Part shown: positions 1 to 64,000 of the stretch, one piece after another | Position numbering within the stretch: the first letter of the stretch is position 1 | Layout: the number at the start of each line of letters is the position of its first letter | Sequence record: OR544956 | DNA: 64,000 nt | Origin: Escherichia phage vB_EcoM_EP57 | Strand: one strand, 5' to 3' | Program-made: the position numbers and the translations under genes | The notes under the pieces: generated by a model | What the model was told of the DNA's origin: nothing | What the model saw: the letters and a program-made list of their open reading frames with translations, nothing else | Database searches by the model: none

Positions 1-481
1 CAACAAAGTTGATAAAGCGATAAAGTCTATTCGAATTCTCAACAATACTGTAAGCTTCACAAATGATCGCTGCATTGTCTTCACCAGCTTCAGGGTAAAT
101 AAACTCTTCAGAAGGTTGAGTATTGAATATAGATGTTACTGTATCTGCTCCTACTGTGACCATAACTGTCATTGAGTAATAACGTTGATCCATGTCATAA
201 GCAGATTTATAACTGTTTATTGTATCTATGTAAACGTTTTTGGCAATCTCTGCTAAAAATATTCTGTCTACAATATCTTTCTTTCTAGCAACACCAATAA
301 TCTCTTGTAAGTAAGGAACACCGAAGTTAGTATTTAAAAACCACTCCCCACGATACGTGTTCAGAGTTATCCCAAGAGTTTGTGCTGCAATTTCTGTTCT
401 GGTTGTAGTGAGGACCAAATCCCCATCATCCATGATGAGGTCGTTGTTTGGTCCAAGTTTTAAGTCAAAAGGGATTCCCAT
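1..481 (-). CDS. baseplate wedge protein (gpW/gp25-like), partial: start at 481, 3' end runs off the window
   Basis: ATG at 481..479 one nt after the upstream stop; open frame to position 1 (MGIPFDLKLGPNNDLIMDDGDLVLTT...); position after a gpV-like gene. Confidence 0.4.
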   Translation of the reverse strand, partial: MGIPFDLKLGPNNDLIMDDGDLVLTTTRTEIAAQTLGITLNTYRGEWFLNTNFGVPYLQEIIGVARKKDIVDRIFLAEIAKNVYIDTINSYKSAYDMDQRYYSMTVMVTVGADTVTSIFNTQPSEEFIYPEAGEDNAAIICEAYSIVENSNRLYRFINFV

Positions 482-482
482 G

Positions 483-1217
483 TTAGGCTCCTGTTGGTTT
501 TAAGGACTCGGCACTTGAGTTACCGCTCTGAATGTTACGAACCGTGTGCGTGTGAGTATGGAATCCGATGCCATTACCATCTGTCATCAAACCGTTCTGG
601 TCTATTTTAAGACCATTGATATCTGCCACGCCGCCTTTGAAAGTTAAATTACCACCTTTTAGATCCAAAGTCCCTGTGCCATCTGTAATAGTAATACCAG
701 AGGTGGTAATATCTATTTTCATCCCTTGACTATTCCATATTGAAATATTACCTGTAGGGTCGAAAGAAGCGTACGTGTTTTTGTTATTAGAAATAACTAC
801 CTTTTCAGAATCTACAGCTTCTGTTGAATCTGTTCCTGTAGCTATTTTGGGAATAAAACAAATAGGGTATAATCCACAAGGCTGCATAAAAGTGGATGAT
901 GAAGAGGTTTCTCCACTAGTTTGCAGTGCATTAGAAGGATCTCTTTCAGAAAATATAACAGTTCCTAAATCGCCAGCTTTAATAGGGAATGAGATTCTTC
1001 CTGTCCCACCACCATTAACCATAAAAGGAACATCTTCAAAAGTAGGGTAATCTATTTCATCTTCGCTAGATCGTGTGTTTTTAACAATAGATTCTAAGGT
1101 GACAGTCTTAGCACCATAATTAACGCCAGTCACACGGACTGGCAGGGCTGTATGGACTTCTGCTAATTGTTCTGTCATTAAGCCACGCATTGCTGTGACA
1201 AAATTTAATGCATCCAT
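483..1217 (-). CDS. baseplate spike/assembly protein (gpV-like)
   Basis: ORF track 244 aa; Gly-rich C-terminal half; sits between hub-like and W-like genes. Confidence 0.35.
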   Translation of the reverse strand: MDALNFVTAMRGLMTEQLAEVHTALPVRVTGVNYGAKTVTLESIVKNTRSSEDEIDYPTFEDVPFMVNGGGTGRISFPIKAGDLGTVIFSERDPSNALQTSGETSSSSTFMQPCGLYPICFIPKIATGTDSTEAVDSEKVVISNNKNTYASFDPTGNISIWNSQGMKIDITTSGITITDGTGTLDLKGGNLTFKGGVADINGLKIDQNGLMTDGNGIGFHTHTHTVRNIQSGNSSAESLKPTGA

Positions 1218-2227
1218 TATTTCTCCTTAGTCATTATTTCAGACACAGATACACACTCCACTTCAGTAACCCACTCTTTACCCTCTTTATCACCATTGTG
1301 AGAAACAGAAACAACTTTAAACGGACCATCATAATCTCGGCTTTTTAACCAGATTGTTTTTTCTGGTAATATTGCACCATTCATTTGGCATTTGAATTTA
1401 ACACCATCTGTAGGTTTCTTTGCCTTCTTAGAGGACTTGGTAACTTTTTTAGTAGGTTTTATATCGTTGTGGAATGGTTCTGGACTTCCTATCAGACCAG
1501 TTTCAGGGCTAATGTAGGCGCTACGTGCACTAGACATTTGTGAACGAGGAGTGACATAAACAGATCCATCTTGTATTGACACATTGTGATCAATACTTTT
1601 ACAAATATGTTCTAGGTAATGTGAAGTGTTTCCACACATAGCTGTTGCTGAAGATAAGGTTTGATCATTATCTACGTGTATATTACCTTCTGTAGTTCCT
1701 AAATCCTTTACCAAATCTGTCACAACACGTTTGATTTTAGTTCCTTTTGGATAACTGCGGCTTGTTCTTGCTTCTGCAATGTTAATACCGCCATCCAAAC
1801 AGTGTAAAGTGGTTTTCCTGTCTACCGAGTCAAAAGTATCACTAACCCACTGGATAGTTCCTTTGAAAATCATAACCAACTCTTCACCTTCGTATCCTAC
1901 CGCTAAAGCAACAGCCAAGTTATTTCGGATACCACGGTTTATATAGTTAACAGTATCATCCGAAAGGTTATAAACTACAATCTCTGCTTGGTTAGGATCT
2001 TTGTTATTATCTTTCTTAATACTGAAGGTTATTTGATGGTCTTGCAACAAATACAAATTAGAAGAGGATTTTTCTGTTGTTCCTAACTTGGTATCCAAAT
2101 CTACTGTAGATTTAAATGCCGAGTTCTTAGTTCTCTTCTGTATTGTGTTTGTGGCAGAACCAATTAATAGTTTGTATGCCCTGTTTAAATTAGGGGCAGG
2201 AGCTTTTGTATACTCTCTTTCTGCCAT
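1217..2227 (-). CDS. baseplate hub-like tail protein
   Basis: ORF track 336 aa; start overlaps downstream gene; tail module position. Confidence 0.3.
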   Translation of the reverse strand: MAEREYTKAPAPNLNRAYKLLIGSATNTIQKRTKNSAFKSTVDLDTKLGTTEKSSSNLYLLQDHQITFSIKKDNNKDPNQAEIVVYNLSDDTVNYINRGIRNNLAVALAVGYEGEELVMIFKGTIQWVSDTFDSVDRKTTLHCLDGGINIAEARTSRSYPKGTKIKRVVTDLVKDLGTTEGNIHVDNDQTLSSATAMCGNTSHYLEHICKSIDHNVSIQDGSVYVTPRSQMSSARSAYISPETGLIGSPEPFHNDIKPTKKVTKSSKKAKKPTDGVKFKCQMNGAILPEKTIWLKSRDYDGPFKVVSVSHNGDKEGKEWVTEVECVSVSEIMTKEK

Positions 2228-2236
2228 ATTATCTCC

Positions 2237-2650
2237 TTACGCCTGATTAGGTTTGTTATCAATATAAACCAATACAAAACGTTTATCTCGACCTGTAGTT
2301 GTATACCCAGGACGACCATTAATCTTGACTGTATCTACTATATATAATTGACCATCTGGCACACTTTCAAGATATTTATAAGGTTTAAGAAGATCTAAAC
2401 CATTTGTAACTTTGAAACTTATACTCGGATCATCCCCAGATAATCCCATCTGACATTGCCAAGATTCGTCCCTAGTGTTCCACCTTAAACGAATGTCATA
2501 ATCAACCCCATCCAATGTAACTGTATATGTTTGATCAGGGTACTCTTCAGTTTTCAGATACCATGCAAAATAAGTAGAATGGTCCTCCAGATAAACTGCA
2601 CTGTAGCCTGTATTACTTGTAGACCTTGTTGTTTTAGAATAAGTTGTCAC
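2237..2650 (-). CDS. hypothetical tail protein
   Basis: ORF track 137 aa; tightly packed in tail module. Confidence 0.3.
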   Translation of the reverse strand: MTTYSKTTRSTSNTGYSAVYLEDHSTYFAWYLKTEEYPDQTYTVTLDGVDYDIRLRWNTRDESWQCQMGLSGDDPSISFKVTNGLDLLKPYKYLESVPDGQLYIVDTVKINGRPGYTTTGRDKRFVLVYIDNKPNQA

Positions 2651-2652
2651 TA

Positions 2653-3354
2653 TTAACCTCCGTTGTTTGTTGGGGTATTAGTAGCTTTGGCAGTTCTTAC
2701 TGTAATATCTGACTTAGGACCATCCGAAGAAACTTGACCTTTCACATCACCACCAGTCGATTTATTTGGTGCTGTTTTTACAGCAATAGCATTAGTAGTG
2801 GCCTTAGAAACGAGACGGATTTGTTCGAACTCTAAATCAAATTGCATAGCAAATTCAGATTTATAATCATAAGAGTAGCCTTTGAGAATAACATTTTCAA
2901 AAGTTCTGTGTTCTGTCAAAAGAACTATTGGTTGTCTTGACTCAAATATTTGATCTAGATATTCTATTGCTTGAGAAATCCTTGCACCATTTACACCTGC
3001 ACTGTATAATTGATCTCGCATAAGCCGAATTGGTGTTTCGGTAATTATACCTGAAAGTTTAAATCTGTTGTTTTTTATTTGAACGTGGTCACTTACATCC
3101 GATCCTGATTCTACTGGAAAACTTGTAACATCTGCCTCACGAGTTACACCTATTTCAGGGACTGAATCGAAAGTAATTGCTTTAAAGTTTTGAATGTATT
3201 GATCACTTGAACTATTATAAACACTTGCTAAAATGCAGAAACCATTATCACCCTTTACAGTAGATGCCGAGGTATTTTTATTCTCGGTAGAGTTGATTTC
3301 CTGTTCTGCCTTATAGACGGCTCTCACCGACTGTTGTGGAGTCATTGCTGCCAT
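2653..3354 (-). CDS. hypothetical tail protein
   Basis: ORF track 233 aa; immediately downstream of tape measure gene. Confidence 0.3.
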   Translation of the reverse strand: MAAMTPQQSVRAVYKAEQEINSTENKNTSASTVKGDNGFCILASVYNSSSDQYIQNFKAITFDSVPEIGVTREADVTSFPVESGSDVSDHVQIKNNRFKLSGIITETPIRLMRDQLYSAGVNGARISQAIEYLDQIFESRQPIVLLTEHRTFENVILKGYSYDYKSEFAMQFDLEFEQIRLVSKATTNAIAVKTAPNKSTGGDVKGQVSSDGPKSDITVRTAKATNTPTNNGG

Positions 3355-3450
3355 GATAACCTCGTAGTAATGATAATGCCAAAAGGAAGATGCAAGATCT
3401 TCCCATATTGATTATTGTAACACATATAGAAACTTCGTGTCAAGGGAAAC

Positions 3451-3473
3451 GAAAAAACCCCGCCGAAGCGAGG
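3451..3473 (-). terminator. putative rho-independent terminator downstream of tape measure gene
   Basis: GC hairpin (ccccgcc..cgagg, one mismatch) followed on the minus strand by TTTTTT. Confidence 0.35.
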
Positions 3474-3480
3474 TATTTTA

Positions 3481-5325
3481 TTAACCACCAGTGTTAGATT
3501 GTCCACTTAGAGTTGAAAGAGATAAACGTTGGAAAATGCTATTTCCGCTATTTTGAATTCTTGCATCAAGAATATTTCCAAACTCTGAAGAAGGGCTGAT
3601 CGTAACTTTGATAAGATCACTTGGTATTGCTACCGTATTCTCAACAACAGGTTGATTACGAGCCAAACTTACATTAGGTGTATATGCCGACTGACGTAAA
3701 TCTTCCAGAGGATTACCAAATCCAAAAGCACGTGTCCTTGTTTGTTCTCCTCTCCACATACGACCAATATCTTGTGTATCAATACCTGTTAAATTGTACA
3801 ACCAATCTGCTACAGGATTGCTGTCTCCACTTTGCGTTGCCTCGTATGCTTTTTGTGCTAAAGATTTATTAGGATCTGTGTCTTTAACGTTATCCAACCA
3901 AGAATCATCTTTAGGTAAGGCTTTCACAAAACCCTCTAAGAAGTGGTTCTGCATACCTTGACCTACAAGCTGAACTGTTGCAGCAAAACGAGTAAACTCT
4001 TTAGAAGCATCTATTTGTTCTTGAGTTAATGTTGCACCTGTTCTTTGAAGCATTTTCAATACTTCATTATACCCTTCGCCGTTTTTACTAAACATACGTT
4101 GGTAGTGCATAAGGTCATCACCAAGGTTTTCAAGAAGTCGCCCGATTTGAGCAGAGTTCATACCTCGACGCTCACCTTCATTAACAGTAGCCTGAATAAA
4201 AGCTAAAGGATCGTTCTGTAAAGGTTTAAGCTGTTCTGGATTCCATCCAAACAAGTTCATAATGTCATTTATGCCATTATCACCGCCTTTCCACTTCCCT
4301 TCTTTCTCATTCCATTTTGAGGCTAAAACTGTATTACCAAGACGTTCACGAACGTCTTTAATATTATCTATTGACTTAATAATATTTGCAGAGTCTACAC
4401 CGTTCTGTTCACCCCAAGCTGTCATCGCTAAAATAGAGTTGGCGTTTGTCTGAACGTTTTCAGCGCCACGACTTACAAGTTTAATTCTTTCGTTAGTATT
4501 CATCAACGTGTTACCAACTACAGAACCACCTGCAAACAGCCCAGCACCTATTAAAGAGGATGCAATCATGCGTGGATTAAGACCTGCTGCACCTTCTTTT
4601 AATTGTCCATATCGACGATCACGATCACGTTTTTGTTGAGCTAATTCACGCTTACGGTTGCGTTCTATATCTCTAAGTTCACGATTTCGCATACGTATAC
4701 GCATTTTAGCTTCTGCTTCTAGCTCTCTACGAATACGGCGACGACCGCGAACCTCGTCTTCTATTTCAGCATTCTTTTCACGATGAGATCTGCGTAAGGC
4801 ATCTAACTGGTGAGCAAGAGCTTGGTTCATACGTTGAAGAGTTATTTCACCCTTTTTGTATTGCTCTACAGCTTTACCCATAACGTCCCTAGCTTCTTGC
4901 ATAGCCCCAGGACTGGCTTTACTAAATGCTCTTGCTCTGTAGTTAAAGTTCTGCAAACGAAGATTACCTAAATCTTCCCTACGTGCTGCTGCTTTAGCTT
5001 CGCGTTCAGCAGCTTTACGAGCTTTTTCTTCTTCTCTTCCTTGCGGGGTTTTAGGAGTTCTAGGTCTACCAGATCCGCCTACAGGAGCACCCGCTCCAGC
5101 GGGAGTAGGTGCTCGCATAGGTTTTTGACTTTGAGTTTGAGCTTTCTTAAGTTCACGCTCAATCTCTTTCATTTGTTGTCTAAACTTGGTCATGTTCATA
5201 GTGGGTTGCATTTTATTTGCAAACTTCTGAACACTCAACACGGCATCTTTTGCTTCCTTGAGACTGTTCTTGTCCACCTTAAACGTAACCACGTTACTAA
5301 TTTTGGAGGCGTTAATTTCTAACAA
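3481..5325 (-). CDS. tail tape measure protein
   Basis: 614 aa; long charged coiled-coil region; Gly-rich hydrophobic segment (IASSLIGAGLFAGGSVVG); directly downstream of a frameshifted chaperone pair. Confidence 0.55.
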   Translation of the reverse strand: MLEINASKISNVVTFKVDKNSLKEAKDAVLSVQKFANKMQPTMNMTKFRQQMKEIERELKKAQTQSQKPMRAPTPAGAGAPVGGSGRPRTPKTPQGREEEKARKAAEREAKAAARREDLGNLRLQNFNYRARAFSKASPGAMQEARDVMGKAVEQYKKGEITLQRMNQALAHQLDALRRSHREKNAEIEDEVRGRRRIRRELEAEAKMRIRMRNRELRDIERNRKRELAQQKRDRDRRYGQLKEGAAGLNPRMIASSLIGAGLFAGGSVVGNTLMNTNERIKLVSRGAENVQTNANSILAMTAWGEQNGVDSANIIKSIDNIKDVRERLGNTVLASKWNEKEGKWKGGDNGINDIMNLFGWNPEQLKPLQNDPLAFIQATVNEGERRGMNSAQIGRLLENLGDDLMHYQRMFSKNGEGYNEVLKMLQRTGATLTQEQIDASKEFTRFAATVQLVGQGMQNHFLEGFVKALPKDDSWLDNVKDTDPNKSLAQKAYEATQSGDSNPVADWLYNLTGIDTQDIGRMWRGEQTRTRAFGFGNPLEDLRQSAYTPNVSLARNQPVVENTVAIPSDLIKVTISPSSEFGNILDARIQNSGNSIFQRLSLSTLSGQSNTGG

Positions 5326-5345
5326 AGTATGTTCCTCGTGTTGGA

Positions 5346-6094
5346 TTAAACAAGTTTCTTAAACAAATCTGACATTTTATTTGTCTGGTTTTGATGTTTT
5401 CTCTTTATTGAAGTGTCTTTAACATACATGGCTTCAACATACTCTTCGTATGTTAAATACTCATATAGTTTTAAAAGATAATCTACACCGTAGTTATCCA
5501 ATGTTTTCAGTGTTTCCGAGGTATCTTTAACGACTTTGCAAAGAATAACCTCATACCACTTCAAAGTAAGGGTTTTCGTTGCTGTGTCGATAGCATGTTC
5601 AATCGCAGGTGTTAATTTGCTGCTAAACTCGTCATCGCCTGAAGCTGTGTGAACAGTTTTCCGAAACCTCGTTTGAAAAAAGGGCCGTAGTTTACCTCCA
5701 GAACTTTAGCAGTAAGATCTAACACTAGTTCTGGGTGAGCCATAAATAATTCATCAAAATTTTCTGCAACGTTATAACCGTCTTGAGTATAAACCTCATC
5801 TAAAATTTTACGCAAAAATACAGTTAAATTCTTTTCTTCCAAACCTGCAAAAAGTTGGATCAGTGCCATAGCAATACGTGACTCAAGGTCTTCGTCTGCG
5901 GACATTGTTGCTGTGCTATACATAGTCATAGGAACAACCAGAACACTACCCAATTCTGGAATCCTGTCAAACACTTTAGATGGACTCCACTTCATAATAC
6001 GGAAAGTAACAGATCTGTTTCCATCTAACGGAATCTCAACTACTTCTTCTGGTCGAGCATATTTTTGAATCGTGTTATCTTGTTCTTGTGACAT
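5346..6094 (-). CDS. tail assembly chaperone, -1 frameshift fusion product (GT-like)
   Basis: -1 frame is open from the slippery site (plus 5675..5681) through the 5346..5564 ORF. Confidence 0.45.
5612..6094 (-). CDS. tail assembly chaperone (short, G-like product)
   Basis: 160 aa ORF upstream of tape measure; slippery T_TTT_TTC near its 3' end. Confidence 0.5.
   Translation of the reverse strand: MSQEQDNTIQKYARPEEVVEIPLDGNRSVTFRIMKWSPSKVFDRIPELGSVLVVPMTMYSTATMSADEDLESRIAMALIQLFAGLEEKNLTVFLRKILDEVYTQDGYNVAENFDELFMAHPELVLDLTAKVLEVNYGPFFKRGFGKLFTQLQAMTSLAAN
5675..5681 (-). promoter_or_regulatory. -1 programmed ribosomal frameshift slippery heptamer T_TTT_TTC
   Basis: Minus-strand codons ccT TTT TTC in the zero frame of the chaperone gene. 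Confidence 0.45.
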
Positions 6095-6139
6095 ATTTTC
6101 CTCTCTAATGATAAAAAGGGCATTTCTGCCCTTTATTTA

Positions 6140-6591
6140 TTATTGAATTGTCAGAGCAGAGATTGAGTTAAGGGTGCTCAAACCTACACCAACTTCATTA
6201 CGCAGAAGACTTGCATCTTTAAGACCAATAACCCATTGGTTCTCTGTAATCATTTCGCCAATAGTATCTTCAGGCTGACTTTGAATCCATCCAATCGTGC
6301 TAATGTAATAGCCACGTGGGTCTTCCAAGTAAACACTGAACGCTACTTGACGAGTAGAATACATTGTTTGTGCATATGTTGCAAGCAAGACATTGTGAGT
6401 GTTCCCAAACGGTTACGACTCAAAGCTAGTGAAACGTCGCCATCAGTCCCTGAATAAGGGTTGATAATATCGTTAGATTTAGCAATAACGATTTTAGTAT
6501 CAGCCGCAAAACCCCACGGTTCCCAACCACCTAATGAAAGGATAACTTGAGATGGGTCGTAGGCCATTACGCCAGTAAGCATTTTATCCAT
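6140..6591 (-). CDS. tail tube protein-like gene, reading frame disrupted (ORFs 6343..6591 and 6140..6388)
   Basis: Two overlapping same-strand ORFs; second is in the -1 frame; RBS AAGAGGA before ATG at 6591; position between sheath-like and chaperone genes. Confidence 0.35.
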
Positions 6592-6637
6592 TATAGATCC
6601 TCTTTATTTTGATAACGGGGGCTTAACCCCCGCCGTA

Positions 6638-8011
6638 TTAGTTTGCAGTACGGTTAGTCAGGACGTTGACCTGAACTTTAACGTAATGGAAGAAGCCAGC
6701 GTAAACATATTCAATCTTCATCCCATCGACCAGACGAGCATTGATTTGCGCATCAGTCATATCGGCACGAGAAGGAATATAAACAATAGGTTTCAGATCG
6801 ACACGCAAACCAGTCTCTTCAGAAGTAACAACTTCATTAGCGATGGAACCGTTGAGGATACCTACTTGGATTGGGTTAGCCAGAACAGCTTGTCGAATCA
6901 AAGCCAGACCGTTTGAAGTAGCACGAACACCACCACCCAGCATAGACTGTTGTTTAAACAGTGTAAACAGTGATTCTTCTGTGCGAGCTTTAAACCACAA
7001 AGCATGAACAACATAGTCAACAAAGAAACCGCTAACCATCAATCCATCACGATAGAACAGAGTTCCATGCTCTTTACGATAGATGTTACCGTTCTGTTGA
7101 ACAATATTGTTTTCCGAAGTCTGATCCAGTTTCTCGATCTCTACACCTACCAGTGTTTTACCGTGAAGAGTAGTTAAACCAGGTTGACGAGAACAGATTG
7201 CACCAACAACTGCTGCTTCTGGGAATACAGAATCTGCATCGGTCATCCACAAAGCAAAGCAAGTGTTATTATAACCGAGGTCATTCAGTCGTTCCAGAAC
7301 GTTATCTTCTGCTTTCGTTTTAATTCCAGGTTCAGAACTAGAGAAGAAGTAAACTTTATCATTCTCTTCTACCCATGCAGCCAAAGCTAGAACATCTTCT
7401 GTTTCATGGGAATCTGAAAGGGTCCAGAACCAGCTACTATCAATATCATGCAGAGCAGCGATATCTTCCGTAATAGCATTAGCATAGACAGTTTCTTGAG
7501 TGAAACCTGTGCTGTCAATAGAACCAAACTTACCTTCTACTGGAGTGAAAGTCATTGCAGCGCCGTTGTTAGCTACTGTAAACAGTGGGCCATAAACAAG
7601 ATCTGCATTGATCATTTCAGTCAGACCAACTACAATCTCTTGTGCAGTTGCAGTGTCATCAGCAATGAATTTAAATTCTTTTTTCTTGGTACCATTTTTG
7701 ATGGTAATTGTGTAAGTTGCACTATCTTCTACGATTGGAGTTAGAGTAAAGTTTGTAACTTCACGCTTACCAACCATGACTTGATCTGGTGGGAACAAAC
7801 CGTTAAACAGTTTGACTGCCATAATATACGCTGGATCATTTAATCCATAACCTGCTTCCAAAAGTGCATCGGAAGAAGAGTAATATTGAATCGCTTCGCC
7901 AGTTACGTTCTGACCTGTAAGGATCAGGGGAATATCGAACTGGGTTTCACGAATTGATGTAGCACCATACAGTAAAGTTACGGTTGCTACCTTTTCACGA
8001 AAAGTTGCCAT
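6638..8011 (-). CDS. tail sheath protein-like
   Basis: 457 aa ORF directly upstream of tube-like gene; size and position typical of contractile-tail sheath. Confidence 0.4.
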   Translation of the reverse strand: MATFREKVATVTLLYGATSIRETQFDIPLILTGQNVTGEAIQYYSSSDALLEAGYGLNDPAYIMAVKLFNGLFPPDQVMVGKREVTNFTLTPIVEDSATYTITIKNGTKKKEFKFIADDTATAQEIVVGLTEMINADLVYGPLFTVANNGAAMTFTPVEGKFGSIDSTGFTQETVYANAITEDIAALHDIDSSWFWTLSDSHETEDVLALAAWVEENDKVYFFSSSEPGIKTKAEDNVLERLNDLGYNNTCFALWMTDADSVFPEAAVVGAICSRQPGLTTLHGKTLVGVEIEKLDQTSENNIVQQNGNIYRKEHGTLFYRDGLMVSGFFVDYVVHALWFKARTEESLFTLFKQQSMLGGGVRATSNGLALIRQAVLANPIQVGILNGSIANEVVTSEETGLRVDLKPIVYIPSRADMTDAQINARLVDGMKIEYVYAGFFHYVKVQVNVLTNRTAN

Positions 8012-8045
8012 TTATGCTCCTGTTAGAAACTTAATTCCAATGAGT

Positions 8046-8684
8046 TTATTCGGTAGGGTTGTTAAATAATGATCCATTTTGATTGACTGACGAGTATTCG
8101 CCTGGAACCAAAGTAATTGCATAAACCCTGTTTAGAATTAAATCTAAAGGGATAGGATCATTGTAACTATCTCTGAATGAACGGATGTGCATGTTGATTG
8201 CTTCTATTGGTGTAGTAGCAATATCTTCAATACTCATACGAGTGTTGAACGTCATAACCATACGCGCTCTTAATTCAGTCTTATCTCCGTCTACAATTGT
8301 ATTGGCTTGAGCTATATTGGAGGCTCCTAAAAAACCAAGACCTTTAGAATAGAGATGTTTGTATTTTAATTCCTCTGCACCACGGAGAGCAGCCAGAACA
8401 TAGCTCATCAAAGTGGTAGGTCTTCCACGATAGGCTACAAGTTCAATCTCGTAGGTATTATCCATCTCGTAGGAATACATATCATTTTGAATAGAGCTTC
8501 GGTAAGACCAACCTCCAGAATCGCTGGAAGTGATAATATGTAGTGCTAGGTAAGGAGTATCCGGTTTAATGAATGGCTTATCCATAACATAGACTGGCAA
8601 CCCCACTAATTCTTGAAGGAAGCCACCTATATTTAAGTAGATGGCATTTTCGTATGCTTCTATTTGTTGGTAAATATTAGCCAC
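8046..8684 (-). CDS. hypothetical virion protein
   Basis: ORF track 212 aa; between head and tail genes. Confidence 0.3.
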   Translation of the reverse strand: MANIYQQIEAYENAIYLNIGGFLQELVGLPVYVMDKPFIKPDTPYLALHIITSSDSGGWSYRSSIQNDMYSYEMDNTYEIELVAYRGRPTTLMSYVLAALRGAEELKYKHLYSKGLGFLGASNIAQANTIVDGDKTELRARMVMTFNTRMSIEDIATTPIEAINMHIRSFRDSYNDPIPLDLILNRVYAITLVPGEYSSVNQNGSLFNNPTE

Positions 8685-8780
8685 TGTTCTGTTCCTTGTT
8701 GTAACCCCTTCATTTCTGTTTTAGTCCAGAAACTATATTGAGCCTTAGATCTGTAACCTTCAGGTAGTGCATTCAGTGTT

Positions 8781-8972
8781 TTACCAGATATCGGTTGTAA
8801 GCTTGCCTTCAATGGTAAATGGTTCATATTCTACACTACTTTCTAAGTTAGCAATAACTGAACCAACAGCCTCTTTGTAGACTCGTCTACGACCTTGGTA
8901 TTCAGTTAGATCAAGGAGAGTAAATTGATCTAGTAACACTTGTATCTCCTTTTTAGTATACATCAAAAACAA
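8781..8972 (-). CDS. hypothetical protein
   Basis: ORF track 63 aa. Confidence 0.25.
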   Translation of the reverse strand: MFLMYTKKEIQVLLDQFTLLDLTEYQGRRRVYKEAVGSVIANLESSVEYEPFTIEGKLTTDIW

Positions 8973-8984
8973 AGTTTATGCAAG

Positions 8985-9473
8985 TTATTTTTTAGACTTG
9001 CTTTTTGTGATTTTTGTTTCGATTGCATTTATCATGTGTGCCGTATCTATTAAGATATGATTAGAATAGTTTCCTTTATCTTGTCGTATCTTAATTGTCA
9101 CAGGAGACAAAGGACGATAACGTTGCATTGCAATCGCTTGAGCTATTCCTTCTCTAGAGGCTCTCGCTATAGGCTCAAAAACAGCTAACCCGACATTATT
9201 CATTAAGTAATTTGCAAACACCTGCTTCATCTTTTTAGCGATATCGTTCTGTGAGATAACAGCACCATCTGTTATAAAAGGGCGAGCAGGTATGTTATTT
9301 GTTTCATTACCATATTGTTGAATAGCTGCTATTGCAGGAATAGTGAGATCTGATTCAGGATGCCTTTTGTTTGTTAAAAAACCAGCTTCGATTTGAACTT
9401 GTTCAAGGTCCATCATCTTTTTGATAATGGTTTCCCAATCTGTATCGTCACCTGGTAAGATCTCACTTTCCAT
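8985..9473 (-). CDS. hypothetical head-tail joining protein
   Basis: ORF track 162 aa; start overlaps upstream stop. Confidence 0.3.
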   Translation of the reverse strand: MESEILPGDDTDWETIIKKMMDLEQVQIEAGFLTNKRHPESDLTIPAIAAIQQYGNETNNIPARPFITDGAVISQNDIAKKMKQVFANYLMNNVGLAVFEPIARASREGIAQAIAMQRYRPLSPVTIKIRQDKGNYSNHILIDTAHMINAIETKITKSKSKK

Positions 9474-10021
9474 TATTTGTCCCTACGATAAAAAGAAACA
9501 GGTCCGTAATTTCGCAAATAATTAACGTTGCGTGTATTCCGATCAACACTTGCAACATTACCAAGACCATTTACAGAGTTAGGATCGCTGTTTACTCGAT
9601 CAATCTCACGAGCATCCACACCACCAATAAGAACTTTACTGGTTGCTCCTCGTCCTGCCGTGCACCCAGGGATCACCATAAGACCATTTAAATAGTTATG
9701 ATAGATATCTTCCCACGGAGATTTATAAGTGACTTGACCGTTGTTAAATTTAACTTCAACTTCGACTTCACCCATCTTTTCTCTGCGGGACATAGCCCCT
9801 CCTGTTTGAGTACTGTTGTTAAGAACATCGTTGTTCCATAAATACTCTAAAACAGAAATCAAGCTGTTCCACAATACTGCACACTTATCCTTATCTTCAT
9901 TCCCTATAATATCAATCCAAGTTTGGATGATCTGAATCAGCATTGCGTCTGGCAATACTTCTTGAGAAGGGTTATAAACAAGGATTCGGATCAGTGGTGC
10001 CAACTCTACCGCATTCAGCAT
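9473..10021 (-). CDS. hypothetical head-tail joining protein
   Basis: ORF track 182 aa. Confidence 0.3.
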   Translation of the reverse strand: MLNAVELAPLIRILVYNPSQEVLPDAMLIQIIQTWIDIIGNEDKDKCAVLWNSLISVLEYLWNNDVLNNSTQTGGAMSRREKMGEVEVEVKFNNGQVTYKSPWEDIYHNYLNGLMVIPGCTAGRGATSKVLIGGVDAREIDRVNSDPNSVNGLGNVASVDRNTRNVNYLRNYGPVSFYRRDK

Positions 10022-10030
10022 AAGCCCACC

Positions 10031-10429
10031 TTATTTTTTACGAAGGGAACGTTTTTTAGCTGGAGTGTCTACCGCTTCTACTTTTAAAACTTCTTCTTTG
10101 ATTTTTACAGGCGAATAGTCTTCATAACTTACAAGATAGTAACCCATGTGTTCTTCACTTGCAAAAGGATGCACAAGAATACCTGTTTCTTCTCTCAAAC
10201 GCGTGAGGAAGTGAATGAAGTTTCCACCTAATGCAATACGACCATCTTTCAGATAGAAAGACATTGGTGGCGCAGATACTAATGTTTTATCAGCATCAAT
10301 CAGTGGTGAAAGCGATTCGAAATCACGAATCATTTCGTGATAACTAAAGTAACGTTTCAATTCTGGGTTTGACATATCAATCTCCTCATTGTAAACTCTT
10401 ATTGTAAACAGAAAAGGCTCGCCCATCAC
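10031..10429 (-). CDS. hypothetical head-tail adaptor protein
   Basis: ORF track 132 aa; first gene after capsid gene terminator. Confidence 0.3.
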   Translation of the reverse strand: MMGEPFLFTIRVYNEEIDMSNPELKRYFSYHEMIRDFESLSPLIDADKTLVSAPPMSFYLKDGRIALGGNFIHFLTRLREETGILVHPFASEEHMGYYLVSYEDYSPVKIKEEVLKVEAVDTPAKKRSLRKK

Positions 10430-10439
10430 GGACGAGCCT
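10405..10439 (-). terminator. rho-independent terminator after major capsid gene
   Basis: Stem aggctcg/cgagcct with 11-nt loop, followed on minus strand by TTTTCTGTTT. Confidence 0.45.
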
Positions 10440-10459
10440 CTAATATTAACAGAGTTCTA

Positions 10460-11461
10460 TTAAGCCGTAGTCAGTTTAACTACCAGTTCTGGACGGGTGT
10501 TAACTGCGAGCAGCGAGAATTCAGACTGAAGCTGAATAGTGCGGTGCTGGCTGATCATGAAGGTATACAGTTCACGAGCCTGGGTGTTAGCCAGTTCTGG
10601 AGTATCCGCAGGAGCGTAGTGCGCCTGGAACATACCTTCGATACCCATAGGCAGAACATATGCTTCACCAGCAGGGATGTTACCGTGGATATCTTCAATG
10701 TAAGTTACACCGTTCCATTCGAACACCTGAACATCCATGTTACCGCTAAGGCGGTCACGCAGAAGGTTAGGAGTTCCCTGGAAATACTGATATGCCTGGC
10801 GAACAAATGGAGAGTTAACCAGAGATGCGAAAAACTCACGAGAACACAGAGCTACGATACGGGTAGCGGTAGAGCCATCTTGTTTAGTATCGATGATGTA
10901 AGCACGAGCTTCTTGTTCGATAGTGGCTGCTGGAGAAACAGTGGTAGAAGCAAAGTCTACAGCAACAGATTTCTGGGTAGCACCCCATTCGGTATACCAG
11001 TTGTATGCAGAGTTAGCTGCACCACCTACGCCGTTATAGGCACGACCCATAACTGCTTCTGCAAAGATTTTCTCTTTGGTTTTTGCTACGTCACGCAGAA
11101 TCTGGGACATATAGCGGTTAACAACTTCAGCGTCTGTGCGCAGAGAGTCATTGATTCCTGCCATTGCAAAGCTACGGAAAGATTGAATATCTTGAGCTTT
11201 GATGTTTTTATCCAGAGGGAAGAACGGAATGCGGAACGCTTTCAGTTCTGGATTTTTCATGGTCAGGAAGTTACGCTCACCACCACGCTCACGAGCGGAG
11301 ATCAGAGCATCTTCAGCTTTTTCTTTACCGATTTCAATAGCGGTAGTTGAATGATAGTCAACACTGAACAGATTCAGGCTGGCAATCAGTGTATCAGGGG
11401 AATCCTGAAGTTCGATCATAGGGCTGAAATCTACAACCTGATCTAAAATTACTGCTGGCAT
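10460..11461 (-). CDS. major capsid protein (HK97-fold type)
   Basis: 333 aa; follows decoration and scaffold genes; terminator immediately downstream. Confidence 0.6.
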   Translation of the reverse strand: MPAVILDQVVDFSPMIELQDSPDTLIASLNLFSVDYHSTTAIEIGKEKAEDALISARERGGERNFLTMKNPELKAFRIPFFPLDKNIKAQDIQSFRSFAMAGINDSLRTDAEVVNRYMSQILRDVAKTKEKIFAEAVMGRAYNGVGGAANSAYNWYTEWGATQKSVAVDFASTTVSPAATIEQEARAYIIDTKQDGSTATRIVALCSREFFASLVNSPFVRQAYQYFQGTPNLLRDRLSGNMDVQVFEWNGVTYIEDIHGNIPAGEAYVLPMGIEGMFQAHYAPADTPELANTQARELYTFMISQHRTIQLQSEFSLLAVNTRPELVVKLTTA

Positions 11462-11482
11462 TATATTAATCTCCTATTAAAA

Positions 11483-11881
11483 TTAAGAAGTGAAAACGAC
11501 TTTTTCGGTCAGTTTCAGATCATGTGTTTCCAGTGCTGCTACGCCAGCGTCATCTACCAGGGAGCCATCTTTGTAGTATACTGCAAAGCGGTTCAGAGTA
11601 AGATCACGTACGCCAACAACTGCGGTGAAAGTGTCACCTACTGCTACATCGTCAATACCGAACAGAGCATCAGTCCAAAGCAGAACTTTAGCAGCATCGG
11701 CAGCTTCAGCTTTAGCAGCTTCAGTGTTGTCAGCTTTCAGGATAGAACCAATTTTCATGGTTGCTGTTTTAACCAGGTTAACTTCACGTACACAGTGTCC
11801 AAGGTCAGAGCTAAACACTCCACCCAGAACCAGGTGTCCGAATTCCTGGCGAGAGTTAGATAAAGTAATTCCTTTAGCCAT
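11483..11881 (-). CDS. head decoration protein
   Basis: 132 aa, Ala/Gly/Val-rich; directly upstream of capsid gene. Confidence 0.45.
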   Translation of the reverse strand: MAKGITLSNSRQEFGHLVLGGVFSSDLGHCVREVNLVKTATMKIGSILKADNTEAAKAEAADAAKVLLWTDALFGIDDVAVGDTFTAVVGVRDLTLNRFAVYYKDGSLVDDAGVAALETHDLKLTEKVVFTS

Positions 11882-11900
11882 TTAATTTAATCTCCTAAGA

Positions 11901-13016
11901 TTATTGTTTCTGGGCTTTTTTAAGTTCAGCAGCTTTCTGACTAATCAGTTCAGAAGAAGATTTAGCTACAGGTTGAGTATTGATCACATCAACACCACGT
12001 TCTGTTCCAAATTCTTTCTTAACTGCGTCCACTTCTGCACGTGCTTTTTCGAATGCTTTGACGATAGTTTCAGCGATATCTTTATTGTCTACCAGATATT
12101 TAACGAGAGCTTCAACTTTGTCTTCTTCTACGAAAGAATAGGATTTAACAACAGTTGTATATTCTTCTTCGATACGAGCTTGTTCAGCTTTACGAAGTTC
12201 TTCTGCTTCCTGTTCTGCCTTAGCGATTTTTTCCTGTGCTTCAAGTTCTGCGGCTGCACGTGCATCTGCTGCTGCTTTTTCTACAGCTTCAGCGATCTGT
12301 GCTTTCATCAGTTCTTGGAATTCAGCAGATTTCAGGAATTCTTCTTTGTTGATATTTTCCAAAGGGGTTTCTCCTTTATTGATTCCAGTTGTGTTTGCAG
12401 ATTTATCACCTGCGGGGTTAGCCTCTGCATCCACAGAGTTTGTATTAGCTTTAGCGTGAGCTTTCACTAAATAATCTTTAACTTGACTTTGTTTCAAGGA
12501 ACTCTTAACGAGATTACTCAAAGCATCGTCTAAAACGTCCTCAAAGAAATCAATGGAGATCATTACATCACCATCAACAACTTGATAATCAGTAACACGA
12601 ACAACAGGTTTAGCAACCTCTTCAACTTCAACATTCAGTCCGTCAACTTTAAAGCCAACAGAGAACATACCGTTATCTGAACAGAAAATTGCAACGTTCG
12701 CATCGAAGTCAGCATCAATAACGTAAACCCAATCCCAACCAGCTTCAAATTTTTCACGCACTTTTTCAGAAATGCGATCCATCACTTGTTGAATATAGCT
12801 TTTACGTAACTCTGTAACATCTTCTCCCATTTTAGTGAGAGCTTCTAACTTTTCAAAAGTTATGTCTGGAGATCCGTCTGACTTAAATAAAAGGGGGGTA
12901 TTATAACCAGATGCCGCTCCACCTTGAAAATCAAAAGTGTAAGCAATATGAGCACCTAGTGACTCTTCCGTAGCTTTTCCAGAAAAGTCTACGTTAGTTA
13001 AATATGTATTTGCCAC
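11901..13016 (-). CDS. head scaffolding protein
   Basis: 371 aa; C-terminal half is an A/E/K-rich coiled coil (AAELEAQEKIAKAEQEAEELRKAEQ). Confidence 0.4.
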   Translation of the reverse strand: MANTYLTNVDFSGKATEESLGAHIAYTFDFQGGAASGYNTPLLFKSDGSPDITFEKLEALTKMGEDVTELRKSYIQQVMDRISEKVREKFEAGWDWVYVIDADFDANVAIFCSDNGMFSVGFKVDGLNVEVEEVAKPVVRVTDYQVVDGDVMISIDFFEDVLDDALSNLVKSSLKQSQVKDYLVKAHAKANTNSVDAEANPAGDKSANTTGINKGETPLENINKEEFLKSAEFQELMKAQIAEAVEKAAADARAAAELEAQEKIAKAEQEAEELRKAEQARIEEEYTTVVKSYSFVEEDKVEALVKYLVDNKDIAETIVKAFEKARAEVDAVKKEFGTERGVDVINTQPVAKSSSELISQKAAELKKAQKQ

Positions 13017-13018
13017 GA

Positions 13019-13498
13019 TTAGTCCTTCTTGACTTTAACGCCCATTGCGCCTATACTCAAACCTTTAAGAACGCCGTCTTTACGAGCTTGATATAATTCA
13101 GGGTCGTTGAATTGGATTTTAACGAGGGGAGTTCCTTCCACAACGAGTTCGTCACCAATGTAACAATCGACTTCATTTACCCAAGCTTTAATTGGAGAAA
13201 ACTTATCGGTGTTCTTCATGTGACCAAGATTACCACTAATGTTGGTAATATTCTCATTGAAGTTGTCAACCATCTTCCTGATTTCCAAATCAGACATGCG
13301 CTCTCCGTGGAGATCGTCTTCTTCAGGTGGACAATACAAGACCTCAATAACCTGCATCTTTTCTTCATCAAATTTATTTTGTTTGACTAGAGTTTCAGGT
13401 TTTTGAGATGGTATAGAATCTTGTTGGGATTCAGAATTCTCTTTAAAACCAGCGAAGGTTTTGAAGAGTTCCCACAGTGTATCTTTATTGAGTTCCAT
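13019..13498 (-). CDS. putative prohead protease
   Basis: 159 aa between portal and scaffold genes; weak XkdF-like resemblance. Confidence 0.3.
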   Translation of the reverse strand: MELNKDTLWELFKTFAGFKENSESQQDSIPSQKPETLVKQNKFDEEKMQVIEVLYCPPEEDDLHGERMSDLEIRKMVDNFNENITNISGNLGHMKNTDKFSPIKAWVNEVDCYIGDELVVEGTPLVKIQFNDPELYQARKDGVLKGLSIGAMGVKVKKD

Positions 13499-13591
13499 TT
13501 GAAACCTCTTAAAAACAGATATCCCATAAATCTTAGTCTACAGGATATTTGTTGTTTTGTCAATAGAAAAATTAAAAAATATTAAATATTT

Positions 13592-15157
13592 TTAATTCGA
13601 CAGGTTTTGTGCTGAAGGATCTAAAGCAGAAACAGTATCAGACGTTCCAGTTCCCGCTGTAGCTAAACCGTCTCCTGATCGTGAAGTTTTGTCAGGCATA
13701 TAGTTATCCATGAATTCAAAGAATTTCTCTTTATTGGCAACAATATCGTCAGGGATACGATATTCAAAACCAATTTTTTCAAGGAACTCGTTAATAACTT
13801 CTGGGGTTAAAGGTATTGCACCAGAGGCTACCAACTGCTGAATAGCTTTAGCATTTACTTCAATATCAGGATCACCCATTTCACCACTGACAAACTTAGG
13901 CATATCTTCATCAGAAAGGAAGATATTGTTTAGTCGTAGTGTTTGAGGGATCAGTTGAGAGTTTATAGCTTCTACAACAATATCTACATCTCGCTCAATA
14001 AAATGAGACAATAGTGTTTGTTTGTTGTCAGAAAGCGCAAAACTTCCTGCATCACCATCACCCATAATCAACACACCCGCACCAAAACGGTTATAAATAT
14101 CTAGCTTGCGTTGTTTGATTAGTGCTTGAGTGTCAAACTGTTTACCCGTGCCATCAACACCTTGGAATACAAGATCGTATTGACGCATCACTGTGCCTTC
14201 ATAAACGTCTGAAGGCAATACCATGTAGGCTTGCTCCCCAGAGTGCAGGTTAGCGATGTTGGCTTGAAGAACTCGAAGAGATTGTGCTTCATCCCCAGCA
14301 GGATCTAAAGATGCCCTGTTTAGAATGTCACTTGGAACCTTAAGAACTGGCATACCACCTAAATCTTTAGATACCCCAATAACCTCAAATTCCTGAATAA
14401 GAGATTTTTCACGCCAGCTACGATATACAGCTAAAAGCGGACTAACTCCTAGTGGGTTATTCTCTGTAATGTTGCTACCAACAAATAAAACTTTACTGAA
14501 AGGAATTTCTTTAATACCAGTTTCTAAAGTTGTATTACCTGGAGCTAACATCGTATTGGTGATATTCTGGTTAACAGATAGAATAGAACGTCCGTCTGCC
14601 GAATATGTAAAAGGTTGAGCCATGTGAAGAGTGTCTTGTGGTCTAAAAGCCAGTTTGGTTAATCGCCAATACCCAAAGTAAGGACTTTTAGGATCTTCAT
14701 CCAACTCATAAACTTTCTCTGCGAATGCAAAACCATATTGCTTATATGTCAAAAGTGATCTAACATATTGACGTAGAGGGGCTTGCATATTGCGTAACAT
14801 GTAATCAATAAACTTAGCAGCTTTTCTTGACTTTGCCGAGTTTACATTGTATTTTATCTTGAAATCAAAGAATGCTCTATCTACAAAGATATATGTAGCG
14901 TCAAGAGCAGTAGCTACATCAGGGTCTTCACCCATCTCTTTAAAAGTGCGAATACATTCTGGGAAACGAGTCTCATAAGGTTGCATGAAATTCGTAAATG
15001 CTTTGATTGAGTTTAATCCGATCGTTCCTATTTCAGGTGACAGGAGTAACGTTTTCTCTTTCTCTGCCTCTTTTGTTGGAGAGAGAGCAGCTTTATTTGC
15101 AGCACCTTTGTCCCAGTATTCTGACTTTTTAGTGTACGTTCTTTTTCCTGTTGACAC
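13592..15157 (-). CDS. portal protein
   Basis: 521 aa; GTG start with GGAGGA RBS; directly downstream of large terminase. Confidence 0.6.
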   Translation of the reverse strand: MSTGKRTYTKKSEYWDKGAANKAALSPTKEAEKEKTLLLSPEIGTIGLNSIKAFTNFMQPYETRFPECIRTFKEMGEDPDVATALDATYIFVDRAFFDFKIKYNVNSAKSRKAAKFIDYMLRNMQAPLRQYVRSLLTYKQYGFAFAEKVYELDEDPKSPYFGYWRLTKLAFRPQDTLHMAQPFTYSADGRSILSVNQNITNTMLAPGNTTLETGIKEIPFSKVLFVGSNITENNPLGVSPLLAVYRSWREKSLIQEFEVIGVSKDLGGMPVLKVPSDILNRASLDPAGDEAQSLRVLQANIANLHSGEQAYMVLPSDVYEGTVMRQYDLVFQGVDGTGKQFDTQALIKQRKLDIYNRFGAGVLIMGDGDAGSFALSDNKQTLLSHFIERDVDIVVEAINSQLIPQTLRLNNIFLSDEDMPKFVSGEMGDPDIEVNAKAIQQLVASGAIPLTPEVINEFLEKIGFEYRIPDDIVANKEKFFEFMDNYMPDKTSRSGDGLATAGTGTSDTVSALDPSAQNLSN

Positions 15158-15226
15158 TTGTTCCTCCAGTCAGGTATAAAATCGTTAAGGCAAGGCTGTA
15201 TTATATACAACCTCACCTATCTAGTT

Positions 15227-15255
15227 ATAATACACTTTAAAGTGACTTTTGTCAA
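15227..15255 (-). promoter_or_regulatory. sigma70-like promoter upstream of portal gene
   Basis: Minus strand TTGACA, 17-nt spacer, TATTAT. Confidence 0.4.
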
Positions 15256-15258
15256 CAA

Positions 15259-17334
15259 TTATCTTTTACGGACACTATACGGTTGGTGAAATCCGCTGTT
15301 CATTCTACTGTATCCTGTAGGAGCATTTGTTGTTGTAGGGATAGCTACTGCTTTGAAAGTATTCTCTTTTGACAGAGTATTAAAACAAGAGGCAGCAGCA
15401 TCGGGAATGTCATCTTTAATAGTGGCTGTAGATCTTTCACCATTGAAAGATTCCAATTCTTTATAAAAGTGGGTTAAAGTCTCCACATTAGGGAAAGAAT
15501 CTTCAACAATATAAACAAAACCGTTTTGACACGCACTACTAAAAGGCATGAAACGCTGAAGCTTTTTCTTGTTACCTGGCATAGCATCTGGTTTAACAAC
15601 AAAACCCTCTAGAATAAGTTTCTTTGCAGACTCTGTGTATTCTATTGTCCCAGCACCAGATGGGTCTTTAGGAAGCACTACTGTAACTTCTGGTCCATCA
15701 ATCTTACATTGATTTAGAATCAGGTTATCCCTTTCCCCAGGTAGTCTTCGAAACCTTCCGAAAATTTTACTTTTCTCATCCACAGCATCATAATCATAGT
15801 CGCCAAAGATGTAGATATTACCATCTTGGTCTTTACCCATTTTGACAGATGTTGTATAGTCTGGATAACGGTAAGTTTCTGTAGGAACTGAAACAGCTTT
15901 ATCCCATGCTCGCATTAGTTTAAGATTGTTAGGAACATCTTTATAAGATATTTTATGTAACCATTCACGTTGAAAGAAAGATTCTTTCTGGATACGTGCA
16001 AACCAACAACCGTCCAGAAGCTGTGCTCTTTTGATCGCTGTTTGTGATTTAAGCTGTGCTAAGTAATTAGGGTTAAGCCTAATGAGTTCTGGGTTATCAA
16101 ATATTGTCCCACCAATAAATACGAAAGTTTGTGGTTCAATAACAACTGTCTCCCCTGTATTAGGGTTTTCCATGAAACAGTTTTCTGGATATTTTTCTTT
16201 CAGTTCTTCAGGTGTGTCAGCAAAAACAGGTTCATCGTTAACAATGATGAAATATTTTTGTTTACCACACATATCTTCTCTAGGATAACCACCCTCATCA
16301 AGATAAGGTAACACCCAATTCAAAACCCAACTATCTGCGTCAGGGTTACATGTGCACAACATGAAACTTGTTTCTGACTCTGAACGCATACGTCCCAGAA
16401 GATAGAGCATTTCATATTGTGTGAAGTGGGTTAACTCGTCAAAACCTACCATTGAATACTGTGTACCCTGATGGTTTGTTTCTGCTGTTACGTTATCATT
16501 TTCCAAATGGTCAAATTTGAGGGTTCCGCCACCAGTGGCTTCAAAAATGATATCCATTGTACTTTCTTTTACGTGTGGTTGTAAAGGAAGATACAAACGT
16601 TTTGCTTCTGTAAACAGACCACCTGGTTTACGGTGAGCAGTGGTGTTCTTACGGAAAAGTATTCCACCAAACAAAGGGTCTTTGTAGGCGTATTTTAAAG
16701 CTTTCAGCAATAGCAGACGAGACTTGCCGCTATTCCCAGTAACGAAGCAGTGATCGCCACGTCTAAAGACAATATAGCTGCTTGGAGTCTCAAAACAATA
16801 TTTCTTATCATCTGTTGAAATAACCTCGTGTATTTTTAAGTAAGTGCTCTTTTTACCAGGTATGTTAAAAGGAACACGTTTACCGAATGGATTTTCTACA
16901 TAACCTTGCAGGGGTTTTCCTATTTGCTGTAATGCAATAAGATCTCCTACAAGAATCTCGAAATGTTTCTTTGATTTCTTTTTCTTATAGAATACAAAAC
17001 GGTGTTCCATACTAAGTTCTTGGAATAATCCTACACCATTTGTTATTCTGTATAGGTTATCTCCATTTAAATCGTATTCTACAAAATAAGGTGTTACCAA
17101 TTCTAAACGCTTATTCTTAGGATTGTATTGGTAAATATCCTCTCCCGAATATTCACTAATCTGCCTCCAACCATCTTTTGTAAGATATTCCGTTTCAGCA
17201 GAAACACATCCAGCGGCACCACCATAAATCATAACCTCTGGCATTAAATCCATTGCAAGAGTCTGTTTACCTGGTTGAGCCTTTACTTCAATATCTACTC
17301 CAGCTAAACTACCTGCTGCCTTTTTCTTTGCCAC
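15259..17334 (-). CDS. terL: terminase large subunit, intein-containing
   Basis: Walker A GAAGSGKS is restored when residues 43-201 are removed; Walker B MVGFDELT. Confidence 0.8.
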   Translation of the reverse strand: MAKKKAAGSLAGVDIEVKAQPGKQTLAMDLMPEVMIYGGAAGCVSAETEYLTKDGWRQISEYSGEDIYQYNPKNKRLELVTPYFVEYDLNGDNLYRITNGVGLFQELSMEHRFVFYKKKKSKKHFEILVGDLIALQQIGKPLQGYVENPFGKRVPFNIPGKKSTYLKIHEVISTDDKKYCFETPSSYIVFRRGDHCFVTGNSGKSRLLLLKALKYAYKDPLFGGILFRKNTTAHRKPGGLFTEAKRLYLPLQPHVKESTMDIIFEATGGGTLKFDHLENDNVTAETNHQGTQYSMVGFDELTHFTQYEMLYLLGRMRSESETSFMLCTCNPDADSWVLNWVLPYLDEGGYPREDMCGKQKYFIIVNDEPVFADTPEELKEKYPENCFMENPNTGETVVIEPQTFVFIGGTIFDNPELIRLNPNYLAQLKSQTAIKRAQLLDGCWFARIQKESFFQREWLHKISYKDVPNNLKLMRAWDKAVSVPTETYRYPDYTTSVKMGKDQDGNIYIFGDYDYDAVDEKSKIFGRFRRLPGERDNLILNQCKIDGPEVTVVLPKDPSGAGTIEYTESAKKLILEGFVVKPDAMPGNKKKLQRFMPFSSACQNGFVYIVEDSFPNVETLTHFYKELESFNGERSTATIKDDIPDAAASCFNTLSKENTFKAVAIPTTTNAPTGYSRMNSGFHQPYSVRKR
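16732..17208 (-). other. mini-intein (159 aa) inserted in the terminase P-loop
   Basis: Begins CVSAETEYLTKDGW (Hint block A), ends ...FVTGN followed by Ser; no endonuclease domain evident. Confidence 0.55.
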
Positions 17335-17337
17335 TCC

Positions 17338-17682
17338 TTATTCAGCAATAATACCTTTTTCTTGCAGTGTTTTAATATATGTTTGTAAACCTAGAACCTT
17401 TCGTCTATCTTGCTCCCAAAGAGCATTGTTTTGAGTTTGGTTGTTAACAACTTCAGATCTACTAACCCCTTTTGCAATTTGATTTTTAGTGTATGGCACA
17501 GGTGTCGATACTTTATCCATCAAGTCCGAATCTGGACCTTTAACCTTTTCTATGGCTACAGCCTTACACTCATCAATAAGAACTGGGGAAACTTTTGTTG
17601 ATGATGAACAACCCGTCATCATTAGGGGCAAAGCAAGACATACTGCCAGAATTAGTTTTTGCATAATTCGTTGTATCCTCAT
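17338..17682 (-). CDS. o-spanin-like outer-membrane lipoprotein
   Basis: Signal peptide with lipobox LMMTG-C; overlaps the 3' end of the i-spanin-like gene out of frame. Confidence 0.4.
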   Translation of the reverse strand: MRIQRIMQKLILAVCLALPLMMTGCSSSTKVSPVLIDECKAVAIEKVKGPDSDLMDKVSTPVPYTKNQIAKGVSRSEVVNNQTQNNALWEQDRRKVLGLQTYIKTLQEKGIIAE

Positions 17683-17965
17683 TGATCGTTTGTTTCTTCT
17701 TCTCTAAATCTGCTTTTAATTGTGCATTGTTTTTAGACAAGTTGTTTATTTGAGTATTTAATAATGCTCTTTCTTCATCTGCTCTTTTTTGAAGAACATC
17801 AAAATCTTGTTTTGCTTTTGCTTGGGCTGCTTGATATACTTGCGTTTGATAGGCAACACCATCTTTGTAGCCAGACTCACGTATCTTGTTATAAGCAAAC
17901 ATTCCGGCAAGAATAAGAACAACAATTAAAACAAAACTTAATACAGTTTTAGTCTTTAGATTCAT
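17573..17965 (-). CDS. i-spanin-like protein
   Basis: N-terminal TM helix (VLSFVLIVVLILAGMFAY) then coiled coil. Confidence 0.4.
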   Translation of the reverse strand: MNLKTKTVLSFVLIVVLILAGMFAYNKIRESGYKDGVAYQTQVYQAAQAKAKQDFDVLQKRADEERALLNTQINNLSKNNAQLKADLEKKKQTINEDTTNYAKTNSGSMSCFAPNDDGLFIINKSFPSSY

Positions 17966-18164
17966 TATCTTCTACTTCCTCATAAAATTTTATTTTAGGA
18001 AGAGAAGGGGCGTTGTTAACTATCTTCTTCACTTCCATTGGTTGAGCCTCCGCTAGGATCTCTTCCCAAGTCTTCTCTGTCATCATAAAGTTCTTCCTCC
18101 AAGTTCCAAGCCCGTGTGTAATCATTCTTTTTATCTTTATGATAAGAAGAACGGTTAAAATCAT
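17949..18164 (-). CDS. hypothetical protein
   Basis: ORF track 71 aa; start uncertain. Confidence 0.2.
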   Translation of the reverse strand: MILTVLLIIKIKRMITHGLGTWRKNFMMTEKTWEEILAEAQPMEVKKIVNNAPSLPKIKFYEEVEDNESKD

Positions 18165-18242
18165 TTTTAACTACAAAATTGCGCATATTTTATCCTCCTC
18201 ATATCTGATCTTATCACAAAATGATATATAATTGCAAGCATT

Positions 18243-18278
18243 AAAAATAAAAAAGCCCCTAACCTTTCGGAGAGGGGT
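18243..18278 (-). terminator. rho-independent terminator
   Basis: Hairpin gcccct..aggggt followed on minus strand by TTTTTTATTTTT. Confidence 0.5.
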
Positions 18279-18326
18279 GTTAAAAATAACAAGGAGGAGG
18301 GGCAAAGCCCCAAGAGAGGAGAGGGA

Positions 18327-18623
18327 TTAGATTACGATCTTTTTAGGAACGTCATCTGTATTCTGCACGGCAGGGGTTTCTTCTTCCATAGCTTCATAAT
18401 GTTCTTCTAACCATTCTTCTACTTGCTCTTTAATAGCTTTAGCTGCTTGGAAGCGGAGAGGTTTTGCTGCATCCTTATCATTAACAAGTTCAACAATATA
18501 CCGCATAGCTTCTAAATAATGCTCTGCAAATAATTCTTTTACACTTGCTTGCGCCGCATCCATTGCGTAAATCTGTTGCATTTCGGCTGTTGGTCTTCCA
18601 CGACCACGTTTTAGTTTAGGCAT
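18327..18623 (-). CDS. hypothetical DNA-binding protein
   Basis: 98 aa; N-terminal KRGRGRP AT-hook-like motif; acidic C-terminus. Confidence 0.35.
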   Translation of the reverse strand: MPKLKRGRGRPTAEMQQIYAMDAAQASVKELFAEHYLEAMRYIVELVNDKDAAKPLRFQAAKAIKEQVEEWLEEHYEAMEEETPAVQNTDDVPKKIVI

Positions 18624-18690
18624 AATAAAATCCTCCTAAACTTTATCTTAACATATAAAAAATAATAAGTCAAGTTTTATTCAATAGATA

Positions 18691-18714
18691 GCAAAAAGCC
18701 TCCAATAAGGAGGC
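18691..18714 (-). terminator. terminator at the downstream end of the tRNA array
   Basis: Perfect 7-bp stem agcctcc/ggaggct, loop aataa, then TTTT on minus strand. Confidence 0.4.
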
Positions 18715-18830
18715 TAATAAATACTGTTAAGTTGAAATGCTTTATTATAATTGTGCGTTAAGGAGTCGCACCCCTCCATCTTAGAAGGAACCAGGCAAGG
18801 TCTTCAAAGATACCGCTGGCAAGCGATATT

Positions 18831-18909
18831 TGGAGGCGGGAATTGGATTTGAACCAATGATCTCCAGCATATGAAACTGGCGAGGACGACCAGACTCCTC
18901 TATCCCGCT
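18831..18909 (-). tRNA. tRNA-Met (anticodon CAT), 1-72 pair unpaired
   Basis: Hand-folded cloverleaf; T-loop TTCAAAT; anticodon loop TTCATAT; CCA encoded; A1 opposite C72. Confidence 0.55.
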
Positions 18910-18915
18910 ATTATG

Positions 18916-18985
18916 TATCCCGTGCTGGATTCGAACCAGCATCACAATAAGCTGTGGAACTCTTATCCTGTAAGTCTAACGGGAA
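18916..18985 (-). tRNA. tRNA-like element, non-canonical anticodon arm (possible pseudo-tRNA)
   Basis: Canonical T-arm GCTGG-TTCGAAT-CCAGC and 6-bp acceptor stem, but no 5-bp stem with 7-nt loop can be formed; no CCA. Confidence 0.3.
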
Positions 18986-18987
18986 AC

Positions 18988-19061
18988 TGGTTGTTTCGAC
19001 AAGAATCGAACTTGTGTCTCACGATTATCAGTCGTGGGTTCTACCATTGAACTACGAAACA
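18988..19061 (-). tRNA. tRNA-Ile (anticodon GAT)
   Basis: Hand-folded; anticodon stem CACGA/TCGTG, loop CTGATAA; CCA encoded. Confidence 0.65.
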
Positions 19062-19067
19062 TTAAAT

Positions 19068-19144
19068 TGGTCGGAATTGCAGGATTCGAACCTGCGACCC
19101 TACGCTCCCAAAGCGTATGCTCTACCAAACTGAGCTAAATTCCG
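19068..19144 (-). tRNA. tRNA-Pro (anticodon TGG)
   Basis: Hand-folded; D-stem GCTC/GAGC; loop TTTGGGA; T-loop TTCGAAT; CCA encoded. Confidence 0.65.
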
Positions 19145-19237
19145 TCATAACATTCTAAAGGTACACCGCAAAAGAAAGTGTTCGGCGGCTCCTCGTTTTT
19201 AACTTCACACTTGAGGTAGTGACTCACCTTTGTTATA

Positions 19238-19313
19238 TGGCTGGTCTGTCTGGATTTGAACCAAACCTACGACAGTCAAAGTGTCGTGTGCTACCGGACT
19301 ACACTACAAACCA
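19238..19313 (-). tRNA. tRNA-Gln (anticodon TTG)
   Basis: Hand-folded; anticodon stem CGACA/TGTCG, loop CTTTGAC; CCA encoded. Confidence 0.65.
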
Positions 19314-19411
19314 ATAAATCATTTAATGAAGGGCAACCAGAAGAGGTGTGAGAGAAGGAGAAAACCATGAGTAAAAGAGAAAGTTTTCTGGCAACCCTTT
19401 ATTAAATAATT

Positions 19412-19485
19412 TGGAGCGTTCTACGAGGATCGAACTCGTGCCGCCGACTTGGAAGGACGGAATGCTACCGCTACACCAAGAACGC
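19412..19485 (-). tRNA. tRNA-Gly (anticodon TCC)
   Basis: Hand-folded; loop CTTCCAA; one U-U mismatch in anticodon stem; CCA encoded. Confidence 0.6.
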
Positions 19486-19493
19486 CCTACATC

Positions 19494-19523
19494 TTTACTA
19501 TACTACATTTTACTATTGGTTGT
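19494..19523 (-). promoter_or_regulatory. sigma70-like promoter upstream of tRNA-Gly
   Basis: Minus strand AACTATTGACAA, 18-nt spacer, TATAGT. Confidence 0.4.
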
Positions 19524-19801
19524 CAATAGTTTTATTGAGTGGGACAGTGACGAGTATCCCGTTGGGTGACTAGCCCTACGTTCGGTAAGCTAACTTAAAA
19601 TAATACAAAACCAAAGTCAAATATTATTCTTCGTTGCTGTCGATGGGAGAGCCGCTTCTCATTTTGCCCCATCCAACCCTACTCCGGTCAAGTTTCGGGT
19701 AACTCTTTTTGTGTGATCAACACAATACTAAGAACACTGTCTTTCGAACAGACCTTGTGCACAGGATACGACGATCAATCACAGTGCTCTTAATGTTGTG
19801 T

Positions 19802-19876
19802 TGGTGCTCCCACACTGAATCGAACAGAGATCCACGGATTACAAAACCGTTGTAATAGCCATTATACTATAGGAGC
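19802..19876 (-). tRNA. tRNA-Thr (anticodon TGT)
   Basis: Hand-folded; loop TTTGTAA; T-loop TTCGATT; CCA encoded; one mismatch at 31-39. Confidence 0.55.
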
Positions 19877-19882
19877 AAAGCT

Positions 19883-19959
19883 GGGACTCGGCAGGATTCG
19901 ATACCTGCAATTCCAGAAGCCTCTTGGCGACTGGGGGTTTACCTTAACTCTACAAGTCC
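19883..19959 (-). tRNA. tRNA-like element, non-canonical (8-nt T-loop, no standard anticodon arm)
   Basis: 7-bp acceptor stem GGACTTG/CGAGTCC; T-loop TATCGAAT; central region forms an irregular hairpin; no CCA. Confidence 0.3.
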
Positions 19960-19966
19960 ATAATTC

Positions 19967-20052
19967 TGGCGATGAGTATAGGATTTGAACCTATATCGTT
20001 CTTTCGAACACGGATTAACAGTCCGCCGCTTAAACCATTCAGCCAACTCATC
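19967..20052 (-). tRNA. class II (Ser-type) tRNA with anticodon GTT
   Basis: 86 nt; Ser-like D-arm TG-GCT-GAATGGTTTA-AGC; anticodon arm GCGGA-CTGTTAA-TCCGT; 15-nt variable arm with GTTC/GAAC stem; G73; CCA. Confidence 0.5.
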
Positions 20053-20058
20053 TTAATT

Positions 20059-20146
20059 TGGTGGTGAGTGATGGAGTTGAACCACCCGAATCGCAATGAT
20101 AACAGATTTACAGTCTGCCCCGCTACCCCTACGGAATTAACTCACC
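20059..20146 (-). tRNA. tRNA-Tyr (anticodon GTA)
   Basis: 88 nt class II; anticodon arm GCAGA-CTGTAAA-TCTGT; T-loop TTCAACT; CCA. Confidence 0.65.
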
Positions 20147-20224
20147 TAAATACTAATATTTAAATTCTTTTTAAAATAGCCAGTGTTCACACCACTAACT
20201 ATGTAAGCCATATTAAAAAGAACT

Positions 20225-20310
20225 TGGCGGTAGATGTAGGACTCGAACCTACACGCCGTTTCCGACTACAGTTTAGCAAACTGTCGTGGCTACCATTTCA
20301 CCAATCTACC
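20225..20310 (-). tRNA. tRNA-Ser (anticodon GCT)
   Basis: 86 nt class II; anticodon arm ACAGT-TTGCTAA-ACTGT; G73; CCA. Confidence 0.65.
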
Positions 20311-20315
20311 TAATC

Positions 20316-20406
20316 TGGCGGAAGGAGGGAGAGTCGAACTCCCAAGGCTCTTTCAAGCTCGGCGGTTTTCAAGACCGTTTTCGTCGCCACGTCGATTTGC
20401 CCTTCC
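20316..20406 (-). tRNA. tRNA-Ser (anticodon TGA), D-arm degenerate
   Basis: 91 nt; anticodon arm CGGT-CTTGAAA-ACCG; variable-arm hairpin GCTT-GAAA-GAGC; G73; CCA; D region lacks U8 and a regular stem. Confidence 0.5.
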
Positions 20407-20640
20407 ATACTTATAATCTAACATAAAATAATGTTTGTTGTCAATAGTTTTTTAAAACATTTTACCATGAATGGTGACTCCACCAACCCCCGTTCTCCAC
20501 GAACGGTGCTCTTCGAGCATTTATGTCTTCTAATATAACCGTGGCCTTTGTTTATAATGTCTGACATACTTGCCTCATTCTCTGCCACCATGATCAGTAG
20601 TGGGTTCAAATTACTTGAGCTAATTCATGTTAAAATGTTC

Positions 20641-20715
20641 TGGTGTCTTTACAAGGAATCGAACCTTGACTAAGAGTTTAGAAGACTCCTGTGCTATCCA
20701 TTACACCATAAAGAC
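20641..20715 (-). tRNA. tRNA-Arg (anticodon TCT)
   Basis: Hand-folded; anticodon arm GGAGT-CTTCTAA-ACTCT; CCA. Confidence 0.65.
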
Positions 20716-20717
20716 GT

Positions 20718-20792
20718 TGGTGGCCCTGGCTGGTTTCGATCCAGCTACCTATCGGTTATGAGCCGACAGCTCTCCCATTGAGCTACAGGGCC
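20718..20792 (-). tRNA. tRNA-Met or tRNA-Ile2 (anticodon CAT)
   Basis: Hand-folded; D-stem GCTC/GAGC; anticodon arm GTCGG-CTCATAA-CCGAT; T-loop ATCGAAA; CCA. Confidence 0.6.
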
Positions 20793-21038
20793 ATAAATGT
20801 GGTAACAGAGACGCTGACGATTGTAGAGAACCGCTACATTCTCTAAGACCAAGCCCAACTTTCAGCGTAAAAGTTCTTGAGCCGAGACTGTTCCTTTTCC
20901 TCTTTGGTAGCTAACCTCTGAAGAAGTAGTCTCTAACACTACCGCAGTGCAAGCCCCTCTTAACAAAAGTCAACGACACTGTTACCACACTTGATGAACG
21001 TATCCTAACATATGAAGGATACGTTTGTCAATAGTTAT

Positions 21039-21287
21039 TTAAGCATATTCTGCTACTTCTTCACTATCTTTCTTTTCCAGAAGAGCAACAACCAAAGCTT
21101 CTGCGTTAAAAGTATTAATTTCAAGATCCATCTCTCGCATCAGAGCCAAGAAATCAATAACTTTAACATCTTTAGTGATTACAATAGAAGTTGTACCATT
21201 GTTTTCAGATGTGTATTTTTCTGGATGGAAAAGAAAAACTGCATTGCCGTTACCATCTTCAAACACGTGTTTTTCTAATAGAGACAT
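21039..21287 (-). CDS. hypothetical protein
   Basis: ORF track 82 aa; first leftward gene block. Confidence 0.3.
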   Translation of the reverse strand: MSLLEKHVFEDGNGNAVFLFHPEKYTSENNGTTSIVITKDVKVIDFLALMREMDLEINTFNAEALVVALLEKKDSEEVAEYA

Positions 21288-21295
21288 TGTTCCTC

Positions 21296-21547
21296 CTAAT
21301 CTGTTAGTTGTTCGTCCTCTACCAAGTTTGACACGAGAACGTCTGTTATATATTGATGCTGATAAACCCTTTCGGGACTATCATCAAAAGCCAAACCTGT
21401 GCAAATAGAACAGAGGTCTGATTCCTTGATGACTCCATTTTTATCACGTCTGGAGTGGTTTGTCAAATGCCTATTACAAGCACGGCACCTAAAATAAAAG
21501 CTATTTTGCATATATCCTTCGAACCCCAAATGGGGAGTGATCGGCAT
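21296..21547 (-). CDS. hypothetical zinc-ribbon protein
   Basis: 83 aa with CRACN...CSIC cysteine pairs. Confidence 0.3.
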   Translation of the reverse strand: MPITPHLGFEGYMQNSFYFRCRACNRHLTNHSRRDKNGVIKESDLCSICTGLAFDDSPERVYQHQYITDVLVSNLVEDEQLTD

Positions 21548-21584
21548 CTCCTCACTTCTAGTTTAGCACGAAGGATATCTTAAG

Positions 21585-21782
21585 TCAACTAGGAATAATT
21601 TTATCCCTTTTGGTTTCATAACCAGTCCAATCTAAATCCTCCCAGCCTTCATCATCGTCTAACACATTGTCATCATCATAAGATGCAATGTTATAAATAG
21701 AACGTGGATTACAAGACATACAATCTTTAATAGGCACATGATGCCATTTGCACGGATTCTCACTAATCATTGCACACCTCAT
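21585..21782 (-). CDS. hypothetical protein
   Basis: 65 aa, Cys-rich N-terminus, acidic C-terminus. Confidence 0.3.
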   Translation of the reverse strand: MRCAMISENPCKWHHVPIKDCMSCNPRSIYNIASYDDDNVLDDDEGWEDLDWTGYETKRDKIIPS

Positions 21783-22192
21783 CTATAGATCAAGTATTAT
21801 TTATAATAATTTATTATTTTATTTTTAATTGATAGAAGTTGATCTGTACGTACCAGTTCTGATACACTGTACCTGTTTGTTAGATCTAATAATTATTTAT
21901 TATTAATATTTAATAATTATTAATCTAGTACGGAGTACAGTACTTGAGTACAGAGTACTACATCAACGACCTAAAACCTTAACTCGCTGCGCTCGTTAAT
22001 AGATTTCTAGGGTAACATACTTCGAACACAAAAGTCAAGAGTTTTATTAAAAATTATTTTCTGTGTGCAAAAACCTTGCTTAAACAGGTAGCAATAGTAT
22101 TAAGAGGCTGTAGAGCAAGTTTACTTACTAGGTAAGGTGATTTATCATCTTATATATAAAAAGTGCGTCAGAGACGCGTTTAGGAGGCTAGA

Positions 22193-22609
22193 ATGAGATT
22201 TACAAGACAAGAGGTAGTTGTACTTGACGAAGCAATGACAATGATCGTCTTTTACTATGAGGATATCTTCTGTGCAGCATATCATTTAAATGATATTCAG
22301 ATTGAATGGAAGCAGATAGCATTCCTGTTGGACAAGAGTAATCATTTGGATGGCTTTGAGTATTTGGAGTGGGATGGTGCAAAGGAAGTTAAAATTGTAG
22401 GGTTAAATCACGATCAGATTGTTGACATGCAATGTAAGTTGTGTCATTATCAGTTCTCAAACAATCCTGGCAACAATTGTTCTGATTTTTGCCATGTGTG
22501 TGGTTCACGATGTTCTGGTAAGCTACTTTTGAAGACACAAGATGTGTCCTACAGCCGTGTTACGCTTACTGGCGACCATACCCCAATCATGGAGTACGTA
22601 AAGAAATGA
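22193..22609 (+). CDS. hypothetical Cys-rich protein
   Basis: 138 aa; GGAGG RBS; first rightward gene. Confidence 0.4.
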   Translation: MRFTRQEVVVLDEAMTMIVFYYEDIFCAAYHLNDIQIEWKQIAFLLDKSNHLDGFEYLEWDGAKEVKIVGLNHDQIVDMQCKLCHYQFSNNPGNNCSDFCHVCGSRCSGKLLLKTQDVSYSRVTLTGDHTPIMEYVKK

Positions 22610-23409
22610 GCAACTATCCAATTACAGGCGTAACCTATTCTTGTGTAGCAAAAGGTGGTTTATATACAGTAGTGGAATTTCCAAAACCTGCCGGAATATC
22701 TAAAGTGTTTGATCCTGTGGTTATCTATGAAGATCTTAGAACAGGTCAACGTTACTGGAGATTTGTGAATGACTTTTTAGATCGTATGGAGGTAGTAAGT
22801 GGCGAAAACACCGAAGAAGTTATCAAAGCCAACGTTACTAAGAAACCGAAAAACGAGGTTCTCAAAGTAGCCAAATCAGTTCCTAAGAAAGATAAATTTG
22901 ATACGGAGGCATTCGTCTTTGACACACCAATCGAGAAGATTGAAGAAGCGTTGCAACGTCTTGAGGAGCAGGAGGCAGATCCAATGGCTGAACCACTCGC
23001 TGAAGCAAAAAACATTGGTCGTTCCAATGAAACAACACCAGAAGAACAAGCTGAACTTGAAGCTTTTGCCAAATGGACAAAACAGTTAAAGAATGGCTAT
23101 TATAAAACAAAAGAAGAAGCTGAAAACCATGTTCCTTCCACACCAATGAAATGCCAGGATTATAAAGATTATCCTGAAAGGGTTGTGTTCCCTGGTTATG
23201 CACAATACAAACTGAACGGGTTACGTTCTATGATTAACATGAAAGGAGAGTGTTTATCAAAAGCTGGGGAAGTGTACAACCTGCCACCTCATTGGAAAGG
23301 TATTCCAAACTTTATTAGTGAAGTTGTTGGTCATCCTCTTGATGGTGAAGTGTTTGCTGGGTTAGGTGTCCTTAGTCTGCAACAAATTAACAGTGCTTGC
23401 AGTAGTTGA
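22606..23409 (+). CDS. ATP-dependent ligase-like nucleotidyltransferase, N-terminal part (frame-interrupted)
   Basis: Motif I-like KLNGLR and motif III-like HPLDGEVF near the C-terminus; ORF ends soon after. Confidence 0.4.
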   Translation: MSNYPITGVTYSCVAKGGLYTVVEFPKPAGISKVFDPVVIYEDLRTGQRYWRFVNDFLDRMEVVSGENTEEVIKANVTKKPKNEVLKVAKSVPKKDKFDTEAFVFDTPIEKIEEALQRLEEQEADPMAEPLAEAKNIGRSNETTPEEQAELEAFAKWTKQLKNGYYKTKEEAENHVPSTPMKCQDYKDYPERVVFPGYAQYKLNGLRSMINMKGECLSKAGEVYNLPPHWKGIPNFISEVVGHPLDGEVFAGLGVLSLQQINSACSS

Positions 23410-23869
23410 AGATTATGGTCTTGATGAGCTTATTTGTGTAGTTCATACAGAGTATATTGAAAACCAAGAACAGTTTGATGCTTTCTATGAAAAAGCTTTA
23501 CTTGAGAAAGCTGAAGGTGTAGTATATCGTAATGCTCACGGAGTTTACGAATTTGATAAACGTTCTTATGACGTTATTAAACGTAAGCCTCGCCATACGC
23601 TTGAAGTTAAAGTAATAAATTCAAAAAGTGATAAAAATGGCGATGGAGTGTTGACAGGTGAGATGGAAAATGGTAAAGTAGTCGAATTCTTAATGCGTAA
23701 AGATGCTCATGAGACTATCAATTATCGTAAAGCAGAGAATGCTTCTACCTTGATTAATCAGTTCGTTGAAATAGAGTATGAAGAATTTTCAGATGAAGGT
23801 ATTCCAACAAAACCTGTTGGTGTTCGTATTCGAGAAATGATCCCAGGCACTTGGGAACCAGCAGAATAA
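23366..23869 (+). CDS. ATP-dependent ligase-like protein, C-terminal part (+1 frame)
   Basis: Motif IV-like EGVVYR and motif V-like VIKRKP; overlaps upstream ORF by 44 nt. Confidence 0.4.
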   Translation: MSLVCNKLTVLAVVEDYGLDELICVVHTEYIENQEQFDAFYEKALLEKAEGVVYRNAHGVYEFDKRSYDVIKRKPRHTLEVKVINSKSDKNGDGVLTGEMENGKVVEFLMRKDAHETINYRKAENASTLINQFVEIEYEEFSDEGIPTKPVGVRIREMIPGTWEPAE

Positions 23870-23922
23870 GGAGGAAAAATGTTCTTAGCTTATCATTGTG
23901 CAAAATACCTGGAGGCATTTTT

Positions 23923-24105
23923 ATGATAATTTTAGCAACAATTCTTATGATGTTGATAGCAATTGCTATTATAATTCTGGCATCTTTTCCGGCGGATAAA
24001 TGGTATTTCAATATTCCACGTATGCTTGTTTTCGGTTTCGCAGGGATTTACATGGGTGAGTCTGTAGTAAATATTAGCAACTTTCTAGAAAGCTATTTTA
24101 AATAA
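23923..24105 (+). CDS. small membrane protein
   Basis: ATG after GGAGG; two hydrophobic helices (MIILATILMMLIAIAIIILA...). Confidence 0.3.
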   Translation: MIILATILMMLIAIAIIILASFPADKWYFNIPRMLVFGFAGIYMGESVVNISNFLESYFK

Positions 24106-24114
24106 GGAGTTATA

Positions 24115-24828
24115 ATGATCGAGAATTTTTTTAAAGATATTAAATTCGATACTGAATTTTTCAAAAATGCAGCAAAGCACGTAATTGATTGGAATGCCAA
24201 AGCACGAGGTGGTGAACAACCTGAATTCACTCAAGAGCTATTTATGTCCCAAATCGGGTTCGTTCGTGAAGAGCTTAAAGAGTATGAAACAGCCGCGAAA
24301 GTAAACGATCATGTAGAACTCTTGGATGCAGCAGCGGATATTTTTGTAGTATCCAGTTATCTTACTTACATGTTCTTTGGTGAAGAACATACGATGAATT
24401 TCTTGGACTATGCTGTAGGCGATGTTTTTACTCCAACTGTGTATACTGATTTTGATGCTTTGGAACAAACATTTACAGAGCCAGTTCAAATGGCACTAAT
24501 GGCTGCTGGTATTATGCGTATGTCTCGTGACACTCTAATCCGTTCAAAATATCCAGAAAAGAAAGTTATTAAAGAGGTATTGAAAAGTAATGATTCCAAG
24601 TATCCAACTAAACAACAGTTGCTGAAAACTTGGAAAACTTCGGATATCGATTCAGCCATTGCACAAGAATGCGCTGCAATTGAAGAACGAAATGCCAATC
24701 GTCCAGAAGGGGCATACACTGGTGTTCATGCTGTTTATAATGAAAAACAGAAAGTGTATGTGTTCTTTGATGATAAAGGTAAGATCATGAAACCATCGAC
24801 CTTTGTCAAACCTAATATTAATAAGTAA
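24115..24828 (+). CDS. hypothetical protein (weak MazG-like NTP pyrophosphatase resemblance)
   Basis: 237 aa; acidic helical motif VREELKEYE...DHVELLDAAADIFVV. Confidence 0.3.
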   Translation: MIENFFKDIKFDTEFFKNAAKHVIDWNAKARGGEQPEFTQELFMSQIGFVREELKEYETAAKVNDHVELLDAAADIFVVSSYLTYMFFGEEHTMNFLDYAVGDVFTPTVYTDFDALEQTFTEPVQMALMAAGIMRMSRDTLIRSKYPEKKVIKEVLKSNDSKYPTKQQLLKTWKTSDIDSAIAQECAAIEERNANRPEGAYTGVHAVYNEKQKVYVFFDDKGKIMKPSTFVKPNINK

Positions 24829-24884
24829 TGTTGTAAGCCGCCCTTTATGGGCGGTAATGTGAGATGTATTAAATAGGAGGAAAC

Positions 24885-25763
24885 ATGTTTGTAAAATCTT
24901 TTAAATCCGCTCTGCCTATGGTTGTTGGTGACAATGCTTCTGTAGCATCCCTTAACAGCATTACAGATATTCCTCTGGAATTTGTAACAGCAGAAGGCTC
25001 CCAGTCACACACTATTGGTCTTGTTCGTTTTGAAGATGACTCTAAATTTGTAAAAGAGTTCTCAGATCTTGAACTGCTTAATGTAGGTCAATCTGTGAAG
25101 AAGGTAGATAAAAAGAAAGTTAAACGTATTCTGAATGAACGTCTAGAAGAAATGCGTCAGGACATGGAGAGCGAAGGTAAAGAGTTTTATGTCGATAAAG
25201 AAGTAGTCAAAGCAATGAAGGAAGATATTGAATTTGCACTATTGCCTGAAACAGAACCTGAAGATTTCTTTAACTATGTTGTCTTGGATAAAACTACGAA
25301 TCTTCTTTATGTTCTTAATGGAAGTAAAAAGGTTGCAGAAGAGATTACTTCTTTCCTCCGTTCCGTTCTGGGGACTTTCCCTTCGGTAGGTTTTAGTGTG
25401 CATGAAGAAGCTATTGTAAAAGGTTTTGGTGAATTGCTGGAGAATCACGAAGCAGATCGTATTACTCTCGGAAATTATATCAAAATGGAGGATAGCGAGG
25501 GCGTTGTTGTTTGGAGTAAAGAATCCCTATACGAGTCTAAAGCTGTCGAACTAAAAGAAGATGGTAAAGATGTTGTTGCAATCGGTCTTGAATATGACGG
25601 TGTTGTAGATTTTGTAGTGGATAAAGAGTTTAAACTTTCTAAACTACGTTTTCCGAAATATTTTGCAGACGAAGAAGGTAGTATTGAAGCTTCAGTCCTT
25701 CTGTGCTTCAATGAGATTCGAGGTCTGATGGAAGATTTAACCAAAGCAACAATCCTTAAATAA
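24885..25763 (+). CDS. hypothetical protein
   Basis: ORF track 292 aa; RBS AGGAGG. Confidence 0.4.
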   Translation: MFVKSFKSALPMVVGDNASVASLNSITDIPLEFVTAEGSQSHTIGLVRFEDDSKFVKEFSDLELLNVGQSVKKVDKKKVKRILNERLEEMRQDMESEGKEFYVDKEVVKAMKEDIEFALLPETEPEDFFNYVVLDKTTNLLYVLNGSKKVAEEITSFLRSVLGTFPSVGFSVHEEAIVKGFGELLENHEADRITLGNYIKMEDSEGVVVWSKESLYESKAVELKEDGKDVVAIGLEYDGVVDFVVDKEFKLSKLRFPKYFADEEGSIEASVLLCFNEIRGLMEDLTKATILK

Positions 25764-25767
25764 GTTC

Positions 25768-25796
25768 TTGACTTGCGGGATTAGTTATGATATTAT
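25768..25796 (+). promoter_or_regulatory. sigma70-like promoter
   Basis: TTGACT, 17-nt spacer, TATTAT. Confidence 0.4.
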
Positions 25797-25835
25797 GCCT
25801 ACCTACTTAATGAGGTAGGCTTTTTAGGAGGCGTT

Positions 25836-26045
25836 ATGAAAAAGATTCTGACAGTCGTTCTTTTAGCTTTTAGTTTCACAGTAGCAGCAGGTCAAATTAC
25901 TTTAATCTTGTCTGATTCTGAAGTTAATGGCAATACAAAATATTGCTACTATTCTAACGCTAACCAAGATGAAGTTATAGCAATCCCGAAAAGTCGTCAA
26001 TGTCCGTATACTAAAACATTCTCAACAGAGGATGACGATGAATAA
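25836..26045 (+). CDS. small secreted protein
   Basis: 69 aa with signal peptide MKKILTVVLLAFSFTVAAGQ. Confidence 0.35.
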   Translation: MKKILTVVLLAFSFTVAAGQITLILSDSEVNGNTKYCYYSNANQDEVIAIPKSRQCPYTKTFSTEDDDE

Positions 26046-26069
26046 TTAGGGGGAAATATTAGCGGTTAT

Positions 26070-27176
26070 ATTTTAATTAAGCCTGAAGATCTTCATTTAT
26101 ATGTCAACGAAGAAACAATAGCTGCAATTGATTATGATCAGATCGCTTTCCAAGCAGCGTCTGCATTAGAGAAAAGAACAATCATTGCAAAGCACATCCC
26201 TTCAGGTGCTCAAAAGGAATTTAAAAATAAGACAGAGTTTTGGGGTAAAAGCAAGACTAAGATTGGAGGTTGGCTAGGAGATACAAATGCAGAAAGAGCC
26301 TCCAAAAACAAACGTCCCTTCACAAAGGAAGAGTTCGAAATCATTGATAAGCAATACCCGCCAGAAGATATCGGACACACCTTCCAAGCAGCTAAAACAA
26401 AAGTCTTAGGTATTCTAAAACATCTACGTTTAGAAAAATATTGCGGAGTTATTGGCGTAGGAAAAACTTTCAGACACGCCTTCAAAATGCCTGTAGAATA
26501 TAAATCTGAACGATTAGATATCAAACCACTTCAGCTTTCAGAAACCAAAGATTATCTTGTGGAGTTCCACAATGGTGATGTTGTTACTGTAATAGAAGCT
26601 GATGATGAGTTAGAGAAGTATGGTTTCCAAGGTTATAAAGATTATAAAAGGACGGGTAAATTTTCTTATATCGTTGTATCTATAGATAAAGATAGTTTAC
26701 ATACTCCTAGTATCCTTTTTAATTTCTACAAAGAGGATGGAGTATTTAAAAATCCAGATATAATTCTTATTGACGAGTCTATTGGCGATATATGGATCGT
26801 AGATAAAGGTAAAAAGAAAGAAGTTAAAGGTTGGGGCAGTTACTGGTTAGCATATCAGATGCTAATGGGAGATAAAACAGATAGTATCCGACCTTATCAA
26901 GATTTTGATATTAAGTTCGGAGATATTACTTGTTTTAATCTTCTTTCAGCTTGTAAAACTCAAGCAGAACTTTTCCAAACAGTTAAAGACACTTACTACT
27001 CATGGTTCCCAGAGGGTGTTAATTTTACTTCTTGGGATGGAGAAGAAGTCCATATGACAACAGATGAATGGATAGAAACAATTTTCCAGTTGGTATACAT
27101 GAAACGCTGGGATAATGACGATACAACATTTGAGAGTATGCTTCAGTCATACATCTCGCAACAGGAGGCAGAGTGA
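26070..27176 (+). CDS. 5'-3' exonuclease / flap endonuclease (T4 RNase H-like); start codon uncertain
   Basis: Frame open from 26046 with IDYDQIA and GDKTDSIRP motifs; first in-frame ATG only at 26487. Confidence 0.45.
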   Translation: MLIKPEDLHLYVNEETIAAIDYDQIAFQAASALEKRTIIAKHIPSGAQKEFKNKTEFWGKSKTKIGGWLGDTNAERASKNKRPFTKEEFEIIDKQYPPEDIGHTFQAAKTKVLGILKHLRLEKYCGVIGVGKTFRHAFKMPVEYKSERLDIKPLQLSETKDYLVEFHNGDVVTVIEADDELEKYGFQGYKDYKRTGKFSYIVVSIDKDSLHTPSILFNFYKEDGVFKNPDIILIDESIGDIWIVDKGKKKEVKGWGSYWLAYQMLMGDKTDSIRPYQDFDIKFGDITCFNLLSACKTQAELFQTVKDTYYSWFPEGVNFTSWDGEEVHMTTDEWIETIFQLVYMKRWDNDDTTFESMLQSYISQQEAE

Positions 27177-28126
27177 GCAGATTAACAGAAGAGCAGAAAG
27201 CAGATATCCTTAGTATGAGTGCAGAGGGTATGTCTTCTCGTAATATTGCAGCAATTGTTTTAGGTAGTCCAACAAGAAAAAGCACAGTGAACGATTTCCT
27301 TGCACGATTAAGTAAACAAGAGCCAGTTAAAAAGAAACAACCCGTTATTAAAATTATTGATGTTGAAACTGCACCAGAGATTGCATATACTTTCCGTCGA
27401 TTCAAAGCCTTCATTTCTCCAGATCAAGTAATTCGTAGGGGTTATTTGTTATCTTACTCTTCTGCTGACCTATATACTGGTGAAGTGGAAGGTAAGAACT
27501 TGTCTTCTTATCCTCTTTTTGATATTGATCATACAGATGATTGGGAGCTTTGCCAAGATCTTTGGAACCTTCTGAACGAGGCAGATGTAGTTGTGGCACA
27601 CAACGGGTATAAGTTTGACCGTGCATACATTAACCAACGATTTGCATATCACGATATGGCTCCTCCTTCTAATTATGTAGTTGTTGATACATTGAAGGCA
27701 GCTAAGAAACAATTTGCACTTCCTTCCAACTCCCTTAAAGAAATGGGAGCATATTTCGAAACAGAAAGTGAAAAACTGGATAACGAGGGGTTCCCTTTAT
27801 GGAAAGCATGTTGTGAAGGTGATCGTGATGCTTTTGAACGTATGCAGATTTACAATGATGGTGATGTTGTTTCACTCCGTGATTTGTATATGAAAATCCT
27901 TCCGTGGATTCCACAGCATCCTAACTTATCCGCTTATTACCCAGATGAGAAAGTCCGTTGTTCTCGTTGTGGCAGTGATCACGTTCACGTTGTTACTGGT
28001 AAGCAATACCACACTGCGGTAAGTTCTTTCGATATCATTCGTTGTGAATCTTGCGGCGGTTTGTCACGTAGTAGAGCAAACACCAGATCCAAGGATAAAC
28101 GAGCAGCAACTATCATTGGAATCTAA
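27173..28126 (+). CDS. DEDD-family 3'-5' exonuclease with N-terminal HTH and C-terminal zinc ribbon
   Basis: Exo motifs IIDVETAPE, VVAHNGYKFD, YNDGD; CSRCGS...CESCGG. Confidence 0.5.
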   Translation: MSRLTEEQKADILSMSAEGMSSRNIAAIVLGSPTRKSTVNDFLARLSKQEPVKKKQPVIKIIDVETAPEIAYTFRRFKAFISPDQVIRRGYLLSYSSADLYTGEVEGKNLSSYPLFDIDHTDDWELCQDLWNLLNEADVVVAHNGYKFDRAYINQRFAYHDMAPPSNYVVVDTLKAAKKQFALPSNSLKEMGAYFETESEKLDNEGFPLWKACCEGDRDAFERMQIYNDGDVVSLRDLYMKILPWIPQHPNLSAYYPDEKVRCSRCGSDHVHVVTGKQYHTAVSSFDIIRCESCGGLSRSRANTRSKDKRAATIIGI

Positions 28127-28130
28127 TAAT

Positions 28131-28157
28131 CAGGGAGCTTATTGCTCCCTTTTTTAT
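28131..28157 (+). terminator. rho-independent terminator
   Basis: gggagc-ttatt-gctccc then TTTTTTATT. Confidence 0.55.
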
Positions 28158-28184
28158 TGACAAAAATTTTATATTAGTGTATAC
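28156..28184 (+). promoter_or_regulatory. sigma70-like promoter
   Basis: TTGACA, 17-nt spacer, TATACT. Confidence 0.45.
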
Positions 28185-28367
28185 TCTGCTAACCACAATA
28201 AAAGGAGGAAATATGAGCATTACATTAACAGGTAACGAAATTTTCGAACTGTTTGAAATGTTAGGTTTGAACTATACCATCCGATGGTGATATTATCTAT
28301 CAAGGTAGGGTAGCTTATTATGCAGACTACCCAGAAGAAGGCGCAGTAGGAATTCAGGAGGAAAATT

Positions 28368-28769
28368 ATGTCTAATGCTTTTGATAATCAGGTTGACGGT
28401 GATCACTACACAAAGATGGCAATGCAACCTATTGAACTAGCTTATTTGGTTGGTGGCACACCTTGTTTTTGCAAATTGGCAAAATATGCAACACGTATTA
28501 AAGGTGAACGTCAGATTAACCTAGATAAAGCTATTCATTGTATTGAACTAGAAAGAACCCTTATGCAAAATAACACGTATATGGTTCGTGAAAATTATCC
28601 CTCTATGACAAATGCAGCTAAACATGATCAAGCTATGCTTCTTATTGATTTCTTCACAAAAGATCCTTTAATACGAGTAGCACTGAAACACATGTATAAC
28701 TCTTCTTATGTAGATGCAATCGAAGCTATTAAACAACTTAAGGAACGTATTAGTGGCGAGCAATACTAA
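28368..28769 (+). CDS. hypothetical protein
   Basis: ORF track 133 aa; RBS AGGAGG. Confidence 0.4.
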   Translation: MSNAFDNQVDGDHYTKMAMQPIELAYLVGGTPCFCKLAKYATRIKGERQINLDKAIHCIELERTLMQNNTYMVRENYPSMTNAAKHDQAMLLIDFFTKDPLIRVALKHMYNSSYVDAIEAIKQLKERISGEQY

Positions 28770-28947
28770 ACAATATGGAGCAGGAGAAGTTTATAAAATA
28801 TTCAACCGAAAAGGTGATAAACTTTTACTAACTTTGACTATTCCAGAAACAATGTGCAAGGCGGGGTTAGACCGCCTTTTGTTTTTTAAACATAATATCC
28901 CACCAGGGGAATATACAGCTAAAAAGGTGAGCAATATTGGCAGGTGA
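28714..28947 (+). CDS. hypothetical protein (start uncertain)
   Basis: ORF track 77 aa; overlaps the end of the upstream ORF. Confidence 0.2.
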   Translation: MQSKLLNNLRNVLVASNTKQYGAGEVYKIFNRKGDKLLLTLTIPETMCKAGLDRLLFFKHNIPPGEYTAKKVSNIGR

Positions 28948-29512
28948 ACCAAAAATAATGTGGGGTGAAGGAACACCCTGGAAAACACAAGCTGAATTTT
29001 ATACTTATCTTAGGGGATGTTTTAGAAAAGCATGGATGAGACACCCTAATAAAATTAAGGTTATCAATGCAAGGCGTTTTAAAGTTGATCGTGTAGATAA
29101 AGACGGCAATGTAATGATAGACAAGAAAACTGGAAAACCAAAACAAGTTTGGAATTGTGAGTGCGAAATATGTGGACACAGAGGAGGAATGAAAGACTTC
29201 CAAGTGGATCATATTCACGCAGCAAAACAACTTCAATGTTTTGAGGATATTCCCCTTTTTGTTTTCCGTTTAATCTATGTGAAAGAAGAAGATTTGCGCA
29301 TGGTTTGTAAATTGTGCAACTCTATTCTTGCTTATGCAGATAAACAAGGTATATCTTTTGAAGAAGCGAAAGCTGAAAAAGAAGCAATAGCTTTGTGTAG
29401 AGCTAAGAAAGATAAAGCTTGGTTGAAGAAGCGTAAAATAGAACCTGAAAGCACAGTAGCGAAACGCCGCAAACAAATAGTCAAAATCCTATTGCAGGAA
29501 ATTGAAAGTTAG
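28937..29512 (+). CDS. HNH endonuclease-like protein
   Basis: CECEICGHRGG...QVDHIHA and CKLCN motifs. Confidence 0.45.
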   Translation: MAGEPKIMWGEGTPWKTQAEFYTYLRGCFRKAWMRHPNKIKVINARRFKVDRVDKDGNVMIDKKTGKPKQVWNCECEICGHRGGMKDFQVDHIHAAKQLQCFEDIPLFVFRLIYVKEEDLRMVCKLCNSILAYADKQGISFEEAKAEKEAIALCRAKKDKAWLKKRKIEPESTVAKRRKQIVKILLQEIES

Positions 29513-29548
29513 TATAAGATAACTATACTAAAAGAGAGAGGAGGTTTT

Positions 29549-30157
29549 ATGCAGATAGTATGTGATTGGGATTTAGTTGTGGCTCCATTAGATGTTGCTT
29601 GGTTAGAATGGTTGAATAAGATTAGTGGACTTGGTGTTAAGATAGACACATTCACAAAAAATGCAGACTATGATCTTACCAACTACTTTCCTGGTTTCAG
29701 GGAGGAGTTCAATATAGATCCTTACGGATTTCTGGATAATCCTCATCTCTATGATACAATGGGTTTTGTTGCAGGTATGCCAGATTTCTTAAAGTATGTT
29801 TCAAGGAAAGGTAGCAATCTTTTGATCGCAAGTGTGACAAAAGGTGGTCACTTAAGTTCTAAACATAAGCATGTTTTAAGAACATTAGATACGATTGATT
29901 TTAGCAAAGGATCTGGCAACGGCTTTTTTGCTACGAAAGAAAAATACTTATTACCTTGTGATATAGCAATAGATGACAGGGCTGATAACCTACTATATTT
30001 TCCAGATGAAGTGGTTAAAATATATTTTAATACGCCTTATAAAGATAACCATCTAGAAGAACTAAAGAAAAAACCAAATGTTGTGATCACAGGTTTAGAA
30101 GATCAGTGGCTAACATGTTTGGATGTTTTTAACACTTTGAACAATTTTAAAAACTAA
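29549..30157 (+). CDS. HAD-superfamily 5'(3')-deoxyribonucleotidase-like protein
   Basis: N-terminal DxDxV motif (VCDWDLVVA). Confidence 0.4.
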   Translation: MQIVCDWDLVVAPLDVAWLEWLNKISGLGVKIDTFTKNADYDLTNYFPGFREEFNIDPYGFLDNPHLYDTMGFVAGMPDFLKYVSRKGSNLLIASVTKGGHLSSKHKHVLRTLDTIDFSKGSGNGFFATKEKYLLPCDIAIDDRADNLLYFPDEVVKIYFNTPYKDNHLEELKKKPNVVITGLEDQWLTCLDVFNTLNNFKN

Positions 30158-30166
30158 GGAGAAAAA

Positions 30167-31165
30167 ATGACAAAACAGATTTCGGCTAGTATTATTGCGC
30201 ATTCCATTACTGAAGACGGAAAAGAGATTGTAACTTTTGAACTAGAATATCCACGTATTATTCATTCAGAATTGATGACTCACCGCCTGTTCAGTCGTAA
30301 TGCTGCTTCTAGCCGTGCTATACCTGTTAAAACACTGATTGAAATGGTGCGAAATCAACCTGCTCGTCCTTATCGTTTTGGGGCTAACCAACCTGGTATG
30401 CAGGATAAAGGTGTTGATCATGACGCTCTTATTGATGCAGGTTATACTGCTCAAGAGTGGTGGGATCTTGCCGCGCTTAGTGCAGCACGTTTTGCAGAAG
30501 AATTCTCTTTGGCAGGGTACCACAAACAAGTTGCAAACCGTCTTCTGGAACCTTTCCAACGAATTAAAACAGTTCTGACAGCAACAGAATATGAAAATTT
30601 CTGGTGGCTACGTGATGACAAAGAAGCCGATCCTACTATCGAAGCTTTGGCTAAAGAGATGCACAAAGAGTATGAAGGATCTACACCAGAAGTGCTGAAA
30701 CCAGGGCAATGGCACACACCTTATGTAGACCATTTCTATGATAATATTGGTACAGAAGGTGACGATCATTTTGTTTTTGGTGGATACTACGTTCAAGATG
30801 AATCTGGAGAAGTTGTTGTGCTTACTTTGGAAGAAGCCAAAGCTATTTCAGCTTCGTGTTGTGCACAGGTTAGCTATCGTCGTTTAAATGCAACTAAAGA
30901 TAAAGCTTTAGATATCTATGGTCGCTTGCTGACTGGGCGCAAGGTTCATGCTTCTCCGTTTGAACATCAAGCTACTCCAATTCAAGAAACATGCGAACAA
31001 TATGGAGAGAACTGTTTTGAAGATTTGTTTATCAATGCTCCTTGGGATTTTAACTCTTGGGAACCAGGTATTACCCATGTAGATCGTAATGGTAAGTTTT
31101 GGTCTGGCAATTTCAAAGGCTGGATTCAACATCGTCAACTTTTAACAAATCATACTAAATGGTGA
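30167..31165 (+). CDS. thyX: flavin-dependent thymidylate synthase-like protein (ThyX family)
   Basis: ThyX signature HR-x7-S-x-R (THRLFSRNAASSR); 332 aa. Confidence 0.55.
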   Translation: MTKQISASIIAHSITEDGKEIVTFELEYPRIIHSELMTHRLFSRNAASSRAIPVKTLIEMVRNQPARPYRFGANQPGMQDKGVDHDALIDAGYTAQEWWDLAALSAARFAEEFSLAGYHKQVANRLLEPFQRIKTVLTATEYENFWWLRDDKEADPTIEALAKEMHKEYEGSTPEVLKPGQWHTPYVDHFYDNIGTEGDDHFVFGGYYVQDESGEVVVLTLEEAKAISASCCAQVSYRRLNATKDKALDIYGRLLTGRKVHASPFEHQATPIQETCEQYGENCFEDLFINAPWDFNSWEPGITHVDRNGKFWSGNFKGWIQHRQLLTNHTKW

Positions 31166-31174
31166 TCTGTTTAA

Positions 31175-31202
31175 ATAGTTATTGACTTTAGTATTAGTTT
31201 TA
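31175..31202 (+). promoter_or_regulatory. sigma70-like promoter
   Basis: TTGACT, 16-nt spacer, TATAAT. Confidence 0.45.
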
Positions 31203-31230
31203 GTATAATATAGCACAATACTGGGAGGAG

Positions 31231-31674
31231 GTGAGTCCTCCCATTCAAAATGAAGGAGAAAATATGTCATTAGTAAATACTACAACTTGGGCTACCGTAA
31301 GCATGTCTACTGTAATGTCTACCCCTATCTGGAAACTAGAATCAAATAAACACAATGGCAATATCCCACACGAGAAACAAAATGCTGTTATTAGAGCGTC
31401 GCTTGTAATGCTGGGTATGGCTGAAGATTCACACTATTCTGTTGAGCGTAATGTGAATATCAGAAGCAATAACGATAAGCGAGTAGTGTTTGCAAATACA
31501 ACGCTTTTCACTTTCCCTGTTTCACCTAATTGTGGTTTTAAACGAATCTATCAAGAAAATGATATTTTTCATTTTGGTGATGAAGAATTTACAGGTTGGG
31601 GTGCGTCACATATTAAGATGGATGATTTCGGTAACTCTTATGATCCTGCGAAAGCAGATGATACTAATCAATGA
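31231..31674 (+). CDS. hypothetical protein
   Basis: ORF track 147 aa. Confidence 0.35.
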   Translation: MSPPIQNEGENMSLVNTTTWATVSMSTVMSTPIWKLESNKHNGNIPHEKQNAVIRASLVMLGMAEDSHYSVERNVNIRSNNDKRVVFANTTLFTFPVSPNCGFKRIYQENDIFHFGDEEFTGWGASHIKMDDFGNSYDPAKADDTNQ

Positions 31675-31925
31675 GAGGGACAATGACTGATAATAAATAT
31701 GAAGGCTGTGAAATCGAAGTCTATTTTGATGAAACTGTTGGTTGTAATGTAACTGTAATTCTAGACACTTCAAAACGTTTATCTCCTAAAAGACAAGAAG
31801 CAGACCGTCGAGCAAAAGCAAAAGGGTTTGATGACATAACTCATTTTGAAGGTTTTCTATATGCTAATGGACTTTTTAATGAAATGAAGTTTGGTTATGA
31901 TGTAGATGTTTTGAATATGCATTAA
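31671..31925 (+). CDS. hypothetical protein
   Basis: ORF track 84 aa; start overlaps upstream stop. Confidence 0.35.
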   Translation: MRGTMTDNKYEGCEIEVYFDETVGCNVTVILDTSKRLSPKRQEADRRAKAKGFDDITHFEGFLYANGLFNEMKFGYDVDVLNMH

Positions 31926-31941
31926 TAATAGGGAGGAGAAG

Positions 31942-34182
31942 TTGATTCGTTTTGTAACTAAATCTAATGGTAAGACAGAGGAGTTTAATCCAGAAAAACT
32001 TCGCAAGTGGTCTGAATTTGCAGCAGGTAAACTAAACTGGTCTGAAATTGAATTAGAAGCTGTGAAGCGGTGTTATGACGGTGTGTCTACACGTGATCTG
32101 CATAAAGCAATGATTGCAGCGTGTATTGACAAGAAAACACAAGCTTACAGTGATATGGCAGGAAGACTTCTTCTGGGTATGATTTACAAACAGGCTCATG
32201 GGGGATACCACAGTATCCCTTCACTGAATACCTTTTATCATGATATGGTAGAACGTGGACATTGGGCTAAAATGGATTATACTGATGAAGAGATCAAAGA
32301 AATAGGTAAGATTGTAAAGCATAATAAAAATCTAACTTATGGTTATTCTGTTTTACGTCAGATGGTAGATAAATATCTTATTCGAGATGCAGTAAACGAT
32401 GTGGTGCATGAGTCTCCACAATTTCTTTTCATTGGTATCGCAATGAAGGTTATGGAGATCCAACCAAAAGAACGCCGTATAGAAGATATTAAAAAACTTT
32501 ATACTTATGTTAGCGATCTTAAGATTAATCTGCCATCGCCGTATCTGACAACTCTACGAACTCCAATCAAAGGAAGTGCGTCTTGTTGTTTATTCCGTGC
32601 AGACGATACGGCAGAATCTTTAGCCATTGCTAATTACTTAGCTCATGAGTATACGTTGAATAACGCAGGTATTGGTGTTAATCTTCAAACTCGTGCCACA
32701 GGTCAAGGTGTTAAGAATAATCGTATTATTCATGGTGGTCTTCTTCCGTATCTGAAATGGATGGAAGATAGTGTTGGAGCTTCGAAGCAAGCAAGCCGTG
32801 GAGGTAGTGCTACAGTTACCTTCACCATACTTGAACCAGACTTCGACGATCTGATTCGACTGAAGAATCCAACAACACCTATAGATAAACGAGTAGACAA
32901 ACTGGATTATTCTATTGTTGTTAACCGTTCGTTCTTGCGTCGAGCAGCAAAAAACGAAGATTGGATGTTAGTTAGTTGTGATGATGCTCCTGAACTTTAT
33001 GAAGCTTTGTATAAAAGTGAAGAAGAGTTTGATGCAGTTTATGACAAAGTAAGCCGTCGTCGCATTAAGAAAAAATTTGTTAAGGCTCGTGATCTTCTGA
33101 CAGAGATTATTGTTCAACGTGCAGAAACAGGACGTATTTACATGTTCTTTGCTGACAACGTTAACAACCATACACCTTTCCTGGATACGGTGTATCAATC
33201 AAACCTGTGTCAAGAGATCTTCTTACCAACTAAAGCTTTCCACAGTATGCCGGATCTCTTTACTGGTGAGAATACAGAAGATCAAGAATTGGCTTTATGC
33301 TTCTTATCTTCTATTGTTGCTGGTCGTGTCTTACCTGAAGAATATGAGGATGTTGCATATTACACTGTATTGACAATTGACAACGTTATTGAAACAATGG
33401 ATTATCCATTTAAACATAACGAAATAACTGCTAAAGCACGTAGATCTATTGGTGTAGGTATTACAAACTTAGCGCATTATTTGGCAAGTAATTTTGTAAA
33501 TTATTCAGATGCTTATGCTAAAAAATTAATGCATGAACTTGCAGAACGTCATTACTTTTGGTTGGCAAAAGCCTCTCTGCGTCTGGCTAAGGAAAAAGGT
33601 AATGCAGAATGGATCGATAAGACCAAATGGCCTCAAGGTTGGCTACCAATTGACACTTATGCTAAAACAGTAGATAGTATCGGTAATTTTGATCTTAAAA
33701 TGGACTGGGAAGGCTTACGTGCTGAAATCATTGAACAAGGTGGTATCCGTAACAGTGTCTTGGCTGCTATTGCACCTAATGAGTCCAGCAGTTTGGTAAG
33801 CAATACTACTAACTCTCTGTACCCTGTTCGTGATACTATTATGTATAAACAAAGTCAGAAAGGTAGCGTATTATTTATTGTTCCAGATTACGAAAAACTG
33901 AAAATGTTCTACCAATCCGCCTGGGATACTCCGGCTAAAGACCTTGCAGAAATGTATGGTATCTTTACCAAGTTTACGGACCAAGGAATTTCTTGTGATT
34001 CTTGGTTAGATTATTCTAAATTGGTAGGGGGACGTTTATCAGTTAAAGAAGAGATGAAATTTATTTTGAACTTTGCTAGACTGGGTGGTAAGTCATTGTA
34101 TTACCTTAATAGTAGAACAAAATCAGCAGATTCTTTAGCACAAGAAGATTCTGATGGTGGTTGTGAAGCTTGCAAGATGTGA
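31942..34182 (+). CDS. nrdA: ribonucleoside-diphosphate reductase alpha subunit (class I)
   Basis: 746 aa; N-terminal ATP-cone; TTG start after GGGAGGAG. Confidence 0.8.
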   Translation: MIRFVTKSNGKTEEFNPEKLRKWSEFAAGKLNWSEIELEAVKRCYDGVSTRDLHKAMIAACIDKKTQAYSDMAGRLLLGMIYKQAHGGYHSIPSLNTFYHDMVERGHWAKMDYTDEEIKEIGKIVKHNKNLTYGYSVLRQMVDKYLIRDAVNDVVHESPQFLFIGIAMKVMEIQPKERRIEDIKKLYTYVSDLKINLPSPYLTTLRTPIKGSASCCLFRADDTAESLAIANYLAHEYTLNNAGIGVNLQTRATGQGVKNNRIIHGGLLPYLKWMEDSVGASKQASRGGSATVTFTILEPDFDDLIRLKNPTTPIDKRVDKLDYSIVVNRSFLRRAAKNEDWMLVSCDDAPELYEALYKSEEEFDAVYDKVSRRRIKKKFVKARDLLTEIIVQRAETGRIYMFFADNVNNHTPFLDTVYQSNLCQEIFLPTKAFHSMPDLFTGENTEDQELALCFLSSIVAGRVLPEEYEDVAYYTVLTIDNVIETMDYPFKHNEITAKARRSIGVGITNLAHYLASNFVNYSDAYAKKLMHELAERHYFWLAKASLRLAKEKGNAEWIDKTKWPQGWLPIDTYAKTVDSIGNFDLKMDWEGLRAEIIEQGGIRNSVLAAIAPNESSSLVSNTTNSLYPVRDTIMYKQSQKGSVLFIVPDYEKLKMFYQSAWDTPAKDLAEMYGIFTKFTDQGISCDSWLDYSKLVGGRLSVKEEMKFILNFARLGGKSLYYLNSRTKSADSLAQEDSDGGCEACKM

Positions 34183-34190
34183 TGAAACTA

Positions 34191-34213
34191 GGGGCTTCGG
34201 CCCCTTTTTATTG
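34191..34213 (+). terminator. rho-independent terminator
   Basis: ggggc-ttcg-gcccc then TTTTTATT. Confidence 0.5.
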
Positions 34214-34226
34214 AGGAGAATTTTAA

Positions 34227-35312
34227 ATGGCAGCAATTAATTTACACAATGAAGTTTACAAAACAGGAAAATATCCAGTATTTTTGGGGGAGCAATTAGG
34301 GATCTTTGATTCTGTTAACGTAACTTATCCAGAAATGCACAAACTCTACAAACTTCAAAAAGCACAAGATTGGGATGAAAACGAAGTTAATCTGGATCAG
34401 ACACGTAAAGATTTCGTAGCTTGTTCTAAAAACAACTATGATGTTATGATTAAAAACTTATCGTTCCAATGGGAAAATGATTCTCTTGCAAAATCAATCA
34501 TCACTTTGTTCTCTCCATTCTTGAGTAACAATGAAGCCTGTGCTATGATGATGAAGCAGAGTGAAATGGAAGTTCTCCATGCGTTAACGTATTCTGAAAT
34601 AATCCGTCAATGTACTCCAGATCCAATTGAAGTCATCAATCAGATTATGATTAATGATAAAATTTTCAATCGTATGGGTATCATTGCTGATATCATGGGT
34701 CAGTTGGAAGAAGCTGGTCATAAGTATGCTCTAGGATTGATTGAAGCTAACGATGAACTTCGCTTGCTGATTCTTAAAGGGATGGTAGCCCTGATTGGAT
34801 TAGAAGGTATTCAGTTTATATCTTCCTTCTCTGCTACTTTTGCTATGGCAGAACAACAATTGTTTGTTGGGGCTTGTAAACTGATCCAGAAAATTATGCT
34901 AGATGAAATCTTGCATGTTAAGATGGACTATGCTGTAATTGATGCATTGATGCATGACCCAATTTGGCGTAAAATTTACGAAGATAATATTGAAGAGTTG
35001 ACTTTGATCCTCGACACTGTTGTTGAACAAGAGGAACAGTGGTGTGACTACCTGTTTAGTGAAGGTCGTTTTATTGTAGGTCTTAACGCCGAATTGTCTA
35101 AACAGTGGGTTTATTTCAATGCTGCTCCTATTTATCGTCGATTGAAAATGAAAGCCAAGTTTAAAGCACCTAAACATAGTCCTTTAGCTTGGATGGAAAA
35201 ATGGTTGAATCCTGATTTGATTCAGTCAGCAGCCCAAGAGATTCAGTTAACTAATTACAAATTGAATTCAGCTAACAAAGATCTCTCTGATGATGAGGAG
35301 CTTGACTTCTAA
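34227..35312 (+). CDS. nrdB: ribonucleoside-diphosphate reductase beta subunit
   Basis: 361 aa directly after nrdA; E-x-x-H iron-ligand pattern (EMEVLHA). Confidence 0.7.
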   Translation: MAAINLHNEVYKTGKYPVFLGEQLGIFDSVNVTYPEMHKLYKLQKAQDWDENEVNLDQTRKDFVACSKNNYDVMIKNLSFQWENDSLAKSIITLFSPFLSNNEACAMMMKQSEMEVLHALTYSEIIRQCTPDPIEVINQIMINDKIFNRMGIIADIMGQLEEAGHKYALGLIEANDELRLLILKGMVALIGLEGIQFISSFSATFAMAEQQLFVGACKLIQKIMLDEILHVKMDYAVIDALMHDPIWRKIYEDNIEELTLILDTVVEQEEQWCDYLFSEGRFIVGLNAELSKQWVYFNAAPIYRRLKMKAKFKAPKHSPLAWMEKWLNPDLIQSAAQEIQLTNYKLNSANKDLSDDEELDF

Positions 35313-35521
35313 TGATTTTGAGATGTGTTGGTATAATCGACACATTCAAAGACGTTTTTGACAAAGGGGCTTCTTATGAAGCCTCCGAAATGAAGAATGG
35401 TTTTTGTGATGTATTCGGTAAACGCCCGAAGAAAAACGGCGATCCTTGGCTAGGAGTTATGTCTTGTGGTCATATTATTGTAAATGGTGTTGCCAAGTTT
35501 GAAATAATTAAGGAGGAATAA
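35312..35521 (+). CDS. hypothetical protein
   Basis: ORF track 69 aa. Confidence 0.3.
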   Translation: MILRCVGIIDTFKDVFDKGASYEASEMKNGFCDVFGKRPKKNGDPWLGVMSCGHIIVNGVAKFEIIKEE

Positions 35522-35814
35522 TGGCTGAAAAACTTATTTTTTGTCCTGTGTGCGGTGGGACTGGACAGATGGAAGTGGAAATTATGGTAACATTTCCTTG
35601 CCTGAATTGTCATGGTGAAGGACGAGTAGTAATCTTTGAAAAAGAAGAGGTGGAAGATGGAGAAGAGTATGTCCGTATTCCACGAGAATTAACAGATCAC
35701 ATTGCAGAAGCAATAGCTTTCGAAGCTAGATGTTGTGGAGGCATTGCTTACGATATTTATGAAGCAATTATTAAAGCTGCTCAAGAAGAGGAGGAGATGA
35801 AAAATGGGTATTGA
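35521..35814 (+). CDS. hypothetical zinc-ribbon protein
   Basis: CPVCGG...CLNCHG. Confidence 0.35.
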   Translation: MAEKLIFCPVCGGTGQMEVEIMVTFPCLNCHGEGRVVIFEKEEVEDGEEYVRIPRELTDHIAEAIAFEARCCGGIAYDIYEAIIKAAQEEEEMKNGY

Positions 35815-36130
35815 TATCGAATGGCGTATGTTACAGGGTGCACCTTTTAATAAGTGGGAAGAGGCTGTAGGAGAAGATCCTAGAATTGAAGAAGAATTTG
35901 ACGGAGATTTTAACTGGTTCTTACAAGAAGGTCTGGACTTAAGCCGCATCTCTCCTTTCTACGATGCGGATGAGTCTTATTGCATATATGGCCTTGATTT
36001 AGAAGGCGGAGAGGGAAGCATAGCTGTAGATCTTGAGCAATTGAATGAGAATGCAAAAGAAGCCTATGCAAAGCTACTTGAAAAATATAACATTAAAACG
36101 GAAACTATTATTTCTCAACATGTTTGGTAA
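35804..36130 (+). CDS. hypothetical protein
   Basis: ORF track 108 aa. Confidence 0.35.
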   Translation: MGIDIEWRMLQGAPFNKWEEAVGEDPRIEEEFDGDFNWFLQEGLDLSRISPFYDADESYCIYGLDLEGGEGSIAVDLEQLNENAKEAYAKLLEKYNIKTETIISQHVW

Positions 36131-36139
36131 GGAGAACTG

Positions 36140-37132
36140 ATGCGCTATCTGGTAACAGGTGGTCTTGGTTTTATTGGGAGTGCCGTGGTGCGCTCTCTTT
36201 GTCAAGATCCTAATAACGAAGTTTTTGTCGTTGATAAGATGGGCTATGCAGCAGATATTGAGAATGTAGGCGATATCACTCACGTTAAACTAAGCATAAC
36301 AGATTTGGCAAACGAAACCCAGGTCAAAAGTTTAGTAGTAGAGTGCAATCCTGACTTCATCATTCACTTAGCGGCAGAAAGTCATGTGGATAATTCTATC
36401 AAGAATCCACGAGTTTTCATCGACTCCAATATTATCGGTACATACAATTTATTGGAAGCTGCAAGGCTCCTCCCAAAAAATAAACTGAAGATGTTCGTAC
36501 ACGTCTCCACAGACGAAGTGTACGGCGATATGGCAGACTCTGGCGTTCCCTTTACCGAAAAGACAGCTTATGCCCCTTCAAGCCCGTACAGTGCGTCTAA
36601 GGCAGCATCTGACCATCTTGTGAAAGCTTGGCACCGCACCTACGATTTGCCTGTTGTGATAACCAACTGCTCCAATAACTTTGGGCCTTATCAACATCCA
36701 GAAAAGCTGATCCCAAAAATCATCACAAGTATCTTGACGAATAAAGAGATTCCGGTGTATGGTAAAGGCGACCAGGTGCGAGACTGGCTTTTTGTTGAGG
36801 ATCATGCGCGAGCTATTCTTCAAGTGGCAACAGGTGGAGAACCAGGTCAAACGTATAATGTTGGAACACGTAATCCCAAAACCAATATGGAGATCATCTA
36901 TATGGTTTGTGACTATATGGATACTGTACATCCAGAAGCAGTAACCTACCCTTCTTCCAACTTGATAACTTTTGTTGAAGATCGTAAAGGACATGACTTG
37001 CGTTATGAAATCAATCCTTCTAAGATAGAGTCTGAACTGGGCTGGAGTGCAAACTCTACATTTGAACAAGATCTCTACTCAACGATTGAATGGTACTTAA
37101 ACAACCCTCAATGGTGGAGTGAGAAAATTTAA
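36140..37132 (+). CDS. rmlB: dTDP-glucose 4,6-dehydratase
   Basis: [12 protein letters not shown]-binding motif; [20 protein letters not shown] catalytic block; followed by rmlA/C/D. Confidence 0.75.
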
Positions 37133-37140
37133 GGAGGGTT

Positions 37141-38019
37141 ATGAAAGGTATTATTTTGGCGGGAGGAAGTGGAACCCGCCTTCATCCGGTAACACGCAGT
37201 GTGAGCAAGCAATTGCTCCCTGTGTATGACAAACCCATGATCTACTACCCTTTATCGGTATTGATGTTGGCTGACATTAAGGATATTTTAATCATCACCA
37301 CACCAGGTGATCAGGAAGACTTTGAGTATCTTCTCGGAGATGGGTCTATGTTTGGGATAAAACTCACTTACGCAATCCAATCCGAGCCACGAGGTCTTGC
37401 GGAAGCTTTCATCATAGGTAAAGATTTTATCGGAGAAGACTCTGTTGCTCTTATTTTAGGTGACAACCTATTCTTCGGACAAAGCTTTGGTAAACTACTG
37501 ATTAACGCTAGTGAGATGGTAGATGTTTGGGGTGGAGCTTGTATCTTCGGGTATTTGGTGAAAGATCCTGAACGATTCGGTGTGGTTGAATTTGGGAGTA
37601 ATCGTCAAGCTATTTCTATTGAAGAGAAACCTGAAAATCCTAAATCAGATTATGCTGTCACAGGTTTGTATTTCTATGATAACTCTGTTATTCAACGTGC
37701 ATTAGAAGTAACCCCTTCCGCGCGTGGAGAACTGGAGATCACTGATATCAATCGCAGCTACCTAGAAGACAGCAAGTTACAAGTGGAAGTTCTCGGACGA
37801 GGATTTACTTGGCTTGACACAGGAACACACGCCAGTCTGATGGAAGCTGGTCAATTCGTGCAGACTATTGAGAACCGTCAAGGATTGAAGATTGCGTGCC
37901 TGGAAGAAATTGCTTTCAAAAAAGGGTGGATTTCTTTAGAGACTTTGGTGTATCATGGAAACTCACTGAAGAAAACAGAGTACGGGCAATACCTACTCAA
38001 ATTAGCGGAGAGAAAATGA
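37141..38019 (+). CDS. rmlA: glucose-1-phosphate thymidylyltransferase
   Basis: N-terminal [16 protein letters not shown]. Confidence 0.8.
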
Positions 38020-38582
38020 AAGTAGAAAAAACAAAAATTGAAGGTGCGGTAATTATCAAACCAGACGTTTATAAAGATGATCGTGGTTTCTTTCTAGAAA
38101 CATATAATGAACAAAAATACGAAGATATTATTGGTAGACAAACTTTCGTTCAAGATAACATGTCTAAATCAAACTTCGGTGTTTTGCGAGGAATGCACTT
38201 TCAAACAAATAACCCGCAAGGTAAGCTTGTTCGTTGTGTAAGTGGGGAAGTATTGGATTTCGCTGTAGATTTACGTAAAGATAGTCCAACTTACGGTGCT
38301 TGGGACGGTGTTGTTCTTCGTGCACGACACCATACGCAGTTTTGGCTTCCACCTGGTTTGGCACATGGTTTTATAGTTTTGAGTATGGATGCGATCTTTG
38401 AATACAAATGCACAACTCCATACGACCCTTCTAGTGAACAAAGTTTACGTTGGGATGATCCTGATATAGGGATCGATTGGGGCTTCGATATGATTTTTGA
38501 CGAAGGTTTTAAACCTATTCTATCAACAAAAGATGCAATGGCTAAATCTTTTCAACAGTTACGTAGCGAGGGTGTATGCTAA
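38016..38582 (+). CDS. rmlC: dTDP-4-dehydrorhamnose 3,5-epimerase
   Basis: 188 aa from ATG overlapping rmlA stop (ATGA); cupin-like sequence. Confidence 0.65.
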
Positions 38583-39418
38583 CATATCTGGTATTGGGCG
38601 GTAATGGACAACTGGGACAAGCTTTACGTAAAGTGGCTCCTTCAAATGTATCTTTAATTTATCCTAAAGAACGTGTAGATATTACAAATTTTGAAGCTGT
38701 GCGAAACGCTATTATTGAAGATTATGTAGATGGTGTTATTAATTGCGCCGCTTATACGGCTGTAGATAAAGCAGAACATGATTTTGCTACTGCTTTGGCT
38801 GTTAATGCGTATGGACCTGCAAATATTGCGGCAGTGTGCAGCAAACTTAAAATTGATTTTGTGCATATTTCTACAGACTATATTTTTAATTATTCTCATC
38901 CTATTTTTGAAGATACTACACCTAACCCAATAAACAATTATGGGTATACGAAAGAACTTGGTGAAAAAATGGTGCGAGGAGTTAACCCAAATGCATATAT
39001 TATTCGAACAGCCTCGGTATATAGCGAATTTGGAAATAACTTTCTAAAAACCATGTTGTCTCGCTATAATGATGGACAACGTGATTTTATTATTGTTGCT
39101 GATCAGTTCTCTTGTCCAACATATGCTCCAGATTTAGCAGAAGCTATTTTTGAAGTATTAAAAACAGGTTGGTCAAGGTCTGTTAAGACTTACCATTTTG
39201 CAGGAAGCCATCTTATTTCTTGGGCGGAGTTTGCGGAAAAAATCTTGACACAGATGCCAGAACCTGTTAAGATATCGGCGGTATCAGCTTCAACCTATAA
39301 TGCTCCAGCAGCACGTCCGGTGAAGTCACAACTAGTAACCAGTCACTATCTTACAAAATCAGATTTAAATAAAGGTATTGAACAGTCTTTAGCAGTATTA
39401 CTTAATAAGGAGAGGTAA
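38576..39418 (+). CDS. rmlD: dTDP-4-dehydrorhamnose reductase
   Basis: 280 aa; N-terminal LVLGGNGQLG; completes B-A-C-D order. Confidence 0.7.
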   Translation: MLTYLVLGGNGQLGQALRKVAPSNVSLIYPKERVDITNFEAVRNAIIEDYVDGVINCAAYTAVDKAEHDFATALAVNAYGPANIAAVCSKLKIDFVHISTDYIFNYSHPIFEDTTPNPINNYGYTKELGEKMVRGVNPNAYIIRTASVYSEFGNNFLKTMLSRYNDGQRDFIIVADQFSCPTYAPDLAEAIFEVLKTGWSRSVKTYHFAGSHLISWAEFAEKILTQMPEPVKISAVSASTYNAPAARPVKSQLVTSHYLTKSDLNKGIEQSLAVLLNKER

Positions 39419-39678
39419 TGGAATTTGTAATTTTTGGTAAACCTAACTGTCAATTTTGCGAAATGTCAAAACAACTATTAACCATGCGCAATAAACAGTT
39501 TGAATATTTAAGTCTTGATCAAGACTATGATTTAGAATCAATGACTAAAACAGTTGTTGATCTTACCGGAGTTCCTCCACGCACATTTCCACAAATTCTG
39601 TCCGAAGTGAACGGGGAGGTAACATACGTAGGCGGTTTTACCGAACTGCGTGATCTCATGGCTCAAATTGCGGAGTAA
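39418..39678 (+). CDS. glutaredoxin / NrdH-like redoxin
   Basis: 86 aa; CQFC active-site motif. Confidence 0.6.
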   Translation: MEFVIFGKPNCQFCEMSKQLLTMRNKQFEYLSLDQDYDLESMTKTVVDLTGVPPRTFPQILSEVNGEVTYVGGFTELRDLMAQIAE

Positions 39679-39840
39679 CAATTATGAAAAGTAAACAGAA
39701 ACGTAAGATCTTTTCTCGTGCTTTGGCAAATGAGCTGAAGTCCAACATAAAGAAAACGAAACCAAAACGTGAAACTTCTCCAGAACATCTGTTGTTTAAC
39801 GAGTTGGATCACGGAGTAGGAGACGACGAATAGGAAGTAA

Positions 39841-40341
39841 ATGGCTAAAGTAGTAGATGAGTTTGATATGCTACGAGTCGATGAAGGACTGAAGCTTACT
39901 GTTTATCAAGACCATCTTGGTTATTGGACAGTCGGCATAGGACACCTTCTGACTAAAATAAAAGATAAAGCAAAGGCTATTCAAATCTTAGATAATCTTC
40001 TTGGTCGTAAGACTAATGGAGTTATCACAGAAAAAGAAGCCCGTCAAATCTTTGCTGATGATGTTGCAAAAGTGAAGAGAGACATAAAAAACAGTGCTAT
40101 CTTATCACCAATCTATGATAAGGTTAGTGATACTCGTAAATTGGGAATAATCAACATGGTTTTCCAGTTGGGGTTAAAAGGTGCTGAAGGGTTTCAAAAT
40201 AGCTTGACTTTAATCAGCAATGCATATTATACTCAAGCAGGTAAAAACATGCGTAAAAGCCGATGGTATAGCCAGACGCCAAACCGTGCTGAACGAGTAA
40301 TTAAAGTTCTGACTTCTGGAACTTTAGATGCTTACAACTAA
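39841..40341 (+). CDS. endolysin, T4 e-type lysozyme
   Basis: Recognised from memory as T4 lysozyme-like across its length (MLRVDEGLKLTVYQD...TVGIGHLLTK...RWYSQTPNRA). Confidence 0.8.
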   Translation: MAKVVDEFDMLRVDEGLKLTVYQDHLGYWTVGIGHLLTKIKDKAKAIQILDNLLGRKTNGVITEKEARQIFADDVAKVKRDIKNSAILSPIYDKVSDTRKLGIINMVFQLGLKGAEGFQNSLTLISNAYYTQAGKNMRKSRWYSQTPNRAERVIKVLTSGTLDAYN

Positions 40342-40378
40342 TAAAGGGGCTTCGGCCCCTTCTAAAAGGAGTGCTACT

Positions 40379-41137
40379 ATGGGAAATAAAACCGCAGCTA
40401 AAACACAACGGCAGAAACTGGCTAATTCAGCAAAGATTGAAAGCCGTTATGCAGCAAAAGCGGTAGGTAATGACGATTACCGTTTAGATGAATTTATGCC
40501 TGAAGGGGACCAAAATAAGATTGTTCAAAGCATGATTTGGAATGATCTGACTGTTGTAAATGCTCCGGCAGGGACTGGTAAAACCTCTGTTGCTTTATGG
40601 AAAGCTTTGCAGATGCTTCGTTCAGGAGACTTCCGTAAACTACTTTTTATCAAGAACCCTACTGAAGTCGGAGATGACCAGATTGGTTTCTTGTCTGGAG
40701 ATAAAACAGATAAACTAGCAGCACACTATGAATCTACAAAACGTATTTTCCAGCAATTCATGACAGCCAACAAATTGGAAAACGACATTGGATCAGGTAA
40801 GATCGAATTGAATATTCCTAACTATTTGTTGGGGGCCACCCTGGATAATACAATCGTCATTATTGACGAAGCACAACTTATGTCAACAGAAACACTTAAA
40901 CTTCTTATTGAACGTGCAGGTATTAATACGCATGTTATTGTATTAGGCGATGTTCGCCAGACATATGCAATTAAAAAACGTAGCAATGGTCTGCATCAAA
41001 TTTTGGAACTTTTATATCCAGAAAATGAAGAAGGTGTTCGTGAGCCAATTGTAGATTTTATTGGATACGTTGAACTGACAACGGACGATAATAAACGTGG
41101 ACGTTTGTCTAAACTGATTACTGAAGTGTTTATTTAA
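40379..41137 (+). CDS. PhoH-like ATPase
   Basis: Walker A APAGTGKTS; ATG at 40379 after AAAGGAG. Confidence 0.6.
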   Translation: MGNKTAAKTQRQKLANSAKIESRYAAKAVGNDDYRLDEFMPEGDQNKIVQSMIWNDLTVVNAPAGTGKTSVALWKALQMLRSGDFRKLLFIKNPTEVGDDQIGFLSGDKTDKLAAHYESTKRIFQQFMTANKLENDIGSGKIELNIPNYLLGATLDNTIVIIDEAQLMSTETLKLLIERAGINTHVIVLGDVRQTYAIKKRSNGLHQILELLYPENEEGVREPIVDFIGYVELTTDDNKRGRLSKLITEVFI

Positions 41138-41169
41138 TAACATGGCAGGGAAGCCATTTATAAGGAGGA

Positions 41170-41673
41170 TTGATGGGTGTAGCAACAATAGCTATCGGAA
41201 GAAGCGGTATAGATGAGTGCTATCAAACGGGACTCGTAAAACCTAACGAATTTCGTCAAATTTGTGTAAACCATATTGAAAAAGAGATTGCTCTTACTTT
41301 AGAGAATATGACCCTCCGAGATAAACTGGAAATGTTTAAATGTTGGTGTCTAGGAGAAGATTGGCTTTTAAACCATTTTCAAGAACTTTCTGATAGTAAA
41401 GAAAGCTTGTTTGATTGTATAATAGGAATAGCTGGCTCCGATCCTAGCCTTCTGCACATAACAGAAGAAGAGGCGAAGTTACTGTTCTTAAGTAATTTGT
41501 TTAATAAGAAAGCACTGCTTGTTCGTGATTGCAGTGATCTTCTTAATAACCCGCTCGCAACGTCTGATCAAATTTTTGTTGACAAAGAGACACTACGTGC
41601 GATAGAATACATCTGCAAATATGTGAATGGTGGGAAAGCGGTTCTTAAAACATTAACAGAGGAGGAAGAATAG
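41170..41673 (+). CDS. hypothetical protein
   Basis: ORF track 167 aa. Confidence 0.35.
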   Translation: MMGVATIAIGRSGIDECYQTGLVKPNEFRQICVNHIEKEIALTLENMTLRDKLEMFKCWCLGEDWLLNHFQELSDSKESLFDCIIGIAGSDPSLLHITEEEAKLLFLSNLFNKKALLVRDCSDLLNNPLATSDQIFVDKETLRAIEYICKYVNGGKAVLKTLTEEEE

Positions 41674-42275
41674 TGACGACAATTATTGCAACCAAAAATA
41701 AGATTTTGAGTGATGGTAAGGTAACTTTTGGTGGACGTGTAGATTCTATTAATTTCAAAAAGGTCCGAAAAATTGGAGATTACCTTGTGGGTGGTGCTGG
41801 TCGTCTGACCTCCGTGCTTTCTTTCTTTCAATGGTTTGAACAAAATCTACAGTGCGAAGCAGCACGTGATGCTGTCCCTGGTTTGATGATTCACTCTGAT
41901 CCAGATAAAGAAGATGAAGAGTTTATTGCACTTGTTGTTCATCCAGACGGACGTATTTTCCTGCACGAAGGTAACAACCCAACACGTGCATATCCGATTG
42001 ATGAAGAATATTATGCGGTAGGAAGTGGGTCAGACTTTGCTTTAGCTGCTCTTGATGCAGGGGCAACACCAGAACAGGCTATGGAAGTAGCTAAAAAGCG
42101 AGATGCTTTTTCTGGTGGTGAAACATTTATTGAAGAACAAGACGAGATTATTGAATTAACAGACGATGATTTAGAAAACTTCTCCAAAGAAGAATTGATC
42201 AATCTTTTGAAATTCGGTAATCCCTACGGTGAAGAAGAACCTCGTAACGTGGCAGGGTTGCAGAAAACAACTTGA
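41673..42275 (+). CDS. HslV / proteasome beta-subunit-like Ntn-hydrolase peptidase
   Basis: N-terminal MTTII (Thr nucleophile after Met removal), GGAGR and AVGSGSDFALAA blocks; acidic C-terminal tail. Confidence 0.5.
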   Translation: MTTIIATKNKILSDGKVTFGGRVDSINFKKVRKIGDYLVGGAGRLTSVLSFFQWFEQNLQCEAARDAVPGLMIHSDPDKEDEEFIALVVHPDGRIFLHEGNNPTRAYPIDEEYYAVGSGSDFALAALDAGATPEQAMEVAKKRDAFSGGETFIEEQDEIIELTDDDLENFSKEELINLLKFGNPYGEEEPRNVAGLQKTT

Positions 42276-42382
42276 CTTCTAAATCTGAAAATATTAATCT
42301 CGTAAATGTGGCGGATTTCGAAGGAACCGCTATTTAACAAACTGCCCCTTCGGGGGCATTTCTTAAACATAGGAGATTAATA

Positions 42383-42817
42383 ATGTTACAAGTTCCTGCT
42401 AAGTTTGTTGAAGGCGCTATCCACTCTTACCGTCAAACATGTAAGAGGGCAAGAAACTGTTTAGATGGTCTGGTGGCAAAAACCTATACTGTTGAAAAGA
42501 AAAAACGTTGGTTTGGCAAAGATGTTTACGAAGTTAATATTTTTGGTGAACATAAACTAAACCACGATACTCCTGAAAACATGTTAGAAATATTTCTAAG
42601 AGATGACAAAATATCTCCTATGGATTACCAACTTTTAAAATTTTATGATTCTTCTTTAGCTATTGATAAGTTTGTTGAAGATATTCTGTCTAGAAAAACA
42701 GATAAAAACACTTATCCTCTAGAAGCTGATCAAATAGGATTATTAAATGAGATTTCATCCTTTAAAGAGTTGGATAATATTACAAAAGAGGAGATTTTAG
42801 ATGGCATTAGATTATGA
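42383..42817 (+). CDS. hypothetical protein
   Basis: ORF track 144 aa. Confidence 0.35.
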   Translation: MLQVPAKFVEGAIHSYRQTCKRARNCLDGLVAKTYTVEKKKRWFGKDVYEVNIFGEHKLNHDTPENMLEIFLRDDKISPMDYQLLKFYDSSLAIDKFVEDILSRKTDKNTYPLEADQIGLLNEISSFKELDNITKEEILDGIRL

Positions 42818-43310
42818 TCGCCCAACGAGCGATTATTATCCGACACCGCAAAAAGCAATCAATAGTTTGTTTAGTGTTATAGATTTCAAAAATCTAAAGG
42901 AAGAAGGTTGGGTTTTTGCAGAACCTTGCAGAGGTGAAGCTGAAGCGATTTATCGCCATTTTCCTGAAGGTTCAGAATATTGCGAACTTGAAGAAGGTAA
43001 AGATTATTTTAGTCATGAATGGGAAAATCGTCCCGACATTATAATCACAAATCCTCCATTTAAGTTAGCAATGGAGTTCTTGGAAAAGAGCTTAAAAGAG
43101 GCGGATGTTTGTATTTATCTTCTTCGGTTGGGCTTCTTGGAGTCAAAGAAACGACGAGAGTTCCATCAAAAGAATCCACCAACAAACCTTATAGTTCTTT
43201 CAGAACGGCCTTCGTTTGTTGCAGGTGGAACAGATAAGACAGCATACGCTTGGTATGTATACGACCCAAAGAATCGTTTGGGCCTCTCTCAACCATTTTA
43301 TTTTGTTTAA
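42801..43310 (+). CDS. putative amino-methyltransferase (N6-adenine DNA MTase-like)
   Basis: IITNPPF catalytic motif; upstream YYPTPQ and EPCRGEAE. Confidence 0.35.
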   Translation: MALDYDRPTSDYYPTPQKAINSLFSVIDFKNLKEEGWVFAEPCRGEAEAIYRHFPEGSEYCELEEGKDYFSHEWENRPDIIITNPPFKLAMEFLEKSLKEADVCIYLLRLGFLESKKRREFHQKNPPTNLIVLSERPSFVAGGTDKTAYAWYVYDPKNRLGLSQPFYFV

Positions 43311-43322
43311 GGAGTGTGAACT

Positions 43323-43559
43323 ATGGGTAAACTAATTATGACAGTGGCTATTGATTTTGATGAAGTAGATGAAAGCCTCAACCTTTCACTTTCTACTGAC
43401 GTAGATGGCGAAATGGATAATATTGAAGCAGCTACTGCTCTTTTCTTCAAAAAAGCCATTGAAGTTTATGCCGAACATGCTGCAAATCAGGCAGTAGATT
43501 ACGGTGGTATCGTGCGAGCTTTAGTTCACTCTACCGAGGGCAATGACTGGGAAGATTAA
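43323..43559 (+). CDS. hypothetical acidic protein
   Basis: ORF track 78 aa. Confidence 0.3.
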   Translation: MGKLIMTVAIDFDEVDESLNLSLSTDVDGEMDNIEAATALFFKKAIEVYAEHAANQAVDYGGIVRALVHSTEGNDWED

Positions 43560-43762
43560 TGGCTTACAATTATTACTGCATTTATGCACATGAAAAGAAA
43601 AAAGGTGACACTGGGACTAACGTTTATGCGGAGTCCGAATCTCATGCAAAAGAGATTGGTGCTATCCTTTTATCACGCTGGACTGGAAATAATTACAGTG
43701 CAGAAGATATGTTTGCAGAAGTGGATTCTAGTATCCAAGAAGACAACATAACAACTACGTGA
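43559..43762 (+). CDS. hypothetical protein
   Basis: ORF track 67 aa. Confidence 0.3.
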   Translation: MAYNYYCIYAHEKKKGDTGTNVYAESESHAKEIGAILLSRWTGNNYSAEDMFAEVDSSIQEDNITTT

Positions 43763-43770
43763 TATACTTA

Positions 43771-43797
43771 TACTCCCTTTTCGGAGGGAGTATTTTT
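43771..43797 (+). terminator. rho-independent terminator
   Basis: tactccc..gggagta then TTTTT. Confidence 0.5.
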
Positions 43798-44007
43798 AAG
43801 GAGGGATTATGCAGAGCGGAGAAGAACTTTTAGAGAAACAATTCTCAACGCGTTAAGTTATATAGTTTTTCTAAGCAATCTTGATGTGAATGAGATACTT
43901 TTACGGCGCGAAGGTAATTTCTGGAGCGTTAAATATCATGCAACAAGGTCTGTAATCTACCTGGAAGAGGCGGAATTCTCTTTGGTAGAATGATCCGAGG
44001 AGTAGTT

Positions 44008-44199
44008 ATGCGTTCAACTTTCACTGGCAAAATAAATGCTGGTTTGATTTTTACAGCAGTAAGCATTCTTAGCAAAAAGTTTAAAGTTGTTAACTTACCT
44101 GTGTGTGTCGATTTCGATCATGTTTTTGATCCTTCGAACCCCACTCGTTGCATAGTAAGGAGCAATGTTGAAAACCCAACAGAAAATCTTTTTATGTAA
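44008..44199 (+). CDS. hypothetical protein
   Basis: ATG at 44008 after GAGGAG within track ORF 43990..44199. Confidence 0.3.
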   Translation: MRSTFTGKINAGLIFTAVSILSKKFKVVNLPVCVDFDHVFDPSNPTRCIVRSNVENPTENLFM

Positions 44200-44240
44200 C
44201 AAAACCATCTCAAAGCATACTTAACCAGGTTGAGGCGAAA

Positions 44241-44579
44241 TTGATACCTAACGGTAAATATTACTCCTTTTTACCTTGTAAGTCGGTTGAAGTAGAGAAT
44301 AGCAATACTTTCGCTAATAACTTGTCTGTATTCGTTTTCTTTGTTTCACAGGAAGACGAAACAGATGAAATGGTAGCAACAGTGAGATCACTTTATGACT
44401 CTTTAGGGGTTGTTTATAGTCAACAAGTGTGCGAAAATAATAAAGCCTGTGTAGATTTCATTATCAACGGTATTTGTGTTTGTAGAGTAGAATCTTTTTG
44501 GCTGCACGATACATATGTGACTGTAGCAGAGGTTATATCTGAACCAAGATTTAGTCATGCAGTTTCGTTAATAATTTGA
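44241..44579 (+). CDS. hypothetical protein
   Basis: ORF track 112 aa. Confidence 0.3.
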   Translation: MIPNGKYYSFLPCKSVEVENSNTFANNLSVFVFFVSQEDETDEMVATVRSLYDSLGVVYSQQVCENNKACVDFIINGICVCRVESFWLHDTYVTVAEVISEPRFSHAVSLII

Positions 44580-44589
44580 GGAGGAAGGA

Positions 44590-44919
44590 ATGGAAATTAC
44601 TACAGAACAAGCCCTTATCGATGAGGGTCGTAAAATCTTAGAAAAGTATTTAGGGGAGATTCATAAAACCCCTGGCTATTTGGGTTGGAGAATTGTTGAA
44701 GCTGTAGATTTCCTTCCTCGTAACAGTAAAAACGTCGAAATGCGATCTCTTTTCTTATTAGTAAAGGTGGATGGGGATACGCCTTTTAAAGATGCCGCAG
44801 AACATATTGAAAAAGTTGAAGAGAAAGCTTATGCAGAATTTGCCGATCTTGTTTTAGAACAAGAGATTGAAGGAAAGGTGAATATTTTTATTTTCTTAGA
44901 TTTTGAGGAGGATAAGTGA
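44590..44919 (+). CDS. hypothetical protein
   Basis: ORF track 109 aa; RBS GGAGGAAGG. Confidence 0.35.
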   Translation: MEITTEQALIDEGRKILEKYLGEIHKTPGYLGWRIVEAVDFLPRNSKNVEMRSLFLLVKVDGDTPFKDAAEHIEKVEEKAYAEFADLVLEQEIEGKVNIFIFLDFEEDK

Positions 44920-45659
44920 TCATACACAGAGAAATTACTGTTAAAAGCGATCAAGATCTTTTTATAATTGGAGATCTACACGGTTGTTATAATTTGTATG
45001 AAAAAGGAAAGGCAAAGTTAGGTATCCGAGATACAGATGTGGTTGTATCTCTAGGAGATCTTACTGACCGTGGAAAGCAAAACTTTCGTTGTGTTTTAGA
45101 ATTTACTCGTAAACACAATCGCTACGCTATTCGTGGCAATCATGAAGACATGATGATTAAAGGTATGCTGGAAGGAGATCGTAGCTACTACGAGTGTTGG
45201 TATCAAAATGGAGGATATACGGTCTTTGAAGAATGTGGTGAAGAAGGAGCTACAGCCTTAGCAATGATGACAGAAGATTTACCTGTTGTTCTCATTGTTA
45301 ACTACAGAGGCATGAAACTTGCGTTTATTCATGGTGGGTACCCATCTTCTTTGGAATATCTCCCTGTAACAGATATTCCAGAATACATTTCGAAGATGAC
45401 GAAAACACAGGAAAACCGTTTTGCTGAAGCACTTGTGTGGGACAGAGATATGGTAGACTGTGCTAAAGAGGGAATGAAACTTCCTGTTGTGATGGGTGTG
45501 GATTATGTGTTTCATGGACACTCTTATGTAAAAACACCTATTATCAATGCGAATCGTGTTTATATGGATACTGGATCTGTGTTCAATAATAACTTAACAT
45601 TTGCTTATTTCGATATGGACGGTGGTCTTCAATTTTATTCAACTCTTGAGGAGGATTAA
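44916..45659 (+). CDS. Ser/Thr protein phosphatase (PPP-family metallophosphoesterase)
   Basis: GDLHG, GDLTDRG and GNHE motifs. Confidence 0.7.
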   Translation: MIIHREITVKSDQDLFIIGDLHGCYNLYEKGKAKLGIRDTDVVVSLGDLTDRGKQNFRCVLEFTRKHNRYAIRGNHEDMMIKGMLEGDRSYYECWYQNGGYTVFEECGEEGATALAMMTEDLPVVLIVNYRGMKLAFIHGGYPSSLEYLPVTDIPEYISKMTKTQENRFAEALVWDRDMVDCAKEGMKLPVVMGVDYVFHGHSYVKTPIINANRVYMDTGSVFNNNLTFAYFDMDGGLQFYSTLEED

Positions 45660-45967
45660 TGTATAAGATTACAATTATTCAAAGTGTAGGTAATATCCGT
45701 AAAGAAGTTATCTTAGAAACAGAAGATGTTAATCTTGTTCGTGAGATTGTTCTTAAGGAAGATAACCTGCAAGCTGTAGAATCAGATGCACCGAATCTTA
45801 TGGTGGATCAAGAATATTCTGAACTTCGTCGTATTTTTGAAGAGATTCAGAAGAAAGAAACACAACCTACCATAAAACCTTTTGGTCCTTATGATCCGAG
45901 CAATCCTAGCAGTCCTTGGATCATGAGAAATACGGAACCCTATACACCTTTTGAAATTACTTGTTGA
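45659..45967 (+). CDS. hypothetical protein
   Basis: ORF track 102 aa. Confidence 0.35.
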   Translation: MYKITIIQSVGNIRKEVILETEDVNLVREIVLKEDNLQAVESDAPNLMVDQEYSELRRIFEEIQKKETQPTIKPFGPYDPSNPSSPWIMRNTEPYTPFEITC

Positions 45968-45974
45968 GGTGATT

Positions 45975-46556
45975 ATGGCAGAACTGTTCTATACGGGAGT
46001 TGGAAGTAGGGACATATCTGAAGAAGAGTGGGCTTTGATGGTAGGCATAGGGAAATGGCTTTCAAACCTTGGGTTTAAATTACGGTCTGGGAAGGCAGAG
46101 GGTAGTGATTCTGCTTTTGAAACAGGTGTCCAAGAGTCTGAAAATCCTACTAACAAGGAGATTTATGTTCCTTGGGAAAATTTCAAAGGTAATCAGATTC
46201 CAGGTGATGTTATTGTTCTTGCAAAACCAGATACAATGAACTATGCTATCTCTGTGCAATGGATTAAAGATGTTCACCCAGCTTATGAAAAGCTTAAGCA
46301 GGGTGCTAGAAAATTGCACCAACGTAATGTGCATCAAGTGTTAGGCAGAGATTTGGAGAATCCTGCTCCATCATGTTTCTTATTGGCTTGTGCTAATACT
46401 GATAAACATGGGGATGCAAAAGGTGGAACAGCTACGGCTTGGAAGATAGCTAAAGCCAATAATGTTCCTTGTTTAAACATTCGTGGGAAAACAAAACAAG
46501 AGATTTACGATTTTCTACGACCTTTGGTAATGAGGGCGATAACAAGTGATTCCTAG
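45975..46556 (+). CDS. SLOG/DprA-like Rossmann-fold protein
   Basis: YTGVGSRD and RSGKAEGSDSAFETG blocks; ATG at 45975 after GAGGTGA. Confidence 0.3.
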   Translation: MAELFYTGVGSRDISEEEWALMVGIGKWLSNLGFKLRSGKAEGSDSAFETGVQESENPTNKEIYVPWENFKGNQIPGDVIVLAKPDTMNYAISVQWIKDVHPAYEKLKQGARKLHQRNVHQVLGRDLENPAPSCFLLACANTDKHGDAKGGTATAWKIAKANNVPCLNIRGKTKQEIYDFLRPLVMRAITSDS

Positions 46557-47058
46557 ACGTAAACGTGGTGAACAAAGAACAAACTTGGCAGAAATCTTAG
46601 ATTACAACATGGTTAATGATGTGACAAAAGAAATTCTGCCTGTTGTAGAAGATATTCTTCGTAGAGGGTTACGATTCTGCTCGGATCGGGTGCATTTCAT
46701 GTGGACACATAAAAGTGACTCCGCTTTGAATTTCTATCCTTTGGACTATACTCTGAACAATACAGAGATGAAAGATATCAACAAATATTTAATGGGATAT
46801 AAAGATATAACCGAAACTGTTCTTGGAGAATTGGCAGAAATCTTGGCTAACGATATCCTTAGAAATATTAATAAGGCTCTTGACAGAAGCCCAGCAGGAG
46901 TAGTAGTATCTTTTGCTGTGCCAGATATGGTTAAATATGAGTCTACAATACCTAATAAAGCTTATGCCTTTCTTCGGAGAGACGTTCGTGGAAATGTGTT
47001 GGAGATGGAGTCAAACTACAAGATTGAGGAGGTTTTATGGCAGAGTTCGGATCAGTAA
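46546..47058 (+). CDS. hypothetical protein
   Basis: ORF track 170 aa. Confidence 0.35.
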   Translation: MIPRRKRGEQRTNLAEILDYNMVNDVTKEILPVVEDILRRGLRFCSDRVHFMWTHKSDSALNFYPLDYTLNNTEMKDINKYLMGYKDITETVLGELAEILANDILRNINKALDRSPAGVVVSFAVPDMVKYESTIPNKAYAFLRRDVRGNVLEMESNYKIEEVLWQSSDQ

Positions 47059-47327
47059 CAAGTTTTGAAAGTAACTTCGTTACCGCTTGGGAAGCTTGGG
47101 ATGAAATGGGTGTTGGGGAACTTTATTTTTACAATGTAACACTACGCCCAGAGTATGTTTACCTGGTACCAGAAGGAACAGTTCAAATTGGCATGTATTT
47201 GTCTTCTCAAGACGGTGTTGTTCAATTTGAGTTTTATTCAAACACAACGGACAACGAATTTACATACCGCGCATTTCATGTCAACATGTCTTTAGGAGAG
47301 GAGAAATTTTATGACGACCAAGTTTAA
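47037..47327 (+). CDS. hypothetical protein
   Basis: ORF track 96 aa. Confidence 0.3.
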   Translation: MAEFGSVTSFESNFVTAWEAWDEMGVGELYFYNVTLRPEYVYLVPEGTVQIGMYLSSQDGVVQFEFYSNTTDNEFTYRAFHVNMSLGEEKFYDDQV

Positions 47328-47508
47328 AACAGTAGAAGAAGCCGTAAAAGCAGCTTATGAGGCTTTAGCGGAAGCAGAGCAGTTAGCAGACGAGACTGGT
47401 GAAGGTTTCAGCTTCTCCCCTGAATATGGGATGGGTGGTTATTATGATCCAGAAGATGAAAATGAGAATACTGGAACAAATTGGCATCCATCTTCTTTAA
47501 GTTGTTAA
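47311..47508 (+). CDS. small acidic protein, W-x-S-S-x-S-C terminus (paralog 1)
   Basis: 65 aa ending NWHPSSLSC-stop. Confidence 0.4.
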   Translation: MTTKFKTVEEAVKAAYEALAEAEQLADETGEGFSFSPEYGMGGYYDPEDENENTGTNWHPSSLSC

Positions 47509-47518
47509 TAGGAGGTAA

Positions 47519-47789
47519 AGTGGGAATCGAAGATATCAAAGGTTATAAACCGCATACCGATGACAAAATTGGTAAAGTGAATGCTATTAAAGATGCTGAA
47601 GTTCGATTAGGATTAATCTTTGATGCTCTAATGTCTGAATTGTGGGCTGAACTGGATGATTGTGAAGATTTGGAAGAGTCTACCAATATATCCACCCGCC
47701 TTGACCAAATTTCAATAGCAAAGACTAAGTTGAAAGAAGCTTCTATGTGGGCCTGTCGTTCCGTTTTCCAACCAGAGGAGAAATACTAA
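47519..47789 (+). CDS. hypothetical protein
   Basis: GTG at 47519 after AGGAGG within track ORF 47481..47789. Confidence 0.3.
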
Positions 47790-48007
47790 TGAGTTATCGT
47801 AATGTTGAAGAATTAACTGAAAAAGCCCAAGCTATTATGGCTTTGGTGGACGAACTTACAAAAGAAGCTGAAGATGCTGGTTTTGGTCTTAGTTTAGAAG
47901 ATGACGCAATCTGTTTTGAAGATTGGCAATCCTCTTCTTGTTATGGTGAAGGTGATGATGGTTTCGTTGTTAATTCTCAAGGCGTTTGGCACAGTAGTAG
48001 CTGTTAA
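47789..48007 (+). CDS. small acidic protein, W-x-S-S-S-C terminus (paralog 2)
   Basis: ATG at 47789 after AGGAGA; ends VWHSSSC-stop. Confidence 0.4.
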   Translation: MSYRNVEELTEKAQAIMALVDELTKEAEDAGFGLSLEDDAICFEDWQSSSCYGEGDDGFVVNSQGVWHSSSC

Positions 48008-48016
48008 GGAGAGATT

Positions 48017-48289
48017 GTGGAGTCTGAAGGCGAACTGCTGATAAAAAAGAAAGTTAAAGAGATGGAACAAGCACAAAGAAAGTTTCGTAAGGAAATTGAA
48101 GAACTTTGTGAACAGTTTCAGGAACAAGCTTGGATAGGTGACTACGGTAACGGAGAAACTTATTACCCTACAGGAACGCCAGCCGCAGATCACTATATTG
48201 ATTTCATTTGTGAAGATTATGGTGTAGAGTTGGATGAAAATGGTTTAACCACAAGAGGTGTTTGGATCTCTTCTTCCTCAATGTGTTAG
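48017..48289 (+). CDS. small acidic protein, W-x-S-S-S-S-M-C terminus (paralog 3)
   Basis: GTG start after AAGGAGAG; ends VWISSSSMC-stop. Confidence 0.4.
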   Translation: MESEGELLIKKKVKEMEQAQRKFRKEIEELCEQFQEQAWIGDYGNGETYYPTGTPAADHYIDFICEDYGVELDENGLTTRGVWISSSSMC

Positions 48290-48297
48290 TAAATAAT

Positions 48298-48322
48298 AAC
48301 CCGCTTCGGCGGGTTTTTTATT
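48298..48322 (+). terminator. rho-independent terminator
   Basis: cccgc-ttcg-gcggg then TTTTTTATT. Confidence 0.55.
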
Positions 48323-48349
48323 GACAGGAATCTGGAAGCTTGATAAACT
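48321..48349 (+). promoter_or_regulatory. sigma70-like promoter
   Basis: TTGACA, 17-nt spacer, TAAACT. Confidence 0.35.
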
Positions 48350-48379
48350 TAACCTATCAACCAATAGAGGAGAAATATT

Positions 48380-49321
48380 ATGGTGTTAATTGGTAGCCGT
48401 GCATTGCAAATTCATGCTATGGACATGGGAAAAGACTTGTATCGCCCTTGTGTAGATTTAGATTACCTGTGTACAGAACAAGAGTGGGAAGAATTATCAA
48501 AAATGTTCTCTCAAGACGAGTTTGTTGAACTTGTAGAACGTAAAGGAAACAAAGGCCATGTCAAAATGATAGCTGGTGCACATTTGGAATACGATATTGC
48601 TTCTCAAGGAGATAGCACAGAAGCTTTGATTAGCTATTGTGAAGATTCTGATGATGTTCGTCGAACTTACGCTGGACATGTTGTTGCTCCTTTAGATGTG
48701 CTCTACCTTCTTAAAATGAGTCATCGTTTTAAAAAGGATAGTCCTCACTTCTTTAAAACTATGAAAGATATTCATTTCATGCGGTCACTGGGCGCAAAGA
48801 TCCCAGAAAATCTTAAGAGTATTTATGAGTTGCGTGAGAAAGAAACATACACTTACTCTCATCCGAACTTAAACGTAAAAAGTAAAGAGTTCTTTAAAGG
48901 TGACGAGGTTCCGTATGTTTATGATCATGATTCTATCCATGAAGCAATCGCGTTAATGGATGCTCCAGCATATAAATCTTATATGAAAGATGGAAGTGAA
49001 GTTATGACCAGCAAAGAAAAGTTTTTTGCTCAACCAAAACATGTGCGGCTGTTAGGTGTTTATGAAGAAGCGTGTGTTTTGGCTTTGGAACGTTCACAAA
49101 TTCCTTTCGGTGAAGAGATCGGAGGTCCAACCCCTAAGCAAAGTTTTATAATGGCTTTATCTAAAGTCTGCACATCCATCACTAGTGGTTGGTTTAGGGA
49201 ATATGCTTGGGAAAACTTTTATGTTGTTACTAAGCTATATGAAAACATGGGCGAAAACGACTATGTTGAACGTTTTAAAGCTAATCAACATGTAGTTAAG
49301 CCTTTTGAAGGAGGTTATTAA
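48380..49321 (+). CDS. hypothetical protein, possible nucleotidyltransferase fold
   Basis: 313 aa; N-terminal LIGSRALQ...VDLDYL resembles the GS...DxD pattern. Confidence 0.3.
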   Translation: MVLIGSRALQIHAMDMGKDLYRPCVDLDYLCTEQEWEELSKMFSQDEFVELVERKGNKGHVKMIAGAHLEYDIASQGDSTEALISYCEDSDDVRRTYAGHVVAPLDVLYLLKMSHRFKKDSPHFFKTMKDIHFMRSLGAKIPENLKSIYELREKETYTYSHPNLNVKSKEFFKGDEVPYVYDHDSIHEAIALMDAPAYKSYMKDGSEVMTSKEKFFAQPKHVRLLGVYEEACVLALERSQIPFGEEIGGPTPKQSFIMALSKVCTSITSGWFREYAWENFYVVTKLYENMGENDYVERFKANQHVVKPFEGGY

Positions 49322-49718
49322 TATGTGTGGATATCTTTCAGAAAGTTATTTCAAAGTGACCCAGGAGGATTTAGAAAAAGCACGATTGAAACTGACAGCT
49401 ATTATTGAATACTCTAATACTGTTGATCACAGATTAAAGACTACTAAAGTATCTGTTCCTTGTTGGTTAGGTTTACGGCATAAAACAATGTCTCAGCATG
49501 ACCATGTTGTTCGAGAGATGCATGGTTGGTGTTGGTTTCACGATGTGGCTCTGCATTTTGGTTATATTACAGAAGAAGAGCATAGATTCTGTGAACTAAC
49601 ATATCGTATTCCAACCCTTTACGATTTAGATTTGTGGAAGAAAGCAAACGAGATTTTTCTTACAGAAAGTGATTGGCGTAAAGTTATGGCTTGTCTTGAA
49701 TGGAGGGGTAATGAGTAA
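49305..49718 (+). CDS. hypothetical protein
   Basis: ORF track 137 aa. Confidence 0.35.
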   Translation: MKEVINMCGYLSESYFKVTQEDLEKARLKLTAIIEYSNTVDHRLKTTKVSVPCWLGLRHKTMSQHDHVVREMHGWCWFHDVALHFGYITEEEHRFCELTYRIPTLYDLDLWKKANEIFLTESDWRKVMACLEWRGNE

Positions 49719-50394
49719 AACAGTTTTGTCTATGTTTGACGGATCTGGGATCATGGTGTTACGTTATGCCGAAGCAGGTCACAAGTGTTTTTGTGTAAAC
49801 GCTGATGAAGGGGATCACGGTAAATACGAGGTTAGGATGGAGCACCCAAACATAACCTATGTGAATGCTTGGATAGATTCTACATTCAACCCTGAAGATC
49901 ATGGGATACCTAAACCCGATATTATTTTTGGATTTCCACCTTGCACTATGTTAGCAGGTAGTGGTAGCAAACATGAACGTAGCACAGAGGAATTAGATGA
50001 AGCTTTAGCTAATATTCGTGTAGTGGAAGCTTTGGGTAACAAATATAATGTTCCTTGGATGATTGAGAACCCAGTAGGTAAACTTTCAACCTTATGGCGT
50101 AAACCCGATTTTTACTTTGATCCTTATGAGTATGGTGGGTATTTGTTTGAAGAGGAAGGAAGCTTTCATCCTAAAATGCCTACCCGTGATGGGTATACAA
50201 AGAAAACTTGTATTTGGCACGGCAATGGTTTTGTTCAACCAGTGAAGAAACCAGTAGATCATATAGGCTGCTTTTGGGGTTGGAAAAGCTTAGGTGGAGC
50301 TAGTGCAAAAACAAAACAACTTAGATCCCTAACCGCACGTGGTTTTGCTCGTGCCGTGTTTTTGTCTAACAATCTTCTAGATAAGGAGAAATAA
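49714..50394 (+). CDS. cytosine-C5 methyltransferase-like protein (short, atypical)
   Basis: Motif I-like LSMFDGSGI, motif IV-like FGFPPCT, motif VI-like IENPVG; ATG at 49714. Confidence 0.3.
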   Translation, partial: SKTVLSMFDGSGIMVLRYAEAGHKCFCVNADEGDHGKYEVRMEHPNITYVNAWIDSTFNPEDHGIPKPDIIFGFPPCTMLAGSGSKHERSTEELDEALANIRVVEALGNKYNVPWMIENPVGKLSTLWRKPDFYFDPYEYGGYLFEEEGSFHPKMPTRDGYTKKTCIWHGNGFVQPVKKPVDHIGCFWGWKSLGGASAKTKQLRSLTARGFARAVFLSNNLLDKEK

Positions 50395-51047
50395 TGTCAA
50401 ATTCAAAACCAGTAGTTGCTTATCAAGTAGATCGTAATGATGGTGAAGGAAGTGTTGTTATTTTCAGTACACACGGTCTTGAGGCTCGTCGAAAAGGTGC
50501 ATATCGTTTAGAATGTGAGTTTGAAGACTGCACAAGCCACCGTGTCAAACAATTCGATCAATATGCTGATAAAGGCTTCGTCCCTGTCAAAGCCTTACTG
50601 GAAGATGGTTGGTGGGTATATTCTGCTTTTGATTACTCAAGACTGGAGGAGTCAGCTTCGTGCGCCTCCGAGATCGAATATGATGATTACTATGACACTC
50701 TGTACCTTCCAGAATGGCTTGTCTTTTCTCCTGATGAAAAAAGTGTCTGGAAAACGTGGGAAGAAATGGAGAGACATGCGTATAGCATCAATGAAGCTTT
50801 AGATCGTAAAGCTTGGTTTATTGAGGCAGTAAAGGCGGCATACCCCCAATTCTCATTCTGTGATTTCACTGGTGGCCCAGGATACATTACACATACAGCC
50901 TCTTTTGAGTTTCCTGGTTCACGTTATAAGGGTAATGTTTATTGGGACTGGGATGAAAATAAACAACCTTCGGCTCAAGACTTCCGTTGCTATGTTTGTC
51001 AAGGTGATCAAGAAGCCCTTGACAAATACCTTGAAAGTCTGGTATAG
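50394..51047 (+). CDS. hypothetical protein
   Basis: ORF track 217 aa. Confidence 0.35.
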   Translation: MSNSKPVVAYQVDRNDGEGSVVIFSTHGLEARRKGAYRLECEFEDCTSHRVKQFDQYADKGFVPVKALLEDGWWVYSAFDYSRLEESASCASEIEYDDYYDTLYLPEWLVFSPDEKSVWKTWEEMERHAYSINEALDRKAWFIEAVKAAYPQFSFCDFTGGPGYITHTASFEFPGSRYKGNVYWDWDENKQPSAQDFRCYVCQGDQEALDKYLESLV

Positions 51048-51409
51048 TGCCGATATCTGAACAAAGCCTCCTGTTTCAGGGGGCTTTTCTTTTATAGGAG
51101 GGAATATGTTTCAATGCACATTGGTTGGTGAGCAAACTAAAAGAAAAAGAGAAACCATTTCCTACTCTGCTTGATCGTTCTCTTGTGGAAGATGCAGGTA
51201 AAGCATATGCAGACTATGCGTATGCAGACGGGAAATATTTGGAAGATGATAAGGCTAACCATTTGCTTTATGTTTACTATGAAGCTGAATCTGCCTACGA
51301 TAATTATTACAGCATGTCTAACATCCTACGTCTGTTTGCAGAGTTTGATATTTATTAAACAAATAAACCACTCAAGGGGCTTCGGCCCCTTTCTTATTAG
51401 GAGAATAAA

Positions 51410-51643
51410 ATGACTGAAGAAATCCGTGATTACTACCTTGCACATTACGTTTACTACTTTGCCAATGCTACACAAAAAGGGGAAGGTAATCTTTACTTGG
51501 CAACAGGACATGGAACAGGCGTTAGGAAATCAGAAGATAAACTTCAAACACCTGTAGTTGTAGTGATGCAAAACATAAGTTACCTAGCAAGTTGTACTGA
51601 AACCGAATTTAACGCGTCTGAAACGCAATCTAACGAAGAATAA
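51410..51643 (+). CDS. hypothetical protein
   Basis: 77 aa; RBS AGGAGAA; last rightward gene. Confidence 0.35.
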   Translation: MTEEIRDYYLAHYVYYFANATQKGEGNLYLATGHGTGVRKSEDKLQTPVVVVMQNISYLASCTETEFNASETQSNEE

Positions 51644-51678
51644 AACAAAGGCACCCAAGTGGGTGCCTTTTCTATTTT
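51642..51678. terminator. bidirectional terminator between converging gene blocks
   Basis: ggcaccc-aagt-gggtgcc flanked by A-run and T-run. Confidence 0.5.
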
Positions 51679-51712
51679 AGAGCGTCTCTGTTCGATTTAG
51701 GTGGGTTCTAGC

Positions 51713-51943
51713 TTACTTGTGTAGTGCTCTCTCGTATAACTCAATGATCAATTCATCCTCTACTGTAATACGCGCCATTTGATCCGTCTTAAGTATTGTT
51801 GGTTGGTAGTGGTGCATTTCACTATTGATAATACAATCCCATTCGTCATAACCTAAATACTCTCCTACATGGACCTTAACCATAAAGGGAAACGGGTTAT
51901 CTACCAAAAATGCCATACAACCTTCTTCGATTTTATTTAACAC
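51713..51943 (-). CDS. hypothetical protein
   Basis: ORF track 76 aa. Confidence 0.3.
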   Translation of the reverse strand: MLNKIEEGCMAFLVDNPFPFMVKVHVGEYLGYDEWDCIINSEMHHYQPTILKTDQMARITVEDELIIELYERALHK

Positions 51944-51967
51944 ACGACCTCCTATTGCTACAGATAT

Positions 51968-51990
51968 GAAAAAACCCGCCGAAGCGGGTT
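51968..51990 (-). terminator. rho-independent terminator
   Basis: cccgc-cgaa-gcggg followed on minus strand by TTTTTTC. Confidence 0.45.
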
Positions 51991-52034
51991 CTATTGCTAC
52001 GATAGGATCACTATCCTATAGTATTGTTTCTGTG

Positions 52035-52316
52035 TCAAGCCTTAGCGTAGAAAAACTTCTCATATTCAGCTTTTGTTACGATTGTGGGGCAACCTTTTGT
52101 TCCATCCTCGATAACAGGGGCTTCTACCATTCTGGTGTTGAATAAGCAATAAGTTCCACGCATGTAAATACCCAGTTTTGTTTCTACGATGTGCTCTTTA
52201 CTTACGCTTGAAAACTTAATCTCACCATCGGAGTCTCTTATAGCAATAAGCGCATGTTCGGGCCAATCTTTTCCTTTTGCTCCTAAAGCATTATACAATT
52301 CTTGAACGAGTTCCAT
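52035..52316 (-). CDS. hypothetical protein
   Basis: ORF track 93 aa. Confidence 0.35.
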   Translation of the reverse strand: MELVQELYNALGAKGKDWPEHALIAIRDSDGEIKFSSVSKEHIVETKLGIYMRGTYCLFNTRMVEAPVIEDGTKGCPTIVTKAEYEKFFYAKA

Positions 52317-52328
52317 ATGACCTCCTTA

Positions 52329-52502
52329 TTAAATAACAAATTTTTCTTCTTCTGGCTTATCGTAATCTGGAGAATAAACATGTGCGGGATTAAAACCTTT
52401 AAAATTTCCGCGACCTTTACGTGGACAGTTGAATGTGCGAGCTTGATGATCCCCAAAAGATTTCCCACAATGCATACATTTAAAATCAGTGCGTTTAGTC
52501 AT
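52329..52502 (-). CDS. small zinc-finger-like protein
   Basis: ATG at 52502 after AAGGAGA; CMHCG...FNCPRKGRG. Confidence 0.3.
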   Translation of the reverse strand: MTKRTDFKCMHCGKSFGDHQARTFNCPRKGRGNFKGFNPAHVYSPDYDKPEEEKFVI

Positions 52503-52665
52503 GCCATATCTCCTTTTAAAAGGCTGCACCTATTGAAGATGCAGCTTTGATAGATTATTTAGATGAGTCTAAAATGTCTTTTACTTTTGCCGTGATAACG
52601 TCTTGATATTTGTTAATAAGATAGCCTACAACTACACCTACGATAAATGAAACCATTATTTCTCC

Positions 52666-53274
52666 TTATTTAAGTGGTGAGAGAACAATCTCTCGGTTTT
52701 TTAAGAACCAAAGCATGTCATCTTGATCATAGTCTGATCCCTCTGTAGTAGAATTTTTGATAGAATCAAAAAACCAACGAGGTATACCAAAACAACTTCC
52801 AGATGACTGCATGTCTTTCTGCGACATTTTAAATGTGATTGGAAAATCACAATTATCAATCTCTCGGATATCTGCTGAAGATAAGATTGTAACTTCAACC
52901 AGTTCGTCGTTAGATGTAGTATCGTTGTCTTCCTGAATAATGTCAAATGCTTTTTGCACATCTTTTGCATCTAATGTTAAACCTGTGGCTTTCTGAAAAG
53001 CCGAAACAAAAATTAGAGCTTCTTCAGAGCAAGGGGCTTCCAGCAAATGAGCCATAATAGGTGACAAGCAAATGTTAAGATCTTTGTCATACCAACGAAC
53101 AATCCACACAGGCGTTGCTCCGTTTTGTTTGTCACGAGCCAAAATTGTAACGTGCTGACCTTCTTCTGGTATATGATACAAACCAGAAAAACCAGGACCT
53201 GTAGTAGATTTTTTGACACGCGCTACGTGTCCAACTTCTAAAGGATCTTTACCATCCCAAATCTTCTCTTCCAT
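52666..53274 (-). CDS. hypothetical protein
   Basis: ORF track 202 aa. Confidence 0.35.
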   Translation of the reverse strand: MEEKIWDGKDPLEVGHVARVKKSTTGPGFSGLYHIPEEGQHVTILARDKQNGATPVWIVRWYDKDLNICLSPIMAHLLEAPCSEEALIFVSAFQKATGLTLDAKDVQKAFDIIQEDNDTTSNDELVEVTILSSADIREIDNCDFPITFKMSQKDMQSSGSCFGIPRWFFDSIKNSTTEGSDYDQDDMLWFLKNREIVLSPLK

Positions 53275-53282
53275 ATAACCTC

Positions 53283-53546
53283 CTAAATAACATCTTTGAA
53301 ATAGTGAATCACTTCAATATTATGGTACAAAGTGCTTCGCTCTTTTGTGTACTCTGTTTTAGTAACAAACACTTTTGCAATACCGTACTTATGCGCTGGT
53401 AGGTTTGGATTGGTTTGCATAATTTCTTTCACTACACTTATAGTTTCGTGCTCGGATTCCCAATAAGTGAAGTAACCCTCACTATCAACGATTAAAGACT
53501 CGTTTTCAAGATCTACAAAACAGAAAAATATTGACGGATGGCTCAT
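53283..53546 (-). CDS. hypothetical protein
   Basis: ORF track 87 aa. Confidence 0.3.
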   Translation of the reverse strand: MSHPSIFFCFVDLENESLIVDSEGYFTYWESEHETISVVKEIMQTNPNLPAHKYGIAKVFVTKTEYTKERSTLYHNIEVIHYFKDVI

Positions 53547-53706
53547 TCTTTTTCTTCAACCTTCCTCAAAGCTTTTTGATCGAATATAGCGTGTTGCAAC
53601 TCCCCGTTTTCATCAAACCAAGTTACTTTACAAGATTCACCATAACTTTCTATTACTGTCATTTGTTTGTTTGCACCTTTAAGACAAACCACATCACCTA
53701 CTTGCA

Positions 53707-54141
53707 TCATGATTGAGTTCCTTTTTGTTTTTCAATAGCTGCACGAATTTCTGCTAAAGGCTCTGCTACCAGATCTTCAACTTCTTGGATTTGTTCATTC
53801 ATTACGTCACGAACCATTTGAATCCGCTCTTCAAGGGAGACAGCAAGTTCATCTGCATAAGCCATATTAAGAACGTGGTAGAAATTTTCTTGTGCACTTA
53901 AAGCACCAGATAACAAATAATCCTGATCTTCCTCTGGTAAAAGCATGTGTTGCTCATATTCAGCAAAAGTGTTTTTGTTAATCTCAAGCAAAGCACCCAT
54001 CATAACATCATACTGATAATCTTTATGACCAGGATTGTTTAAAACAACATCTTCAAAAATATTAAGAAGAATCTTAGTAACAAATGCTTCCATCTGACGG
54101 ATTACCGTGATTACTTCTCTTTCTTTAGCGTTTTGGCTCAT
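53707..54141 (-). CDS. hypothetical acidic protein
   Basis: ATG at 54141 after GAGGAG within track ORF 53707..54243. Confidence 0.35.
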   Translation of the reverse strand: MSQNAKEREVITVIRQMEAFVTKILLNIFEDVVLNNPGHKDYQYDVMMGALLEINKNTFAEYEQHMLLPEEDQDYLLSGALSAQENFYHVLNMAYADELAVSLEERIQMVRDVMNEQIQEVEDLVAEPLAEIRAAIEKQKGTQS

Positions 54142-54298
54142 AGTATTTCTCCTCTGACTCTGTTTGGATATAACCCGTGGTTTTGCACATCCGCCATAAC
54201 ATACCCTGAACCACCACAATAGGGGCAAGGCATAGGAGGACAAGGTATGGACGTAGTAATTGTTACAACATCATCAATTGCTAACATTTTCGCCATTA

Positions 54299-54547
54299 TT
54301 ACCACTCCGCTATTAATGTCAGACCAAGTGCATCGTTAAAACGCTCAACATTTGAATATAGGTATGGAGGGGTTATTTGCTCTAAAATTTGTGCTGCTTC
54401 CACTTGGTGCTCTATGTTTTGAGAAGTTCGGGCATAAACTAAGACACCCATTTTATTCAAAATAAAAACAGAATCAGACCCATCCAGCTTATCAACGGCT
54501 GCATACATTTTAGTCATATCTTCTCCTGGATTACCATTCAGCAACAA
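54299..54547 (-). CDS. hypothetical protein
   Basis: ORF track 82 aa. Confidence 0.3.
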   Translation of the reverse strand: MLLNGNPGEDMTKMYAAVDKLDGSDSVFILNKMGVLVYARTSQNIEHQVEAAQILEQITPPYLYSNVERFNDALGLTLIAEW

Positions 54548-54746
54548 GACTAGGATTCATAGCAAAAGCTTTGAAAGTTGTTATATCATGACTAACATTA
54601 AAACTAACACCTTTTACTTTCTCTAGTATTTGAACTTTCGTCTCTCCGTCCCACGGTAGGATGATAACACCATCTTCTGTGATCAACCACCAATGGTTCT
54701 CTCCATCTCGTGAATCTTTTGCTTTGTATAGAAAATTGGAACTCAT
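54531..54746 (-). CDS. hypothetical protein
   Basis: 71 aa; RBS GGAGGA; promoter-like TTGACA upstream. Confidence 0.35.
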   Translation of the reverse strand: MSSNFLYKAKDSRDGENHWWLITEDGVIILPWDGETKVQILEKVKGVSFNVSHDITTFKAFAMNPSLVAEW

Positions 54747-55106
54747 TCTTCCTCCTGTTCGGTATTATTCACTTGTGAGACACAATGTAACACAAGCTTT
54801 GTGAGTTTGTCAAGGATCTAATTACATTCTACAGAAGAAGAGGGTTAATAACTATAGGAATAGTCTTACTATAGGTGCAATACTAGTTAAGAGTTAGATT
54901 GATAGGTAAGACTTATCTTAAACAGATAATTGATAGGTGAATCAGCATTGACTTTTTCAAAAAAATATGGTACCCTAAACATATGTTTACGAGCGATAGC
55001 GAGTAGTAGATTTCTATATAATAATGTTTCATGTTACTCACGATAGTGAGGTATGAAACGTAAGTGAAGGTAGATAAACTATGATCATCTATCTACCATC
55101 TATTAA

Positions 55107-55316
55107 TCAATATAGATCTAATGTTAGACTAACAGTTATCCAACAAACAATAGCAGTCCATATAACAAGTAATGATCTACAAACTACATCCCATTCAAAT
55201 ACATTGTATGTTAACCATTCTCCCATCACAACAGAAGAACCCAACCAACATCCAACAATAACTATAATCCAATAAAAGAATCCTACAGTAGAGTATACAG
55301 CAAAAGCTTTTAACAT
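55107..55316 (-). CDS. small membrane protein
   Basis: 69 aa, strongly hydrophobic; ATG after GGAGGA overlapping upstream stop. Confidence 0.35.
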   Translation of the reverse strand: MLKAFAVYSTVGFFYWIIVIVGCWLGSSVVMGEWLTYNVFEWDVVCRSLLVIWTAIVCWITVSLTLDLY

Positions 55317-55729
55317 CTTTCCTCCAGAAGTTGTTCAACAGTTTGACGAGTATGATTGTCCCAGTAAACCTTAGTGAAGTCAAGAGTTCCTTGTTCGTTT
55401 CTCTTAGTTTCGAAGAAGTATCCGCCTTCTCTTTCTACTCTGTCTCTAATGTGCTCTATGAGGTGCTTTTTACAAGATGCTGATAAACAATAGTCATACT
55501 CCCCACGAAGCAATGCTATAGCTGCAAGTCTGTTATCACCAACTTGAGATATTGTCCAAGAAAGCATACTACCTTCTATACCTAAAGGTGTTTGTCGAAT
55601 GGAATATCCACCATGCCGACTGATAGAAATTATGGCAAGTGGTTCTCCTGTTAGAGATCTTCCTAATGCACCTTCTGTTGGACTTCCTTCAACAATACGT
55701 TTGAAAAAAGCTTTGATCTTACCTAACAT
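55310..55729 (-). CDS. hypothetical protein
   Basis: ORF track 139 aa. Confidence 0.35.
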   Translation of the reverse strand: MLGKIKAFFKRIVEGSPTEGALGRSLTGEPLAIISISRHGGYSIRQTPLGIEGSMLSWTISQVGDNRLAAIALLRGEYDYCLSASCKKHLIEHIRDRVEREGGYFFETKRNEQGTLDFTKVYWDNHTRQTVEQLLEERC

Positions 55730-55873
55730 AAGTCCCCCTTAAAAACTTACTTGTTTAAAGTATCTCTTACTTGTTCTGCTTGACGTTTAGTAATAAAAGT
55801 CCCAACCGAAACGTTAAATTCATTGACTACAGAGAACGATCCATCACGATTCTCACGAATATTAAACAATTTC

Positions 55874-56077
55874 TTACTCATTTCTACCTCCTTCAATGCT
55901 TTGTGCCGTACCATCCCAAGCCATTAGAATATTTGCCAATAGCTCACGAGGCTCTTTAAACCAAACTTCCATTTCATCAAGGATCTCGTCCGTGTCGTAA
56001 GTATAACCTGGAACACCAAGTTCACATTTCTTAAGATAGCTTTCTAACCAGCGGTGATAATTCTTAACCCCATTCAT
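55874..56077 (-). CDS. hypothetical protein
   Basis: ORF track 67 aa. Confidence 0.25.
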   Translation of the reverse strand: MNGVKNYHRWLESYLKKCELGVPGYTYDTDEILDEMEVWFKEPRELLANILMAWDGTAQSIEGGRNE

Positions 56078-56450
56078 ACTGTGCTACCTTTTCTTTTACC
56101 CAATCTACACGATCTTTATCATAATGTTGAGTGCCAAGGAAAAGACCATTGTGGAAACTTTCCTCACCGAAAGGATAAATTGGATCTAAACCATCTTCTT
56201 CAAACAACATTTTTAATCTGTTTGATGTAGATTTCTTAGTTTCTGAATTGTAGTTTGTGGTTATAAGCCAATCTTCCAAACAACGACACAAGCCTTGACG
56301 AGAATCCCAAGGAAAAACACAATCTCCGACAGGAGCTTGTTCCGCCCATTTCAACCAACCTTTAAAAAAGTTATACAATATGTAGTCTTCAGTGTAATAC
56401 ATTAGCGCCTCCTTTACATATACAATAACACCCCGCAGAACGGGGTGCAA
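56064..56450 (-). CDS. family-A paralog 1 (GLC...PF...R-V-x-W-V-K motif family)
   Basis: 128 aa; shares GLCRCL, YPFG and DRVDWVKEKV blocks with three other ORFs. Confidence 0.4.
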   Translation of the reverse strand: MHPVLRGVIVYVKEALMYYTEDYILYNFFKGWLKWAEQAPVGDCVFPWDSRQGLCRCLEDWLITTNYNSETKKSTSNRLKMLFEEDGLDPIYPFGEESFHNGLFLGTQHYDKDRVDWVKEKVAQYEWG

Positions 56451-56453
56451 CTG

Positions 56454-57065
56454 TTATTTAATCTGTTTGAAAATTTCGTTTGGAACAGTACCGTTTAAAA
56501 TACCTTCTACGATCTCCTGTGCAGACGTGTAAGAGAGTCCAAAAGAAGCTACGCCTAAAATTGCCTCCTTCAAAGGATCTGGCAGGGGTTCAAAGTTACC
56601 TGCAACAAAGCCACCTGCACAAGCAGCGCCTTCATCATCCCAGAAAACAACTGCTACATCGTTACCATGCGAAGTCGTGCGATGTGCAATAACTTCAACT
56701 TCGGTGCCTTCTTTAGGAACAGAATAAGAACTGTCCCAAGAATATCTTTCCAAATCAGGAACAAAGATAACCTTTTCACCTACTGGCGGCAGTTCACAAC
56801 GATAATACCAAGAATTTTTTTCGTTCATTGTTTTATTTTCCTCCACGTCTTCAAAAGTAACGATCCAATCGTAGCCGTAAGAAAACGGATATTTTAGATC
56901 TAAAGAATAAGTTTGACCCAGATCGTCCTCAACAAGAACCATCCTATCAAAGTTTGCGATGTTAGGATTATGTTTAATGACAGGGTATGTTTCCCCTACA
57001 GTAAATTGTCCCAAATGGTAAAGTTCATCTCTCCAAGTAATTTGGATATGAGTGCATTGAATCAT
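56454..57065 (-). CDS. hypothetical protein
   Basis: ORF track 203 aa. Confidence 0.35.
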   Translation of the reverse strand: MIQCTHIQITWRDELYHLGQFTVGETYPVIKHNPNIANFDRMVLVEDDLGQTYSLDLKYPFSYGYDWIVTFEDVEENKTMNEKNSWYYRCELPPVGEKVIFVPDLERYSWDSSYSVPKEGTEVEVIAHRTTSHGNDVAVVFWDDEGAACAGGFVAGNFEPLPDPLKEAILGVASFGLSYTSAQEIVEGILNGTVPNEIFKQIK

Positions 57066-57069
57066 AAAA

Positions 57070-57342
57070 TCACCCCCAAGAAATATTTATATATCTTACA
57101 ATGTTTGCACTGTCTAAAGCCATGTTTGCACCACACCCACGCTCGCGCCAGTAACTAACAATACCTTCACAGATACTCTCTTGTATCTTCTTATCACTTG
57201 GCATTTCTAGTATAAGACTTGGGTTATGGATGTTTATGTTATAATATCCTTCCTCTGCGGCTTGAGCTACCAATTTACTTACTTTTTCAAAGTACGGGGA
57301 ATTAGTGGCATCTGCTATTGTTTTTAAGGTTTGTCTATCCAT
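57070..57342 (-). CDS. hypothetical protein
   Basis: ORF track 90 aa. Confidence 0.3.
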   Translation of the reverse strand: MDRQTLKTIADATNSPYFEKVSKLVAQAAEEGYYNINIHNPSLILEMPSDKKIQESICEGIVSYWRERGCGANMALDSANIVRYINISWG

Positions 57343-57740
57343 TATTCTGCCTCATCATAGAAGAAATCCAACTCTTGTTCCAGTTGTTTAACTCGATCCT
57401 TAACCCACTGTACACGTTTTTCATTAAACATGCAACGTTTTTCCTTACACTCTTGCTCAAAAGATTTTGCTGTGTTAAATGGGAAAGTTGTATCTAAGCC
57501 AGCGTTTTCAAAACTGGCTAATTGCATACCATAAACAGAATATGCTAAAGAATGCTCGGCCCGAAATTCATCACTTATATACATACGTAGACCTCGGCAT
57601 AAGCCAACATCAGCGTAACCACTTTCTCTTGGAAAGAGACGGAGGTGTTCTAACCAATTATTATAAAAATCTAAAAGAATCCTCTTACACTTCAAATCGA
57701 TTGTCATAAAAAGTTTCTCCTTCATCGAACAAGTTGGCAA
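57342..57740 (-). CDS. family-A paralog 2
   Basis: 132 aa; GLCRGL, FPFN, KRVQWVKDRV blocks. Confidence 0.4.
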   Translation of the reverse strand: MPTCSMKEKLFMTIDLKCKRILLDFYNNWLEHLRLFPRESGYADVGLCRGLRMYISDEFRAEHSLAYSVYGMQLASFENAGLDTTFPFNTAKSFEQECKEKRCMFNEKRVQWVKDRVKQLEQELDFFYDEAE

Positions 57741-58026
57741 GATTGTTCACGGCAATCTGGGTGGAAAGAAGACAACTGTTTGCAGACACATAAGCACGAG
57801 CTATTTTGTAAACATAAACTTTCGTATTACAATTGTCTAGGATCGGAAGACTTTCGTCGATAGCATCTATAACACTAAACATCACATCTAAAACTTTAAT
57901 GGTGAGTGTTGTATTTGTATCTTCGTAACCTTTTTCAATCCGACCTGAATAGAAAGCATAGTCCTCAACAGTTCGTCGTTTAAACTGGCGCATAAAATCG
58001 GAACCATCTGTAGCAGAATTGAACAA
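57685..58026 (-). CDS. hypothetical protein
   Basis: ORF track 113 aa. Confidence 0.3.
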   Translation of the reverse strand: MFNSATDGSDFMRQFKRRTVEDYAFYSGRIEKGYEDTNTTLTIKVLDVMFSVIDAIDESLPILDNCNTKVYVYKIARAYVSANSCLLSTQIAVNNLANLFDEGETFYDNRFEV

Positions 58027-58114
58027 ATTTTCAAAAAATACGTCCCATCCGGCAAAAGGGCTGACAGCATGATTAAGTGATCTACAGATTCATTTTCTTG
58101 TTTCATATCCTCTC

Positions 58115-58792
58115 CTATTTAATGTTCAGTCTGGCACACAAACGGGAAACAGTTTTAGCATCCCATTTACCACCACGTGCTGTTGCTATTTTCTTACTAT
58201 TGAATTTTTCAGCAATAGTTTTGTAAGGTGTATTTAAATCTCTAAGGATCTCCAAGCGTTCACGGAATGTCTCTGCAAAAGCGTCTGCTTTAACAGAATT
58301 GTATTCCATTTTTCCTTTTCTACGTGCAGCGGCAGTTTTAGGATTAGCACTGCCTAATAAAACACCTTTACTTTTTGCTACAGCAAGACCCTTTTTAATA
58401 CGATCAGCAATACCTCTAACTTCTTGTTCAGCCAGAACAGACAGAAGCTGTATAACCATTTTATCTGCGTCTGGCATAATGGCTATCTTAACATCGATCA
58501 TTTCTAGAAGAGTTGCTACGGAGGCGTTGTTACGACCCAAGCGGTCAACTTTAGCTACCAATAAAGTTGCTCCGGTAGCTTTACACATTTCAACCGCTTT
58601 AACCAGTTCCTTACGTTGCTTCCAATCGCCCTTACCCGAATAGTATTCAGAAAATTGACCAATAACTTCCGCATCAGGCACAGAGTCTAAGAAGTAACGG
58701 ATATCATTCTCTTGGCTCTCCATACCATATTGTGCCTCACCTTTTTTCTGTTTAGAAAGACGACTGTAAACAACAAACTTTTTCATAACCAC
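58115..58792 (-). CDS. serine recombinase (resolvase/invertase family)
   Basis: VYSRLSKQ catalytic-Ser region, VDRLGRN motif, C-terminal HTH; own TTGACA promoter upstream. Confidence 0.65.
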   Translation of the reverse strand: MVMKKFVVYSRLSKQKKGEAQYGMESQENDIRYFLDSVPDAEVIGQFSEYYSGKGDWKQRKELVKAVEMCKATGATLLVAKVDRLGRNNASVATLLEMIDVKIAIMPDADKMVIQLLSVLAEQEVRGIADRIKKGLAVAKSKGVLLGSANPKTAAARRKGKMEYNSVKADAFAETFRERLEILRDLNTPYKTIAEKFNSKKIATARGGKWDAKTVSRLCARLNIK

Positions 58793-58856
58793 TCCTAAAC
58801 TATTGCTGTATTCTCACTTTACAAAACGAATAAACACTTGTCAAGGTATTTATTAT

Positions 58857-59069
58857 TTACAGCCATTCTACTCTTAAGCAGTATTCCTCGACATGTTGTT
58901 TACGCTTGTTTTTGTCTATGTAAGTGTATTCAACAAATGTCCCAAGATAGTCCTTGTCTACATTGTGTGGGCTATTGATTGGACATTTAGTACGACAAAC
59001 CCGTTGCCACTGACGAAGAATTACGGCTTTGTTTTTAGGATCAAAGGGATGAGGGTAATGTACCTTCAT
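58857..59069 (-). CDS. hypothetical protein
   Basis: ORF track 70 aa. Confidence 0.3.
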   Translation of the reverse strand: MKVHYPHPFDPKNKAVILRQWQRVCRTKCPINSPHNVDKDYLGTFVEYTYIDKNKRKQHVEEYCLRVEWL

Positions 59070-59393
59070 TCACGCCTCCTGTTTTAGTCGAAAAATATTT
59101 TGAATAACTAGAGATGTATAGTTATCACCTAGTCCCATAAGTTCTACTTCCAAGTTTCGAATATCCTCCACCGTAGGAGGATATGTTGGTAAAAATGCTT
59201 GAGCATTACCAGATCCAACTTCATTGCTGTAAGCAGTTGTAAAATTGTAAGATACAAAACATGAAACACCTTTTTGTCGGTACCCGATTAATCGACGAAT
59301 ACACCAGATAAGAGCCAAACCTATGAGAACACCTCCTAAACCAGCTAACAAGAAGGATAAGTTCATAATAGCTTCGTTAACAACTGCTTCCAT
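59070..59393 (-). CDS. small membrane protein
   Basis: 107 aa; N-terminal TM helix LSFLLAGLGGVLIGLALIW. Confidence 0.35.
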   Translation of the reverse strand: MEAVVNEAIMNLSFLLAGLGGVLIGLALIWCIRRLIGYRQKGVSCFVSYNFTTAYSNEVGSGNAQAFLPTYPPTVEDIRNLEVELMGLGDNYTSLVIQNIFRLKQEA

Positions 59394-59403
59394 TCTTTTC
59401 TCC

Positions 59404-59703
59404 TTAGTTATGTAAACCCAAATGTGCTACAACTTCTCTACGATAAGACAACTGCATAGCGATTTTATAGCCAGGATGAAAACCATTTACATCAATGTCA
59501 TCAAACCAAATCTCAAACGAACCGTGCTTAAGAGTCATTAAGTTGATATACCATTCGATAATATAATGATCGTCAGCAATACCTTCGATGTAAAATTCTC
59601 GGCAACAGTGAGATAGGTCTTCACTCGTTTCACGTTTCCAGTCTTTGATAGCACCCTTCTCTTTGGCTTTATTCAGAATCTGGATCAGGTCTTCAACTTG
59701 CAT
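59404..59703 (-). CDS. hypothetical protein
   Basis: ORF track 99 aa. Confidence 0.35.
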   Translation of the reverse strand: MQVEDLIQILNKAKEKGAIKDWKRETSEDLSHCCREFYIEGIADDHYIIEWYINLMTLKHGSFEIWFDDIDVNGFHPGYKIAMQLSYRREVVAHLGLHN

Positions 59704-59756
59704 TTTCTCTCCTTTTGTGGTTAATCTTTATATTTTAAATATTGCACCGTTTTCTG

Positions 59757-60170
59757 TCAAATAGCCTCTTTCTCTAAAACAACTCTTTGGATCACAACAT
59801 CTTCAATGTTTGCCAAACAATGACCCAAAGTCAATCCCGCCTTGAAAGGTGCTTGTAGCTTGGATTCGGCTTCTACGCGAACAGAATGTTCCGCTCCGCA
59901 CATGGTGTAATCTACACGGTAAACGTTTAAACCTAAGAACATAGATTCTTCTTCTTCACAACAAGGATTGAGTTCAGCCCAGTCCCAAGCATCTCCTTCT
60001 AAAGCAAATGGAGTGTTGTAATTGAAGAAAGTGCAGCGCGGATATTCCCCGTTGAAAGAATCTTTCAGCAGAATATATTTCTTACCGTTTGCATGGAAGA
60101 GTTCTCCTTTGATAACCTTACCTACAAGGATATCACTGTTAGTGGAACGGGTGCAAATAAACTTTTTCAT
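59757..60170 (-). CDS. hypothetical protein
   Basis: ORF track 137 aa. Confidence 0.35.
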   Translation of the reverse strand: MKKFICTRSTNSDILVGKVIKGELFHANGKKYILLKDSFNGEYPRCTFFNYNTPFALEGDAWDWAELNPCCEEEESMFLGLNVYRVDYTMCGAEHSVRVEAESKLQAPFKAGLTLGHCLANIEDVVIQRVVLEKEAI

Positions 60171-60224
60171 GATTTTCTCCTCTTTGTTTCGATGAGATGA
60201 TTATGACAAAGACAGATCCTTCTG

Positions 60225-60551
60225 TCAACTATTTATTTCTTCTGCTACACGTTCTTTTACCCAGTTCACACGATCCACATTCAAATGACAACGGCTTTTT
60301 TCCGCTTCTAAGGTGTACTTTCCAAAATTACTGTTGAAAGGCAACACCATAACCAAATCTTTGTGGTAGAACTGCTCATGCATTTCATCCAGTACGGGTT
60401 CGTATCGTTCGCTTTCACCCATATCGTAAAAATCATAGAGGTTCGAGCACAAACCTGTGCAACGGGTGAACGGTTCGCCTTCAGGAGCACCAGCTTCCAA
60501 CCATGCCAAATACGTGCGGTAAAATGTTAATAGTTCTTCGCTCATTTCCAC
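60225..60551 (-). CDS. family-A paralog 3
   Basis: 108 aa; YLAWLEAGAP, GLCSNL, LPFN, CHLNVDRVNWVKERVAEE. Confidence 0.45.
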   Translation of the reverse strand: MEMSEELLTFYRTYLAWLEAGAPEGEPFTRCTGLCSNLYDFYDMGESERYEPVLDEMHEQFYHKDLVMVLPFNSNFGKYTLEAEKSRCHLNVDRVNWVKERVAEEINS

Positions 60552-60760
60552 TCTCCTTCATGATAGTAAACCTCAAAAGAATAGTAAGTGAACATGCTCA
60601 TTGTAACACCTGCCATTTCTGGATCAACGGAAGTGTTGTTATACATGTCAACTACTGCCTGACCCGCTGCTTTGGCATGTGCTGCCGAATCACAAGCACA
60701 AACATCTTTCTCCCACGGAAACTTGCCATCATACTTAAGACGCACAATCCACATGATCAT
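60542..60760 (-). CDS. hypothetical protein
   Basis: ORF track 72 aa. Confidence 0.3.
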   Translation of the reverse strand: MIMWIVRLKYDGKFPWEKDVCACDSAAHAKAAGQAVVDMYNNTSVDPEMAGVTMSMFTYYSFEVYYHEGEWK

Positions 60761-60984
60761 TCTTCCATCTCAAACCATTCAGGGAACACTTTGCGGAAGA
60801 CCCGCGTGTTTTCTAAGAGAAATTCCAACTCTTTTTCCAAATCTGCGTTCCAACCGTTTATTTTAACACGGATTGCCAATGCACTTGCACGGCGACTCAA
60901 TTCTTGACAGATTGGATCACGCAGAACTATTGAGTCATAAAACTGACAAACAGCCTCAAGTTCATACCAGTTATAATCCGACAT
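60757..60984 (-). CDS. hypothetical protein
   Basis: ORF track 75 aa. Confidence 0.3.
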   Translation of the reverse strand: MSDYNWYELEAVCQFYDSIVLRDPICQELSRRASALAIRVKINGWNADLEKELEFLLENTRVFRKVFPEWFEMEE

Positions 60985-61310
60985 TATTCATCCTCCTCTG
61001 CAATACGATCTCTTACCCAATTAATCCTGTCCACATTCAGGTGACATACCTCTGCATCTGATTCTAAGACATATGCATCGTAGTTCTCATTGAAGGGTAA
61101 TTCTTGACTCAACCCTTTGTAGTAAAACTGTGCGTGCATTTCATCTGACAAGGTTGTTATAAGGGGATTGTAGCCATCCGCGTGCACATAGTCGAATAAG
61201 TTGGCACACAAACCGCAATCCCGCCGAAAAGGTTTACCATCAGGAGCACCAACATCAATCCATGCTAGATAAATTTTATAAAACTTCATCAACCTTGCGC
61301 TTGTTTTCAT
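60984..61310 (-). CDS. family-A paralog 4
   Basis: 108 aa; YLAWIDVGAP, GLCANL, LPFN, CHLNVDRINWVRDRIAEE; about half identical to paralog 3 by eye. Confidence 0.45.
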   Translation of the reverse strand: MKTSARLMKFYKIYLAWIDVGAPDGKPFRRDCGLCANLFDYVHADGYNPLITTLSDEMHAQFYYKGLSQELPFNENYDAYVLESDAEVCHLNVDRINWVRDRIAEEDE

Positions 61311-61548
61311 TTAGCCACCTCGTTAGTTTTTCTTGCTCTTTGTTTGCGCGTTCTAAGCTTCTGAACTTTAAACAGAGGGAACGAGAATCCCTACCCATGC
61401 ACAAGCTTTCATCTAAGCTGTGCTCCCCAACCAACCAAAGAGAGTATGTTTGAACATCTAACCCATAGTTTCTGTCTTTCCATAATCTCACCCCAAGAAC
61501 ATCAAAAGGAGCTTCCGCGACTAAAGAAAGAAACCGATCTTTATTCAT
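61276..61548 (-). CDS. hypothetical protein
   Basis: ORF track 90 aa. Confidence 0.3.
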   Translation of the reverse strand: MNKDRFLSLVAEAPFDVLGVRLWKDRNYGLDVQTYSLWLVGEHSLDESLCMGRDSRSLCLKFRSLERANKEQEKLTRWLNENKRKVDEVL

Positions 61549-61606
61549 ATTACACCACCTTGCTCACGTTGATAATGTATACCATACATAAAATAAATGT
61601 CAAGGC

Positions 61607-61825
61607 TTATCGACACAGATGGTTGTAACGATCTGCTTTATCCTCTGCTTCAGCAAAGTCAGCAATCAAGGAAGTTTTAAGTTCTTCCAACTCTTTCACC
61701 CAAGAGTCGTAATCGTTCTCTGTTTCTCCAATAGTTTGGAGAAAACAATCGTCGTAGCCAATAGACATGGCTAACTCGATAATACGTTCCAGTTTTTCTT
61801 CCATCACTTCTCTCCTTCTACACAC
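61607..61825 (-). CDS. hypothetical protein
   Basis: ORF track 72 aa. Confidence 0.3.
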   Translation of the reverse strand: MCRRREVMEEKLERIIELAMSIGYDDCFLQTIGETENDYDSWVKELEELKTSLIADFAEAEDKADRYNHLCR

Positions 61826-62166
61826 TTCTGTTTAACATAGAAGTAAGCACCACGAGCAAGATACAAATCATGTTCAATATCGCTCACAGGAAAACCATCT
61901 GGATTTTTAAAGCCATCTTCTACAGCCAAAATGAGAGATCGTAAACTGATAGCTAACAACTCCATTTGATCTTGTAGTTTTCTATTTTCTGCGTAAAGGT
62001 TTTTGCATTTTTGTTCTGCATTTTTCCATTGTTCTAATGCGTGATCATAGTTTCGCATAAGAATAGCTTTTTCTTGTTCACGTTTAAAGGTTTCTTCACA
62101 AATGAAACCTGTGCCTAAACCAGTTTCTTCGTCTTTGACAAACACTTCAACAAAATCTTTAGACAT
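61804..62166 (-). CDS. hypothetical protein
   Basis: Internal ATG at 62166 (MSKDFVEV...) abuts the upstream stop; track ORF extends further. Confidence 0.3.
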   Translation of the reverse strand: MSKDFVEVFVKDEETGLGTGFICEETFKREQEKAILMRNYDHALEQWKNAEQKCKNLYAENRKLQDQMELLAISLRSLILAVEDGFKNPDGFPVSDIEHDLYLARGAYFYVKQKCVEGEK

Positions 62167-62167
62167 A

Positions 62168-62431
62168 TTATCTCCTATTTGCTTTTGGATACTCCCAACC
62201 CTCTGGGAGATCTTCTTTACACATCCACTCAAAAGGCCAGCGACAATAACTGTGCCACTTTCCATTGAGATACAAACAATCTTCATCTACTGGTCCACAA
62301 GGGTTGATAACTACAACACACCCTTTCGCTCGCCAATATTGAACTATTTCAGGGTAAAAACAAGAAACGTCGGTCCACTCCCAAATACGTTCATCATTCA
62401 AACGGTATGCTGCTGGCAATGTCTCTTTCAT
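62168..62431 (-). CDS. hypothetical protein
   Basis: ORF track 87 aa. Confidence 0.3.
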   Translation of the reverse strand: MKETLPAAYRLNDERIWEWTDVSCFYPEIVQYWRAKGCVVVINPCGPVDEDCLYLNGKWHSYCRWPFEWMCKEDLPEGWEYPKANRR

Positions 62432-62769
62432 ATTGTTAAACCTGTGTAACCATAACGCTCGCCACTCGAATCTGTTGCAATATAATTAACAAATTCAGGA
62501 ACCTCTAAAGTTTCACCTTGATACTCTACACGCTTGAAGCCATCTTCCACTTCTTTCTCACCTTCTACCAGACAAGCAAGAAGTTTGATGTGAGGGCAAG
62601 TGAAATCTTGTCCTGGATAACGTGAACGGATATCGGTTAACAATGCGATCACAGCATCCGATAACTCTTTATAATCCTCATATCTTACAAATGTGCCTTC
62701 TGTCGGATCATCAGGACACAAACGCCAAGCATCGTTGCAGTTTACAGCATAATGTCGCACTTTAGTCAT
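62428..62769 (-). CDS. hypothetical protein
   Basis: ORF track 113 aa. Confidence 0.35.
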   Translation of the reverse strand: MTKVRHYAVNCNDAWRLCPDDPTEGTFVRYEDYKELSDAVIALLTDIRSRYPGQDFTCPHIKLLACLVEGEKEVEDGFKRVEYQGETLEVPEFVNYIATDSSGERYGYTGLTI

Positions 62770-62779
62770 AAATACCCCC

Positions 62780-63178
62780 TTATCGTTGCGTACAATCAGC
62801 TTCTAGAGTAAGAACATTCGTTATTGTTTTATCATTTTTTAGAAATGCAAACCAAGCTAAAGTGTCTCGATACTCTGTGCGCATCATCACAACTTCAGTA
62901 GTGCCAATAAACTGTTGTGAACCATACATAGCACTACCATCTTTACTTTTTTCTCCTGTGTATTGCAGAATGCCACTCATCAAAGCACCACCTGAATTTT
63001 TAAGGATAAAGGAGTTATCTTTATTAATGACAACAGAAGCCATTTTCTTAGGACCAGAAATCACTTCACCTTTCAGATTTTTAACAACCACATCTGACAC
63101 ACACTCATAAACTTGAGACGCATTTGCTGTTCCGAGTGATGCAATGAGTAACAATAAACCTACGATGATCTTTTTCAT
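62780..63178 (-). CDS. secreted protein
   Basis: 132 aa with signal peptide MKKIIVGLLLLIASLGTANA. Confidence 0.4.
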   Translation of the reverse strand: MKKIIVGLLLLIASLGTANASQVYECVSDVVVKNLKGEVISGPKKMASVVINKDNSFILKNSGGALMSGILQYTGEKSKDGSAMYGSQQFIGTTEVVMMRTEYRDTLAWFAFLKNDKTITNVLTLEADCTQR

Positions 63179-63273
63179 ATAAACTCTCCTCTTTATTTAC
63201 TCGACGCGCCCCTGTTGGGCGGAAAGGGTTGTACGCAAAATTTTTAGCTCCAATCGTCGGGTGTCCCGACTCC

Positions 63274-63480
63274 TTACGCTTTTAATGTTTTAACAGAATG
63301 ACAAGCTTTGCAAACAATAACCGGAACAAGTTCATCTCCACTATCCGCATAAATCACTGTTTTCTTCATTCTGCCACCACATGAACAATACTTTGTATGA
63401 TCCGCTGTAATATTAAATATTCCGTAATCACTTTCATACTGTTTCTTACATATGGACACTGCTTTTGTAAAACGAGACAT
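63274..63480 (-). CDS. small zinc-ribbon protein
   Basis: CSCGG...CKAC cysteine pairs. Confidence 0.3.
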   Translation of the reverse strand: MSRFTKAVSICKKQYESDYGIFNITADHTKYCSCGGRMKKTVIYADSGDELVPVIVCKACHSVKTLKA

Positions 63481-63482
63481 AC

Positions 63483-63704
63483 CTACTCCGCAAGAACATT
63501 CACTTCGTCAGAGAAAAATACGTAATCACAACCTTCCCAAACATCTTCTTCAAACCACTCCCATCCCTCAACTTTGGACATTTCTTCTATCGTAATAAAG
63601 AATGTTGTCATATCATCGCTAACAAGATGTGCTTCAACAACAAAAGGAATCTGAACATTCTCAAAACCAACATAACCCAACACATCACAAACTCTAATTT
63701 TCAT
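63483..63704 (-). CDS. hypothetical acidic protein
   Basis: ORF track 73 aa. Confidence 0.3.
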   Translation of the reverse strand: MKIRVCDVLGYVGFENVQIPFVVEAHLVSDDMTTFFITIEEMSKVEGWEWFEEDVWEGCDYVFFSDEVNVLAE

Positions 63705-64000
63705 ATTATGCTCCTTTGTAGATTATGTTGGTGCGTTCACACTCTGCCACCAGCAAGCGATTAGCAATGTTGTCCATAGGAACATCAATCTCTACACTCC
63801 AGGCATTGATACACACTTCTTCAATCTTTGCTCCCAACATTTGTGCGTTATTTATCTTGCTTGTATCTTACAAGGCGATCACACTCTAAATCAAGAAATT
63901 TCTCCGCATTTCGTTCATGTTTGAGCACAATACATTGTTCTTTCCAGTCTGTAGCTCTTTGCTGCGCTGCTCCTGGGTCAAAATCCCAAAGCCATGCCGC

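Follow-up and report, generated by a model that had tools for sequence, protein, structure and literature searches.

In HslUV structures, Lys28 of the peptidase HslV is the salt-bridge partner of the HslU C-tail. Other residues of the HslV docking pocket include Phe54, Ala79, Lys80 and Gln114 (PMC6429459). Among the proteasome homologues, PPH and RPC lack helix H2, and PPH, with a length of ~140 aa, is present in Caudovirales (Fuchs et al. 2021, PMC8665760). Proteolysis has been demonstrated neither for BPH nor for several other proteasome homologues, one of which, connectase, acts as a ligase (PMC8665760). Our literature search found no experimental work on phage HslV/proteasome function, or on the activity, oligomeric state or substrates of PPH.

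Here we describe a proteasome-like gene in a 64,000-nucleotide stretch of Escherichia phage vB_EcoM_EP57 (record OR544956; hereafter the window), a Phapecoctavirus 99% identical to phage tuntematon. Our reading of the locus as a whole, which we hold with moderate confidence, is that of an accessory gene for a PPH-type Ntn peptidase, made without a propeptide, carrying an acidic extension and likely acting as an ATPase-independent ring protease. The gene is an ordinary and already known one, with annotations in dozens of E. coli phages that are almost identical to one another.

A predicted N-terminal-threonine peptidase of the proteasome superfamily

The reading frame, its translation signals and the codons of its catalytic residues are as follows.

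41673–42275, plus strand: peptidase ORF, 200 aa, a putative PPH-type proteasome/HslV-like N-terminal-threonine peptidase
Residues ~1–152 of that ORF: Ntn core (core ~152 aa)
41659–41665, plus strand: Shine-Dalgarno sequence GAGGAGG, 7 nt 5' of the GTG start
41671–41675, plus strand: TAGTG, one-base overlap of the ORF167 stop and the peptidase GTG
41676–41678, plus strand: ACG codon of the catalytic Thr1 (T2 of the ORF), no propeptide
41712–41714, plus strand: codon of Asp14, the counterpart of HslV/proteasome Asp17, without variation in the family
41760–41762, plus strand: codon of Lys30, equivalent to Lys33, invariant in the family
41790–41801, plus strand: G40-G41-A42-G43, the counterpart of the oxyanion-hole turn G45-F46-A47-G48 in HslV
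42021–42029, plus strand: G117-S118-G119, in which Ser118, the same throughout the family, corresponds to Ser124 of HslV and Ser129 of the proteasome
42102–42113, plus strand: D144-A-F-S147 within the RDxxSGG motif, the counterpart of proteasome Asp166/Ser169, with D144 invariant

The ORF agrees with the original prediction in position, length and N-terminal MTTII; it lies on the plus strand, starts with GTG and reads MTTIIATKNK.... Between the upstream stop and the GTG at 41673 there is no other possible start, and a propeptide is therefore impossible. The Shine-Dalgarno sequence is kept in phage phi92, where the start at the same position is ATG, and the one-base overlap with the stop of ORF167 indicates that the two genes are translationally coupled. 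A sigma70-like promoter at 41579–41608 (11/12 matches) was rejected: it is not kept in phi92 and the scan yields no more such sites than shuffled sequence does, so that the match is probably due to chance. Methionine aminopeptidase removes the initiator methionine before threonine, and from this established specificity the host enzyme would expose Thr1.

To map the catalytic residues, 27 homologues with 25–98% identity were aligned and placed onto T1, D17, K33, G45 and S124 of E. coli HslV. The M-T-T-I N-terminus is invariant in all 27, as are the equivalents of Thr1 (T2), Lys33 (K30) and Gly45 (G40), the residues that the original prediction had named for checking. Two blocks said to resemble HslV were located at residues 40–44 (GGAGR) and 115–130 (AVGSGSDFALAALDAG). 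Taken together, D14, K30, G40–G43, S118 and D144 show little or no variation across the 27 homologues, and the constancy of this set over such deep divergence argues for selection on proteasome-type catalysis. By analogy with HslV and the 20S beta subunits, Thr1 would act as both nucleophile and general base partner.

The similarity to HslV and proteasome beta subunits, which had been proposed from the sequence and would have fallen had it been insignificant, lies far beyond chance. With Pfam PF00227 (Proteasome) the 200-aa protein obtains 26.2 bits (E = 7.5e-6), above the gathering threshold of 22.4, and 24 of the 27 family members match this model too; PHROG 1040 'peptidase HslV family' is matched with 5.6e-60. 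In a single-sequence phmmer search of the PDB, T. maritima HslV (3.8e-9, 28% identity) was the best-scoring solved structure, and the family profile retrieved HslV chains at 2.9e-15. An AlphaFold (AF2) monomer model (pLDDT 84.5) has the alpha-beta-beta-alpha sandwich fold; Foldseek against the PDB gave a value of 6e-11, with HslV, archaeal 20S beta and BPH as the top folds, at 1e-10 to 1e-11 and probability 1.00. The protein is thus a member of the HslV/proteasome-beta Ntn-hydrolase superfamily (MEROPS T1). The same fold occurs in at least 50 viral structure clusters. The BPH and Anbu families, named in the original prediction for alignment, contributed little at the sequence level: in the single-sequence search BPH (5ovs) reached only E = 0.57, and Anbu was not among the matches listed; the resemblance is structural only.

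Core type and the HslU-docking surface

Within the superfamily, the nearest relatives were sought with a profile over 1.84 billion representatives. At ≤1e-30 it returned 67 clusters, mostly from the extended clade to which the peptidase belongs (~165–350 aa). From ~1e-33 down to ~1e-25, the listed matches are mostly proteins of 137–156 aa that align from residue 1 with 107–131 bits, whereas HslV chains reach only 50–60 bits. These ~140-aa relatives are metagenomic. They have three indels in common with the peptidase, namely a shorter first hairpin, the absence of H2 and an H3–H4 link that is 9 residues shorter, and E. coli HslV differs from them at all three sites. Because the nearest relatives are the ~140-aa phage proteasome homologues, ranking above HslV, we tentatively assign a PPH-type core, a likeness set by the published description and the ~140-aa size class rather than by the published reference WP_042125023.1. 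Consistent with the description are the phage context, the lack of H2 and of a propeptide, and the compact group I core.

Judged from its sequence, the peptidase is no orthologue of HslV. With the NCBIfam equivalogs NF003964 and TIGR03692, whose cut-offs are 137 and 157.75, it obtains 32.7 and 31.9 bits; E. coli HslV, run as a control, reaches 302 and 288 bits. Of the proposed HslV/proteasome beta-like identity, then, superfamily membership and the beta-like character stand, but HslV orthology does not, given the failed equivalog cut-offs and the loss of H2 and Lys28. In HslV, helix H2 is part of the HslU-docking surface; in the peptidase its place is taken by an acidic loop.

41874–41924, plus strand: proline-containing acidic loop VPGLMIHSDPDKEDEEF, residues 68–84, at the position of HslV helix H2

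For H1 and H2 the model contains a single helix at residues 45–67, followed by coil at 68–84 (pLDDT 71–81), and no H2. The equivalent of Lys28 is S25, which is Ser, Thr or Gln and never Lys in the 27 homologues. Among the pocket equivalents only F57 is kept: F54 is changed to L, A79/K80 to H/S within the non-helical loop, and Q114 to P.

The absence of an HslU-like partner from the window, as originally noted, was borne out by tblastn with E. coli HslU and a phage AAA protein, which produced only matches with E>7. For the rest of the genome we turned to tuntematon, in which no HslU-type ATPase is annotated in positions 1–134,570 of 150,473 bp; of the last ~16 kb, which lie outside this annotation check, ~14.6 kb (past position 49390) fall inside the tblastn-negative window. 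HslU homologues of phages are present in 153 records, of which the 30 listed all come from other phage groups and four, from Escherichia, were left out. A phage-encoded HslU was thus rejected for the subfamily of this phage, among the listed records and by tblastn in the window. The AAA protein gp054 of tuntematon, which matches Pfam AAA with 29.9 bits against 21.2, was also considered as a dedicated unfoldase and set aside: its gene lies ~45 kb from that of the peptidase, its pore-loop position reads Y-T-D rather than aromatic-hydrophobic-Gly, and its family is widespread in phages of Gram-positive hosts, none of them among the organisms of the peptidase's top matches. Since every HslV-specific test failed and no ATPase partner was found in the stretches covered, the labels 'HslV' and 'ATP-dependent protease subunit' in many phage records claim more than is known.

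These results bear directly on a hybrid protease, in which the phage subunit would dock onto host HslU (ClpY) hexamers and either redirect ATP-dependent proteolysis to substrates of the phage's choice or titrate HslU away from host HslV. The E. coli host has hslVU, no HslU was found for the phage, HslVs are the best solved relatives by sequence, and the equivalent of HslV Arg35 is kept as R32 in the close family. However, both HslV equivalog models failed by >100 bits, Lys28 is never kept in the homologues, the pocket residues of PMC6429459 are changed and H2 is replaced; moreover, members of the family are also found in phages that infect Caulobacter, Rhizobium and Vibrio, which are very different hosts. 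We regard docking onto host HslU as unlikely.

Gene neighbourhood and the acidic extension

The features around the peptidase gene are as follows.

40328–41137, plus strand: PhoH-like P-loop ATPase (PF02562, 1.2e-36), two genes upstream of the peptidase
41170–41673, plus strand: ORF167 (phrog_14834), all-alpha protein of unknown function
42343–42366, plus strand: intrinsic-terminator-like hairpin TGCCCCTTCGGGGGCA with a T-rich run behind it, immediately past the native stop

With the hairpin at its end, the peptidase gene seems to close its transcription unit as the last cistron, and the unit (lysozyme–PhoH–ORF167–peptidase–terminator) would belong to the early/middle, nucleotide-metabolism side of the genome. 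The order lysozyme–PhoH–(ORF167)–peptidase is kept in Stephanstirmvirinae and metagenomic relatives, and also in Shewanella, Vibrio and Aeromonas phages in which the peptidase is only ~35% identical. ORF167 remains a neighbour where peptidase identity falls to about 47%, with homologues found by hhalign at 99.6–99.8% probability. In phage VEcB, a single deletion took parts of the PhoH, ORF167 and peptidase genes and fused the PhoH N-terminus to peptidase residue ~63, with loss of Thr1; as this natural mutant lacks the Thr1 portion, the peptidase is dispensable in VEcB, and the gene would be accessory rather than essential. A second apparent knock-out, Ro121c4YLVW with a 159-aa product, was dismissed, its 230-aa ORF being intact and its GTG start overlooked by the annotator.

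PhoH, an ATPase, and ORF167 could, as conserved neighbours, be functional partners of the peptidase. On this basis the peptidase might work with a phage ATPase, either the PhoH-like protein, perhaps bridged by ORF167, or gp054. The retained gene order even at low peptidase identity, the translational coupling of ORF167 and its detectable homologues, the joint loss in VEcB and the passing Pfam score of gp054 all speak for such an arrangement, to which we nevertheless assign a low probability.

Downstream of the core, the predicted acidic C-terminal extension is present, with 14 D/E against 4 K/R in the last 48 residues and a pI of 4.05.

42129–42272, plus strand: acidic C-terminal extension, residues 153–200
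42256–42257, plus strand: junction of a 28-bp deletion (CAACGAGGCGGATACTGAAGAAAAATAT missing) relative to all 64 close relatives
42257–42337, plus strand: remainder of the native 3' end, which the frameshift leaves unread, with the native TAA stop at 42335–42337

The extension includes a conserved two-helix segment, LTDDDLENFSKEELINLLKFG (residues 161–181; DSSP helices 164–168 and 172–181), followed by a variable tail that is predicted to be disordered. No Pfam domain was found in it at E≤0.01 across the 27 homologues, and the extension of Aeromonas gp206 has only a sub-threshold Rho_N match. Distant homologues carry extra domains in the tail.

These features of the tail also enter into the question of whether the protein is a protease in vivo at all, or instead performs other Ntn chemistry (a connectase-like ligase/transpeptidase, an amidase) or serves as an idle scaffold or decoy with a functional tail. 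BPH and connectase are precedents (PMC8665760), and the conserved helix motif and the extra domains of distant homologues would suit such a role; on the other hand, the full proteasome-type set, including the equivalents of Ser129/Asp166/Ser169, is invariant over deep divergence and the peptidase has no connectase-like insertion, which makes a non-proteolytic role improbable.

The end of the tail is altered in the window. The 28 bp are present in 64/64 close relatives and missing only here, and the resulting frameshift replaces ...AGNEADTEEKYVAENNLTSKSENINLVNVADFEGTAI by ...AGLQKTT, such that the last 36 residues of the native 230-aa peptidase are swapped for 6 (the LQKTT end). The exact 200-aa product has no match in public assemblies. 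Compared with its relatives, the window has ~19 private deletions and no insertions, with other deletions at, for example, 6386, 17333 and 21780. One of them takes away the start codon of the terminase, and one of 28 bp shifts the frame of a virion protein. Because the deletion in the peptidase gene is one of ~19 window-only deletions, some of them in essential genes, the truncation of the tail is probably a sequence artefact. That the window instead carries a decaying copy, its function abolished by the frameshifted tail, would fit a deletion unique to it and a gene dispensable in VEcB, but is improbable, as neither the core nor the conserved helices of the tail are affected, only the poorly conserved, predicted-disordered end is lost, and the pattern of deletions, reaching even the terminase start, points to an artefact rather than biology.

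Proposed function and comparison with known systems

Returning to the preferred reading of an unfoldase-independent peptidase, we propose from sequence and the monomer model that the protein most likely assembles into ring-shaped homo-oligomers and would need no dedicated AAA+ unfoldase to cleave peptides or unfolded proteins. We infer this independence because no HslU is encoded, the docking surface (H2, Lys28) is replaced, and an acidic loop lies at the position of the BPH pore loop. In the model the acidic tail faces outward, and its conserved amphipathic helices would be the likeliest recruitment site for a partner or substrate.

A bolder extension, which we consider doubtful, sees in the C-terminally extended PPH clade a viral mini-proteasome that works alone and independently of an ATPase, and whose outward-facing acidic tails, possibly with ORF167 and PhoH, would single out specific basic or nucleic-acid-binding host proteins to be destroyed. 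If true, it would serve host takeover or counter-defence, and would be a virus-encoded module for targeted degradation, for which bacteria offer no described example as yet. Large phages commonly carry proteasome-like peptidases, and the copy in the window by itself adds little; the PhoH–ORF167–peptidase arrangement and the natural VEcB deletion mutant provide handles for tests of function.

The peptidase has homologues in 239 phage records. The closest are the Phapecoctavirus orthologues of tuntematon (JR325_gp231) and phAPEC8, labelled 'peptidase HslV family' in RefSeq, which are 97.5% identical and have the same neighbours, followed by phi92 gp058 (Justusliebigvirus; 'putative 20S proteasome'), ~73% identical and likewise with the same neighbours. 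The orthologues have intact tails, with 230 aa in tuntematon and 217 aa in phi92, whereas the window copy ends early.

HslV (ClpQ, MEROPS T1B) shares with the peptidase the fold and Thr1/Asp17/Lys33/Gly45/Ser124, and in E. coli it is likewise made without a propeptide. The peptidase differs in a first hairpin shorter by 3–4 residues and an H3–H4 link shorter by 9; its RDxxSGG motif of proteasome type and its acidic C-terminal extension set it apart as well, as does the lack of an HslU partner gene. BPH (PDB 5OVS), a group I proteasome homologue with no known unfoldase and an acidic loop at its presumed pore, is among the top five structural matches; it is, however, bacterial rather than viral and keeps H2, unlike the peptidase. 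RPC, likened to the peptidase by description, combines a PPH-like core without H2 with a C-terminal addition of unknown structure, but is reported only from proteobacterial genomes, whereas the peptidase comes from a phage (Fuchs et al. 2021). The closest counterpart is probably PPH, which is phage-encoded and, as in the peptidase, has an MTTI start without a propeptide, the proteasome catalytic triad with the oxyanion Gly, and no H2; proteins of PPH size (~140 aa) are the strongest relatives of the peptidase outside its own clade. With 200 aa here and 230 aa in its native form, the peptidase exceeds the ~140-aa PPH length, and it departs from PPH in an extra acidic loop of ~12–15 residues in the place of H2 and in its acidic C-terminal extension, which is 50–80 residues long and has a conserved helix pair.

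A putative proteasome-type peptidase with an intact active site

The peptidase gene lies among the following features.

41673-42275, + strand: peptidase ORF, 200 codons, with GTG as the earliest possible start past the upstream stop
41659-41665, + strand: Shine-Dalgarno sequence GAGGAGG, upstream of the peptidase GTG
42343-42358: terminator-like hairpin, directly 3' of the native peptidase stop (42335-42337)

The GTG shares one base with the TAG that ends the preceding ORF, and phage phi92 has ATG at the equivalent position with an identical ribosome-binding site. Re-reading the sequence recovered the MTTII start (N-terminus MTTIIATKNK), the GGAGR block (VGGAGR, residues 39-44) and the acidic C-terminus (14 D/E versus 4 K/R in the last 48 residues) exactly as the original prediction had described them; AVGSGSDFALAALDAG occupies residues 115-130.

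The proposed identity as an HslV/proteasome beta-like protein holds at the superfamily level. The Pfam Proteasome model PF00227 scored 26.2 bits (gathering score 22.4), PHROG 1040 ('peptidase HslV family') matched the whole protein at 5.6e-60, and the top phmmer match among PDB sequences was T. maritima HslV (3.8e-9); 11 more HslV sequences came next, and proteasome beta5 ranked after a marginal thirteenth one (3ty6, E=0.0021). With a profile built from 27 homologues (25-98% identity) the PDB HslV match improved to 2.9e-15, and the AlphaFold2 model based on the same alignment was confident (mean pLDDT 84.5, pTM 0.72), with Foldseek matching it in the PDB to HslV, archaeal 20S beta and BPH, a proteasome-homologue family, at about 1e-10 and probability 1.00. 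Residues were mapped by MAFFT alignment with E. coli HslV from MG1655.

Equivalent residues in E. coli HslV and the window protein (MAFFT)
HslV Thr1: T2
HslV Asp17: D14
HslV Lys33: K30
HslV Gly45-Gly48: G40-G43
HslV Ser124: S118

The motif KRDAFSGG supplies D144 and S147, the equivalents of proteasome Asp166 and Ser169, and the columns invariant in the 27 homologues include T2, T3, I4, D14, K30, G117-S118-G119 and D144. Since the catalytic Thr and Lys are present, together with the equivalent of Gly45, and the similarity is significant, the superfamily-level interpretation stands: the protein has the proteasome fold, an intact proteasome-type active site and no propeptide. Removal of Met would expose Thr1, and the peptidase may then assemble into a ring and cleave peptides or unfolded proteins independently of an ATPase, with the acidic tail and an acidic loop possibly serving in recruitment or gating.

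The clipped tail and the window record

Between 42256 and 42257 the window lacks 28 bp that are present in tuntematon, a close Phapecoctavirus relative. The loss shifts the frame to give ...AGLQKTT*, where the native protein runs for 36 residues more (230 aa in total). A 3101-base query aligned to 3129 bases in 25 of the 25 listed relatives, indicating that the 28 bp are present there; none of 64 close relatives aligned without those bases, and no record of the exact 200-aa product was found in public assemblies. Compared with tuntematon (~99.3% identity), the whole window shows no insertions but about 19 deletions, at 3881, 6386, 8683, 8806, 17333, 20203, 21780, 22100, 22463, 22529, 22831, 22998, 23399, 24815, 27309, 28281, 35662, 42256 and 43852, with sizes of 2-151 bp and one of 4044 bp, several not multiples of 3. 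At 6386 a second 28-bp loss frameshifts a virion structural gene, and at 17333 a 6-bp loss deletes the start ATG of the large terminase subunit; at these two loci, the ones checked, the missing bases are present in every listed relative. Given this excess of deletions, some of which hit virion and terminase genes and remove bases found in the listed relatives, the peptidase truncation is most likely a defect of the sequence record and not biology. The truncation leaves the catalytic core and the conserved tail helices untouched. The record looks deletion-riddled, either through an assembly defect or as an edited sequence; truncated ORFs anywhere in the window therefore call for caution. A 4,044-bp tuntematon block (103899-107944) missing at 22998/22999 differs from the small deletions in that it might reflect real variation of a mobile element. 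The block spans gp274-gp262, among them genes for a transposase-like protein, an HNH endonuclease and a phosphoesterase.

Relatives, gene neighbourhood and the search for an unfoldase

The region shares 99.0% identity with Escherichia phage tuntematon and 98.5-98.9% with about 60 further Phapecoctavirus genomes (phAPEC8-like, Stephanstirmvirinae). The gene is not new: it is annotated with a putative function, as 'peptidase HslV family' in RefSeq (tuntematon JR325_gp231), 'ATP-dependent protease subunit' by other depositors and 'putative 20S proteasome' in phi92 (gp058). The finding is thus correct but ordinary, and judging from the sequence comparison the one new point for the window is a tail probably clipped by an artefact. 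Relatives were detected by tblastn in 239 phage records (hosts Escherichia, Vibrio, Caulobacter, Aeromonas, Rhizobium and others), and at least 50 viral structure clusters in BFVD have the fold; our literature search turned up no experiments on any phage proteasome homologue. In phage Ro121c4YLVW (NC_052654; locus L012, 1374-2066) the RefSeq peptidase begins at an internal ATG (Met72, 159 aa) and drops the catalytic Thr1, which is an annotation error and not a mutation, as the full 230-aa GTG-start ORF is intact. Aeromonas phage 4L372XY carries two adjacent proteasome-like genes (locus L002, 3432-3983 and 4001-4828), gp205 (183 aa; weak PF00227 match, E=0.013) and gp206 (275 aa; C-terminus Rho_N-like below threshold, E=0.0066), which might form a two-subunit phage proteasome-like system.

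With the hairpin just past the native stop, the peptidase gene appears to end a co-directional unit, which lies on the nucleotide-metabolism side of the genome and well away from head and tail genes, a position unlike that of a prohead protease. A near-consensus sigma70-like site (TTGACA-18-TAGAAT, 41579-41608) lies within the 3' end of the upstream gene ORF167 (41170..41673), ~65 nt 5' of the peptidase start; it is probably due to chance, not being conserved in phi92, and a scan revealed no excess of such sites. Just upstream (~35600-39420) is a full dTDP-rhamnose pathway (dTDP-glucose 4,6-dehydratase-like, glucose-1-phosphate thymidylyltransferase, 3,5-epimerase and reductase genes), annotated in relatives yet unusual phage cargo; glutaredoxin and T4-type lysozyme genes come next.

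The order lysozyme-PhoH-ORF167-peptidase, where PhoH is a P-loop ATPase, is kept in Stephanstirmvirinae and in metagenomic relatives with peptidases about 47-54% identical and ORF167 homologues at hhalign probability 99.6-99.8%. In Shewanella, Vibrio and Aeromonas phages, too, PhoH comes before the peptidase, an arrangement not seen in the Caulobacter and Rhizobium phages. Synteny in these phages extends over the whole region, and the linkage is therefore no proof of a functional link. ORF167 was modelled confidently as a helical bundle (pLDDT 90.9), for which a structural search returned no informative match. In phage VEcB (NC_052663, 21552-21962; P0065) PhoH residues ~1-113 are joined in frame to peptidase residue ~63 at an 'AA' microhomology; this natural deletion eliminates ORF167 along with the C-terminus of PhoH and the catalytic Thr1, and the phage was nonetheless isolated viable. 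Under laboratory conditions the module thus counts as accessory, and VEcB provides a ready-made knock-out for all of it.

The 64-kb window has no HslU relative, as the original prediction had stated, and no AAA+ relative was found there either. That prediction had also proposed a search for a partner in the rest of the genome; the tuntematon annotation, read over 1-134,570 of 150,473, contains a single AAA protein, gp054 (PF00004, 29.9 bits). This protein (20770-21909, outside the window; 378 aa, single AAA domain, phrog_2376) adjoins an endonuclease gene and is weakly similar to the D2 domains of Rix7, p97 and Afg2. Members of its family are widespread in phages that infect Gram-positive bacteria, none of which is among the main matches of the peptidase, and gp054 was therefore rejected as a dedicated partner. 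Phage HslU homologues among the matches listed came from Erwinia and Salmonella jumbo phages, with short Listeria, Enterococcus and Staphylococcus records and contaminating Salmonella contigs, and none of those listed came from Stephanstirmvirinae. No dedicated unfoldase gene was found in the window or in tuntematon 1-134,570.

Comparison with HslV and the short proteasome homologues

On the two NCBIfam HslV equivalog models the window protein scored 32.7 and 31.9 bits (cut-offs 137 and 157.75), whereas the control, E. coli HslV, scored 302 and 288 bits. The model has a single long helix, residues 45-67, and then, at the place of HslV helix H2, an acidic coil that contains proline (68-84); measured against HslV, 3-4 residues are missing from the first hairpin and 9 from the H3-H4 link. 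HslV Lys28, which binds the HslU C-terminal carboxylate in HslUV structures, is Ser in the window protein and Lys in none of the family. The HslV pocket residues Phe54, Ala79, Lys80 and Gln114 (PMC6429459) are replaced by Leu, His, Ser and Pro. The protein passed none of the HslV-specific tests and is not an HslV orthologue.

A profile search of 1.84 billion cluster representatives gave 67 clusters with E-values of 1e-30 or lower, most of them from an extended clade (about 165-350 aa). The LTDDDLENFSKEELINLLKFG segment of the tail is conserved across this clade and modelled as two short helices (164-168 and 172-181); the remaining tail is variable, acidic and disordered in the model. Some clade members (metagenomic P0061, P0062, P0064 and P0070; locus L014, 3893-4945) carry an extra Trp-rich C-terminal domain of about 60-100 residues with the pattern ...W.NTG..P...W.W...W[RK]L and no match in Pfam, which suggests that the tail is a swappable targeting module. 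Among the matches listed from about 1e-33 down to about 1e-25, most are proteins of 137-156 aa whose alignment starts at residue 1. They score about 107-131 bits, compared with only 50-60 bits for HslV chains on the same profile, and have every indel that sets the window protein apart from HslV. PPH is about 140 aa long, without a propeptide or H2, and RPC is a PPH relative bearing a C-terminal extension (Fuchs et al., PMC8665760). The exact cluster assignment is an inference, and on the higher scores and shared indels of the short proteins the window protein most likely has a PPH-type core, to which an acidic loop (in place of H2) and a C-terminal extension have been added.

Follow-up and report, generated by a model that had tools for sequence, protein, structure and literature searches.

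Nucleotidyltransferases of the Pol-beta type are known to modify small proteins: MntA oligo-AMPylates HepT, GlnD uridylylates PII, and the GlnE-GS pair is a further example of protein nucleotidylylation by such an enzyme. The enzymes CitX and MdcG attach a prosthetic group that derives from a nucleotide and ends in a thiol to a Ser of their small acidic carriers, CitD and MdcC. LysW and ArgW, both very small and very acidic, carry a flexible and conserved C-terminal tail with Trp (EDWGE), at the last residue of which covalent attachment takes place. In the MenAT and AbiE systems, including MenA1-MenT1 of M. tuberculosis (PMC10435456), the gene of an antitoxin, which neutralises a growth-inhibiting toxin, lies directly upstream of the nucleotidyltransferase gene. 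The same gene order was found in the locus described here, which is carried by phages, whereas MenAT and AbiE reside in bacterial chromosomes or plasmids.

The locus lies within a stretch of 64,000 nucleotides from Escherichia phage vB_EcoM_EP57 (sequence record OR544956), hereafter the window. This Phapecoctavirus (phAPEC8-like) phage carries three strongly acidic small paralogues under purifying selection, all on the plus strand. ORF1 (47311..47508, 65 aa) is a canonical member of its family, with a helix that AlphaFold2 places with confidence at residues 8-29 (mean pLDDT 87 for the whole model), the FSFSPEYGMGGYY loop and the tail NWHPSSLSC. ORF2 (47789..48007, 72 aa), of a divergent subtype, has no YGMGG and contains the tail motif twice (DWQSSSC...VWHSSSC), and ORF3 (48017..48289, 90 aa), with a GTG start, belongs to the GDYGNGETYYP subtype and ends in GVWISSSSMC. 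The initial annotation had listed these three frames with the ends NWHPSSLSC, VWHSSSC and VWISSSSMC, and had described them as acidic paralogues with a helical N-terminal region; the frames and their ends were indeed found as listed, the helix agrees with the ORF1 model, and the calculated pI is 4.05, 4.05 and 4.40 for ORF1, ORF2 and ORF3, respectively. The paralogy is supported by matches of all three to PHROG 899, a phage family without assigned function (E 1.4e-13 for ORF1, 7e-6 for ORF2 and 5e-14 for ORF3), in alignments that all reach the C-terminal end of the profile, and by matches to the HMM of the family (E 4e-25, 2.5e-3 and 4e-17, in the same order). A strong Shine-Dalgarno sequence precedes each of the three genes. 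The biological start of ORF2 is the ATG at 47789, which follows a GAGGAG ribosome-binding site, agrees with the RefSeq annotation of phage tuntematon (99.4% identical) and gives the length of 70-72 aa seen in homologues; the longest mechanical frame of ORF2 begins upstream, at GTG 47747.

The window contains 574 ORFs with a length of 30 aa or more. Cys is the last residue of 28 of these, and the pattern W-x(1-3)-SS-x(0-3)-C is located at the end of ORF1-3 only; the tail shared by the three proteins is not due to chance. The Ser codons of the tails vary among ORF1-3 (TCT/AGT/AGC/TCC/TCA), so that the conservation is at the protein level, and a constraint on the nucleotide sequence, such as an overlap with ribosome-binding sites, was rejected as the source of the shared tail. 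Comparison with the orthologues in a related locus (L007) gave dN/dS of 0.05 for ORF1, for which the values range over 0.05-0.12, and 0.13 for ORF2. Orthologues of ORF3 with 42-57% identity were found in the T4-like phages PEi20, Entb_45, Potts1 and PM2, and the ORF2 subtype forms a cluster of its own in 29 loci, including those of the T4-like Aeromonas phage 31 and Dhakavirus MX01.

The three genes had been described as tandem, which is correct in that the three copies lie in one array, and incorrect in that ORF1 is split from ORF2 by an unrelated gene on the same plus strand (47520..47789), which encodes an Acb2/Vs.4 cyclic-oligonucleotide sponge (anti-CBASS) as identified by Pfam PF24729 (E 1.2e-19) and by PDB 7UQ2 'Vs.4' (E 1.6e-42). 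This product is outside the small-protein family, and it alone matched PF24729 or the solved Acb2/Tad1 structures, no match being obtained for ORF1-3. Acb2/Vs.4 sponges resemble the small proteins in being small early phage proteins, one of which adjoins ORF1-3, but they differ in fold and family. Locus L007 carries the otherwise colinear array ORF1-ORF2-ORF3-nucleotidyltransferase without Acb2; the sponge gene was inserted into the array in the lineage of the present phage only. A functional tie of ORF1-3 to Acb2 or CBASS was considered and rejected, because the adjacency is lineage-specific.

An exhaustive search for the family (E <= 1e-3) yielded 272 cluster representatives at 50% identity. 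The family is large, restricted to phages and made up of small acidic proteins. Its members share one layout: an amphipathic helix at the N-terminus is followed by a Gly-rich (A)YGMGG(T)YYP loop, then by an acidic linker that varies in length, and finally by a flexible tail whose carboxyl end is free. The YGMGG loop is invariant in most members; in the more general form [YW]G-x-G-[GE], located after the helix, it reads EYGMGGYY in ORF1 and DYGNGETYY in ORF3, while ORF2, without this loop, belongs to a separate conserved subtype. Cys is the last residue in 258 of 265 distinct relatives (124/125 and 134/140 in two sets), and the tail consensus is G-W-x-[S/P/A]-S-S-x-x-C-COOH, in which, counting back from the Cys at position 0 in 256 sequences, W is found at -7 in 249, S at -4 in 249 and S at -3 in 255. 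The W-x-S-S-S-C end proposed in the initial annotation is to be corrected in that the motif of the family as a whole is G-W-x-[S/P/A]-S-S-x-x-C. Depending on the family member, 0 to 2 residues lie between the two Ser and the terminal Cys, and all of ORF1, ORF2 and ORF3 end in G-W-x-[S/P/A]-S-S-x(0-2)-Cys. Lack of conservation of this motif in homologues had been named beforehand as ground for giving up the proposal, and the Ser/Cys tail was found to be conserved across hundreds of them. The Cys-terminal tail is a hallmark of the PHROG 899 family, and not a peculiarity of the ORF1-3 locus.

In an alignment of ORF1 with 62 homologues the invariant residues were F33, G40, M41, G42, G43, W58, S61, S62 and C65. 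Order in the ORF1 model is lowest in the tail (pLDDT 61 at the last residues versus 85-97 elsewhere), and yet Ser, Ser and Cys within it are invariant, indicating that these residues are more likely to be functional than structural. About one quarter of the members carry additional internal W-x-S-S-[D/E/C] repeats, and 68 of 125 contain a single Cys. Neither the PDB sequence search with the small family nor the Foldseek search of the ORF1 model against PDB gave a significant match, PADLOC and NCBIfam gave no above-threshold match for the small proteins, and Pfam analysis of ten homologues with long N-terminal extensions indicated no informative fusion. By tblastn, a hand-made consensus peptide gave no matches in the phage collection, and ORF1 recovered close relatives only.

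Downstream of the small genes, which stop at 48289, the same-strand gene at 48380..49321 (plus strand) encodes a 313-aa protein composed of an N-terminal Pol-beta-type DUF7277 (residues 1-87, the nucleotidyltransferase domain extending to about residue 145) and a C-terminal DUF7275 (residues 107-297), which is helical and is not assigned to a known fold. A nucleotidyltransferase fold had been suspected for this product, in good agreement with its AlphaFold2 model (mean pLDDT 92), which matches MenT1, MenT3, ANT(2'')-Ia, LnuA and poly(A) polymerase. The Pol-beta signature hG[GS]...[DE]h[DE]h followed by a third carboxylate was detected on an alpha-beta-alpha-beta-alpha-beta core, and G5, S6, D26, D28 and E70 were invariant among 28 sequences. 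As judged from the model, the product is a MenT/ANT/Lnu-like nucleotidyltransferase of the Pol-beta fold with intact catalytic residues. The PDB sequence search with the enzyme gave no significant match, and Pfam DUF1814 (AbiEii) did not match it even at E <= 1, the resemblance being structural only. The pI of the enzyme is 5.6; since both partners are acidic, electrostatic complementarity is absent.

The enzyme gene was found in 734 phage records. For each of ten diverse small proteins examined (10/10), a DUF7277/7275 gene is located on the same strand within about 900 bp downstream. From the opposite direction, 80 IMG/VR loci were chosen by enzyme homology alone, and 73 of them contained Cys-ended small ORFs, upstream on the same strand in 71 of the 73 and on the opposite strand in none; the loci with small ORFs cover 28 of the 30 clusters that the enzymes form at 70% identity. 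Unbiased clustering of neighbours gave the small-protein family in 80 of 95 loci, compared with 26 for the next family. This linkage spans T4-like, rV5-like, jumbo and other phages with wholly different surroundings, and each enzyme is accompanied by 1 to 6 diverged paralogues, each subtype of which is kept across phage genera. Seven loci carry the enzyme gene without a small ORF within 3.5 kb, and the small partner is also missing for distant DUF7275 proteins, namely those of actinophages, of a roseophage and of Vibrio phage Va3; as some relatives keep the enzyme alone, the enzyme must have a role independent of the small proteins. Taken together, these observations suggest that the small genes and the downstream nucleotidyltransferase gene form a conserved two-part phage module. 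The initial annotation had passed over the nucleotidyltransferase as the near-universal neighbour of the family, and also the identity of Acb2.

For the function of this module we tentatively propose, as a possibility short of an even chance, that the Ser-Ser...Cys tails are acceptors, and the small proteins clients, of the nucleotidyltransferase. The exposed tail would enter the active site, where a nucleotidyl or nucleotide-derived group would be transferred to the two invariant Ser residues or perhaps to the terminal Cys; the small proteins would then be client or carrier proteins armed by the enzyme, and the diverged paralogues, with a common modifiable tail on different bodies, might be directed to different downstream targets in the infected cell. 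The paralogy, the conserved motif, the purifying selection, the gene linkage and the fold and catalytic residues of the enzyme are shown by the analysis; we infer a physical interaction of the two proteins, its direction (substrate and not inhibitor), the acceptor residue and the biological role. The presence of 1-6 paralogues per enzyme, the conserved subtypes and the internal repeats are easier to reconcile with several clients or acceptor sites than with a single inhibitor. Several points speak against the acceptor model: two acidic partners lack electrostatic complementarity, a terminator and a promoter-like site lie between the small genes and the enzyme gene in the window, some relatives have the enzyme alone, the distance from the Ser pair to the last Cys varies, and the strictly terminal position of Cys is not accounted for by nucleotidylylation of Ser alone.

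The module resembles MntA-HepT, GlnD-PII and GlnE-GS in the combination of a minimal Pol-beta nucleotidyltransferase gene with a neighbouring small protein and, putatively, in the transfer of NMP onto a side-chain hydroxyl of the partner, but the phage partner is not HEPN, PII or GS, and the proposed acceptor residue, Ser or Cys, would lie in the C-terminal tail and would not be Tyr. With CitX-CitD and MdcG-MdcC it shares a nucleotidyltransferase-type enzyme, a conserved Ser and a small acidic protein as the putative carrier to be loaded; in contrast, no sequence match to CitD, MdcC or CitX was detected, the phage thiol is that of an encoded terminal Cys, and no lyase or decarboxylase genes are located nearby. 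LysW and ArgW are similar in small size, acidity and the conserved, flexible tail containing Trp, but LysW has a zinc-finger body, ends in Glu and is loaded by an ATP-grasp ligase instead of a nucleotidyltransferase, and its biosynthetic operon is missing at the phage locus.

The main rival, which we consider rather unlikely, gives the small proteins the part of MenA1, as inhibitors or regulators of the nucleotidyltransferase or as subunits that set its specificity. The helix would then bind the enzyme and the tail would plug the active site as a pseudo-substrate, for instance by chelating the catalytic metals, while the real substrate would be RNA or a small molecule and the small proteins would time or redirect the enzyme. 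The gene order matches that of MenAT systems. Against this reading, up to six long-diverged paralogues conserved across genera are unexpected for a simple inhibitor, and the invariant residues sit in the loop and the tail, not in a co-evolving helix interface. Compared with MenA1-MenT1 (PMC10435456), the phage small proteins have no sequence similarity to MenA1 or DUF1814 and carry the invariant YGMGG loop and the W-x-x-S-S-x-x-Cys end, both of which MenA1 lacks, and the phage module includes up to six paralogous partners. The phage enzyme differs from the tRNA-binding MenT toxins in being acidic, and from MenT1 also in an additional C-terminal DUF7275 of about 170 aa (PMC10435456). The module is, in addition, a phage-only one: the enzyme gave only four pattern-confirmed matches among 185,579 species genomes, each of them on a MAG contig in which the small partner is present as well. 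Being essentially missing from bacterial chromosomes, it is not a classical toxin-antitoxin system.

It is unlikely that the small proteins are free-standing effectors of host takeover or anti-defence, namely decoys, mimics or sponges that act via the Trp/Ser/Cys tail independently of the enzyme, the adjacency of which would reflect a shared pathway or a hotspot of accessory genes and no physical partnership. Such a role is consistent with the location in an early/accessory region, where ORF1-3 flank Acb2 of a proven anti-defence class, and with the small size, acidity, multiple copies and fast evolution outside the motifs, all as in many anti-defence proteins. Within the window the small genes are also divided from the enzyme gene by a hairpin resembling an intrinsic terminator that closes the small-gene cluster (48298..48315, plus strand; 7-bp stem with 5 GC pairs, then the T-run TTTTATTG), annotated as a terminator in phAPEC8 records, and by a putative sigma-70-like promoter (48321..48349, plus strand; TTGACA-17-TAAACT with extended TG), a candidate by consensus match only (10 of 12 positions), so that co-transcription is not obligatory here. 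However, the linkage is to one and the same gene in phages with different surroundings, which a hotspot effect does not explain, the adjacency to Acb2 is confined to one lineage, and no match to PADLOC, NCBIfam or Pfam models or to solved anti-defence structures was obtained.

Extending the acceptor model to its products leads to a decidedly speculative proposal, that of a phage-specific protein-arming system in which the enzyme would convert the Ser-Ser...Cys-COOH tails and the paralogues would deliver the resulting warhead or handle to different host targets. The conversion might proceed by O-nucleotidylylation of Ser followed by elimination and addition of the thiol, or through attachment of a group derived from a nucleotide to the terminal Cys, and the delivery by each paralogue would serve host takeover or counter-defence. 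The variable spacing of 0-2 residues between Ser and Cys argues against a fixed ring-forming chemistry.

Very improbable is the idea, raised in the initial annotation, that the proteins are precursor peptides, that is, RiPP precursors in which activation and elimination of Ser would be followed by addition of the terminal Cys, giving a C-terminal ring of the lanthionine type, or from which cleavage would release the tail as a small molecule. The tandem diverged copies upstream of an enzyme and the similarity of Ser-Ser-x-x-Cys to lanthipeptide core motifs are compatible with it, as is a match of ORF2 to NF038148 (class IV lanthipeptide, E 0.05), but this match stays well under the threshold (13.5 versus the 25-bit cut-off), and no other curated precursor family was matched. 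Neither in the window nor in related loci did Pfam detect LanB/C/M/KC/L, YcaO, radical-SAM, protease or exporter genes, the dehydratase, cyclase and leader peptidase being likewise lacking in about 100 loci, and the clusters of conserved neighbours included no such enzyme either. The small proteins are predicted to fold (as in the ORF1 model) and are conserved over their full length, with conserved residues throughout and no appearance of a leader plus core, and the Ser-to-Cys spacing is not fixed. Hardly credible is a metal-binding or lipid-anchoring end, likewise suggested earlier, with the terminal Cys as ligand or as site of acylation or prenylation: although this Cys is invariant and lies next to a free carboxylate and Ser hydroxyls, and oligomerisation through the helix could gather several thiolates, the single Cys in most members means that a monomer cannot chelate, ORF1-3 start with a hydrophilic helix and lack a signal peptide, a lipobox and any CaaX-type sequence, their Cys stands at the extreme C-terminus whereas bacterial lipoproteins use an N-terminal Cys, and the strict linkage to the nucleotidyltransferase is left unexplained.

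No paper on the small-protein family or on the DUF7277-DUF7275 enzyme was found in the literature, and PDB sequence searches identified no solved structure for either protein; the PHROG 899 family is widespread yet unstudied, and its partner nucleotidyltransferase is equally unstudied. The module occurs in many large lytic phages that serve as models and in therapy, among them T4-like Dhakavirus, Aeromonas and Acinetobacter phages, rV5/phAPEC8-like phages, Pseudomonas phiPsa374-like phages and jumbo phages. That a terminal Cys with an invariant Trp and Ser-Ser, tied to an enzyme, has been kept over hundreds of millions of sequence-years suggests a specific chemistry of the protein tail. If such a chemistry is confirmed, the module would represent a novel type of protein modification, or of enzyme control, encoded by phages, and a function would be assigned to an entire block of "hypothetical" early genes.

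With respect to other neighbours, membership in an RNA-repair operon was considered, as RNA ligase or RlaP genes are located within a few kb in six loci; the unbiased neighbour clustering did not give them as conserved partners, so that this is a side observation only. A C5-methyltransferase-like protein had also been noted downstream, and the product of 49669-50394 is indeed Dcm-like (PHROG 757, E 7e-85). This methyltransferase gene is not part of the module of small proteins and nucleotidyltransferase, being syntenic in the rV5-like lineage only (10 loci).

The region 46500-50500 of the window is 99.6% identical to Dompiswa phage TSP7_1 and about 99% identical to phAPEC8, tuntematon, ESCO13 and other members of Phapecoctavirus (rV5-like myoviruses of about 150 kb in Stephanstirmvirinae), and all the genes concerned are labelled as hypothetical protein in the tuntematon RefSeq record. 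Three small genes on the plus strand, ORF1 (47311-47508, 65 aa, tail NWHPSSLSC), ORF2 (47789-48007, 72 aa, tail VWHSSSC) and ORF3 (48017-48289, 90 aa, GTG start, tail VWISSSSMC), are preceded by the strong Shine-Dalgarno sequences GGAGAGGAG, GAGGAG and AAGGAGAG, respectively, and encode proteins with pI of 4.05, 4.05 and 4.40. The initial annotation described three tandem small acidic ORFs; the coordinates, endings and acidity stand, except that an unrelated gene (47520-47789) lies between ORF1 and ORF2. The window has 574 ORFs of 30 aa or more in its six frames. Cys is the last residue in 28 of them, only ORF1-3 fit the tail pattern, and the family HMM recognises ORF1-3 and no others. The codons for the motif Ser differ among the three genes, indicating that conservation is at the protein level, and dN/dS against the orthologues in L007, the nearest non-identical relative, was 0.05 (ORF1) and 0.13 (ORF2), dS being close to saturation or past it. 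From the Shine-Dalgarno sequences, tail pattern, codons and dN/dS, we conclude that ORF1-3 are real genes under purifying selection. The original observation is confirmed in a stronger form than was then known, and its interpretation is partly supported.

Profile searches placed ORF1, ORF2 and ORF3 all in PHROG 899, which has no assigned function, in agreement with their proposed paralogy; by sequence the small proteins belong to this family only, and no model for ORF1-3 was found in Pfam, NCBIfam or PADLOC. The family gave 157 matches in a profile search of 5.8 billion proteins and 272 at E <= 1e-3 when 1.84 billion cluster representatives were searched exhaustively with HMMER. The C-terminal motif, for which conservation in relatives had been the suggested check, is indeed conserved: 258 of the 265 distinct sequences retrieved end with Cys, and in most of the exceptions a single residue follows the Cys. 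Across the tail the logo reads G(-8) W(-7) x [S/P/A](-5) S(-4) S(-3) x x C(0), with W(-7) in 249/256, S(-4) in 249/256 and S(-3) in 255/256 of the members preselected for carrying the motif. In the alignment of 62 ORF1 homologues F33, G40, M41, G42, G43, W58, S61, S62 and C65 are invariant, and the invariant residues cluster in a Gly-rich loop and a flexible Cys-ended tail. The body consists of a helix ending ...EAE.IADE.G..FSFSPAYGMGGTYYP and then an acidic linker 10-60 residues long, which in about one quarter of the members carries extra W-x-S-S-[D/E/C] repeats. ORF1 is of the canonical type; ORF3 is of the GDYGNGETYYP type common to the T4-like phages PEi20, Entb_45, Potts1 and PM2; and ORF2, with two W-x-SSS-C units and no Gly loop, is a separate conserved subtype, found also in Aeromonas phage 31 and Dhakavirus MX01. 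The AlphaFold2 model of ORF1 (mean pLDDT 87) consists of a helix (8-29), ordered loops and a very small hairpin in which 43-45 pair with 58-60, its last residues being the least ordered (pLDDT about 61), and neither this model nor the family profile found a relative in PDB. Two other plus-strand ORFs in the window recall parts of the tail: a 170-aa PHROG 8569 protein (46546-47058) ends ...EEVLWQSSDQ, a W-x-S-S-D unit that resembles the internal repeats and may be coincidence, with neither family HMM match nor terminal Cys, and a 102-aa ORF (45659-45967) ends with Cys (...PFEITC) without the tail motif.

Ten diverse family members were looked up on long metagenomic contigs, and in 10/10 a DUF7277+DUF7275 gene followed downstream at a distance of at most about 900 bp and on the same strand, in otherwise unrelated surroundings (clamp loader/RegA/DNA polymerase, gp32/gp59, RNR, helicases and others). 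The same arrangement exists in the window, where the ORF at 48380-49321 (plus strand, 313 aa) matches DUF7275 (E 1.6e-75) and DUF7277 (E 7.6e-14). In the reverse test, 80 IMG/VR loci gathered by conserved peptides of the enzyme alone were scanned with the small-family HMM: at least one Cys-ended small ORF was present in 73, upstream on the same strand in 71 of these 73 and never on the opposite strand, with 1-6 copies per locus and a median gap of 346 bp to the enzyme gene. When related phages were collapsed into enzyme clusters, the partner was present in 28 of 30 at the 70% identity level and in 20 of 21 at 60%. Unbiased all-against-all clustering of every same-strand ORF recovered the YGMGG-type family from 80 of the 95 loci and the ORF2 type from 29; after these came T4 lysozyme and NudE, with only 26 loci, which simply reflect T4-lineage synteny. 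The C5-methyltransferase-like gene previously noted downstream is indeed Dcm-like, but its conservation extends to just 10 loci.

The enzyme was found in 734 phage records, including T4-like coliphages, phages of Aeromonas, Acinetobacter, Vibrio and Pseudomonas, jumbo phages and actinophages, and is nearly absent from bacteria, with 4 pattern-confirmed matches in 185,579 species genomes, all on MAG contigs that also bear the small partner. The module lies within the e.1-e.8 region in Dhakavirus and between nrdD and nrdC.2 in Aeromonas phage 31. These results identify a phage-restricted two-gene module of an active-looking nucleotidyltransferase and 1-6 small acidic proteins; no paper mentioning DUF7275 or PHROG 899 was found in the literature. 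No small protein was seen without the enzyme, while the enzyme occurs without them in L011-13, L019, L062, L076-77 and distant clades. In the rV5-like loci L011-L013 and L019 the nucleotidyltransferase (e.g. L011 3501-4427; 54% identity) is retained with its catalytic residues intact, the Dcm-like methyltransferase is still present downstream, and the 3.5 kb upstream contain no Cys-ended small ORF; loss of the small genes, or their relocation elsewhere in the genome, may account for this. Distant DUF7275 enzymes of actinophages and Vibrio phage Va3 (L093 4103-5300; L094 4082-4780; L096 3070-3366), also without the Cys-ended partner, are flanked by another type of small acidic protein (...Y.KTGYYDSW...FVEV.P...), present in actinophages as 2-3 tandem copies (BLAST E 3e-10 to 5e-4 between copies), its likeness across phyla being only marginal (E about 0.05).

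The possible nucleotidyltransferase fold suggested earlier for this enzyme is supported by both structure and catalytic signature. Its AlphaFold2 model (mean pLDDT 92, pTM 0.86) matched MenT1 (score 11.5), TglT/MenT3 (10.0), ANT(2'')-Ia (9.8), Megavirus poly(A) polymerase (9.3), MenT4 (8.8), LnuA (8.7) and other small nucleotidyltransferases, all aligned to residues 1 to about 145, and Foldseek agreed. G5, S6, D26, D28 and E70, invariant in 28 enzyme sequences, supply the hG[GS] and DxD motifs and the third carboxylate that form the signature by which Pol-beta-type nucleotidyltransferases are recognised. Both its fold and its catalytic motif place the enzyme in this superfamily, and from the invariance of the signature it is probably active. 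The other 170 or so residues form helices, include many invariant His, Lys, Arg and Tyr, and matched no known fold; by sequence the enzyme is not DUF1814/AbiEii. It is acidic (pI 5.6), as are antibiotic nucleotidyltransferases and unlike the tRNA-binding MenT toxins. Genes for RNA ligase (Rnl1/Rnl2 type) or RlaP (RNA-ligase-associated nucleotidyltransferase) lie 0-4 kb from the DUF7275 gene in six unrelated phages (L002 2570-3619; L092 6312-7205; L094 1324-1983; L095 1330-2310; L103 655-1431; L004 7507-8496), a proximity that could hint at an RNA-directed role, and were not recovered as conserved partners by unbiased neighbour clustering.

We tentatively prefer a mechanism in which the small proteins would be clients or carriers of the enzyme, the tail entering its active site and serving as nucleotidyl acceptor, probably at the Ser pair. 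To our knowledge, the enzymes closest to it in structure all use a hydroxyl group as the acceptor of NMP. Pol-beta-type enzymes act in this manner on small proteins in MntA-HepT, GlnD-PII, CitX-CitD and MdcG-MdcC. By analogy, the module appears most like the known two-gene pairs MenAT1, MNT-HEPN and CitX-CitD. It is unusual in being confined to phages, in the additional DUF7275 domain of its enzyme, and in small proteins that form paralogue arrays, carry the W-x-x-S-S signature and have a strictly terminal Cys. A chemical transformation of the tail, if it occurs, would set the module still further apart from all known systems. The real finding is a widespread, unstudied and directly testable module of small proteins and nucleotidyltransferase. 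The main rival, rather unlikely in our view, is that the small proteins inhibit or regulate the enzyme as does MenA1, a 68-aa protein of one long helix encoded upstream of MenT1, which blocks the MenT1 active site (PMC10435456). The several anciently diverged paralogues kept per enzyme and the internal W-x-S-S repeats are more in keeping with multiple clients than with one inhibitor, but the two readings are not cleanly separated by the data, since the presence of the enzyme without small proteins, and never the reverse, is allowed by both. The small proteins failed membership tests for MenA1, Acb2/Tad1, RiPP precursors and lipoproteins.

The gene between ORF1 and ORF2 (47520-47789, plus strand) encodes a homologue of Acb2/Vs.4, the anti-CBASS cyclic-oligonucleotide sponge, as judged by Pfam Acb2_Tad1_hairpin (PF24729, E 1.2e-19) and the crystal structure of T4 Vs.4 (7UQ2, E 1.6e-42), and runs into ORF2 with overlapping stop and start codons (TAATG). 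In L007 the genes for ORF1, ORF2, ORF3 and enzyme are contiguous without Acb2, so that the Acb2 insertion is lineage-specific, and the position of this gene next to the array tells little about function; that the small proteins are independent anti-defence or host-takeover effectors we regard as improbable. A RiPP-like role, in line with the precursor-peptide core first proposed, is very improbable, as no maturation enzyme was found in about 100 loci and the spacing from Ser-Ser to Cys varies (0-2 residues). Metal or lipid tails, also proposed at first, are the least probable of all.

A strong terminator-like hairpin (48298-48315, plus strand) between ORF3 and the enzyme gene is directly followed by a promoter-like site (TTGACA-17-TAAACT, 48321-48349, plus strand), which suggests that the small-gene cluster and the enzyme gene are separate transcription units in this phage and counts against any tight coupling between them here. 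On the other side, the gene directly upstream of ORF1 (47037-47327, plus strand, 96 aa, PHROG 4991) overlaps the ORF1 start by 17 nt and adjoins the array in 9 loci, including the jumbo-phage contigs L022 and L033, being a possible additional lineage-restricted companion. Accessory genes lie further upstream (44916-46556, plus strand), annotated in tuntematon as a NinI-like Ser/Thr phosphatase (44916-45659) and a DprA-like protein (45951-46556).

Follow-up and report, generated by a model that had tools for sequence, protein, structure and literature searches.

Genomic Setting and Features of the Gap

The window, i.e., the whole 64,000-nt stretch of Escherichia phage vB_EcoM_EP57 (OR544956) analysed here, is ~99% identical to the Phapecoctavirus genomes 536P1, TSP7_1 and ASO2A (phAPEC8-like, Stephanstirmvirinae). 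Between two early genes of the minus strand, it features a gene-free gap at 54747–55106. The first-pass annotation of this DNA had correctly recognized the gap but had put its size at 330 bp, instead of 360 bp. In ASO2A, the gap is located ~20 kb inside a one-directional array of ~70 small early genes, in which an interval of ~1.5 kb (5151–6660) is devoid of annotated genes. The GC content of the gap is 30–32% (vs. 38% for the genome), and the GC skew is positive only within 54750–55100, where it resembles that of the plus-strand genes of the same genome, both flanking minus-strand genes being strongly negative. The features on which our analysis is based are the following:

54746 (ATG), minus strand: gene for a 71-aa hypothetical protein, with a GGAGG ribosome-binding site; downstream neighbour of the gap.
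54784–54813, minus strand: predicted sigma-70-like promoter for the 71-aa gene (TTGACA, 18 nt, TGtTACATT), with 10 of the 12 consensus positions and a TG before the -10.
54853–54876, plus strand: two ACTATAGG copies, i.e., the first two “iterons”, present in the sequence.
54898–54938, plus strand: exact pair of ATTGATAGGT boxes with a 31-nt spacing, preceding the plus-strand promoter.
54948–54976, plus strand: predicted sigma-70-type promoter, with TTGACT (54948–54953), a 17-nt spacer and the extended -10 TGgTACCCT (54968–54976); conserved across genera.
54977–54988, plus strand: short palindrome AAACATATGTTT, with the predicted start site at its centre.
54987–55006, plus strand: first leader hairpin, in which an outer UUAC/GUAG stem is followed by two tandem G·A pairs, then by GC/GC pairing and a closing GAUA loop; supported by covariation.
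55026–55059, plus strand: second leader hairpin (nested palindrome), with an outer stem GTTTCAT/ATGAAAC and an inner stem CTCAC/GTGAG; identified by folds and compensatory changes.
55069–55097, no strand assigned: hairpin GGTAGATA...TATCTACC, just past the stop codon of the 69-aa gene and conserved in phiWec190.
55107 (stop), minus strand: gene for a 69-aa hypothetical two-helix membrane protein, convergent with the plus-strand promoter.
21969–22047, minus strand: second copy of the promoter-plus-leader unit (TTGACT, 18 nt, TGtTACCCT, then AACGAGCGCAGCGAGTTAAG), recovered by a profile search (nhmmer, E = 2.9e-16).

No coding gene is supported in the gap, as already proposed, and three candidate frames were rejected. 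The 39-aa minus-strand ORF phAPEC8_0059 (~54913–55032), annotated in relatives, is interrupted by stop codons in phiWec190, PsgM04F, Tr1, KP2025 and arall, and its frame is shifted by a 1-nt indel inside the conserved block; this ORF and its copies should be dropped from annotations. The 64-aa plus-strand ORF at 55081–55275 has lost its ATG in phage ukendt, while the 7-codon mini-ORF starting at ATG 54984 is absent from Tr1, KP2025 and arall.

Regarding transcription termination, ASO2A carries an annotated minus-strand terminator (TransTermHP, WebGeSTer) matching 55059–55097. Our scan of the gap for intrinsic terminators returned no site on either strand, nor is there a T-run after the hairpins, and the first 1 kb after the plus-strand promoter contains no predicted terminator on that strand. 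Elsewhere in ASO2A (146.9–150.1 kb), several sets are annotated in which a promoter is followed ~10 nt later by a terminator and then by a gene. Since these hairpins would lie in 5' leaders, the so-called terminators of that region may be leader stem-loops rather than terminators.

The Repeat Cluster Upstream of the Plus-Strand Promoter

The four (T/G)ATAGG(T/A) cores previously reported as iteron-like are present as described (TATAGGAATAG at 54853, TATAGGTGCAAT at 54870, GATAGGTAAGAC at 54901 and GATAGGTGAATC at 54932), and so are the two CGATAG(C/T)GAG copies (CGATAGCGAG at 54994–55003 and CGATAGTGAG at 55041–55050). These repeat units are 7–10 nt long, and the spacing of the cores is irregular (17, 31 and 31 nt), so that the locus lacks the four or more regularly spaced and conserved direct repeats of ~17–22 bp that characterize iteron origins such as lambda ori and P1 oriR. 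Over the whole window, KATAGGW is not enriched (25 observed vs. 27.8 expected), and four occurrences of a 5-mer within 90 nt are seen at ~19 other places. For exact 10-mers recurring within 50 nt, the window count is 9, while shuffled sequences give 3.9 on average and 9 at most. Neither ATTGATAGGT nor ACTATAGG shows window-wide enrichment, these longer forms of the motif occurring outside the gap as often as expected by chance. Most of the iteron cluster is due to chance.

Across relatives, these repeats are only partly conserved, the ATTGATAGGT boxes being kept and the TATAGG pair being lost. In phage ukendt (95% identical over the region), the second TATAGG is replaced by TATGGG, and the sequence is most variable at 54877–54897 and nearly unchanged from 54898 on; in phiWec190, Tr1, KP2025 and arall, both TATAGG copies are missing. 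This pair is probably incidental and without function. We also considered ACTATAGG as the end of a T7 promoter, but the upstream part does not match and the likeness is a coincidence. As for the two ATTGATAGGT boxes, they are both retained in ukendt and in the phiWec190 lineage, and they are the only repeats to persist in a related lineage; the pair alone is not statistically significant. The nearer box ends exactly 10 nt before the -35 hexamer. Because a RATMGG hexamer is found at this fixed distance of 10 nt in 5/5 lineages with the backward-facing type of promoter copy (see below), whereas neither of the other two types has it, one ATTGATAGGT box is probably an upstream element specific to the backward-facing copy.

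A Predicted Extended -10 Promoter Shared by 17 Copies

The plus-strand promoter was compared across 17 distinct copies of the unit, gathered from phage records, IMG/VR contigs and bacterial genomes. TGn-TACCCTA and a spacer length of 17–18 nt are kept in 17/17 copies, the CCC within the -10 being invariant, while the sequence of the spacer varies. The -35 hexamer corresponds to TTGAC(T/A) in most copies and to TTGATT or TTTTAC in three of them. Fixed hexamers and spacing, combined with a variable spacer, are the signature of a sigma-70 promoter, here of the predicted extended -10 type, and the elements usually demanded of this type (a spacing of 16–18 nt, TGn, A at position 2 and T at position 6) are all found. 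The -10 hexamer TACCCT itself matches only 3/6 consensus positions and was not called by a simple promoter scan. The seventh base after TACCCT is a purine in 14/17 copies, and transcription is predicted to start near A54983. Most copies have a start-site palindrome of another sequence than that of the gap, e.g., ACCCCGAAGGGT, ACCTGAAAGGT, CACGAAGTG and TAATAATATATTA.

Several other identities were tried for this block and rejected. TACCCTA or TGnTACCCTA is not a phage-specific motif used many times, as the window has only the two unit copies. Sigma factors 32, 28, 24 and 54 do not fit the hexamers and spacing (by eye). The sequence GCGATAGCGAG resembles the RfaH ops element, but three key positions differ and the T is missing from other copies, which points to chance. 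Finally, on inspection, reading the conserved block as a terminator or promoter of the minus strand yields neither a consistent stem with a T-run nor a hexamer pair.

Two Conserved Hairpins in the Predicted Leader

The first hairpin spans ~+5 to +24 from the predicted start, and its 3' half is CGATAGCGAG. Its tandem G·A pairs are formed by 5'-CGAG-3' on both sides, the loop being 3–4 nt long among copies, and the core CGAGCG-N1-2-AGCGAG is invariant in 16 distinct copies. In the alignment of these 16 copies, 83.9% of the cells of the outer stem are paired, vs. 26–44% in slid controls, and neither the observed pairing nor the covariation score was reached in any of 500 shuffles. The pair beside the invariant C-G is AU in eight copies and CG in six, and U·G pairs are frequent, which implies that the helix belongs to the strand that the promoter would transcribe. 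This covariation is equally compatible with a hairpin in single-stranded DNA of the same strand. Single-sequence folds agree with the first hairpin. The locus does contain one of the features expected of nut/put-type sites, namely a conserved RNA hairpin, proximal to a promoter and supported by covariation.

The second hairpin corresponds to the nested palindrome of the first-pass annotation, which is indeed present at 55026–55059 (GTTTCAT-GTTA-CTCAC-GATA-GTGAG-GTAT-GAAAC) and which folds better than shuffled sequence on both strands (z ~-3). Elsewhere, its arms have other sequences, i.e., ATTGC/GCAAT in phiWec190, GTTCCTG/CAGGAAC in phi92, TTCCATG/CATGGAA in arall and CTTTCATG/CATGAAAG in the bacterial islands described below, so the predicted stem is kept through compensatory changes. 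Two G·U pairs gained on the plus strand would be mismatches on the minus strand. The consensus fold of this hairpin is uninformative, loop lengths differing between copies. Taken together, the CGATAG(C/T)GAG copies and the palindrome have the character of RNA-type hairpins downstream of a promoter, not that of protein-binding iterons.

Searching Rfam 15, at both gathering and permissive thresholds, with 54700–55200 yielded no match up to E = 10, nor did the island loci, whereas the whole window returned tRNAs only. Two known RNA motifs were rejected for the core of the first hairpin: the hammerhead, as the core is devoid of CUGAUGA/GAAA, and the kink-turn, as it is devoid of a 3-nt bulge. Our literature search retrieved no paper with the motif strings or describing promoters of Stephanstirmvirinae.

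Copies of the Unit in Related Phages

The phiWec190/PsgM04F lineage (83% identical) aligns with the gap only from the first ATTGATAGGT box on. In comparisons between genera (phi92 and other Justusliebigvirus, Citrobacter phage Tr1, Klebsiella phage KP2025), where the neighbouring genes no longer align, recognizable sequence is limited to ~54944–55040, with ~79% identity to Justusliebigvirus.

In the window, the second copy sits in a divergent gap at ~22 kb and is co-directional with a leftward block carrying a tRNA array (10–11 tRNA genes at 18831–20792 on the minus strand; an Rfam tRNA match at 20062–20146 was not called by ARAGORN). A third copy is found at ~136.85 kb in the 99%-identical ASO2A, co-directional with the downstream replication-gene block. 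Three copies are also present in each of three IMG/VR contigs of ~150 kb (phi92-like, KP2025-like and phiWec190-like). Matches from the first IMG/VR pattern scan were mostly due to chance, and many of those from the second IMG/VR scan and from the bacterial scan, lacking a promoter context, were either due to chance or part of an unrelated widespread hairpin repeat.

The divergent gap of the second copy has sequence peculiarities of its own (21780–22050). Five GTACT-containing repeats (~21935–21972) adjoin the promoter copy, while long palindromes made of A/T only occur at 21887–21924, with a related block at 21781–21818. These repeats and palindromes are located at the minimum of the cumulative GC skew, and a repeat_region is annotated there in one related record. 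This region looks more origin-like than the 54.9-kb site.

The copy of the gap opposes the genes around it in the window, phiWec190, PsgM04F, Tr1, KP2025 and arall. It runs against the ~70 early genes, and its orientation is the same in all five lineages examined. Its position in arall is syntenic, next to a gene homologous to the same downstream neighbour. Since the gene on which it converges varies from lineage to lineage (an unrelated soluble protein is encoded there in Tr1, KP2025 and arall), a dedicated antisense target is unlikely. A type I toxin-antitoxin system was rejected, because this convergent gene codes for a two-helix membrane protein in no lineage other than the window and phiWec190. 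In phi92 (1505–1846) and in a KP2025-like contig, a co-directional copy is directly followed by the gene of a small hydrophobic protein (phi92 gp208, 68 aa). In the window and phiWec190, the backward copy instead converges on the two-helix gene. This association of the unit with a small membrane-protein gene is not general.

Integrase Islands in Enterobacteria

Outside of these phages, islands in Citrobacter sp. OP27, in two Buttiauxella assemblies and in one Scandinavium assembly contain the promoter, the G·A hairpin and a CATGTTA hairpin right behind an integrase gene, and one IMG/VR contig likewise carries the promoter-leader unit directly after an integrase gene. The island of Citrobacter sp. 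OP27 (locus coordinates 238–5332) is composed of an integrase (Phage_integrase + DUF6538), the unit, a second strong promoter, four small ORFs and a DUF5906 protein. Over the ~800 nt following the island leader, the opposite strand has no conserved frame, the frames being broken. No protein is common to the island and the phage, and the island unit has no match in complete E. coli genomes. To account for the shared unit, we suggest that the islands may be phage satellites that copied a control signal of their helper phage.

Interpretation of the Gap

Our preferred reading, to which we assign a probability of about 0.62, is that the gap holds one copy of a recurring promoter-plus-leader unit, where a sigma-70-type promoter would drive a structured leader and a non-coding antisense RNA. 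The conservation, promoter geometry, strand-specific covariation, copy number, orientation and lack of coding are observed, while the firing of the promoter, the end of its RNA and the role of its leader are inferred. The host sigma-70 RNA polymerase would start near 54983 from TTGACT-17-TGgTACCCT, the leader transcript would fold into the two hairpins (54987–55006 and 55026–55059), and the RNA would then enter, in antisense orientation, the 3' end of the 69-aa membrane-protein gene that faces it. The product would be non-coding because this copy opposes the early genes and no open reading frame lies downstream. On the co-directional transcripts (tRNA-plus-structural and replication blocks), the leader hairpin would most likely be a cis-acting RNA signal, an assumption that we make because it is common to three transcription units and to the islands; it might either load or bind a trans-acting factor or act as a 5' stabilizer. 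The orphan copy of the gap would then make an antisense or decoy RNA. The earlier suggestion of a multi-site regulatory region was broadly right, as the gap combines the conserved plus-strand promoter and its structured leader with the minus-strand promoter of the next gene and with hairpins at the end of the upstream gene.

The other suggestion, i.e., a candidate replication origin with iterons, is not supported, the repeats being short, irregular and statistically ordinary, and two of the four not being conserved. In such an origin, the four KATAGGW would bind an initiator and the palindrome would be the unwinding or loading site. The four same-strand copies do lie within 86 nt, and two exact 10-mers stand three helical turns apart, as a pair conserved in the phiWec190 lineage. 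Yet, KATAGGW shows no enrichment, the window has many comparable clusters, units of 7–10 nt are irregularly spaced, the TATAGG pair is not conserved, and the palindrome covaries like a hairpin rather than being kept as a fixed protein-binding sequence. Besides, no initiator gene is found near the gap, its flanking genes encoding the 69-aa and 71-aa hypothetical proteins, and in ASO2A the primase/helicase and polymerase genes are ~85–90 kb away. Cumulative GC skew, which had been proposed as a check, has its large-scale turning points in the window at ~22 kb and 51–52 kb, not at 54.9 kb, and these coincide with changes in gene strand. The probability of an iteron-type origin, which conservation across relatives already largely refutes, is accordingly close to nil. 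An origin of the T4 ori(uvsY)/ori(34) type deserves a little more credit. T4 origins are promoters followed by an unwinding element, and the transcript of the gap, hybridized at the AT-rich stretch 55004–55025, could prime the leading strand, with the G·A hairpins acting in the displaced strand. This would give a role to an orphan promoter that opposes its neighbours and has no gene to express, it would make use of the AT-rich stretch after the first hairpin (in a gap of 30–32% GC), and covariation cannot separate RNA from single-stranded DNA. On the other side of the balance, the other two copies head ordinary gene blocks and look like working promoters, the skew turns at ~22 kb and 51–52 kb, such AT richness is nothing unusual between genes of a genome with 38% GC, and nothing in the sequence specifically requires replication. 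We regard a promoter-primed origin as improbable and advise against annotating the gap 54747–55106 as an origin.

A further possibility, which is compatible with the promoter-leader reading, is that of an operator cluster between divergent promoters, in which the ATTGATAGGT boxes (and possibly TATAGG) would bind a phage or host transcription factor acting on the plus-strand promoter, on the minus-strand promoter at 54813–54784, or on both. All four repeats are indeed comprised within the 135 bp that separate the two -35 hexamers, and RATMGG is positioned exactly 10 nt upstream of the -35 in five lineages, while being absent from the other two copy types. The same motif, however, does not recur at other promoters of the window, a single box is deeply conserved, matches to the host IHF consensus are incomplete (by eye) and no candidate factor was identified, which leaves such a cluster unlikely. 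Alternatively, the gap could be an ordinary one, with hairpins ending the upstream minus-strand transcription, a promoter for the next gene and neutral sequence in between. The equivalent of 55059–55097 is annotated as a minus-strand terminator in ASO2A, and a good minus-strand promoter follows at 54813–54784. Nevertheless, on the minus strand no T-run comes after either hairpin, and in phi92 the same hairpin is placed between the promoter and a gene. Moreover, neutral sequence would not stay ~80% identical across genera with unalignable flanking genes, nor would it recur three times per genome or covary in a strand-specific way. This reading, already contradicted for 54944–55059, is very improbable for the gap.

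Coming back to the promoter-plus-leader unit, it provides a testable handle on regulation in the subfamily, with three copies per genome and strong comparative support. How phAPEC8- and phi92-like phages regulate their genes is essentially uncharted, even though they are often isolated for the therapy of E. coli and Klebsiella infections, and the islands bearing the same unit hint at a helper-satellite relationship for Stephanstirmvirinae. A bolder proposal, made by analogy and rather doubtful in our eyes, is that the G·A hairpin might be the recognition site of an undescribed Stephanstirmvirinae system, ideally a nut/put-like processive antitermination or marking of the three transcripts, and that the islands might be helper-induced satellites. 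If this were true, the marked transcripts would be those of the tRNA-plus-structural and replication blocks, together with an antisense RNA running back through the early array and helping to shut it off, and the helper phage would switch on the integrase-DUF5906 islands via the copied promoter and leader.

Comparison with Known Systems

The closest parallels to the hairpin are lambda nutL/nutR (boxB) and HK022 putL/putR, in which a short conserved hairpin likewise comes just after several near-identical phage promoters, in few copies per genome heading long, terminator-rich blocks, and with purine-rich loops of the GNRA/GNNA type. In ASO2A, the gene blocks downstream of the unit carry many predicted terminators. 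Unlike nut and put, the unit has no sequence similarity to these sites, no boxA, no Rfam match and no identified N-like or other partner protein; one of its copies opposes genes, and antitermination would be an extrapolation.

With respect to the orphan copy, lambda oop and other convergent phage antisense RNAs are alike in that a small promoter of the early region fires against the gene flow, is aimed at the 3' end of the neighbour and has no coding frame after it. However, oop has a strong terminator and a fixed target (cII), whereas the unit has no predicted terminator and faces a convergent gene that varies; moreover, the conserved part of the unit is its 5' leader, not the overlap. T4 ori(uvsY) and ori(34) share with the gap an orphan or dual-use promoter followed by AT-rich DNA, where the transcript could be the functional product. 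They differ from the unit in that the latter has no MotA-type promoter, is off the skew turning point and has sister copies similar to ordinary operon promoters. Regarding the promoter itself, strong sigma-70 early promoters of lytic coliphages, such as T7 A1 and T5 N25, also combine a TTGACT -35 with a 17–18 nt spacer, have A/T tracts in the spacer (as do some copies of the unit) and occur in a few near-identical copies per genome, but the invariant TACCCT, the obligatory TG extension and the conserved structured leader directly after are peculiar to the unit.

Finally, the invariant core of the first hairpin, C-GA-GC-(GNA or GNNA)-GC-GA-G, is arranged exactly as in tandem sheared G·A motifs (5'-CGAG-3'/5'-CGAG-3') and in the GCGAAGC mini-hairpin, generic G·A modules that, unlike the unit, have no promoter attached. 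The same core, with flanking stems of its own (e.g., ATTCC-GAGCGAAGCGA-GGAAT), occurs in many unrelated bacterial genomes. Repeats such as GTCATTCCGAGCGAAGCGAGGAATC were observed in Bacteroidota, Acidobacteriota, Chloroflexota and Desulfovibrio cuneatus (in several copies), again with a C-GA-GC-GNA-GC-GA-G core and its own closing stem. This core appears to be a widespread stable hairpin module devoid of promoter context, and having it in common tells of hairpin stability, not of function.
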